Shown here: one piece after another, positions 1 to 21,876 of the stretch
Position numbering within the stretch: position 1 is the stretch's first letter
How the letters are laid out: each line of letters starts with the position of its first letter
From: Acidimicrobiia bacterium
GTDB taxonomy: Bacteria > Actinomycetota > Acidimicrobiia > Spongiisociales > Spongiisociaceae
DNA length: 21,876 nt
Assembly: GCA_041576165.1 (NCBI GenBank)
Contig: JBFGLM010000068.1
Coordinates: 1-21,876, forward strand
Direction of reading: 5' to 3'
Notes under the pieces: model-generated
Seen by the model: only the letters and a program-made list of their open reading frames with translations
The model's database searches: none
Told to the model about the DNA's origin: nothing
Program-made: the position numbers and the translations under genes

Positions 1-2
1 CC

Positions 3-2387
3 GGTTCGACCGCGGCCTTGGCCGGTGCTGCCACCGTCACACCGACGTTCGTGCCCGATCTGCCCGGCGACTACACGATCGAGTTGACGGTGGACGACGG
101 GAACGGCGGCAGCGCAACCGACACGGTGACCGTAACGGCCGAGGCGATCGGGATGACGATCTCGCTCGAGGACGCCCTCATCGGCGTTGGTCGTTCCACC
201 AACGGCACGATCACGCTGGACAATCCGGCACCTCCGGGTGGGATCACGGTGACGCTATCGCTCGACACCGGCATCGCCACCGTCGATCCGAGCGAGGTTC
301 CGATCGCTGCCGGTTCCACCGAGGGCACGTTCCTGCTCACTGGGCTGTCCGTCGGCACGACCACGATCACGGGAACGTCGCCGGCCACTGAGACGGCCGC
401 CGCCGACGTAGAGGTCACCGACTTCTTGATCTCGATCGACGACATCCCCGTCATCGCTCCTGACGAGTCCGCTGACCTCCCGGTCAGCATCACCAAGCCG
501 GCACCTCCGGGGGGACTGACGATCACCCTCGAGAGCCTCGATCCGTCGATCGCCATCACGGATGCAACGACTTTCATCCCCGAGGGCCTGCAGGTGCCGG
601 CCGCCAACCCGCAGATCACCGGCATCGACTTCGGCACCACGCAGATCCGCGCGACCGCGCCCACCTTCGCTCCCGACTTGCGCGACGTCACTGTCGCACT
701 GACCGTGACGCTGTCGCCGGACCAGCTCGACCTCCCCGAGCAGTGGACGCTGCAGGTTTCCGCCCAGCTGTCGGCGCCGGCGCCTTCGGGTGGGGTGACG
801 CTGCAACTGACGGTTGACGATACTGCGATCGCGACCGTTGCTGCCACCGCGTTCATTCCCGCAGGACAGACGTTGAGTGGTCCGATCAACGTCACTGGCG
901 GGCTCCAGGGCTCCACGATCCTGCGGGGAGGTGGCCCCGGACTTGTCGAAGGCACCGCGATCATCAACGTGGTTGATACACCGGATGTGTATTTGGCGAC
1001 ACAGGGCGGCAGCAATACGTGGGTGTATCGGTATCCGTATGTGGTCGGGTTTGAGCTCCAAGACATCGCACGGGTGCGGTTTGAGGTGTTGCCACCGGAG
1101 CCGGTCGACGTGGTGGCCTCGGTCCCGCCTGGTTCGGGTGTGCTGTTGTCGTTGTCGCCGACCGACGCGGGGTCCGAGTCGCTGTTGGTGGGCACTGACG
1201 TAACGGGGATCCTCACTCCCATCTTCTACGTGCAGGGCCTTATCGAAGGTGACAACGTCGACGATGACGTGCCGGTCACGATCGATGTCTATGCCACGGG
1301 CACTACCAACCCGGTTGGCTTCGAACAAGCCGACCGACCGTCAGCGGTCGATGTGGGACCCTCCGGCTTCTTCTTCTCTAGCGGTGCCGACTTCGATACG
1401 ACGACCTTCTCGCCGAACGAGGAGATTGCTGTGTTGTCGTGGTTGTTGCACGACGGGGAGACCGACCCGATCTACAGCCGTCGCGACCGCCAACAGGTGC
1501 GAGGCGGCCACACCGTCACCATCGACCCCACCAACAGCAACCTCGTGGTTGGTGTCGTCGTCACCCCAGCTGTGTTCAGCGGCGCGACCGACAACATTGT
1601 CCCGCTGATCTTCGATGGTCTCATCCCCGGCACCACCACGTTGACGATCGTCCAACCCCCCGGACACTCCCTCGCCACCAACCTCTCCGCCACCCGCAAC
1701 GTCAACGTTGACGCCCCCGACGTCTGGCTCTCCGAGTCTTCGTCTTCGCAACGGATTTCCAATGAGATCATCGGACGTGATCTGCAGGTGGACCGTCGGA
1801 TTCGGCTCGAAGTCGCACCACCCGCCCCAGGCGTCGACGTCACGATCGAAGTCGCCGACTCAGCGGTGGCATTGGTCTCCATCGATCCAGCGGCCGCCGG
1901 AGCCGGGTCGATCACTTTTCCACTCGTGACAGGCACCTTCACGCCGGTGTTCTACGTCCAGGGCCTGACCGTGAACCAGGGGACGGAACTGCGTATCACC
2001 GCACCGGGATACGACCAGTGGACCACCTCCGTTCAAGTCGTAGACTCCGGTTTCTACATGGCGCCGAGCGGGGAATTCACCACCACCGTCGACGCCACCA
2101 ATCGGCTGATTCGAGTTCGTCCCGCGTCGCTCGACTCGTTGCAGCGCGTCGACGAGAACCAGATGGTGCGCGGTGGCACCACTCCGTCCGTCGAAGTTGC
2201 GTCCTCGGACACCGCAGTCGGGGTGATCACGATCAGCCCGCTGGTGTTCACCGGCGCCGAGGACTACGTGGACACATGGTTCGATCCGCTCGCTGCTGGC
2301 ACAACGACGATCTCGATCACGCAACCGCCCGGCTTCCTGCCGCCGGCCGGCAGGACATCAGTGGTAGCCACCGTCGAACCGGTTTGA
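3..2387 (+). CDS. Large cell-surface protein, 5'-truncated: end of a PKD domain, three Ig-like repeats, then two tandem ~245-aa modules
   Basis: Frame is open from the window edge. Contains the PKD-type motif PTFVPDLPGDYTIELTVDDGNGGSATDTVTVT, three repeats of PAPxGG(I/L/V)T(V/I/L)xL, and a duplicated module (PDVxL...TPxFYVQGL...SGF...QxVRGG...FDxLxxGTTT). Thr/Val/Pro-rich, beta-strand-like composition. Confidence 0.85.
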   Translation, partial: GSTAALAGAATVTPTFVPDLPGDYTIELTVDDGNGGSATDTVTVTAEAIGMTISLEDALIGVGRSTNGTITLDNPAPPGGITVTLSLDTGIATVDPSEVPIAAGSTEGTFLLTGLSVGTTTITGTSPATETAAADVEVTDFLISIDDIPVIAPDESADLPVSITKPAPPGGLTITLESLDPSIAITDATTFIPEGLQVPAANPQITGIDFGTTQIRATAPTFAPDLRDVTVALTVTLSPDQLDLPEQWTLQVSAQLSAPAPSGGVTLQLTVDDTAIATVAATAFIPAGQTLSGPINVTGGLQGSTILRGGGPGLVEGTAIINVVDTPDVYLATQGGSNTWVYRYPYVVGFELQDIARVRFEVLPPEPVDVVASVPPGSGVLLSLSPTDAGSESLLVGTDVTGILTPIFYVQGLIEGDNVDDDVPVTIDVYATGTTNPVGFEQADRPSAVDVGPSGFFFSSGADFDTTTFSPNEEIAVLSWLLHDGETDPIYSRRDRQQVRGGHTVTIDPTNSNLVVGVVVTPAVFSGATDNIVPLIFDGLIPGTTTLTIVQPPGHSLATNLSATRNVNVDAPDVWLSESSSSQRISNEIIGRDLQVDRRIRLEVAPPAPGVDVTIEVADSAVALVSIDPAAAGAGSITFPLVTGTFTPVFYVQGLTVNQGTELRITAPGYDQWTTSVQVVDSGFYMAPSGEFTTTVDATNRLIRVRPASLDSLQRVDENQMVRGGTTPSVEVASSDTAVGVITISPLVFTGAEDYVDTWFDPLAAGTTTISITQPPGFLPPAGRTSVVATVEPV

Positions 2388-2398
2388 CCACCATTCGT

Positions 2399-2427
2399 CC
2401 CTGCGCGCCCCCGGTGGGCGCGCAGGG
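2399..2427 (+). terminator. GC-rich hairpin just after the surface-protein stop; probable terminator or RNA-stabilising stem
   Basis: Perfect 12-bp stem CCCTGCGCGCCC/GGGCGCGCAGGG with a 5-nt loop, 11 nt after TGA. No U-tract. Confidence 0.55.
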
Positions 2428-3080
2428 CGGAAATGAGGGTCGAGTAGGCGGCGTACGATCGCCCACCGCCGTTGCGGGCCTTCAAGCACCTCGCGAAGCG
2501 GTCGGACCGGCGGCGGGGGCGAAAGGCGGGACATTCTGGAGGCTCGAAGCGCCTCATCGCGCGTACCCAACCATCCAAAGAATCACCGGACAATGACGCC
2601 GTGGTCGGCGGATTGCCCGCCAGAGACATCGGTGATCAAGACGATATGTGTAGTCAGCTAGCTGTTTCATGCGATGTAAGCGCGGTTCAGCGATTCGGTG
2701 GTGATCAATCTTCCTCCCCGTCCGCATCGGGGCCGCGTTCCACTCGAAGATTATCGCTCGGCGCCTGTCGGTTCGTGCAACGCGTGGACGCGGTCTCGAA
2801 GACTCATCCCCAGGAACTCACCAAAGCCTCTATCCCGGCGAGCCGCTGCCTGGGAATAGTTGGAGGTGAGGGGGTCTCACGAGGTGGGTGAGGCCCCAAG
2901 CTCGCGATTGGGGCCGGCCCCCGCAGGCTCGCGAAAGGGGCTGCATGGTTGGGCTGCATGGAACCTCGACGCCCGTCGCTACTGAAGTCTTCCGTCTGGG
3001 AATAATGACCCATCGGGACACTGCACGCGGCAGCTCATCCCGCGGGCCGTTGTAAGCGCGCTCGAGGAAGGAGGACACCA

Positions 3081-4700
3081 ATGCGCTCTCGGAAACTCGC
3101 ACTTTTGTGCGTGGCCCTCGTTGTGGCCACGCTCCCAACAACACCCGCACTGGCCGCGCCTGGCGATCTCGACCAGACGTTCGGCGTCGGTGGCAGGGTG
3201 ACCACTGACCTCGGCGGATCGGCCGATAGTGCCTTTCGGGCGGTGCTGCGCCCGACAGGGGAGATCCTGGTCGGCGGAATCGTATCTTCGACGACTGACA
3301 TCGGAGTCGTTCAGTATCACCCGGATGGATCCGTCGATACGGCATTCGGGGTGGCTGGGTTGGCGTCCGTGAACCTCGGAGCAGATGATCAGGGAATCGC
3401 GACCATGGTTCAGCTCGATGGCAAGGTTGTGGTTGCCGGACATACGACGATCGCGGGGCCTCGTGACTGGGTCGTCGTGCGGTTCAATGCCGACGGCTCG
3501 CTCGACACGTCCTTCGGGACGAACGGCTCAGTAACCACGGATTTTGCGGGTGAAGATCAGCTGAACGATGGGCTTCTCCAGCCAGACGGCAAGATCGTCG
3601 TGGCTGGCTTTTCCAGTCCAGCGGGTAGGAGATGGGCGCTGGCCCGTTATAACAGCGACGGCAGTCTTGACACGTCATTCGGCGCCGGGGGCAAGGTAAC
3701 GACCGCGGTTGGCGGCTCCGATCAGATCGTGCGTGCGATTGCCCTTCAAGCAGACGGCAAGATCGTTGCTGCCGGATTCGATGGAAGCAACGTCGTGGTG
3801 GGGCGTTACCTGACGAACGGCGTGCTCGACGGAACCTTCGGCACGGCCGGGATCGTCGTCACCGACATCGCAGGTAGCGGCCGCGACCTTGGCTTCGCAG
3901 TCGCCGTCCTGGAGTCGGGCCACATCCTGGTCGGCGGCATGGCAAACAACGCCGATTTCGCTTTGCTCCGCTACCAGGCCGATGGGACGTTGGATGCGAG
4001 CTTCGGCTCAGGCGGCATCGTCACCACAGATTTCGGATTCGGTCAGGACATCATCTACGCGCTGAGCGAGCTGCCCAACGGGCAGTATCTGACAACGGGC
4101 GAGGCGCGTGCGCCGGCGCGCTCGTTCGGGATCGCTCTTTACAACAATGACGGGACTTTGGATGCCGGATTCGGTTCGGGCGGCTTGGTGACAACTGACT
4201 TTGGTGGCGACCTGGCCGTGTCCCGAGATGTGGTTGTCCAGCCAGACAACAAGGCGCTCGTGGTTGGCGTCACAATCGCCAGCGGCAACGCCGACTTTGC
4301 GTTGGCCCGCTACTTGCTCAACCGGGATCCGATAGAGATCGACATCAAACCCGGTGCGATCACGCTCCAGTTGGTGGACGGAGGCTTGATTGTGGCCGAT
4401 CCCGAGGCGCTCAAGGTCATCGCCTTCGGGTCTGACGACTTTGACATGGCCACCATCGACCCGACCACGGCGCGGCTGAAGGATCCAGCACTCGGCCCCG
4501 AAGTGGCCGCCTTCAAGTGGAAGTTCAAGGAAAAGAACGGTGACGGCATCATCGACCTGGTGCTCCGATTCCGTCCCGCCGATCTGCTTGGAGCAGGCGG
4601 GCTTGACGAGTTCACCTCGACGTTCGAGCTGACCGCAACATCGTTCGACGGTGTTCCCATGGTCGGGTCGGGTCCGATAGAAGTGATGATCGGCGAATAG
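3081..4700 (+). CDS. Secreted delta-60 repeat (DUF5122-type beta-propeller) protein with a C-terminal IDIKPG...NGDGxxDL domain
   Basis: RBS GAAGGAGG before ATG; Sec signal ending PALA-A; about 7 repeats of (L/F)ARYxxDGxLDxxFGxxGxVxTD...QxDGKIVVAG. Confidence 0.9.
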   Translation: MRSRKLALLCVALVVATLPTTPALAAPGDLDQTFGVGGRVTTDLGGSADSAFRAVLRPTGEILVGGIVSSTTDIGVVQYHPDGSVDTAFGVAGLASVNLGADDQGIATMVQLDGKVVVAGHTTIAGPRDWVVVRFNADGSLDTSFGTNGSVTTDFAGEDQLNDGLLQPDGKIVVAGFSSPAGRRWALARYNSDGSLDTSFGAGGKVTTAVGGSDQIVRAIALQADGKIVAAGFDGSNVVVGRYLTNGVLDGTFGTAGIVVTDIAGSGRDLGFAVAVLESGHILVGGMANNADFALLRYQADGTLDASFGSGGIVTTDFGFGQDIIYALSELPNGQYLTTGEARAPARSFGIALYNNDGTLDAGFGSGGLVTTDFGGDLAVSRDVVVQPDNKALVVGVTIASGNADFALARYLLNRDPIEIDIKPGAITLQLVDGGLIVADPEALKVIAFGSDDFDMATIDPTTARLKDPALGPEVAAFKWKFKEKNGDGIIDLVLRFRPADLLGAGGLDEFTSTFELTATSFDGVPMVGSGPIEVMIGE

Positions 4701-5509
4701 GAGACGACGCCAGGCGCCCATCGGAGAATGCGGTGACGACTCCGCACGGGTCGGCGCTACCGCACACTCGTCCGAGCCGCTGACGGGTGGGCTCGAGCCT
4801 GGACCCGCCGCAACCAATCCTTCTGGCGCGCCTTCGTTCCGCTATCAGAGACTCTGGATAGCGCCTCGCCCTCGCAGGCTGGACCCGTGCTGGTATGTTC
4901 TCCGCGTTGCAACACCTCCTCTCAGTCAGAGAGGATGTCGCGACACGTCGCGGCCTCCTCCTTGTGTATACAGGCAGGAGAACGCGCCGCTGAATCCGAG
5001 CCAGAAAAAGGGACCCGTCAGATCGCCCAGAACGTCTTCTTTGCGCTCCGCCGGCCTTGCGATATACCGAGACACGCGGCCGCCTACGAGGCCAGGTTTA
5101 GGCACTGTTACAGCGCGGCAAATCAAGTAAAGGCGAGAGCGATAGTTAGCCTAAACAGAGTACAGTTGGCAGCGATGTATACAAGATGACAGCCGAGCAT
5201 GGTCGAAGTCGGGGCGGTGCGAAGATGTGCCATGCCCGTTTCGAGCTAATGAAATCGAGGCGATGCCGGGGCGGACGACAATCCGAACCAGACAGGATCA
5301 CTTCCAGCGACTGGCGATCTAACGACGTATCACGAAAGGTCAGCACCTGAGGCGCATCTCGCTCGGCCACGGCGTGCTTGGGAAAGCGAACGAAGGCGTA
5401 GCGCAAGAAATCCCAGGCGATCGGCATTGAGTGTGGCCAGGCGGCCGCCGAGGACTCGGCTTGATCATCCTCGGCAGTCGCCAGACCTCTCGTTTTCCAA
5501 CCTCGATGT

Positions 5510-7696
5510 TTACGCTGGAACGGACTGCTCGTGCGTCTGTTGTTCGAGCCCGACGGGGGCGAAGACGAGATCCCCCACTATGGCACGGAAGTGCGTGAGG
5601 CCCCTCCCCATGTCGTACACCCTCACCGTGCTGGGAGCAGCTTTCCGGTGGAAGAAGTAGTTGTGGACGATGTGGACCTCGAGTGTGGTGGCGGAGCCGT
5701 TGGTCTTCGGCTGGGTACGACATGACCGCTGGCTCGGGCCGGTGGCGCAGGCTCCAAGGGATGGGTTGAGCACCGCGCCGACCGCCACCCCTTCCGGGTC
5801 ATCCACCGTGACCACGTAGGCGTGGCCTGGGGTGCCTGCAATCGAGAACACACTGTTGGACGGCGGTTCATTCCAGCGGACGGTCTTTTCGAAGACAACC
5901 GTTCCCGCGGCCGACACGAAGAGCTCTGCATAGCCAGCTGCGCTGAGCGCCGACATGCCCAGGGGAGTTGGTCCTGGTGGGGTCGTGTTCCAGAACTGGA
6001 CCGGTTGCCCGGCGTAGACGACTTGTTCTAGCAACCCCAATCCACTCGAATTGATGCTCAGCAGCACTCCATCTGCTTTGCGTGATGCGTTGGCGGCGAA
6101 GAACGGCGTGCCCCCCAGATCTTCGACGAAAGAGAAGACTTCGAGTTCCAGGTCAGAGGGAATCTCAGGTATGACCGCAGCCAGGCACGGCAGGAAGGCC
6201 GACCATGCCTCGTCGAGACCGAGATGCCCAGATCCACTTGCCGCAACGTTCCATTGCGGGTTGTCGTAATCATCGCTCGGGGGTGGCACGGTCGCGCTGA
6301 ACGCACCAAGCGGCACGCCCGCCGTGGCACCTACTCCCACGGATGCTCTGGCGAAGTCGACCGAGATACCCTCGACACCGAAGACACCGAAACCGAGCGC
6401 AGCGGTCGCCCCGATACGTGCTTCGGCTCCGACGCTCAGATTGCCACTCGCCGAAACGAGCGCAGGTGGTTGGACATCGGGACTCGACGACGCCGTCTGC
6501 GACGACGCGTTAGTCCAGCCTTCGCCTTCTGTGTAGCGGATGCCGTAAGTCCCGCTTGCGCCGTATGTGATGCTGGCGGCTCGCAGCGTGGCAGAGCCCT
6601 CGAGCGTGGCGGACCCTTCGACGTGGACGTTCGGGGTGACCGTGGGGTGCACGGTGAACGGGCCGATCGCCAACGGCGGCATCGCAATCTCAGGAATGTC
6701 CACGGCACACACGAATCGCCCGGTGCCCGTGCCGGTCACGTCGACAAGAGGACCAGTGATGCTCAAGTCGGTGGTGACATCGACCGCGAACTCCAACTCC
6801 TGGACGACGCCGCCGCCTACCGAGATGTGGCCGCGGGGGACAATCCGCACCGGTATGTCGGCGAGGTCGACCAACCCGACATCGACCGAGATCTCGCCCA
6901 TCACGGTGCAGTAATCGTTGAGATCGATCTCCCCCGAAATGGCGTGATCATCGAGGAAGTCGCCAACGAGGCGCGAGGCGAACTCGTCGAAGGCGTCCGC
7001 AAGACCTGCCTTCCCCAAGGTGACGATCAGCCGATCCTGCGTCGGCTCGACGTGCTCGACCTGGCCGAGGATGCCATCACAATCGGCGCTAGGCACGCCG
7101 CTGGCAACATAGCCACCTCGTTCAATTCGTTCGTTGTTTGGGTGCCGGAGCAATACGACCGCGTTGGGCCCCGGGCCGACCTCGCCGCAAGCGATCGTTC
7201 CCGGCTCCACGATGACGGTGCCCGAACCTGGGTCTGCCACCGTCACTGAAACGGCGGTGGTCACCTCACCGTAGGTCGCGGTGACTATGGCCCAGCCCAC
7301 CGACGACCCTGGGCTCACCTTGACGGTGTTCTCGTCTGGGCTCAGCTCGACAACGTCGGCCGGGTCCGCGTCGCTGACCGTCCACTCCACGACTGCGTCA
7401 GGCTCTTCGATTGAGGCCGTGAAGATTGTGGCGTCGCCTCCGGGTGTCAGAATCGCCGAAAGCGGCGTAACGGCGATCGACATTACCGGCGTGGGCGATT
7501 GGGCGGGTTCGGACAACCCTGCCGCTGGCCGTTGCGGCCCCGGCTCGAGGTTGCCGATCTCCTCCGCCGGCGACGCACAACCCGCTGCAATCAATGCGAC
7601 CAGAGTTATCGCGGCGATTGCGCGCAGCAGGCTCTCGTAGGCCCCGGTTGCGTCTTGCCGCTCGGGACCAGGGCTCGACCTATTCAAAGCGGCCAT
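5510..7696 (-). CDS. Large putative lipoprotein with an Ig-like (Big_2-like) N-terminal domain; function unknown
   Basis: RBS AGGAGG upstream of ATG; hydrophobic segment ending in lipobox IAAG-C; Pro-rich linker; SIAVTP...VEWTVSD...AIVTATYG Ig-like pattern; beta-rich body. Confidence 0.75.
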   Translation of the reverse strand: MAALNRSSPGPERQDATGAYESLLRAIAAITLVALIAAGCASPAEEIGNLEPGPQRPAAGLSEPAQSPTPVMSIAVTPLSAILTPGGDATIFTASIEEPDAVVEWTVSDADPADVVELSPDENTVKVSPGSSVGWAIVTATYGEVTTAVSVTVADPGSGTVIVEPGTIACGEVGPGPNAVVLLRHPNNERIERGGYVASGVPSADCDGILGQVEHVEPTQDRLIVTLGKAGLADAFDEFASRLVGDFLDDHAISGEIDLNDYCTVMGEISVDVGLVDLADIPVRIVPRGHISVGGGVVQELEFAVDVTTDLSITGPLVDVTGTGTGRFVCAVDIPEIAMPPLAIGPFTVHPTVTPNVHVEGSATLEGSATLRAASITYGASGTYGIRYTEGEGWTNASSQTASSSPDVQPPALVSASGNLSVGAEARIGATAALGFGVFGVEGISVDFARASVGVGATAGVPLGAFSATVPPPSDDYDNPQWNVAASGSGHLGLDEAWSAFLPCLAAVIPEIPSDLELEVFSFVEDLGGTPFFAANASRKADGVLLSINSSGLGLLEQVVYAGQPVQFWNTTPPGPTPLGMSALSAAGYAELFVSAAGTVVFEKTVRWNEPPSNSVFSIAGTPGHAYVVTVDDPEGVAVGAVLNPSLGACATGPSQRSCRTQPKTNGSATTLEVHIVHNYFFHRKAAPSTVRVYDMGRGLTHFRAIVGDLVFAPVGLEQQTHEQSVPA

Positions 7697-8289
7697 CTGG
7701 GTTTCCTCCTGCTTGAGGTAGTGATGGGTGTTTGGTCGGCGTCACGGCGGCTGCCAAGTGCCGTGCGCCAGCTGGAGTCAGAAGCGCCTGTCTCCTGGCG
7801 CGGCCGTGACGCGGGAGATACGTCTACAGGGGTGGGTGTTGACCGATGGCGACCCTCCTGTGCTCGACACCCGATGCGAACCCGGTCTGACTCCCACACG
7901 AGACGTCAGGGGATGGGACAGAGGCTCTACACAGATGGGGAACGAATGGCCGAGGAGGCGAAATAGCGTCTCTCAGCAGAGGACAAGGAACAGGCGCACC
8001 CTGCCAGCGGTGGGGGTGCACTTGACGGGATCTGTGCGTCTCGCCGGTCGATTACCGGTACGGATACGCGATATATCGCGCCGCCGGAAGAAACTGTCAA
8101 GAGGGTGTTATCGCGTTTCTTGGGACCGCTGAATCGCGCCCGTAGGGCGTCAAGGGACAATCCCCGACTCTAAGGCGAAACGCTTCTCCACCAGATTCGC
8201 ATGAGGTGGTAGCCGCACTGGGCCATCACCGGTCCCTCACACCGGTTTCCCGATTTCTCAGTGTGAAAGGGCAGTCCAGCTAACGGGAA

Positions 8290-8922
8290 CTATTCGACGC
8301 GGCGGAGAACTGCCACGACGACGCCGAGGATCTCGACACCGTCGCTGAACACCATCGGTGGGTAATCCGGGTTCTCAGCCTTCAGGACCACGCGGCCATC
8401 GAGGCGCTGCAACCGCTTCACGGTGGCCTCCTCATCGTTGACCAGCGCGGCGACCAGTTGGCCGTCGCGGGCGGTGGGCTGGCGCCTCACCACCACGTAG
8501 TCGCGGTCGAAGATCCCGATGTCGATCATCGAGTCTCCTCGTACCCGCAGCATGAAGACGGGATCGTCGCCGACGAGCTCGGTCGGCAGCGGATAGATCT
8601 CCTCGATGTCTTCTTCCGCCAGGATGGGCGAGCCGGCGGCGATTCGGCCGACCAGCGGCACATCTCGGACCGGTGCTCGCAGCAGTGAGGCCTCGGTGTG
8701 ACCCGGGTCGATGACTTCGATCGCTCGGGGCTTGCTGGGATCCCTCCGGATGTAGCCCGCCTTCATGAGCGCGGAGAGATGACTGTGCACCGTCGATGGC
8801 GAGCTGAGGCCGATCGCATCACCGATCTCGCGCACCGTTGGTGGGTAGCCGCGCTCGTTGACCGTCTGCAGGATCACATCGAGGACCTGCTGTTGCCGGG
8901 TGGTGAGCGTCTTGTCGACCAT
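8290..8922 (-). CDS. lexA: SOS-response repressor LexA
   Basis: N-terminal LTxRQQQVL...GYPPTVREIG...SPSTVHSHL wHTH; IAAG autocleavage site; catalytic GDSM Ser and TVKR Lys. Start placed at ATG 8922 (MVDKTLT). Confidence 0.97.
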   Translation of the reverse strand: MVDKTLTTRQQQVLDVILQTVNERGYPPTVREIGDAIGLSSPSTVHSHLSALMKAGYIRRDPSKPRAIEVIDPGHTEASLLRAPVRDVPLVGRIAAGSPILAEEDIEEIYPLPTELVGDDPVFMLRVRGDSMIDIGIFDRDYVVVRRQPTARDGQLVAALVNDEEATVKRLQRLDGRVVLKAENPDYPPMVFSDGVEILGVVVAVLRRVE

Positions 8923-8954
8923 CTTCTTATCTCTTTCTGCTCTGGAGCGGCGGC

Positions 8955-9055
8955 TGGGCATCTGGTTTTGGGCGTCTGGTTTGGGCGTCTGGTTCTGGGG
9001 TGAGTCTGGTTCTGCGGCTGTTCGGTTATGGGGTCAATGGCTGGGCAACTGGTTT
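8955..9055. repeat. Imperfect short tandem repeat TGGGC(G/A)TCTGGTT, about 5 copies, in the lexA leader
   Basis: Copies at 8955-8968, 8969-8981, 8982-8995, 8996-9012 (degenerate) and 9042-9055. Confidence 0.8.
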
Positions 9056-9064
9056 CCGAACACC

Positions 9065-9070
9065 AGGGTA
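9065..9070 (-). promoter_or_regulatory. Putative -10 element (TACCCT) of the lexA promoter
   Basis: TANNNT on the minus strand; the expected -35 position overlaps SOS box 1, consistent with autorepression. Confidence 0.5.
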
Positions 9071-9090
9071 GGGGATTTTTCGCGACAAAC

Positions 9091-9104
9091 CAAACATATG
9101 TTCG
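9091..9104. promoter_or_regulatory. LexA (SOS/Cheo-type) box 1
   Basis: CAAAC-ATAT-GTTCG, one mismatch to CGAAC-N4-GTTCG. Confidence 0.85.
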
Positions 9105-9106
9105 AC

Positions 9107-9136
9107 TTGACATGCGAACATGCGTTCGCTTATGCT
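9107..9136 (+). promoter_or_regulatory. SigA-type promoter of the LysM gene, with SOS box 2 in its spacer
   Basis: TTGACA (9107-9112), 18-nt spacer, TATGCT (9131-9136). Confidence 0.8.
9115..9128. promoter_or_regulatory. LexA box 2
   Basis: CGAAC-ATGC-GTTCG, exact consensus. Confidence 0.9.
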
Positions 9137-9144
9137 GCTCAATC

Positions 9145-9158
9145 CGAACACATGTTCG
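9145..9158. promoter_or_regulatory. LexA box 3
   Basis: CGAAC-ACAT-GTTCG, exact consensus, just downstream of the predicted transcription start. Confidence 0.9.
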
Positions 9159-9208
9159 ATATAGCAACATCGAAGGTTCGACGATTTCGAACGATCGAGC
9201 CCCGAATC

Positions 9209-9230
9209 TGTCACAGCCGACGGATACGGT
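9209..9230 (+). promoter_or_regulatory. Candidate RecA-NDp/PafBC-type DNA-damage promoter
   Basis: TGTCAC-N10-TACGGT compared with consensus TGTCRG-N10-TANNNT: one mismatch, exact spacing. Confidence 0.55.
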
Positions 9231-9300
9231 GCCACCAGAGCTGGTGAGAGTCACGGCTCTCAGCGGCCTACACGGTAAGAAGCGAATGGAGGAGCCACCA

Positions 9301-9642
9301 GTGCCACGACACACGGTCATCCCGTCAAGAGTGTTGATCGTCATCTCCACGGTCGTTGTGGCTCTGGTGCTCCTCCTCGCTTCGAGCGTGGAGGCCACTT
9401 CAGATGAGGTCAGCGGCTCCCCATCGTCGCCCGGCGGCGGATCGAGCGTTGCCGTATCGGTTGAGCTCGCCGAATATGAGGTGCGAGCCGGAGACAGTTT
9501 GTGGCGGATCGCCGACGAGCACACATCGCCCGGTCACGACGTGCGCAATACGATCGAGGCGATCAAACGCCGCAACGGGCTCGACTCGAGCGTGATACGG
9601 CCCGGTCAGGTATTGGAGATCCCGCTTCGGTCTGCCGACTAG
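9301..9642 (+). CDS. Membrane-anchored LysM protein, probable SOS-induced cell-division inhibitor (ChiZ/DivS/YneA-like)
   Basis: GGAGGAG RBS before GTG 9301; one TM helix; C-terminal LysM YEVRAGDSLWRIA...IKRRNGL...IRPGQVLEIP; divergent from lexA. Confidence 0.88.
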   Translation: MPRHTVIPSRVLIVISTVVVALVLLLASSVEATSDEVSGSPSSPGGGSSVAVSVELAEYEVRAGDSLWRIADEHTSPGHDVRNTIEAIKRRNGLDSSVIRPGQVLEIPLRSAD

Positions 9643-9665
9643 CTCGGCTCAACGTAGCTCTACGA

Positions 9666-10970
9666 CTATCGCACGAGATCGATCGGATACTGGCTGAGCC
9701 GCTCGGCCCCGGTTGCGGTGATCAGGTATTGCTCTTCGAGCTTGATGCCTTCCCCGCCGCCACGTCGACTCACATAGGACTCCGCTGTAAGCACCATGCC
9801 GGGTTCCAGGTGACCTTCCCAGCCGTGCGCCTCGAAGTCGTGCGGCATCGGGATCTTGGGGTGCTCGTCGCACTGGCCGACCCCGTGGAACAGGACCGAG
9901 TAATGCAGGAAGTCCTCGCGCGGAGGCAGCATCGACTTCATGGCCAGGTCGCGAAAGGTGACCCCGGGAGCGAGCAGGTCCGCATTGTGCTCGATCTGGT
10001 CCCGGGAGAGGTTGTAGACGTAGTCCTGCTCTCGGGTGGGGGCGAGGTCGCCGGCGATCCAGCTACGAGAGATATCACACATCATCCCGTACGGGCCCAC
10101 CATGTCGGTGTCATAGGCGACCACGTCGCCCCGCTGGATCACGCGGCTGCTGGCCTCCTGCATCCACGGCACGGTGCGCGGTCCCGATGCCAGCAGCTGG
10201 GTCTCGATCCACTCTCCGCCTCGCTTGATGTTGCCGGCGTGGAGGTATGACCACACCTCTCGCTCGGTCATTCCGGGCTCGAGCGCGTTGTGCATCTCCT
10301 CCATGGCGGACTCGCAGGCGAATACGGCGCAACGCATCGCCTTGATCTCGTCTTCGCCCTTGATGAGTCGCGCCTCCTCCATGAGCTGCTGGCCGTTCTC
10401 GATGACCACGCCGCCGGCCTCGAGCGCCTTGTACGAGGAGTAATGCAGCTGATCGATGGCGATCCGGGGGCGGGAAGATCCCACGTGTTCCCGGAACACG
10501 TCGAGCATCTCATCGGCCCACGCGTGCGCCTTCTCCCGATATCGAGGCCCTGCCAGGTAGTAGGTGGGGGTCGTGGCGGGGCGCACCTCGTCGACCAGCG
10601 GGTTGTGGCCGGCGAGAAACTCGCAGTCGTCGAACTCCCACACGATCATCGAGCGATCCGCCCCGACCCAGGCAAACCGGGAGGCGTTGTGCATGATCCA
10701 CAGCTGCATGTTCGTGCTGTCGGATGCGTAACGAATGTTCATTGGGTCGGAGACGATGACGCCGTCGTAGCCGAACTCGTCGAGCATGGCGATGATCCGC
10801 TCGAATCGGTAGCGTCGCATCGCGGCGATATCGGGGAGCTCCAGTCCGGCGGCGGTCCACTCGGCTTCGAGCGCCGGGCCCGGTCCCAGCTCCATGTGGT
10901 GGTGCTGGCGCGCTGCGCCGACAAACGCGGCACCTTTCGCTGCAATGCTGTCGGCGATCTTGCCGGCCAT
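9666..10970 (-). CDS. dddP: M24 (Xaa-Pro peptidase fold) protein closely resembling DMSP lyase DddP
   Basis: Motifs DPMNIRYASDSTNMQLW, NIKRGGEWIETQLLASGPRT.PW, YDTDMVG...DISRSW, HGVGQCDE and IKLEEQ match DddP sequences as I recall them. Start placed at ATG 10970. Confidence 0.75.
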   Translation of the reverse strand: MAGKIADSIAAKGAAFVGAARQHHHMELGPGPALEAEWTAAGLELPDIAAMRRYRFERIIAMLDEFGYDGVIVSDPMNIRYASDSTNMQLWIMHNASRFAWVGADRSMIVWEFDDCEFLAGHNPLVDEVRPATTPTYYLAGPRYREKAHAWADEMLDVFREHVGSSRPRIAIDQLHYSSYKALEAGGVVIENGQQLMEEARLIKGEDEIKAMRCAVFACESAMEEMHNALEPGMTEREVWSYLHAGNIKRGGEWIETQLLASGPRTVPWMQEASSRVIQRGDVVAYDTDMVGPYGMMCDISRSWIAGDLAPTREQDYVYNLSRDQIEHNADLLAPGVTFRDLAMKSMLPPREDFLHYSVLFHGVGQCDEHPKIPMPHDFEAHGWEGHLEPGMVLTAESYVSRRGGGEGIKLEEQYLITATGAERLSQYPIDLVR

Positions 10971-11071
10971 GGCGCACCCTTCCCAGGTGTGCGGCGAGGA
11001 TAGGCCGGCGGTGGCACCGCTACGCACCACCGACAGGCAGCGGATGCATGGGGCGGGCTACGCTCCGCCCC

Positions 11072-11521
11072 ATGCATTGCCCCGCTTGCGACGGTGCCGA
11101 CACTCGTGTCATCGACAGTCGCGCCGCAGATGGCGGCGCCGCGGTGCGGCGGCGGCGGCGCTGCGAATCGTGCGAATACCGTTTCACTACGTATGAACGG
11201 TCGGTGCCGGCGGCGCAGGTGCGCAAGCGCAGCGGCGCGCTACAAGCGTTCGATCCCGAGAAGGTCCGCGCCGGGCTCGAGTCGGCCCTCGCGGACCGCC
11301 CGGTGGCTCCTGACACCGTGGAGCGATTGGTCGCTCGCACCGAGGCCCTCTTCGAGACGATGCCGGCGGTGACGACGGAGGACATCGGGCGGGTCGTGCT
11401 CGAAGGGCTGCGCGAGGTGGATGAAGTTGCCTACTTGCGGTTCGCTTCGGTCTACAAGGACTTCCAGGGAGCCTCCGACTTCGAGCGGGAGATGGCGGCA
11501 ATGGAGGAGTCGGCCGACTGA
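11072..11521 (+). CDS. nrdR: Ribonucleotide reductase repressor NrdR
   Basis: MHCPAC...TRVIDSR...RRRRRCESC.YRFTTYE zinc ribbon, ATP-cone, and DEVAYLRFASVYKDF. TACGCT lies 7 nt before the ATG, suggesting a leaderless transcript. Confidence 0.97.
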   Translation: MHCPACDGADTRVIDSRAADGGAAVRRRRRCESCEYRFTTYERSVPAAQVRKRSGALQAFDPEKVRAGLESALADRPVAPDTVERLVARTEALFETMPAVTTEDIGRVVLEGLREVDEVAYLRFASVYKDFQGASDFEREMAAMEESAD

Positions 11522-11552
11522 CTAGCCGCAAGCTCGGATCGAGCGCGCCGCG

Positions 11553-12620
11553 TCAGCGAGGCACCGCGGCGATGGCGACGCTCAGCCGATCGGCCAGCTC
11601 CAGAATGCGGGCGTCGAGCTCGCCGCGCAGCGTCGCCAACGGGTTGATCAGCTCGTCTTGGAGCATACGACGAGTGGCGTCGATCTCCTCCACCAGCCGG
11701 GACGTCTCATCCACCTGGCCGTCTCGAAGTGCCGTCAGATAGTCGTCCTGCCACTGGGCGAATTCGGTGGTCTCGGCGTCGACGAGCGCCCGCAGGTCGG
11801 CGAAGGGACCGTCCAGTGGCATCGCGTTGAGCGCCGCGACGCTCTCGGCGAGGACCTTCGCCAAGGCAGCAGTCTGCGCGGTGACCGTGGCGCTGTCGGC
11901 GGTGAGCGGCAATTCCTGGAAGTTCAAGACCGCAGCCAGCATCAGACGGAAGTCGGCGATCTCGGCCACGTCACTGCGGATCGCCGACGCCTCTGCAGCC
12001 AGGGGCTCCAATCCGCGCCTCACCTCTTCTAACTGCTCGAACCGCTCCTCCGCGCTCAACGGCAGGGCACTCGGCACCGGCTCGTTGGACACTGCCAGCA
12101 GTCGCCCGGTGCTGTCACCAACACCTGCCAGGTCGATGGCCAGCGAGCTGATGTCCGGAGTCGCGCTGGCTGGCTCCGTGGCGGTCGCCAAAGCTTGTTG
12201 AAGGGGAGACAGGTCGCCATAGAGACCCGTCAACGCCGCCAGCATTCGGTCGGCATGCTCGGCAGCGCGTTGCTCGGACGCCTGCGGCATCCACCACAGT
12301 GCGAAGCCGGCGGCGGTAACAAGGAAGATCATCACTGCGATGACCCACCAACGAATCCGGCGTCGCGAAGCCGCGGTGGCGCTCAGCTCGTGCGGTGCCC
12401 ATCCGGCCAGTGGATCGTCGGTCGGGGCAGGGAGTTGTGCGGTCTGTTCCCACATGCCGGCGACGAGCTCTTCGGTTCGAGTGGCGGGGCGCGTGGCGGC
12501 GACCTCTTGCAGTGAGGTAGGGCCGGCGGCGCTTTCGATACCCAGCATGCGCAGGTACCACTCGCCTCTGTCGCCGGCCCTATCGTCGGTCTGTGGCCGG
12601 CTGGCCTGCTTCTTCACCAC
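11553..12620 (-). CDS. Hypothetical single-pass membrane protein with a large alpha-helical C-terminal domain
   Basis: 355-aa ORF filling the gap between nrdR and dut; RRRIRWWVIAVMIFLVTAAGFALWW TM segment followed by Ala/Leu/Glu-rich helices. Confidence 0.75.
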   Translation of the reverse strand: MVKKQASRPQTDDRAGDRGEWYLRMLGIESAAGPTSLQEVAATRPATRTEELVAGMWEQTAQLPAPTDDPLAGWAPHELSATAASRRRIRWWVIAVMIFLVTAAGFALWWMPQASEQRAAEHADRMLAALTGLYGDLSPLQQALATATEPASATPDISSLAIDLAGVGDSTGRLLAVSNEPVPSALPLSAEERFEQLEEVRRGLEPLAAEASAIRSDVAEIADFRLMLAAVLNFQELPLTADSATVTAQTAALAKVLAESVAALNAMPLDGPFADLRALVDAETTEFAQWQDDYLTALRDGQVDETSRLVEEIDATRRMLQDELINPLATLRGELDARILELADRLSVAIAAVPR

Positions 12621-12646
12621 TGCGCTCAGTTACCCTTGCCGCTCGA

Positions 12647-13084
12647 ATGGACACCGCGAAGATACTCGTCAAGCGACTCGACCCGGAGCTTCCACTACCT
12701 TCCCACGCCAGATCCGGCGATGCCGGCGTCGATCTGTTTGCCCGCGACGGGGGTGTCCTCGGCCCCGGCGAGCGGGGCCATGTCCCCACGGGAATCGCAG
12801 TGGCCATACCTGAAGGATTCGTTGGATTGATCACGCCGCGCTCGGGGTTGGCAACGAGGCACGGCATCAGCCTGGTGAACTCGCCCGGCGTCCTGGACTC
12901 GGGTTTTCGGGGTGAGATTCACGTCGTGGTGATCAACCAGGGAAGCGAGGGCTTCACCTATCGGCGGGGTGACCGCATTGCGCAGCTCGTGGTGGTTCCT
13001 TTTGTCACCCAAGAGCTGGTCGTGGTCGATGAGCTCCCGGATAGCGGGCGCGGCGACGGCGGGTTCGGCTCGACGGGGTCTTGA
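12647..13084 (+). CDS. dut: dUTP diphosphatase
   Basis: Motifs GDAGVDL, PRSGLA, NSPGVLDSGFRGEI, GDRIAQLV and RGDGGFGSTG. Start placed at ATG 12647. Confidence 0.97.
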   Translation: MDTAKILVKRLDPELPLPSHARSGDAGVDLFARDGGVLGPGERGHVPTGIAVAIPEGFVGLITPRSGLATRHGISLVNSPGVLDSGFRGEIHVVVINQGSEGFTYRRGDRIAQLVVVPFVTQELVVVDELPDSGRGDGGFGSTGS

Positions 13085-13091
13085 TTCCATC

Positions 13092-13111
13092 GGCGGCGGT
13101 CAGCCGCCGCC
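13092..13111 (+). terminator. Hairpin after dut
   Basis: GGCGGCGG-TCAG-CCGCCGCC, perfect 8-bp stem, no U-tract. Confidence 0.45.
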
Positions 13112-13141
13112 TCCGAGGGGTCTGATAAGCTGTTGCTTCGT

Positions 13142-13217
13142 GCGGACGTAGCTCAGCTGGTAGAGCGCAACCTTGCCAAGGTTGAGGTCGCCGGTTCGAT
13201 CCCGGTCGTCCGCTCCA
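13142..13217 (+). tRNA. tRNA-Gly(GCC)
   Basis: Cloverleaf with acceptor GCGGACG/CGTCCGC, anticodon arm CAACC-TTGCCAA-GGTTG, GTTCGATCC T-loop and encoded CCA. A TAAGCT -10 lies at 13126-13131. Confidence 0.98.
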
Positions 13218-13218
13218 T

Positions 13219-13244
13219 AGGGCGGTCAGGCTGACCGCCCTTTT
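13219..13244 (+). terminator. Terminator-like hairpin plus TTTT between tRNA-Gly and tRNA-Cys
   Basis: AGGGCGGTCA-GGC-TGACCGCCCT followed by TTT. Confidence 0.55.
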
Positions 13245-13246
13245 CT

Positions 13247-13320
13247 GGCGACGTGGCCGAGTGGTTAGGCAAGGGTCTGCAAAACCCTCTACCCGGGTTC
13301 GATTCCCGGCGTCGCCTCCA
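13247..13320 (+). tRNA. tRNA-Cys(GCA)
   Basis: Acceptor GGCGACG/CGTCGCC; anticodon arm AGGGT-CTGCAAA-ACCCT; encoded CCA. Confidence 0.98.
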
Positions 13321-13338
13321 GCGTAAGATGCCCCTCAC

Positions 13339-13410
13339 GGGCGCTTAGCTCAGTGGAAGAGCGCTTCCTTGACGCGGAAGAGGTCGGCAGTTCGATCCTG
13401 CCAGCGCCCA
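13339..13410 (+). tRNA. tRNA-Val(GAC), CCA not encoded
   Basis: Acceptor GGGCGCT/AGCGCCC; anticodon arm CTTCC-TTGACGC-GGAAG; T-arm GGCAG-TTCGATC-CTGCC. Confidence 0.97.
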
Positions 13411-13705
13411 CTTTCTGAGTGTTGTGATTGGGGTTGTACGTGTGTTGTCGGGAGTGTCCCGGTTGTGGTGGTTTGGATGCGAGGCTTTTTGGGGGGCTGG
13501 CGTGGTGGGGTGGGGTGTTGGCTGATGGTGGCGCCGTGCGGTGGCGCGGATAGGGTTCGATCCCAGTAGCGCCCACTTTCTGAGCGTTGTGTGTGCCGCC
13601 GTACGTGGGTTGTCGGGGGGTGTCCCGGTTGTGGTGGTTTTTTGGGGGGCTGGCGTGGTGGGGTGGGGTGTTGCCTGATGGTGGCGCCGTGCGGTGCTTG
13701 GTTCG
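13390..13705 (+). repeat. Two-copy G/T-rich tandem repeat (165-bp first period) beginning with the tRNA-Val 3' end
   Basis: Unit 1 starts GTTCGATCC at 13390 and unit 2 at 13555. Both share AGCGCCCACTTTCTGAG...TGTCCCGGTTGTGGTGGTTT...GGGGGGCTGGCGTGGTGGGGTGGGGTGTTG.CTGATGGTGGCGCCGTGCGGTG. A further GTTCG begins at 13701. Confidence 0.93.
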
Positions 13706-13757
13706 CCAGTCGGCGAATAGCCACAAATAGCTCTCCAGCCGTCGGTACGATCCGCCC

Positions 13758-15200
13758 GTGGATCAAGATTCGAGAAGTGCTGCGCCGCGTCCGCTACGGG
13801 CCGCGTTCTTGTCGGCCGTCTTCCCGGGTGCCGGCCAGCTGTACGTGGGCGCTCGCCGCCGGGGCTGGTGGATGCTCGCCATCGACGGCTCATTGATCGC
13901 AATCTTGCTGCTCTACCTGCTGCGCGGCGAGCTGGCCGTGGCCAAGGACTGGGTACGGCCCGGCGCGCTGGCGGTCATGATGATGATCAATCTGGCCCTA
14001 TTCGGTTTTCGAGTAGTGGCTTCCAGAGACGCTTACCTCTTGGCCCGCGGGAGAGCGGAGCCGCACCAGGGCTTAGCCTTCCTGGGCGGTCTCGGGATTG
14101 CGGTGGTGTTGCTGACCCCGCATGCCGTTTTCGGCTATTACAGCGCAGTGCAGTACGAGTTGATCACGACGGTGTTCGAAGCAGAAGATGTCGCCGCCCC
14201 GACCGTCCCGGCCCCGGTCGACCCGTCCCCCACGGCGTCTCCGCCCGGGGCATCCTCGGCTCCGTCGACGACGGTTGTAGGGACGACGGCGGCGTCGGAG
14301 CCGGCGATCTGGGATGGGCTGGACCGGCTCAACGTCTTGCTGCTCGGCGGAGATGCCGGGGTCGGGAGAACCGGCATCCGCACCGATACGATGATCGTCG
14401 TCAGCGTCGACCCGGAAACCGGTAACACCGCGATGTTCGGGATTCCGCGCAACTTCGTGCAGGTCCCGTTGCCGCCAGGGCACGGCGTTTGGGACTGCAA
14501 TTGCTACCCGAGGTTGCTCAACGATCTGTATATCGAGGGGACCCAGCGGCCGGAAGCGTTTCCCGGACCGGGCGAGCCGGGAGTCAACGCCATCAAAGGT
14601 GGGATAAGTCAGTTGCTGGGGATACCCATCCACTACTACGCCCTCGTGACGCTCGATGCCTTCGTCGGCATCGTCGATGCGCTGGGGGGTGTCGAGATCG
14701 ATGTCCAGTTCCGCATAGTGGACGAGATCTATCCCCATGAAGACGGAATCACGATCGAGTCGATCGTGATCGAGCCCGGTGTGCAAACCCTCGATGGTCA
14801 CCTGGCGCTCGCCTATGCCCGGATTCGCCGCCACGCCGACGACTATGCGCGTATGAACCGGCAGCGGTGTGTCCTCGAGGCGCTTGTTGAGCAATCGAAC
14901 CCAGCCGAGCTGGTAATCGCCTATCCGCGCATTGCGTCCGTCTTGGAAGACACGCTGCAGACGGACATCCCAATCTCGCGGCTGCCCGACTTCATAGACC
15001 TGCTGCCGAAGATCGACACCGACCGGATCACCACGCTCCGATTCATCCCACCAACCTATGTGGCCGGCCTCGACGCCCGCGGCAGAGACATTCCCGCCGT
15101 CAAGCGGATCCGCCGCGACGTCCAGGTCGCCATCACCCTTTCACCGGAGGAAGCGATCGCGACCCTCGGCGTCGAGACGCTCGAGGAGACATGCGCTTGA
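13758..15200 (+). CDS. LCP (LytR-CpsA-Psr) family cell-wall glycopolymer transferase with N-terminal TM helices
   Basis: Motifs LNVLLLGGD, RTDTMIVVSVD, GIPRN, FVGIVDALGGV and ALAYARIR...DDYARMNRQRCV. TACGAT lies 6 nt before the GTG, suggesting a leaderless transcript. Confidence 0.95.
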   Translation: MDQDSRSAAPRPLRAAFLSAVFPGAGQLYVGARRRGWWMLAIDGSLIAILLLYLLRGELAVAKDWVRPGALAVMMMINLALFGFRVVASRDAYLLARGRAEPHQGLAFLGGLGIAVVLLTPHAVFGYYSAVQYELITTVFEAEDVAAPTVPAPVDPSPTASPPGASSAPSTTVVGTTAASEPAIWDGLDRLNVLLLGGDAGVGRTGIRTDTMIVVSVDPETGNTAMFGIPRNFVQVPLPPGHGVWDCNCYPRLLNDLYIEGTQRPEAFPGPGEPGVNAIKGGISQLLGIPIHYYALVTLDAFVGIVDALGGVEIDVQFRIVDEIYPHEDGITIESIVIEPGVQTLDGHLALAYARIRRHADDYARMNRQRCVLEALVEQSNPAELVIAYPRIASVLEDTLQTDIPISRLPDFIDLLPKIDTDRITTLRFIPPTYVAGLDARGRDIPAVKRIRRDVQVAITLSPEEAIATLGVETLEETCA

Positions 15201-15396
15201 GAGCTGGCTGCGCGGCTCGCCGTTGACATACAGCACGGGCGCGCCGAGGCGGTTGACGCGATGGGATGGATTCTGCCAACCATCGGACGCTGCGTTTGCC
15301 ACATGGCAGGGGGCGGCGGGCCGTTGGCCTCTTTCGCCGGCACCATCGGCTGTGGCATCAGTGGGGTGAGATGTGATCTCAGGTCGGGAGGTGAGC

Positions 15397-15882
15397 GTGG
15401 ATTCTGGAGTGCGGCCGGTTCCAACGGGCGCCGGTGTCGGATTCTCCCGGGTGGAGACCTCCATCCTGACCAACGGCGTGACCTGGTACATGCGGTCGCG
15501 CCTCGCCGTGGACGACCGACTAATGCGTGTCGCGACACCGCGCACCGTCCTCGGATTCTTACCGATCGGGACGAAGAACTTCGAAGTCGACCTGAATGAG
15601 GTGCGAGGCGCGAGCGTGGGGAGCCGGCTCTACCCGGAGCGGCTGGTCGTGGCGATCGGGCTTGCCCTGCTGGCGGTGCTCGGCGACTTCTCCACGGTGA
15701 CGACGATCCTGCTGGGTGTCGCCACGCTGGCGATGCTCCTGCTGAGCTTCATCGCCGTGCTGCGCATCGAGGCGAAGCCGGAGCGCCCCTTCATAGTGCC
15801 AGTCTGTCTGGCCCACATCCCCCGAGCGCGCCGGGTTGTCGCTGAGATCGAGGAAAGGTCCGCAGCAGCTATCACGAAGTGA
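15397..15882 (+). CDS. Hypothetical membrane protein (two TM helices flanked by beta-rich segments), first gene of a putative operon
   Basis: GGGAGG RBS before GTG 15397 (alternative start 15373); stop is 6 nt before the next ATG. Confidence 0.7.
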   Translation: MDSGVRPVPTGAGVGFSRVETSILTNGVTWYMRSRLAVDDRLMRVATPRTVLGFLPIGTKNFEVDLNEVRGASVGSRLYPERLVVAIGLALLAVLGDFSTVTTILLGVATLAMLLLSFIAVLRIEAKPERPFIVPVCLAHIPRARRVVAEIEERSAAAITK

Positions 15883-15888
15883 CGCGGA

Positions 15889-16524
15889 ATGATCGACGAA
15901 CTGGAGCTGACGGTCCGGATTCTGGGGGCACTTGGGTTACTCACCGTGTGGATCGTCTCTGGATCGGAGGCGGTCCGCAGTCGCGACCGACCGGTCGGTC
16001 GTCGGATCGGGCTGGCGAAGCGACGAGGGGCCCTTGCCGCCTATCTACTGGCGGCGATCCCATATTTCACGGTGTGGATCCTGCTGTGGCGGCCCCTACC
16101 AATCGAACCGCCGCAATGGGCCCGGGTGCTCGCCCTCATCGTCGGTTTCTGCCTCGGCCTCGCCGGCTTGATCGTCTACTTGTGGGGGCGGGTCGCGCTC
16201 GGCGCCATGTACAACGTCAGCTCCACCCTGGGCACCGAGCTATACGCCGACCACCGCCTCGTCACCAGCGGACCCTTCCGCTACGTGCGCCATCCCATGT
16301 ACCTCGGCATTGCGCTGGCCGCGCTTGGGGCGCTGGCGGTCTATCGCAACTGGGCCATGGTCTTCGCAGTTGCCGTCCTTCCCGCCTTCGCCTTGAAGGC
16401 CCGCCACGAAGAGCGCTTATTGGCTGCTGAGTTCGGCGCCGAATGGCAGGCCTACGCAGACCAAGTTCCCGCATGGTGGCCGCGCCGTATCCGCGTAGGT
16501 CATCAGCGGTTGCTCGTCGAGTGA
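15889..16524 (+). CDS. Isoprenylcysteine carboxyl methyltransferase (ICMT/Ste14/PEMT) family membrane methyltransferase
   Basis: HRLVTSGPFRYVRHPMYLG and EERLLAAEFGAEWQAY...VPAWWP signature motifs; multiple TM helices. Confidence 0.9.
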   Translation: MIDELELTVRILGALGLLTVWIVSGSEAVRSRDRPVGRRIGLAKRRGALAAYLLAAIPYFTVWILLWRPLPIEPPQWARVLALIVGFCLGLAGLIVYLWGRVALGAMYNVSSTLGTELYADHRLVTSGPFRYVRHPMYLGIALAALGALAVYRNWAMVFAVAVLPAFALKARHEERLLAAEFGAEWQAYADQVPAWWPRRIRVGHQRLLVE

Positions 16525-16534
16525 GGAGATTGAA

Positions 16535-16654
16535 ATGACCGAGCCACAGGAGCCTCGTGGATCTCGTCCCTGGTTGAACACATTCTTGATTGTCTTAGCA
16601 GTAATCATCATCGGAGTTGGAGTCTGTTTCGCCGTGTTCGCTGGCGGCGGCTGA
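16535..16654 (+). CDS. 39-aa hydrophobic single-Cys peptide absent from the ORF track: MTEPQEPRGSRPWLNTFLIVLAVIIIGVGVCFAVFAGGG; putative precursor peptide
   Basis: Translated by hand. RBS GAGGAG overlaps the upstream TGA; the peptide's TGA overlaps the lgt-like ATG (TGATG). Layout is signal-peptide-like: polar/basic N-region, hydrophobic helix, Gly-Val-Cys. Confidence 0.85.
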   Translation: MTEPQEPRGSRPWLNTFLIVLAVIIIGVGVCFAVFAGGG

Positions 16655-17469
16655 TGTTCCCGGACCTCGCACGATTCGGCGACGTGGCGATCGGTACGCA
16701 CGACGTCTTCGTCGTGCTCGGTGTGATCGTCGCCGTCATTGTGTTCCGCAACGAGAACCGCCGCCGACGGCTCCGCGACCCCCGCCTGTGGACCATTGCG
16801 GCCGGCTCCCTCCTGACCGGAGCCGTGTTCGCCAAGCTGAGCACCGGGTGGCGCTACTTGGCTGAAGACACCGATCCCAGCCTGCTGGGTCTTTGGGTGA
16901 ACGGTGGCAAGAGTCTGCTGGGTGGCCTGGCGGGGGCCTACCTCGGTGCGCTGGTGACCAAGCGTCTCGTCGGATATCCGTATCGAACGGGAGACTCGTT
17001 TGCCCCGGCGGTGGCATTAGGCATCGCCGTCGGTCGGGTCGGCTGTTTCTTGACGGAGCCGATCGGCACCCCCACCTCGCTGCCTTGGGGGATCACCGTA
17101 TCGCCGGAGGTCGGCGCCCGCATACCCAGCTGTCCGCAATGTGCTGCAGGCGTGCCGCTCCATCCGTCGTTCATGTATGAAATCATTGCCCTGCTCGGGC
17201 TGTATGCGCTCCTGCGCTGGCTACGACCGAGGATCGACGTGCCCGGGGAGCTGTTCAAGGTCTTCCTCCTCGGGTACGGCACCCTCCGCTTCTGGGTCGA
17301 GTTCGTGCGCGGCAGCGAGCACTTCGCCCTCGGCCTCAGCGGATCGCAGATCTTCCTACTGCTGACCATGCCGGTCCTCTACGCCTACTTCGTCAGACAG
17401 CTTGCCCGCGGGGCCTACGGCCCCGTGGCCCGCCGAGCCCAACCAGTGTCGCTGGGGAGGATCCCATGA
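16654..17469 (+). CDS. Divergent prolipoprotein diacylglyceryl transferase (Lgt) family paralog
   Basis: GGKSLLGGLAG, GIAVGRVGCF, TSLPWGI, LHPSFMYE and YGTLRFWVEFVR correspond to Lgt motifs GGMSxHGG, GRxGNF, PW, HPxQLYE and YxxxRFxxEFxR. Confidence 0.9.
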   Translation: MFPDLARFGDVAIGTHDVFVVLGVIVAVIVFRNENRRRRLRDPRLWTIAAGSLLTGAVFAKLSTGWRYLAEDTDPSLLGLWVNGGKSLLGGLAGAYLGALVTKRLVGYPYRTGDSFAPAVALGIAVGRVGCFLTEPIGTPTSLPWGITVSPEVGARIPSCPQCAAGVPLHPSFMYEIIALLGLYALLRWLRPRIDVPGELFKVFLLGYGTLRFWVEFVRGSEHFALGLSGSQIFLLLTMPVLYAYFVRQLARGAYGPVARRAQPVSLGRIP

Positions 17470-19025
17470 CGTCGCCTACCAAGTTCGACCGCATCCGAAA
17501 ACCTGTCGTCGCGTATTGCCCCACGTGTCATGTCGCCGACACGGCGGGGTCGCTCGCACAGACCCGGCAACTACCGGGGTGGCTTGCCGAGGCCGGCGGT
17601 GCGGTGTGGCTGAGTCGGGAGTGTCCCTTCCATGGACCGATCATCACGCTTTACGAGGAGAACGCTGAGCTCCTCGACTATCTCGAGCAGTGGACCGCCC
17701 CCACCAAGCCACCCACCCCCGACGCACCGGAGAACGCCTCTCCGATTCCGGGCGCCTACCTCCACGGCCTCGGGGCCCGCCAGATCCAGCACACTTGCAT
17801 CCTGCTCGAAGACATCACCGAGCGTTGCAACCTGAACTGCCCGACTTGTTATGCCGGCTCTTCCCCGCTGCTGACCGGCGTCGCCCCCGTTAGCGAGGTG
17901 CTCGCCAACGTGGATCGCCGCCTCGAGCTGGAGGGGGGACGCCTCGACGTGTTGATGATCAGCGGCGGCGAACCGACGCTCCACCCCGAGCTGTTCTCGC
18001 TCCTCGAGGAGCTCATCGCTCGCGACATCGTTCGCATCATCCTCAACACCAACGGTGTGCTGGTGGCCCGCGACGATGCTCTGCTCGATTTCCTCACCCG
18101 CCACCGCAATCGGCTCGAGATCTACTTGCAGTTCGACGGTTTCGAGAAGGCCACCTACCAATACCACCGTGGAGCCGATCTGCGTAGCTTGAAACAGCGC
18201 GCCGTAGCCCGCCTCTCGGCGGCTGGTGTTTTCACGACGCTCACGATGACCGCCGCCCGCGGCGTCAACGACCACGAGATCGGTGCCGTGGTGCGCTTCG
18301 CCCTCGATACCCCGTTCATCGGCGGCGTGGCCATTCAGCCGGTGTTCGGATCCGGACGCCACGAGCGAATCGATCCTCACGATCGACTCACCAACACTGG
18401 GGTGCTGCGCCGCCTGGGCCCGCAGACCAACGGCATGGTGTCGGCCGAGGACCTGATCGCCTTGCCCTGCTCCCACCCGCATTGCGCCAGCGTCGGATAC
18501 ATGGTGCAGAACGACGAGGGTGACTGGACCAGCATCGTCCGCCTCATTGGCCACGATCGCCTCCTCGAACACCTCGGCCTGGTGAGCAACTGCATCGTGC
18601 AACCCGAGCTGGACGCCGACCTGAGGCTCCTGGTGAAGGAATCGCTGCACGGGCTCTTCAGCGAGCGTTCTTCCCTGACGCATCCCAAGATCAGCGATCT
18701 GTTCGACGTTGTGTTCCGCCGTTGCGACATCGGCCTCACGACGCTGTTGCGTTTGGCGGGGCGGGCAGTGCGCGACCCCAACGCCCTGCGCAAGCTGGTG
18801 GCTACCCGGGTCAAGCGGATCACGATCAAGCCCTTCATGGACATCAACACGATGATCGAAGAACGCCTGCTGCAGTGTTGCGTCCACGTCGGCACCGTAG
18901 GAGAGCGCCACCAGTGTGTTCCCTTCTGCGCCGCTCAGGCGTGGCCGGCGCTGGGGAGGATGAAGCTGGCGGAGGCGGCCCGGGAGCGCGTGTCGGTCAC
19001 CGGGGCGTTGGCTCCCTTGGCCTGA
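17466..19025 (+). CDS. Radical SAM enzyme of the Tes/GDGT-MAS (MJ0619, tetraether synthase)-like family
   Basis: N-terminal rubredoxin-like CPTC...CPFHG; CxxxCxxC motif CNLNCPTC; SGGEPT, NTNG, IYLQFDG, GVNDHEIG, QPV; C-terminal SHPHC...PFMD...CCVH...PFC. Start overlaps the lgt-like stop (ATGA). Confidence 0.9.
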   Translation: MTSPTKFDRIRKPVVAYCPTCHVADTAGSLAQTRQLPGWLAEAGGAVWLSRECPFHGPIITLYEENAELLDYLEQWTAPTKPPTPDAPENASPIPGAYLHGLGARQIQHTCILLEDITERCNLNCPTCYAGSSPLLTGVAPVSEVLANVDRRLELEGGRLDVLMISGGEPTLHPELFSLLEELIARDIVRIILNTNGVLVARDDALLDFLTRHRNRLEIYLQFDGFEKATYQYHRGADLRSLKQRAVARLSAAGVFTTLTMTAARGVNDHEIGAVVRFALDTPFIGGVAIQPVFGSGRHERIDPHDRLTNTGVLRRLGPQTNGMVSAEDLIALPCSHPHCASVGYMVQNDEGDWTSIVRLIGHDRLLEHLGLVSNCIVQPELDADLRLLVKESLHGLFSERSSLTHPKISDLFDVVFRRCDIGLTTLLRLAGRAVRDPNALRKLVATRVKRITIKPFMDINTMIEERLLQCCVHVGTVGERHQCVPFCAAQAWPALGRMKLAEAARERVSVTGALAPLA

Positions 19026-19070
19026 GGGGTTCCTGCGTTTCCGGCACCGGTGGGCCGCATGCGGGTGGTG

Positions 19071-20090
19071 CTATCTCTTGGGCCTCTGGTCCTTCTCATC
19101 GCGCAGGACTCGACCCATCAGCTCGAACACGGCCGTGCGGGGGTCCTTGTCCTCGTAGAGGATCTGGTAGATCTGCTCGGTGATGGGCATCTCCACGCCT
19201 TCGGCCGCGGCCAGTGCCCGGGCCGCCTGGGTCGTCCGTACCCCCTCGGCGACGGTCTGCGTCTCGCCGAGGATGTCGGCGAGCTTGCGTCCCTTGCCGA
19301 TCTCGATGCCGACCGCGCGGTTGCGGGACAGACCTCCGGTGCAGGTGAGTATCAGGTCGCCCATCCCCGACAACCCGGCAAAGGTGAACGGGTCACCGCC
19401 GCGGGCAACTCCCAAGCGAGTGATCTCGGCGAGGCCGCGGGTGATCAGCGCAGCCGTCGAGTTGTGGCCGAAACCGAGGCCGGCACAGATGCCGGCGGCC
19501 ACGGCGATGACGTTCTTCAGCGCGCCCCCCAGCTCTACCGCCACGACGTCATCCGAGGAGTAGACCCGGAAGGCGTTCGTCGAGAACAGGTCACGCACCA
19601 GGCGGGCGTTGTGGGCTGATCGGCTGGCCGCCACCACAGCCGTCGGATGACCGGCCGCCATTTCTTTGGCGAAGGATGGCCCTGACATGGCTACCGGAGC
19701 CAGCAGGCCCTCGGCAACTTCGGCGAGGATCTCGGTGGGGGTCTGCAGAGTATTCACCTCGATGCCCTTGCTGATGGACACCACGACGGCGCGCTGCAGA
19801 GCTGCGTCGTGCCCGGCGAAGACGCTCCGCACGTACTGCGTGGGCACGGCGGAGACCACGATGTCGGCGGTCTCCAGACACGCTTTGAGGTCGCCGGTCA
19901 CCTCGAGAGTGGCCGGAAGCGCCACTCCCGGAAGGAAGATGGGGTTCTCGCGGCCGGCGGCGATTGCGTCCACGACTTCCGGCTCGCGCGCCCACAGCGT
20001 GGTTGGCACGCCCAATTCGGCGAGATGTTTGGCGAGCGCCGTGCCCCACGCCCCGGCTCCCACCACAACCGCAGCGATGTCGTCTGTCAT
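19071..20090 (-). CDS. gpsA: NAD(P)H-dependent glycerol-3-phosphate dehydrogenase
   Basis: Motifs GAGAWGTALA, SKGIE, SGPSFAKE, ELGGALKNVIA, GLSGMGDLILTC, SRNR and AEGV. Start placed at ATG 20090. Confidence 0.97.
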   Translation of the reverse strand: MTDDIAAVVVGAGAWGTALAKHLAELGVPTTLWAREPEVVDAIAAGRENPIFLPGVALPATLEVTGDLKACLETADIVVSAVPTQYVRSVFAGHDAALQRAVVVSISKGIEVNTLQTPTEILAEVAEGLLAPVAMSGPSFAKEMAAGHPTAVVAASRSAHNARLVRDLFSTNAFRVYSSDDVVAVELGGALKNVIAVAAGICAGLGFGHNSTAALITRGLAEITRLGVARGGDPFTFAGLSGMGDLILTCTGGLSRNRAVGIEIGKGRKLADILGETQTVAEGVRTTQAARALAAAEGVEMPITEQIYQILYEDKDPRTAVFELMGRVLRDEKDQRPKR

Positions 20091-20233
20091 GGCCGGATTG
20101 TCGCGGATCGACAACCGCAGCGCGGCCGCTGCAGACTGGTGACGTTGGTGACCCCGAGGACGCACGGCCCGATGGAGGCCTCCCAACCGATCCGACTCGT
20201 AAGGTTGTGAGTACCGGCCGGAAGGAGGCGCCG

Positions 20234-20410
20234 TTGGCTACACCACGTAAGGAATATCGCGTTCGCATCTGGGTGAAGCTCACCGATGAGCTGCTGCCGA
20301 GTCCGGTCCTGTCCAAGGCCGAGCTCGAGGCTCGGCTCATCGACGCTCTGGAGGTGGGACGTCCGGATTCCCCAATCGTCTCTGTGGTGGTTGACGATCC
20401 CAGACGCTGA
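20234..20410 (+). CDS. Small hypothetical protein, 58 aa (MATPRKEYRVRIWVKL...)
   Basis: Strong RBS GAAGGAGG 5 nt before TTG; this is the 3' part of ORF 19964..20410, with a plausible beta-alpha-beta pattern. Confidence 0.65.
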   Translation: MATPRKEYRVRIWVKLTDELLPSPVLSKAELEARLIDALEVGRPDSPIVSVVVDDPRR

Positions 20411-20504
20411 CGACGCTCGCATCACCGGCTAGTCGACGTGATACTCCAAAGCCCAGCAGCGCCTACTGCCGGGTAGCCTTCGCGACGCCAAGAAGGAGGC
20501 AAAC

Positions 20505-20786
20505 ATGATTCTTTCCATGGCCCACGCTTCGGTTGCAGAGGCGGACAGACAGAACCTCTACGGCGAGTGGTCTGACCTGGTCGTCGGCGCAAAGCCGGAC
20601 GGACTCGTATCGGCCTATCTGCTAGCGGATGGTGAACACGTGCGGGTGGCGGCGCTGTGGACCAGCCTCGAAGCCCACGACCGGGCTCGCGACGAAGAGA
20701 ACACCCACCCCGCCTTTAAAGTCTTCGAGGCCGCCGGGTTGGACCCGCTGCACAGCGTCATGCACGTGATGGGCGCCCTCTCCTAA
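20505..20786 (+). CDS. Small ABM-like (dimeric alpha+beta barrel) protein
   Basis: AAGGAGG RBS; pattern PDGLVSAYLL...VAALWTSLEAHDR typical of the ABM/Dabb fold. Confidence 0.7.
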   Translation: MILSMAHASVAEADRQNLYGEWSDLVVGAKPDGLVSAYLLADGEHVRVAALWTSLEAHDRARDEENTHPAFKVFEAAGLDPLHSVMHVMGALS

Positions 20787-20914
20787 GCCATCCTCGGCTC
20801 CACTCGGTCGCCCGTCGCGCGTAGTGGCGTCGAGCGGTGGGTGTCGAGCCGTGGCGTCGTGCGCGCCTTTGCGCCCGCGTACACTTCCGCGCTAGACGCG
20901 ATCACTGGAGAATC

Positions 20915-21490
20915 ATGGCCACGTCGCTAATGACCCCGCTCGGAACCGAAGCGCCCGATTTCGCTTTGCTCGAGCCGCTGACCGGCAACACCGTGAGCCT
21001 CGGCGACTTCGCCGACAAGGACGCGCTGCTCGTGATGTTCATCTGCAACCACTGCCCCTACGTTCAGCATGTGCGGCAGGGTCTCGCCGACTTCGGCCGC
21101 GACTACGAGGACAGCGGGCTCGCCATGGTGGCCATCTCGGCCAACGATGTCACCGAGTACCCGACCGATGGGCCCGATCACATTGCCAAGGAGGCCAAGG
21201 AGCTGGACTACCGGTTCCCATATCTATACGACGAGAGCCAAGAGGTCGCCAAAGCGTACGGAGCCGTATGCACGCCCGACTTCTTCCTGTTCGACGGCGA
21301 TCGGAAGCTCGCATACCGGGGACGCTTCGACGAGTCACGGCCCAACATGCCGGGAAAGGTCACCGGAACAGATCTGCGCGCCGCCGTCGATGCCGTCTTG
21401 GCCGGCCAACCGTTGGCTGACGATCAGCACCCGTCAATGGGGTGCTCTATCAAGTGGAAGCCAGGCAACGCCCCCGAATACGCCAGCTGA
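20915..21490 (+). CDS. Thioredoxin-fold AhpC/TSA (PRX-like) redoxin protein
   Basis: APDFAL...FICNHCPYV...AISAND...FPYLYDESQEVAKAYGAVCTPDFFLFD...YRGRFD...SMGCSIKWK; GGAG RBS before ATG 20915. Confidence 0.93.
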   Translation: MATSLMTPLGTEAPDFALLEPLTGNTVSLGDFADKDALLVMFICNHCPYVQHVRQGLADFGRDYEDSGLAMVAISANDVTEYPTDGPDHIAKEAKELDYRFPYLYDESQEVAKAYGAVCTPDFFLFDGDRKLAYRGRFDESRPNMPGKVTGTDLRAAVDAVLAGQPLADDQHPSMGCSIKWKPGNAPEYAS

Positions 21491-21511
21491 GGACGGCTCA
21501 CCGGCAGGGGG

Positions 21512-21876
21512 TCACAGCTCGAGGATGCGAACCTCCACTTGGTCTTCGAGAGTGACGAAGTACGCCACCGTCCCTACCGCGGTCATCTCGAGGGTGCGGC
21601 TCATCTCCACGAATTGCTCGCCGGCGTCGACTATCTGCTCGCCGAGTAGCTCTCCGGTGGGGGAGTAGCGGCGAACCTTGCGGTCGACCTGAATCCCCTG
21701 CGGCGTGTCGCGCACCTCGTCGAGAACCAGGAGCACCGTGCCGTCGGGGGCGATCCCTATGAGGGTCACGCCTCCCAGCACCGTGTCGCGCACGATGTCG
21801 AACGACGTAGTCCCGATCTCCACGGTGGATGTCGGGCCGGCGCGGTTGATCACGGTGACCGGCACGCCGCCGAAGA
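21512..21876 (-). CDS. C-terminal part of a hypothetical beta-rich (possibly propeller) protein; 5' end lies outside the window
   Basis: Frame is open to the window edge; stop converges on the redoxin gene. Confidence 0.6.
   Translation of the reverse strand, partial: FGGVPVTVINRAGPTSTVEIGTTSFDIVRDTVLGGVTLIGIAPDGTVLLVLDEVRDTPQGIQVDRKVRRYSPTGELLGEQIVDAGEQFVEMSRTLEMTAVGTVAYFVTLEDQVEVRILEL

What the first reader, a model, noticed from the sequence alone, without database searches (positions are those of the whole stretch)
15889..19025. Candidate new lipopeptide/RiPP system: Cys peptide + dedicated Lgt paralog + Tes-like radical SAM (+ ICMT-family methyltransferase)
Seen in sequence: four genes are chained by tight junctions. 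The methyltransferase stop overlaps the peptide RBS, peptide and lgt-like gene overlap as TGATG, and lgt-like and rSAM genes overlap as ATGA. Established: Lgt transfers diacylglyceryl from phosphatidylglycerol to a Cys thiol at the end of a hydrophobic helix; archaeal Tes/GDGT-MAS joins unactivated lipid tails by C-C bond formation; ICMT methylates lipidated-Cys carboxyl termini. Inference: the Lgt paralog lipidates Cys31 of the peptide and the rSAM then cross-links its acyl tails (to each other, to another lipid, or to the peptide), giving a macrocyclic or membrane-spanning lipopeptide. The methyltransferase may tailor it, like a bacterial analogue of CAAX processing. This would give bacterial Tes homologs a role other than bulk tetraether synthesis. 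I know of no characterised product for such a cluster.
Basis: partly seen in the sequence, partly recalled or inferred. Interest (0 to 1): 0.92.

Follow-up and report, generated by a model that had tools for sequence, protein, structure and literature searches.

The report
Dedicated Lgt–radical SAM lipidation module
A small membrane peptide ending in an invariant Gly-x-Cys sits in an operon with its own copy of the lipoprotein-lipidating enzyme Lgt and a radical SAM enzyme related to the archaeal tetraether lipid synthase, and this trio recurs in many Actinobacteria, pointing to an undescribed way of attaching and remodelling a lipid on a membrane protein.

Summary
Window 15889-19025 holds four co-directional genes with the stated junctions: an ICMT/PEMT-type methyltransferase, a 39-aa membrane peptide (G29, C31), an Lgt paralog and a Tes/TrsS-related radical SAM enzyme.

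- The Lgt paralog lies beside the rSAM in 79 of 80 related genome loci.
- 75 of those 79 also encode a small membrane protein ending in a TM helix, G-x-C and a short uncharged tail.
- Gene order varies (nine patterns), and the motif is more than 100-fold enriched over background ORFs.
- In 5 of 5 whole genomes the motif profile hits once, beside the paralog.
- In a 401-genome phylum sample, paralog and close rSAM occur in the same 7 genomes.

- Most Cys partners are 100-230-aa multi-TM proteins, not peptides.
- The methyltransferase belongs to one sublineage only. Most other loci instead carry an unnoticed two-Cys membrane protein ("B").
- The rSAM falls below the Tes and TrsS cut-offs and has no Cys where Tes binds one auxiliary cluster.

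The chemistry is untested. My best reading (about 0.5) is dedicated S-lipidation of the Cys by the Lgt paralog, with radical tailoring of the lipid tails. I found no paper describing this.

The parts
15373..15882 (+). 169-aa protein of no known family (soluble N-part, two predicted TM helices). Its true start may lie further downstream. It is a conserved upstream partner in the window's sublineage.
   Evidence: ORF. No Pfam, NCBIfam or PADLOC hit. The Atlas gives only 'hypothetical protein' clusters. Homologs occupy the same position in L004-L006, in 9 metagenome loci and in L099.
15889..16524 (+). ICMT/PEMT-family membrane methyltransferase. It is an accessory gene restricted to one sublineage.
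   Evidence: Pfam PEMT 42.8 bits and ICMT 42.7 bits, above gathering. NCBIfam isopcys_mtase 67 bits against a cut-off of 160. Present in 5 of 86 other genome loci and in 25 of 166 loci overall by HMM.
16523..16534 (+). Ribosome-binding site (GAGGAG) for the peptide gene, overlapping the methyltransferase stop codon.
   Evidence: Sequence. Conserved in L004 and L005.
16535..16654 (+). 39-aa 'type A' membrane peptide. Charged N-part, one TM helix, invariant G29-x-C31, then an 8-aa uncharged tail. It is the presumed lipidation substrate.
   Evidence: Codon-position pattern. Family and motif. Enrichment control. One genome-wide hit per genome, beside the paralog, in 5 of 5 genomes.
16654..17469 (+). 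Lgt paralog (phosphatidylglycerol:prolipoprotein diacylglyceryl transferase family).
   Evidence: Pfam LGT 112.6 bits, but below all NCBIfam lgt cut-offs. AF2 model pLDDT 86.3. Its only PDB fold match at E <= 0.001 is E. coli Lgt 5AZB, E 4.5e-7, TM 0.65. Equivalents of R143, E151, H196, Y201, E202, Y235, R239, E243 and R246 are kept; Y26 is His and N146 is Cys in 81 of 81 paralogs.
17466..19025 (+). Radical SAM enzyme of the Tes/TrsS/HMPTM superfamily, in a divergent clade that is always paired with the Lgt paralog.
   Evidence: Best PDB hit is GDGT-MAS 7TOL, E 7.7e-37. Conserved Cys/His map. Pairing.

Best explanation
The window encodes one variant of a conserved membrane module: a small substrate protein, a dedicated Lgt paralog and a Tes-related radical SAM enzyme.

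Proposed mechanism:
1. The small protein (here the 39-aa peptide) inserts N-in/C-out. This places its invariant Cys at the outer end of its last TM helix, about 20 residues after the last Lys/Arg, as in a lipoprotein signal peptide.
2. The Lgt paralog keeps the phosphatidylglycerol-binding and catalytic arginines and the Lgt fold. It transfers a diacylglyceryl group to that thiol. Because the residue before Cys is mostly Pro or Val rather than Gly/Ala/Ser, signal peptidase II probably does not cut. The product would then be a membrane protein lipidated near its C-terminus.
3. The radical SAM enzyme keeps the rubredoxin-like site, the SAM cluster and the C-terminal cluster region, which in GDGT-MAS carries the C-S intermediate. 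It performs radical chemistry on the hydrocarbon tails of this lipid, before or after transfer.
4. In the window's sublineage an ICMT/PEMT-type methyltransferase and a 169-aa membrane protein are added. In most other lineages a two-Cys membrane protein (B) sits next to the rSAM instead.

What is shown: gene content, linkage, co-occurrence, motif conservation, fold and residue conservation.
What is inferred: that the Cys is lipidated, that the lipid is diacylglycerol, the target and product of the rSAM, and the role of the methyltransferase.
For: Linkage:
- The Lgt paralog is adjacent to the rSAM in 79 of 80 genome loci. The exception, L029, ends 31 nt after the rSAM match.
- Nine gene-order patterns occur: R-B-L-A 56, A-L-R 5, L-A-R-B 5, L-A-R 4, A-L-R-B 3, R-B-L 3, L-R-B-A 2, L-R-B 1, R alone 1.
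- Independent replicate from the Lgt side in metagenome contigs: an rSAM was found in 61 of 80 loci, and in 15 of the 15 loci with at least 2200 nt on both flanks.

Co-occurrence in a 401-genome phylum sample:
- A close rSAM (54% identity or more) is in 7 genomes, and all of their loci have the paralog adjacent.
- The 13 loci with a 26-34% identical rSAM have no Lgt within 1.5 kb.
- The paralog profile scores 266 bits or more in exactly those 7 genomes.
- 5 of 5 other genomes tested have one canonical Lgt (212-226 bits) and one paralog (90-99 bits).

Substrate:
- The TM + G-x-C + tail protein is present in 75 of 79 loci.
- The motif pattern hits 76 of 2171 same-strand ORFs in the cluster zone, against 2 of 6321 ORFs elsewhere in the same loci and 14 of 54874 ORFs in the window's own genome.
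- A BLAST family formed without the motif has it in 34 of 34 members, and HMM hits in 62 of 62.
- The C-terminal profile finds exactly one place per genome in 5 of 5 genomes, each beside the paralog.
- Some Microbacterium loci have 2-3 tandem copies with divergent N-parts.
- The Cys lies 20-21 residues after the last K/R in 62 of 76 proteins, and the tail is uncharged in 71 of 76.
- The small ORF evolves as coding sequence.

Enzymes:
- Lgt fold and catalytic residues are kept. The roles of R143, R239, Y26 and the periplasm-facing site are taken from passages of PMC4728403.
- The rSAM aligns to GDGT-MAS over residues 34-490 and keeps CX2C...CX2H, CX3CX2C and the C-terminal CC-H...C...C. Cofactor roles are from passages of PMC9433317.
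- The window's own genome carries a second full set (Lgt paralog, A, rSAM) on contig C1.
Against: - No biochemical or expression data exist. No RNA run is listed.
- Topology is a problem: the Lgt active site faces outward, whereas the rSAM needs cytoplasmic SAM and reductant. It must therefore reach the tails from the inner side, or act on the donor lipid first.
- The motif (G at -2; P, V or A at -1) is not a canonical lipobox.
- The paralog has His for Y26 and Leu for H103, so its donor or acceptor may differ from those of Lgt.
- Two loci with room to show it have no type A gene (L012, L031).
- One metagenome contig (L185) has the paralog without an rSAM within 1.4 kb upstream or 3.8 kb downstream.
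- The rSAM has no Cys where the GDGT-MAS N-terminal cluster ligands align, and it has its own conserved H109, C111, C335, H337, H339, C340 and C420. Its chemistry may therefore differ from Tes.
- Most of the 80 loci are Microbacteriaceae, so the counts are not independent events.
- The invariance of G29 and C31 in alignments A1 and A3 is partly by construction, because those rows were picked with the motif.
Confidence: 0.5

Rival explanations
1. Bulk-lipid pathway. The Lgt paralog and the rSAM make or remodel a free membrane lipid, for example a macrocyclic or membrane-spanning diacylglycerol derivative. The small G-x-C and two-Cys proteins are non-substrate subunits such as scaffolds, membrane anchors, or redox or metal ligands.
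For: - Tes, GDGT-MAS and Mss all act on free lipids (PMC9433317 passages; PMC13159169 passages).
- Bacterial Tes homologs have been proposed for membrane-spanning lipids (PMC8941075 passages).
- B has two conserved Cys next to a strongly basic loop and sits directly after the rSAM in 70 of 80 loci. Rare read-through rSAM-B forms exist (L012, P0123).
Against: - An Lgt-family enzyme is only known to transfer lipid to a protein thiol, and the only invariant residues of the neighbouring protein are Gly-x-Cys at the position an Lgt would reach.
- Type A has hypervariable N-parts and 1-3 tandem copies. That is typical of substrates, not of stoichiometric subunits.
- The two read-through forms come from contigs with signs of indel errors.
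Confidence: 0.2
2. Peptide-directed rSAM. The radical SAM enzyme modifies the small protein itself, for example by a thioether or C-C link at or near the Cys. The Lgt paralog would then act on that product, or serve another role such as export, immunity or anchoring.
For: - Many rSAM enzymes with auxiliary clusters are peptide maturases. Weak NCBIfam hits to sactipeptide and SPASM maturases appear in the core region.
- The clade has its own conserved Cys/His set.
- Tight translational coupling of peptide, lgt and rSAM.
Against: - Full-length similarity is to the lipid enzyme GDGT-MAS (E 7.7e-37), while PqqE reaches only 7.6e-05 over the core.
- No RiPP recognition element, protease or exporter is conserved nearby. 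Apart from the rSAM, the Lgt paralog and type A, the most widespread real gene family in a crude ORF clustering is in 13 of 80 loci; a 26-locus cluster is an antisense ORF over the operon.
- The Cys is predicted on the outer face, away from a cytoplasmic rSAM.
Confidence: 0.1
3. Covalent lipid-carrier model. Type A is a transient carrier. The paralog loads diacylglycerol onto its Cys so that the rSAM can couple the tails, and the product is then released as a free lipid.
For: It would explain a dedicated, single-copy, co-located Cys protein together with a lipid-type rSAM.
Against: An S-glyceryl thioether is chemically stable, and no releasing enzyme is conserved in the loci. This is pure inference.
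Confidence: 0.05

Closest known systems
Bacterial lipoprotein pathway: Lgt acting on an N-terminal lipobox (E. coli Lgt, PDB 5AZB)
   Same: - Same enzyme family and fold.
- The arginines and acidic residues of the central cavity are kept.
- The acceptor Cys sits at the outer end of a hydrophobic helix that follows basic residues.
   Different: - A dedicated second copy beside its own substrate.
- The motif is [ILFV]-G-[PVA]-C rather than [LVI][ASTVI][GAS]C (the lipobox is as stated in the abstract of PMC12462473).
- The Cys lies 5-20 residues from the C-terminus of a protein that may have three TM helices, so there is no 'mature domain'.
- Y26 is His and H103 is Leu.
- N146 is Cys, although that residue also occurs in the sole Lgt of another actinobacterial family.
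- It is always paired with an rSAM.
Archaeal tetraether synthase Tes / GDGT-MAS (MJ0619, PDB 7TOL/7TOM)
   Same: - Best solved relative, aligned over nearly the full length.
- Rubredoxin-like CX2C...CX2H, CX3CX2C and C-terminal cluster motifs are conserved.
   Different: - Scores 159.7 bits against the 450-bit cut-off.
- No Cys where C73, C77 and C80 of the N-terminal [4Fe-4S] cluster align.
- Extra conserved C111, C335, H337, H339, C340 and C420.
- Found in largely aerobic Actinomycetota with ester lipids, and linked to Lgt and Cys proteins.
TrsS, radical SAM (seleno)protein (NCBIfam NF045646)
   Same: Highest-scoring NCBIfam model for the rSAM (203.8 bits).
   Different: - Below the 490-bit cut-off.
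- No in-frame TGA here. The TGA flagged in G019 is the ordinary stop codon.
- The source paper (Haft and Tolstoy 2025) is not held, so I could not compare the TrsS gene neighbourhood.
CAAX processing (prenyl-Cys, tail proteolysis, ICMT carboxyl methylation)
   Same: A Cys near the C-terminus followed by a short tail, and an ICMT-family methyltransferase in the same operon.
   Different: - The methyltransferase is present in only 25 of 166 loci.
- No CAAX-type protease was found.
- The tail is 5-20 residues, not 3.
- The lipid transferase is of the Lgt type, not a prenyltransferase.
C-terminal sorting-signal systems (sortase/LPXTG, exosortase/PEP-CTERM, archaeosortase/PGF-CTERM). Named from recall; no call tested them.
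   Same: A short C-terminal signature next to a TM helix is the only conserved part of otherwise variable proteins, and it is read by a dedicated membrane enzyme.
   Different: - The order is TM helix then motif, the reverse of those signals.
- There is one substrate per genome beside the enzyme, rather than many scattered substrates.
- The enzyme family is unrelated.

Membership tests
Lgt (PF01790 / TIGR00544) | Pfam LGT domain above the gathering score | tested here: met
   112.6 bits against 24.9
Lgt (PF01790 / TIGR00544) | NCBIfam equivalog score, used for naming a housekeeping Lgt | tested here: not met
   TIGR00544 67.4 against 118.9; all five lgt models fall below their cut-offs
Lgt (PF01790 / TIGR00544) | Seven-TM Lgt fold | tested here: met
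   AF2 pLDDT 86.3, pTM 0.83. Foldseek finds only 5AZB at E <= 0.001 (4.5e-7, TM 0.65).
Lgt (PF01790 / TIGR00544) | Central-cavity residues R143, E151, E202, Y235, R239, E243 and R246 | tested here: met
   Equivalents are invariant in 81 of 81 paralogs. Their roles come from passages of PMC4728403.
Lgt (PF01790 / TIGR00544) | Y26, H103 and N146 as in E. coli | tested here: not met
   Y26 is His in 81 of 81 and N146 is Cys in 81 of 81. H103 is Leu. Cys at the N146 position also occurs in the sole Lgt of 5 of 5 genomes of another family, and canonical actinobacterial Lgts also lack H103.
Lgt (PF01790 / TIGR00544) | Diacylglyceryl transfer from phosphatidylglycerol to a Cys thiol | not testable with these tools
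   Needs biochemistry
Tes / GDGT-MAS (NF045702) | NCBIfam equivalog score | tested here: not met
   159.7 against 450
Tes / GDGT-MAS (NF045702) | Radical SAM CX3CX2C and rubredoxin-like CX2C...CX2H | tested here: met
   C121, C125 and C128, and C18, C21, C53 and H56, are conserved in 76-77 of 77 sequences
Tes / GDGT-MAS (NF045702) | N-terminal auxiliary [4Fe-4S] ligands (C73, C77, C80 plus His) | tested here: not met
   The aligned stretch has no Cys, and no conserved Cys lies between residues 56 and 111. The ligand list is from PMC9433317.
Tes / GDGT-MAS (NF045702) | C-terminal auxiliary cluster region | tested here: met
   C471, C472, H474, C484 and C488 are invariant in 77 sequences and align to the GDGT-MAS C-terminus. 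Which residues are the actual ligands was not verified.
Tes / GDGT-MAS (NF045702) | C-C coupling of lipid tail termini | not testable with these tools
   Needs an enzymology assay
TrsS (NF045646) | NCBIfam equivalog score | tested here: not met
   203.8 against 490
ICMT / PEMT methyltransferases | Pfam domain above the gathering score | tested here: met
   PEMT 42.8 against 25 and ICMT 42.7 against 24. NCBIfam isopcys_mtase 67 against 160, not met.
RiPP biosynthetic cluster | Short precursor with leader and core, plus a dedicated protease or exporter | tested here: not met
   Most partners are 100-230-aa multi-TM proteins. No protease or exporter is conserved across the loci.
Canonical bacterial lipoprotein precursor | Lipobox [LVI][ASTVI][GAS]C after an N-terminal signal peptide | tested here: not met
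   Position -2 is G in 76 of 76 (by selection). Position -1 is P 45, V 16, A 7 and others 8. The Cys is near the C-terminus.

The most novel reading that the evidence does not exclude
The Lgt paralog puts a diacylglyceryl group on the C-terminal Cys of a dedicated membrane protein. The Tes-related rSAM then joins the end of one acyl tail to the other tail, or to a lipid of the opposite leaflet. The result would be a protein covalently anchored by a macrocyclic or membrane-spanning lipid. That would be the first protein-linked bolalipid, the first C-terminal Lgt-type lipidation signal, and the first assigned role for Tes-like enzymes in aerobic, culturable Actinobacteria.
Probability: 0.2. Interest if true: 0.92.

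Novelty: new variant of a known kind. Interest (0 to 1): 0.8.

Why it matters
- Lgt is regarded as a single-purpose housekeeping enzyme for N-terminal lipoboxes. A conserved paralog with its own C-terminal Cys substrate would widen the known scope of bacterial protein lipidation.
- Bacterial relatives of the tetraether synthase have so far been discussed only as candidates for bulk membrane-spanning lipids (PMC8941075). Here a whole clade is tied to a protein-lipidating enzyme, which suggests a different job.
- The system occurs in easily grown genera named: Microbacterium, Agromyces, Leucobacter, Arthrobacter and Janibacter. The hypothesis can therefore be tested directly by knock-outs and mass spectrometry.
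- None of the four small or partner proteins (A, B, the paralog clade, the rSAM clade) has a specific Pfam or NCBIfam model, so genome annotation currently hides the system.

Tried and rejected
- Complex prediction (Lgt paralog alignment A2 with peptide alignment A3): no verdict, score 0.00 in two runs, controls not folded. I use it neither for nor against binding.
- The look-up of sequencing runs: no RNA holder listed, only DNA metagenome runs from 4 studies. There is therefore no expression evidence, and read laying was not used.
- Promoter and terminator scan of 15000-19400: no promoter-like site, and 5 weak terminator-like sites, 4 of them inside genes. Uninformative.
- PADLOC: only generic viperin-core hits for the rSAM. 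The defence-system idea was dropped.
- Type B is not encoded anywhere in the window's own genome (best E 0.47).
- rSAM-B fusion as evidence of physical contact: only L012 and P0123 read through in frame. P0125 and P0132 are alternate-frame artefacts, and L012 has a frameshift near the 5' end of its rSAM gene. I judged this too weak to use.
- N146-to-Cys as a mark of new chemistry: rejected, because the sole Lgt of another actinobacterial family has the same Cys.
- The TGA reported inside the G019 rSAM match is the normal stop codon, not a selenocysteine codon.
- Atlas searches for B and for the 169-aa protein gave only unnamed clusters.
- Literature: searches found no paper in the held library that links an Lgt paralog with a Tes-like rSAM. 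The one joint mention (PMC8939145) concerns ordinary lipoproteins.
- The Haft and Tolstoy 2025 paper on TrsS is not held, and supplements are closed. The supplementary lists of bacterial Tes homologs in PMC8941075 may include this clade; I could not see them.

Full report
**What is in the window.**

On the + strand, five genes follow one another with 0-10 nt spacers or overlaps.

| Coordinates | Product | Evidence |
|---|---|---|
| 15373-15882 | 169-aa membrane protein, no family | |
| 15889-16524 | 211-aa methyltransferase | Pfam PEMT and ICMT, about 8e-11, above gathering |
| 16535-16654 | 39-aa peptide: one TM helix, then G29-V-C31 and an 8-residue uncharged tail | |
| 16654-17469 | 271-aa Lgt-family protein | Pfam LGT 2.5e-32 |
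| 17466-19025 | 519-aa radical SAM protein with an HMPTM-type zinc ribbon | |

The methyltransferase stop lies inside the peptide's Shine-Dalgarno sequence, followed by the TGATG and ATGA overlaps.

The small ORF behaves as coding sequence. Its RBS, ATG and TGATG overlap are conserved in L004 and L005. Differences from L004 fall 11/2/19 on codon positions 1/2/3, with 17 synonymous and 9 non-synonymous codon changes.

Downstream, gpsA is on the other strand (19071-20186). Upstream lie an LCP-family gene and three tRNA genes. None of these neighbours is conserved in related loci.

**Comparative test from the rSAM side.**

A scan of one genome per prokaryotic species with the rSAM returned 123 relatives, of which the best 80 were kept (L004-L083). 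They are mostly Actinomycetota: Microbacterium, Agromyces, Leucobacter, Arthrobacter, Janibacter, Ornithinimicrobium, Hamadaea, and MAGs of Pseudonocardiaceae, Micromonosporaceae and Acidimicrobiaceae. There is also one Oscillochloris MAG and one Gemmatimonadaceae MAG.

- tblastn finds the Lgt paralog next to the rSAM in 79 of 80 loci. The exception, L029, ends 31 nt after the rSAM match.
- In 75 of the 79, a same-strand ORF beside the pair ends in an uncharged hydrophobic stretch, G-x-C and a short tail of 5-20 residues in the selected set.
- Not found: L012 and L031, which have room for it, and L026 and L058, whose contigs end just after lgt.

I call this protein type A. The window's 39-aa peptide is its shortest form. 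Other forms include:
- 35-49-aa forms in L004, L005, L009 and L095.
- In Microbacteriaceae, 100-230-aa proteins with a Pro-rich N-terminus and three TM helices, in one to three tandem copies.

**Controls for the motif.**

- The same pattern hits 76 of 2171 same-strand ORFs in the cluster zones. It hits 2 of 6321 ORFs elsewhere in the same loci, and 14 of 54874 ORFs in the window's own genome. One of those 14 is the window peptide.
- Because rows were picked with the motif, the invariance of G29 and C31 in alignments A1 and A3 is partly circular. I therefore used a family formed by all-against-all BLAST of crude gene calls, without the motif. All 34 members carry G-x-C at the C-terminus, and all 62 hits of an HMM built from them do so in 60 loci.
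- Searched genome-wide, the C-terminal profile finds exactly one place in each of five whole genomes, each within about 2.5 kb of the Lgt paralog.

Type A is therefore a dedicated, co-located partner rather than a general sorting signal.

**Position of the Cys.**

In 62 of 76 type A proteins the Cys lies 20 or 21 residues after the last Lys/Arg. The tail after it is uncharged in 71 of 76. By the positive-inside rule (established knowledge), this puts the Cys at the outer end of the last TM helix. That is the place where the lipobox Cys of a lipoprotein precursor meets the outward-facing active site of Lgt (PMC4728403 passages).

The local motif is [ILFV]-G-[P45/V16/A7]-C-[VILF]-[AG]-[LM]. It is not the canonical lipobox. 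The bulky or Pro residue before the Cys makes signal peptidase II cleavage unlikely; that last step is my inference.

In 70 of 80 loci (HMM) a roughly 100-150-aa protein, 'type B', follows the rSAM directly. Its features:
- consensus ..FDPLRLC-[hydrophobic, G-P in the middle]-GYARARRAGLLRSKCKLGDTR-[TM];
- two conserved Cys;
- a strongly basic loop.

B has no Pfam or NCBIfam family, and the Atlas gives only unnamed actinobacterial clusters. It is absent from the window and from the whole of its genome.

The window's sublineage instead carries the methyltransferase and the 169-aa protein:
- The order 169-aa gene, MT, short gap or peptide, lgt, rSAM recurs in L004-L006 and in 9 metagenome contigs.
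- L095 shows MT, a 35-aa peptide, lgt and rSAM; its locus begins inside the MT gene, so the 169-aa gene cannot be assessed there.
- Over all 166 loci, the MT is in 25, B is in 99, and both are in 2.

**Gene order and co-occurrence.**

Nine order patterns occur. The commonest are R-B-L-A (56), A-L-R (5), L-A-R-B (5), L-A-R (4) and A-L-R-B (3). Linkage has therefore been kept through rearrangements.

In an even sample of 401 genomes of the phylum:
- 7 genomes, including the window's own, have an rSAM at 54% identity or more, and all their loci have the paralog adjacent.
- 13 have an rSAM at 26-34% identity by tblastn, and none of those loci has an Lgt within 1.5 kb. One of the 13, L103, is from the unpublished genome G125.
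- Four of those distant rSAMs were scanned. They score closer to Tes/TrsS (284-331 bits) than the window's enzyme does, but still below the cut-offs.
- The paralog profile scores 266 bits or more in exactly the same 7 genomes. The next tier (140-151 bits) is the sole, housekeeping Lgt of another family.

Five other carrier genomes each have one canonical Lgt (212-226 bits) plus the paralog (90-99 bits).

The window's genome has three Lgt hits. One of them belongs to a second complete system on contig C1, with the order Lgt paralog, type A (..IGTCVALIVASLSGA), rSAM, at 60% identity.

**Replicate from the Lgt side.**

A scan of metagenome contigs with the paralog alignment gave 80 loci.
- 61 show the rSAM.
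- All 15 loci with at least 2200 nt on both flanks show it.
- Most of the 19 without it are short or cut on one side.
- L185 is a real exception within the sequence available: nothing within 1.4 kb upstream or 3.8 kb downstream.

The rSAM clade is common in metagenomes. 4734 proteins reached E <= 1e-20 among the 8000 candidates scored. The names sources give are only 'radical SAM protein', 'uncharacterized...' or the old HMPTM name.

**The enzymes.**

The paralog:
- It folds as an Lgt (AF2 pLDDT 86.3). 5AZB is the only PDB match at E <= 0.001.
- Equivalents of R143, E151, H196, E202, Y235, R239, E243 and R246 are invariant in 81 of 81 paralogs, and the Y201 equivalent is kept in 80 of 81.
- The Y26 equivalent is His and the N146 equivalent is Cys in 81 of 81. 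Three canonical actinobacterial Lgts have Tyr and Asn at these positions.
- Y26 hydrogen-bonds the sn-2 ester of phosphatidylglycerol in E. coli, so the donor lipid may differ.
- The Cys is not diagnostic, because it also occurs in a sole Lgt elsewhere.

The rSAM:
- Its best solved relative is GDGT-MAS (7TOL, E 7.7e-37, residues 34-490).
- Conserved in 76-77 of 77 clade members: C18, C21, C53 and H56 (rubredoxin-like); C121, C125 and C128 (SAM cluster); and C471, C472, H474, C484 and C488.
- The clade has its own invariant H109, C111, C335, H337, H339, C340 and C420. Five loci were left out of that alignment because their tblastn ranges contained stops.
- It is below the NCBIfam cut-offs for Tes (159.7 against 450) and TrsS (203.8 against 490).

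It is therefore a separate branch of that superfamily. 'Works like Tes on lipid tails' is an inference from overall similarity, not a membership.

**Interpretation.**

The simplest reading that uses every conserved element is a dedicated lipidation module. The paralog S-lipidates the invariant Cys of type A. The rSAM then does radical chemistry on the hydrocarbon tails. B, or in the window's lineage the methyltransferase and the 169-aa protein, serves as a membrane partner or tailoring enzyme.

Weak points:
- The rSAM is presumably cytoplasmic, whereas the Cys is on the outer face.
- The motif is not a canonical lipobox.
- No experiment exists.

Rivals I cannot exclude are a bulk-lipid pathway with small-protein subunits, a peptide-directed rSAM and a transient lipid carrier.

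**Novelty.**

Searches of the held library found no paper connecting an Lgt paralog with a Tes-like rSAM. A 2026 review of lipid-modifying rSAM enzymes has no occurrence of 'lipoprotein'. I could not read Haft and Tolstoy 2025 (TrsS) or any supplements, and either might bear on this.

I rate it a new variant of known kinds: Lgt-type protein lipidation combined with Tes-type radical lipid chemistry. Interest is high because the system is directly testable in culturable bacteria.

Noticed in passing
own genome contig C1:114358-117076 (minus strand; loci L002, L114): A second complete system in the same assembly: Lgt paralog, then a type A protein ending ..IGTCVALIVASLSGA, then an rSAM 60% identical to the window's. 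The bin has 7.5% contamination, so whether both systems come from the same organism is not proven.
   Followed up: partly
window 13142-13696: tRNA-Gly, tRNA-Cys and tRNA-Val genes (13142-13411) are followed by a tandem duplication of about 155-165 nt. Its second copy starts with a repeat of the 3' end of tRNA-Val (13390-13543 and 13555-13696). This may be a remnant of an integration site.
   Followed up: partly
L012:5764-7794 and protein P0123: In one Gemmatimonadaceae MAG and one other metagenome protein, the rSAM reads through in frame into the type B protein. Both contigs show signs of indel errors, so a genuine fusion is not established.
   Followed up: partly
loci L123-L127 (genomes G040, G055, G070, G167, G284): The only Lgt of an actinobacterial family with small genomes has the signature GRLGCFxNGCCYG, that is, Cys at the E. 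coli N146 position. That residue, described as part of the Lgt hydrogen-bond network, is therefore not universally Asn.
   Followed up: partly
own genome C28:10106-10912 (minus strand): A 268-aa ORF ending ..LLTGLVTVILFAIAIGQCSTG matches the type A pattern far from either system. It could be a further substrate or a chance match.
   Followed up: no
loci L101-L113: Thirteen other actinobacterial genomes carry an rSAM that is 26-34% identical. The four I scanned score closer to Tes/TrsS (284-331 bits, still below the cut-offs). None of the 13 has an Lgt neighbour. Their function is also unassigned. L103 is from the unpublished genome G125.
   Followed up: partly
L185 (metagenome contig, Lgt paralog at 1438-2277): An Lgt paralog of this clade with no rSAM within 1.4 kb upstream or 3.8 kb downstream. 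It is the only such case seen where there was room to judge.
   Followed up: partly
window 13758-15200, 19071-20186 (minus strand) and 20837-21490: Flanking genes: an LCP-family glycopolymer transferase with an N-terminal TM region, gpsA (glycerol-3-phosphate dehydrogenase) and an AhpC/TSA-type redoxin. None is conserved next to the system in other loci.
   Followed up: partly

What the first reader, a model, noticed from the sequence alone, without database searches (positions are those of the whole stretch)
16535..16654. Hidden 39-aa precursor-like peptide with a non-canonical lipobox
Seen: MTEPQEPRGSRPWLNTFLIVLAVIIIGVGVCFAVFAGGG is essentially only a signal peptide. The single Cys is followed by just 8 residues (FAVFAGGG). 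The pre-Cys sequence VGV-C departs from the canonical [LVI][ASTVI][GAS]C lipobox by having Val at -1. The codons are visibly more AT-rich than the flanking genes. Inference: the non-canonical box may hide it from housekeeping Lgt/LspA and reserve it for the adjacent paralog. The product would be either a lipidated uncleaved TM peptide or a 9-mer lipopeptide CFAVFAGGG.
Basis: partly seen in the sequence, partly recalled or inferred. Interest (0 to 1): 0.8.

Follow-up and report, generated by a model that had tools for sequence, protein, structure and literature searches.

The report
Cysteine membrane peptide beside Lgt paralog
The 39-residue reading frame is a real, conserved gene: the smallest member of an undescribed family of membrane proteins that end in a helix, a Gly-x-Cys motif and a short tail, and that always sit next to a second copy of the lipoprotein-lipidating enzyme Lgt and a lipid-coupling radical SAM enzyme.

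Summary
Window 16535-16654(+) encodes the stated 39 aa. It has a GAGGAG ribosome site 6 nt upstream, and its stop overlaps the ATG of the Lgt paralog (TGATG). GC dips to 0.50.

It is under purifying selection. Against the ortholog in L028, 13 codons are identical, 17 differ synonymously and 9 differ conservatively.

It is the minimal member of a family. In 76 of 83 related loci from at least five phyla, the Lgt paralog (invariant His16/Cys131, the MSMEG_5408 type) has a same-strand neighbour. This is a membrane protein of about 38-200 aa ending in a basic residue, a 20-21-residue helix, G-x-C and a 6-16-residue tail. A radical SAM enzyme homologous to the archaeal tetraether synthase GDGT-MAS lies beside the paralog in 80 of 83 loci. 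No other gene family is shared.

In six genomes searched, profile hits at E 0.023 or better (five of the six at E < 1e-5) lie only at these loci, so the partner is dedicated and not a general sorting tag.

Best reading (0.5): Cys31 is the private lipidation site of the paralog. The peptide probably stays uncleaved, and the radical SAM enzyme remodels the lipid. Lipidation itself is untested.

I found no description in Pfam, NCBIfam or the literature searched. Interest is high.

The parts
16523..16528 (+). Shine-Dalgarno-like GAGGAG, 6 nt before the ATG. It overlaps the stop codon of the upstream methyltransferase gene.
   Evidence: TGAGGAGA is conserved in L028 while the flanking bases diverge.
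16535..16654 (+). 39-aa membrane peptide, the minimal member of the C-terminal 'basic residue - helix - G-x-C - short tail' family.
16571..16624 (+). Predicted transmembrane helix (about residues 13-30). Arg11 lies 20 residues before Cys31.
   Evidence: Hydropathy of the 18 residues before Cys is about 2.5 in the L028 ortholog. The spacing from the last charged residue to Cys is 20 or 21 in 59 of 79 family members.
16619..16627 (+). G29-V30-C31 motif. Cys31 is the proposed lipid acceptor.
   Evidence: G29 and C31 are the only invariant columns of alignment A3, but both were selection criteria. Independently, 78 of 86 hits chosen without a Gly requirement carry Gly at -2.
16628..16651 (+). 8-residue uncharged tail FAVFAGGG.
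   Evidence: Family tails are 6-16 residues, mode 9. The range is 5-20 in database members.
16654..17469 (+). Lgt paralog (271 aa) of the His16/Cys131 type. It is translationally coupled to the peptide (TGATG).
   Evidence: Pfam LGT 2.5e-32, 112.6 bits. It scores below the NCBIfam lgt cut-off, 67.4 against 118.9. Alignment to E. coli Lgt 5azb. Invariant columns.
17466..19025 (+). Radical SAM enzyme (519 aa) homologous over its full length to archaeal GDGT-MAS/Tes. Its start overlaps the lgt-paralog stop.
   Evidence: Radical_SAM plus Zn_ribbon_HMPTM. It scores below the TrsS and Tes cut-offs. PDB 7tol E 7.7e-37, residues 34-490 against 34-492. It lies beside the Lgt paralog in 80 of 83 loci.
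15889..16524 (+). ICMT/PEMT-family membrane methyltransferase. This is a lineage-specific neighbour, not a core part.
   Evidence: A same-strand homolog is present only in L028 among 83 loci.
15373..15882 (+). 169-aa membrane protein with no family match. It is a lineage-specific neighbour.
   Evidence: A homolog occurs only in L028, at 53% identity.

Best explanation
The frame encodes a real single-pass membrane peptide. It is predicted to sit with its N-terminus in the cytoplasm and its C-terminus outside. It is the dedicated partner of the two enzymes encoded just downstream.

Shown: it is the minimal member of a conserved family defined by a basic residue, a helix of fixed length, G-x-C and a short uncharged tail. 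Family members occur only beside an Lgt paralog and a GDGT-MAS-like radical SAM enzyme, one or two per enzyme pair.

Inferred: the helix mimics the charged and hydrophobic regions of a lipoprotein signal peptide and places Cys31 at the outer-leaflet boundary, which is where Lgt enzymes work. The paralog transfers a diacylglyceryl (or related) lipid to the Cys31 thiol. The paralog keeps the Lgt arginines and glutamates but has His in place of Tyr26 and Cys in place of Asn146. Because position -1 is bulky, signal peptidase II probably does not cut, so the product stays a helix-anchored, S-lipidated peptide.

More speculative: the radical SAM enzyme, a homolog of the enzyme that joins lipid tails carbon to carbon, then remodels the attached or donor lipid.
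For: Coding and translation signals: a ribosome site, a stop-start overlap with lgt, 17 synonymous against 9 conservative codon differences to L028, and strain variants.

Family: the Cys-near-C-terminus hydrophobic motif occurs in 86 of 2364 same-strand reading segments near the gene pair, against 8 of 5635 elsewhere. Seven of those 8 lie just downstream of the radical SAM gene on the same strand, and only 1 is on the other strand. By the strict filter, 76 of 83 loci have a G-x-C protein. L039 and L106 have one that the filter missed.

Mini versions of 38-50 aa lie directly upstream of lgt with overlapping stop and start in the window, L028, L005, L033 and L034.

Geometry: the last charged residue is R or K in 78 of 79 members and lies 20-21 residues before Cys in 59 of 79. 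The window peptide has 20.

Dedication: in the own genome the profile's two best of 90,327 six-frame segments are the window peptide and the partner of the second enzyme pair on contig C1. That second partner was not in the model (E 0.023; the next hit is 0.58). In five other genomes all 6 hits with E < 1e-5 lie inside the lgt/radical SAM loci.

Phyletic pattern: among 41 related genomes, the paralog (E <= 1e-74) and the radical SAM enzyme (E <= 1e-30) occur in the same 3 genomes and in no other.

Enzyme: the positions matching E. coli R143, G154, H196, R239, E243 and R246 are invariant in 56 of 56 paralogs.

Only these two enzyme families are shared by the loci.
Against: No experiment and no expression data exist: no RNA run was listed. 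Lipidation is inferred only from adjacency, topology and homology.

The paralog lacks Tyr26, His103 and Asn146. A preprint calls the M. smegmatis member one of 'presumed low Lgt activity'.

The radical SAM enzyme should be cytoplasmic, whereas Cys31 is predicted to be outside, so the role of the second enzyme is unclear.

Gly at -2 and Cys were selection criteria for alignment A3 and for the profile, so part of the motif statistics is circular.

Only 80 of the 566 or more candidate loci were examined.

One-to-one stoichiometry fits a subunit as well as a substrate.
Confidence: 0.5

Rival explanations
1. The peptide is a small structural subunit or scaffold of a membrane complex formed by the Lgt paralog and the radical SAM enzyme. 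Its Cys serves as a covalent lipid carrier or a metal or cluster ligand. The real product would be a free membrane lipid, for example a membrane-spanning lipid, and not a lipoprotein.
For: There are one or two partners per enzyme pair and none elsewhere in six genomes. The genes are tightly coupled translationally. Both enzymes are homologs of lipid-handling enzymes. Bacterial Tes homologs have been proposed to make membrane-spanning lipids (passage read).
Against: The partner's gene position varies: upstream, between, or downstream of the enzyme genes. Its N-terminal part varies from nothing to several helices. Several loci carry two partners for one enzyme pair. This looks more like a portable tag than a fixed subunit. 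The fixed depth of the Cys matches the geometry of an Lgt acceptor.
Confidence: 0.2
2. The peptide is a precursor of a released lipopeptide. After lipidation a peptidase cuts before Cys31 and frees S-diacylglyceryl-CFAVFAGGG. In larger members the product would be a 7-17-residue lipopeptide.
For: The layout resembles a leader plus a core. The tail is strongly conserved within clades, for example C-T-G-[LI]-N-P-x-x-Y in Mycobacteriales and Streptosporangiales. The own genome has one signal peptidase II gene.
Against: Position -1 is Ala in only 22 of 146 members and never Gly or Ser. From recalled knowledge of the lipobox, signal peptidase II needs a small residue there. No protease family is shared by the loci. 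Discarding a 100-200 aa membrane protein to release a short tail seems wasteful.
Confidence: 0.12
3. The radical SAM enzyme, not the Lgt paralog, acts on the Cys. It could, for example, form a thioether between the thiol and an unactivated lipid carbon. The Lgt paralog would only supply or position the lipid.
For: The radical SAM enzyme is as tightly linked to the partner as the Lgt paralog is. It is a full-length homolog of a lipid C-H-activating enzyme.
Against: The predicted topology puts the Cys on the outer side, away from a cytoplasmic SAM-dependent enzyme. Pfam reported only Radical_SAM and the zinc ribbon, with no peptide-recognition domain.
Confidence: 0.1
4. The frame is a regulatory leader or coupling frame for the lgt paralog, or a chance open frame, and its product has no function.
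For: It is very short. It overlaps the lgt start. It has unusual codon composition. It has no family match.
Against: The amino-acid motif is conserved across phyla wherever the gene sits relative to lgt. Substitutions are mostly synonymous or conservative. A profile search of 1.84 billion proteins gives 149 hits, of which 146 carry G-x-C 3-22 residues from the C-terminus.
Confidence: 0.03

Closest known systems
Bacterial prolipoproteins and the Lgt/LspA pathway (lipobox signal peptides)
   Same: A positively charged stretch is followed by a hydrophobic helix and then a Cys at the outer membrane boundary. An Lgt-family enzyme is encoded next door and retains the catalytic Arg and Glu residues.
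   Different: The motif is x-G-[bulky]-C, not [LVI][ASTVI][GAS]C. The helix has a fixed full length of 20-21 residues. The module sits at the C-terminus of the protein. Only 6-16 residues follow the Cys, so there is no mature domain. The enzyme is a distinct paralog clade (His for Tyr26, Cys for Asn146) and scores below the NCBIfam lgt cut-off. It is always paired with a radical SAM enzyme.
MSMEG_5408, the second Lgt homolog of Mycolicibacterium smegmatis
   Same: A preprint passage reports Y26H and N146C for MSMEG_5408. These are the same two substitutions that are invariant in 56 of 56 paralogs here. The family includes Mycolicibacterium and Mycobacterium loci.
   Different: I could not fetch the M. 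smegmatis locus itself, so its membership and its neighbours are inferred. The passages I read treat it as a redundant or weak Lgt and mention neither a radical SAM partner nor a dedicated substrate.
Archaeal tetraether synthase GDGT-MAS/Tes (PDB 7tol)
   Same: The window's radical SAM enzyme aligns over residues 34-490 of 519, including the N-terminal zinc ribbon, the CxxxCxxC site and the C-terminal Cys cluster.
   Different: It scores far below the Tes equivalog cut-off (159.7 against 450 bits). It occurs in aerobic Actinomycetota and others that are not known tetraether producers (recalled). It is tied to an Lgt paralog and a Cys-bearing protein, which Tes is not.
Cys-containing C-terminal sorting signals (MYXO-CTERM and relatives) and eukaryotic CAAX processing
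   Same: There is an invariant Cys near a C-terminal helix. Lipidation by an 'Lgt-like' enzyme is proposed for MYXO-CTERM (passages read). In the window an ICMT-family methyltransferase lies directly upstream, recalling CAAX carboxyl methylation.
   Different: The order is reversed: basic residues, helix, Cys, tail, instead of Cys motif, helix, Arg cluster. No CPBP/Rce1-type protease is shared by the loci. There are one or two targets per genome rather than dozens. The tail is 6-16 residues, not 3. The ICMT gene is present on the same strand in only the window and L028. The Haft preprint mentions neither Lgt, nor radical SAM, nor a lipobox (0 occurrences).

Membership tests
Canonical bacterial lipoprotein precursor | Lipobox [L/V/I]-3 [A/S/T/V/I]-2 [G/A/S]-1 C | tested here: not met
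   The window has V-G-V-C. Positions -2 and -1 fall outside the pattern printed in the abstract listed. Family-wide, -2 is Gly, and -1 is never Gly or Ser in 146 members.
Canonical bacterial lipoprotein precursor | N-terminal signal peptide followed by a mature domain after the Cys | tested here: not met
   Only 8 residues follow the Cys. In 146 of 149 database relatives the motif lies 3-22 residues from the C-terminus of proteins with a median length of 114 aa.
Canonical bacterial lipoprotein precursor | S-diacylglyceryl modification and cleavage by signal peptidase II | not testable with these tools
   Needs mass spectrometry, labelling or globomycin experiments.
C-terminal G-x-C partner family (defined here) | A basic residue 20-21 positions before an invariant Cys, Gly at -2, and an uncharged tail of 6-16 residues | tested here: met
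   Arg11 is 20 residues before Cys31, Gly29 is at -2, and the tail is 8 residues.
C-terminal G-x-C partner family (defined here) | Encoded on the same strand beside the His16/Cys131 Lgt paralog and the GDGT-MAS-like radical SAM enzyme | tested here: met
   The same arrangement occurs in 76 of 83 loci, plus L039 and L106.
Lgt (prolipoprotein diacylglyceryl transferase) for the neighbouring enzyme | Pfam LGT domain and the conserved residues listed in the passage (Y26 H103 R143 N146 E151 G154 Y235 R239 E243 R246) | tested here: inconclusive
   The Pfam match passes its cut-off. The NCBIfam equivalog is not reached. The positions of R143, G154, R239, E243 and R246 are invariant. Y235 is kept in 50 of 56. 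The positions of Y26, H103 and N146 are replaced by His, Leu/Ile/Val and Cys. An invariant Glu lies one position off E151.
Tes / GDGT-MAS for the radical SAM enzyme | NCBIfam equivalog score, and full-length homology with the zinc ribbon | tested here: inconclusive
   It scores 159.7 bits against a cut-off of 450. Full-length homology to 7tol is E 7.7e-37, and the zinc ribbon is present. It is a homolog, not an equivalog.
MYXO-CTERM-type sorting signals | The order Cys motif, then helix, then a C-terminal Arg cluster, with a cognate CPBP protease | tested here: not met
   The order is reversed. No third conserved family is present in the loci.
RiPP precursor with a radical SAM maturase | A peptide-recognition (RRE/PqqD-like) or SPASM maturase domain, and a hypervariable core | tested here: inconclusive
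   Pfam found only Radical_SAM and the zinc ribbon. SPASM maturase models match only the radical SAM core, far below their cut-offs. The tail is variable between clades but conserved within them.

The most novel reading that the evidence does not exclude
This would be a three-part system that builds a protein-tethered, remodelled membrane lipid. The Lgt paralog hangs a diacylglyceryl group on the outer-leaflet Cys of a dedicated helix. The tetraether-synthase-like radical SAM enzyme then joins the end of that lipid's tail carbon to carbon with another tail. The second tail would be either in the same lipid (a macrocycle) or in an inner-leaflet lipid, which would make a membrane-spanning anchor covalently bound to protein. 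This would be the first bacterial function for Tes homologs. It would also explain the 'second Lgt' of mycobacteria.
Probability: 0.15. Interest if true: 0.95.

Novelty: new variant of a known kind. Interest (0 to 1): 0.78.

Why it matters
Protein lipidation by Lgt is treated as one universal pathway with one lipobox. This finding gives comparative evidence for a second, private branch. It has its own enzyme clade, its own non-canonical C-terminal Cys motif and an obligatory radical SAM partner. It is spread over Actinomycetota (including Mycobacterium, Nocardia and Nonomuraea), Chloroflexota, Gemmatimonadota, Acidobacteriota and Rhodothermales records.

Two open questions become directly testable with a defined substrate candidate of only 39 residues: what the second Lgt homolog of mycobacteria (the MSMEG_5408 type) does, and what bacterial homologs of the archaeal tetraether synthase do.

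It is also a clean example of a functional small protein. The exact sequence was not in the ESM Atlas, and the window peptide did not appear among the hits of the database searches. Whether any gene caller annotated it was not tested directly.

Tried and rejected
1. Direct sequence search for the peptide. tblastn of the 39-aa peptide against 83 loci found only L028. The family became visible only through a motif scan.

2. Complex prediction with the Lgt-paralog alignment A5 and the peptide alignment A3 gave no verdict (score 0.00, mark 0.32, controls not folded). I do not count it for or against binding.

3. Expression. The look-up of sequencing runs listed no RNA holder. Only DNA contigs could be laid, so there is no evidence on transcription or translation.

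4. ESM Atlas. The best feature scores were 0.80-0.83, all below 0.9, so nothing usable came of it.

5. Pfam and NCBIfam on the peptide and on 10 larger partner proteins gave only sub-threshold chance-level hits.

6. Rfam over the whole window found only three tRNAs. The promoter and terminator scan of 15000-19400 gave nothing useful.

7. The ICMT-like methyltransferase as a core component (a CAAX analogy) is rejected as a general feature. A same-strand homolog occurs only in L028 of 83 loci.

8. The general sorting-signal idea (many targets per genome) is rejected. Hits are confined to the loci in six genomes.

9. Literature. Searches found no paper that links an Lgt paralog with a radical SAM or Tes homolog or with a C-terminal Cys motif. 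For 10.1101/2025.01.07.631728, 10.1101/2025.03.27.645668, PMC11868695, 10.1101/2023.06.07.544157, PMC11980579, PMC13188914 and PMC13159169 I read only passages found by term search. For PMC12462473 I saw only the listed abstract start. Supplements are closed. Suppl. Fig. 5 of 10.1101/2025.03.27.645668, on Lgt variants with N146C, may bear on the paralog clade, and I could not see it.

11. Caveats on counts. The strict filter required a Cys 4-20 residues from the end, and no charge in the 14 residues before it. and alignment A3 also required Gly at -2, so invariance of Gly and Cys there is by construction. For A3 I used 73 of the 79 motif proteins (near-duplicates and L023 were left out). The seven loci without a strict hit are: L039 and L106, which have a partner that the filter missed; L070, which has a Cys without Gly at -2; L045, L061 and L104, where the contig ends nearby; and L092, where none was found. 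Only the best 80 of 566 confirmed stretches were examined. Genomes G028 and G039 are flagged unpublished.

Full report
**1. The observation**

- GAGGAG lies at 16523-16528, 6 nt before the ATG.
- The TGA overlaps the ATG of the next gene (TGATG at 16652-16656).
- The frame almost fills the 129-nt gap between the flanking genes.
- It has a single Cys (residue 31), preceded by V-G-V and followed by 8 uncharged residues.
- By the lipobox as printed in the abstract listed, both -2 (Gly) and -1 (Val) are non-canonical.
- GC falls to 0.50 within the frame, against 0.62-0.70 around it.
- GC3 is 0.57, against 0.78-0.83 in the neighbours.

**2. The surroundings**

Pfam and NCBIfam give one same-strand run of tightly packed genes:
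- an LCP-family transferase (13758-15200);
- a 169-aa membrane protein with no family (15373-15882);
- an ICMT/PEMT-family methyltransferase (15889-16524);
- the peptide;
- an Lgt-family protein (16654-17469; Pfam LGT 112.6 bits, but only 67.4 bits against the NCBIfam lgt cut-off of 118.9);
- a radical SAM protein with an N-terminal zinc ribbon (17466-19025), whose start overlaps the lgt stop.

gpsA converges from the other strand.

The radical SAM protein aligns over residues 34-490 with the solved archaeal tetraether/macrocyclic archaeol synthase GDGT-MAS (7tol, E 7.7e-37). It scores far below the Tes and TrsS equivalog cut-offs.

The own genome has three LGT-family genes, two copies of this radical SAM enzyme and one signal peptidase II gene. 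One LGT gene and one radical SAM copy form a second, similar cluster on contig C1.

**3. The frame is a gene**

The closest locus is L028, an Acidimicrobiaceae record whose Lgt paralog is 75% identical. It has the same frame in the same place, with a conserved ribosome site.
- Of 39 aligned codons, 13 are identical, 17 differ synonymously and 9 give conservative hydrophobic replacements.
- Differences by codon position are 11/2/19.
- L033 and L034 carry a 50-aa version with a GTG start. The two copies differ almost only at synonymous sites.
- A natural strain variant (run X6) has two synonymous changes and Phe17Leu inside the frame.

**4. It is the minimal member of a family**

I scanned GTDB species genomes with an alignment of four paralogs. 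The scan gave at least 599 pattern matches, of which 566 were confirmed. The best 80 were kept as loci L028-L107. They come from Acidimicrobiia, Mycobacterium, Mycolicibacterium, Nocardia, Nonomuraea, Microbacterium, Micromonosporaceae, Nocardioides, Chloroflexota (Limnocylindria and others), a Gemmatimonadaceae, a Blastocatellia and a Rhodothermales record. Three loci from relatives bring the total to 83.

*Enzyme linkage.* The radical SAM homolog (46-80% identity) lies beside the paralog in 80 of the 83 loci. The 3 exceptions sit on short contigs. All-against-all clustering of every frame of 90 aa or more shows that these two are the only families shared by more than 10 loci; other large clusters are alternative frames of the radical SAM gene.

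*Motif scan.* The scan asked for a Cys 4-20 residues from the C-terminus, preceded by 18 hydrophobic residues with no charge in the last 14.
- It hit 86 of 2364 same-strand segments near the pair, against 8 of 5635 elsewhere.
- Seven of those 8 lie just downstream of the radical SAM gene. Only one is on the opposite strand.
- 78 of the 86 carry Gly at -2, although Gly was not required.
- By this filter 76 of 83 loci have a G-x-C protein.

*The seven loci without a strict hit.* L039 and L106 have a partner that the filter missed. L070 has Cys without Gly at -2. L045, L061 and L104 are truncated. L092 has none found.

*Gene position and size.* The gene may lie upstream of lgt, between lgt and the radical SAM gene, or after the radical SAM gene. 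Sizes run from 38 to about 200 aa. Some loci have two.

*Positional statistics (Gly and Cys were required here).*
- The last charged residue before the Cys is Arg or Lys in 78 of 79.
- It sits exactly 21 (45 of 79) or 20 (14 of 79) residues upstream. The window has 20.
- Gly recurs at -20, -18, -16 and -12.
- Tails are 6-16 residues, mode 9.

*Database profile search.* A profile of 73 C-termini searched against 1.84 billion representative proteins gave 149 hits at E <= 0.001, with lengths 25-204 and median 114. Of these, 146 carry G-x-C 3-22 residues from the C-terminus. Position -1 is V/L/A/F/I/P/T/Y/W/M and never Gly or Ser. None of 10 larger members matches any Pfam or NCBIfam family.

**5. 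A dedicated partner, not a general tag**

In the own genome, the two best profile hits among 90,327 six-frame segments are the window peptide and the partner in the second cluster on C1. That second partner was not in the model (E 0.023; the next hit is 0.58).

In five further genomes of 3.9-7.6 Mb, all six hits with E < 1e-5 lie inside the lgt/radical SAM loci.

Among 41 related genomes, the paralog at ortholog level and the radical SAM enzyme occur in the same three genomes and in no other. The distribution is patchy, as for an accessory system.

**6. The enzyme next door**

In 56 of 56 paralogs, the residues at the positions of E. coli R143, G154, H196, R239, E243 and R246 are invariant. 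I mapped these through the alignment to 5azb and the residue list quoted.

The paralogs invariably have His at the Tyr26 position and Cys at the Asn146 position. They have Leu, Ile or Val at the His103 position. A preprint passage reports the same Y26H and N146C pair for MSMEG_5408, the second M. smegmatis Lgt homolog, whose function is not established.

**7. Mechanism**

*Shown:* the gene is real; the family and its geometry; its exclusive linkage to the two enzymes.

*Inferred:*
- By the positive-inside rule, the basic cluster is cytoplasmic and the Cys lies at the outer-leaflet boundary.
- That is where Lgt enzymes act on the lipobox Cys (recalled knowledge of E. coli Lgt).
- The module is therefore a full-length, C-terminally placed mimic of a lipoprotein signal peptide, with a private recognition motif.
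- The simplest reading is that the paralog lipidates Cys31.
- The bulky -1 residue argues against signal peptidase II cleavage (recalled specificity).
- I therefore favour an uncleaved, helix-anchored and lipidated product.

*Weakest step:* the role of the radical SAM enzyme. By homology it should activate a lipid tail C-H bond and form a C-C bond. I propose that it remodels the attached or donor lipid.

*Rivals:* a non-substrate subunit or lipid carrier; a released lipopeptide; direct radical SAM chemistry on the Cys; and, now unlikely, a regulatory or chance frame.

**8. Comparison and novelty**

The system works like lipoprotein lipidation but fails the membership tests for a canonical lipoprotein: lipobox, mature domain and N-terminal position. 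It is the topological reverse of MYXO-CTERM-type Cys signals and lacks their protease. The CAAX analogy suggested by the ICMT-like neighbour holds only for the window and L028.

My literature searches and the family libraries gave no description of this three-gene system.

I rate it a new variant of a known kind. There is a real chance (about 0.15) that it is something categorically new, namely protein-tethered remodelled or membrane-spanning lipid.

**9. Limits**

- There are no expression or biochemical data.
- Only 80 of the 566 or more confirmed stretches were examined.
- Part of the motif statistics is circular, as stated above.
- The complex prediction gave no verdict.

Noticed in passing
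L031-L106, just after or overlapping the 3' end of the radical SAM gene (e.g. L039:5935-6417, L061:785-2554, L094:5796-6086): In roughly 40 of 84 loci the radical SAM gene is followed by, or in L061 extended by, a two-helix hairpin. The hairpin has a strongly conserved loop, about RARRAGLxRS[KR]CxL[RG]DTR, containing another conserved Cys. This may be a fourth component or a membrane anchor. The window's copy lacks it.
   Followed up: partly
window 13142-13700: A tRNA-Gly(GCC), tRNA-Cys(GCA) and tRNA-Val(GAC) cluster lies at 13142-13411. It is followed by a duplicated unit of about 150-165 nt that includes a second copy of the tRNA-Val 3' end (13390-13452 against 13555-13617, 81%; 13483-13543 against 13636-13696, 97%). 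This could be an attachment-site remnant or a local duplication.
   Followed up: partly
window 16654-17469, residues 160-163 of the Lgt paralog: A C-P-x-C pair lies in the loop that aligns with the external head region of E. coli Lgt. It is present in 39 of 56 paralogs and absent, partly by deletion, in the rest. It may be a clade-specific disulfide or a redox motif near the active site.
   Followed up: partly
own genome contig C1:114409-117076 and C1:124950-125723: A second complete system lies on C1: an Lgt paralog 51% identical to the window's, a partner ending LIGTCVALIVASLSGA, and a radical SAM enzyme 61% identical. It is only about 8 kb from the third, more divergent LGT-family gene. That gene itself reads GRIGD at the Asn146 position and His at the Tyr26 position, so the housekeeping Lgt of this organism is also atypical.
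   Followed up: partly
window 16535-16654 versus L028:3385-3501: The low GC3 of the peptide gene (0.57) is specific to this genome. The ortholog in L028 has GC3 0.77. No explanation was found.
   Followed up: partly
window 15373-16524 and L028:2248-3353: The 169-aa membrane protein of no known family and the ICMT/PEMT-like methyltransferase directly upstream of the peptide are conserved together in L028 only (53% and 72% identity). They may be a lineage-specific add-on to the system.
   Followed up: no
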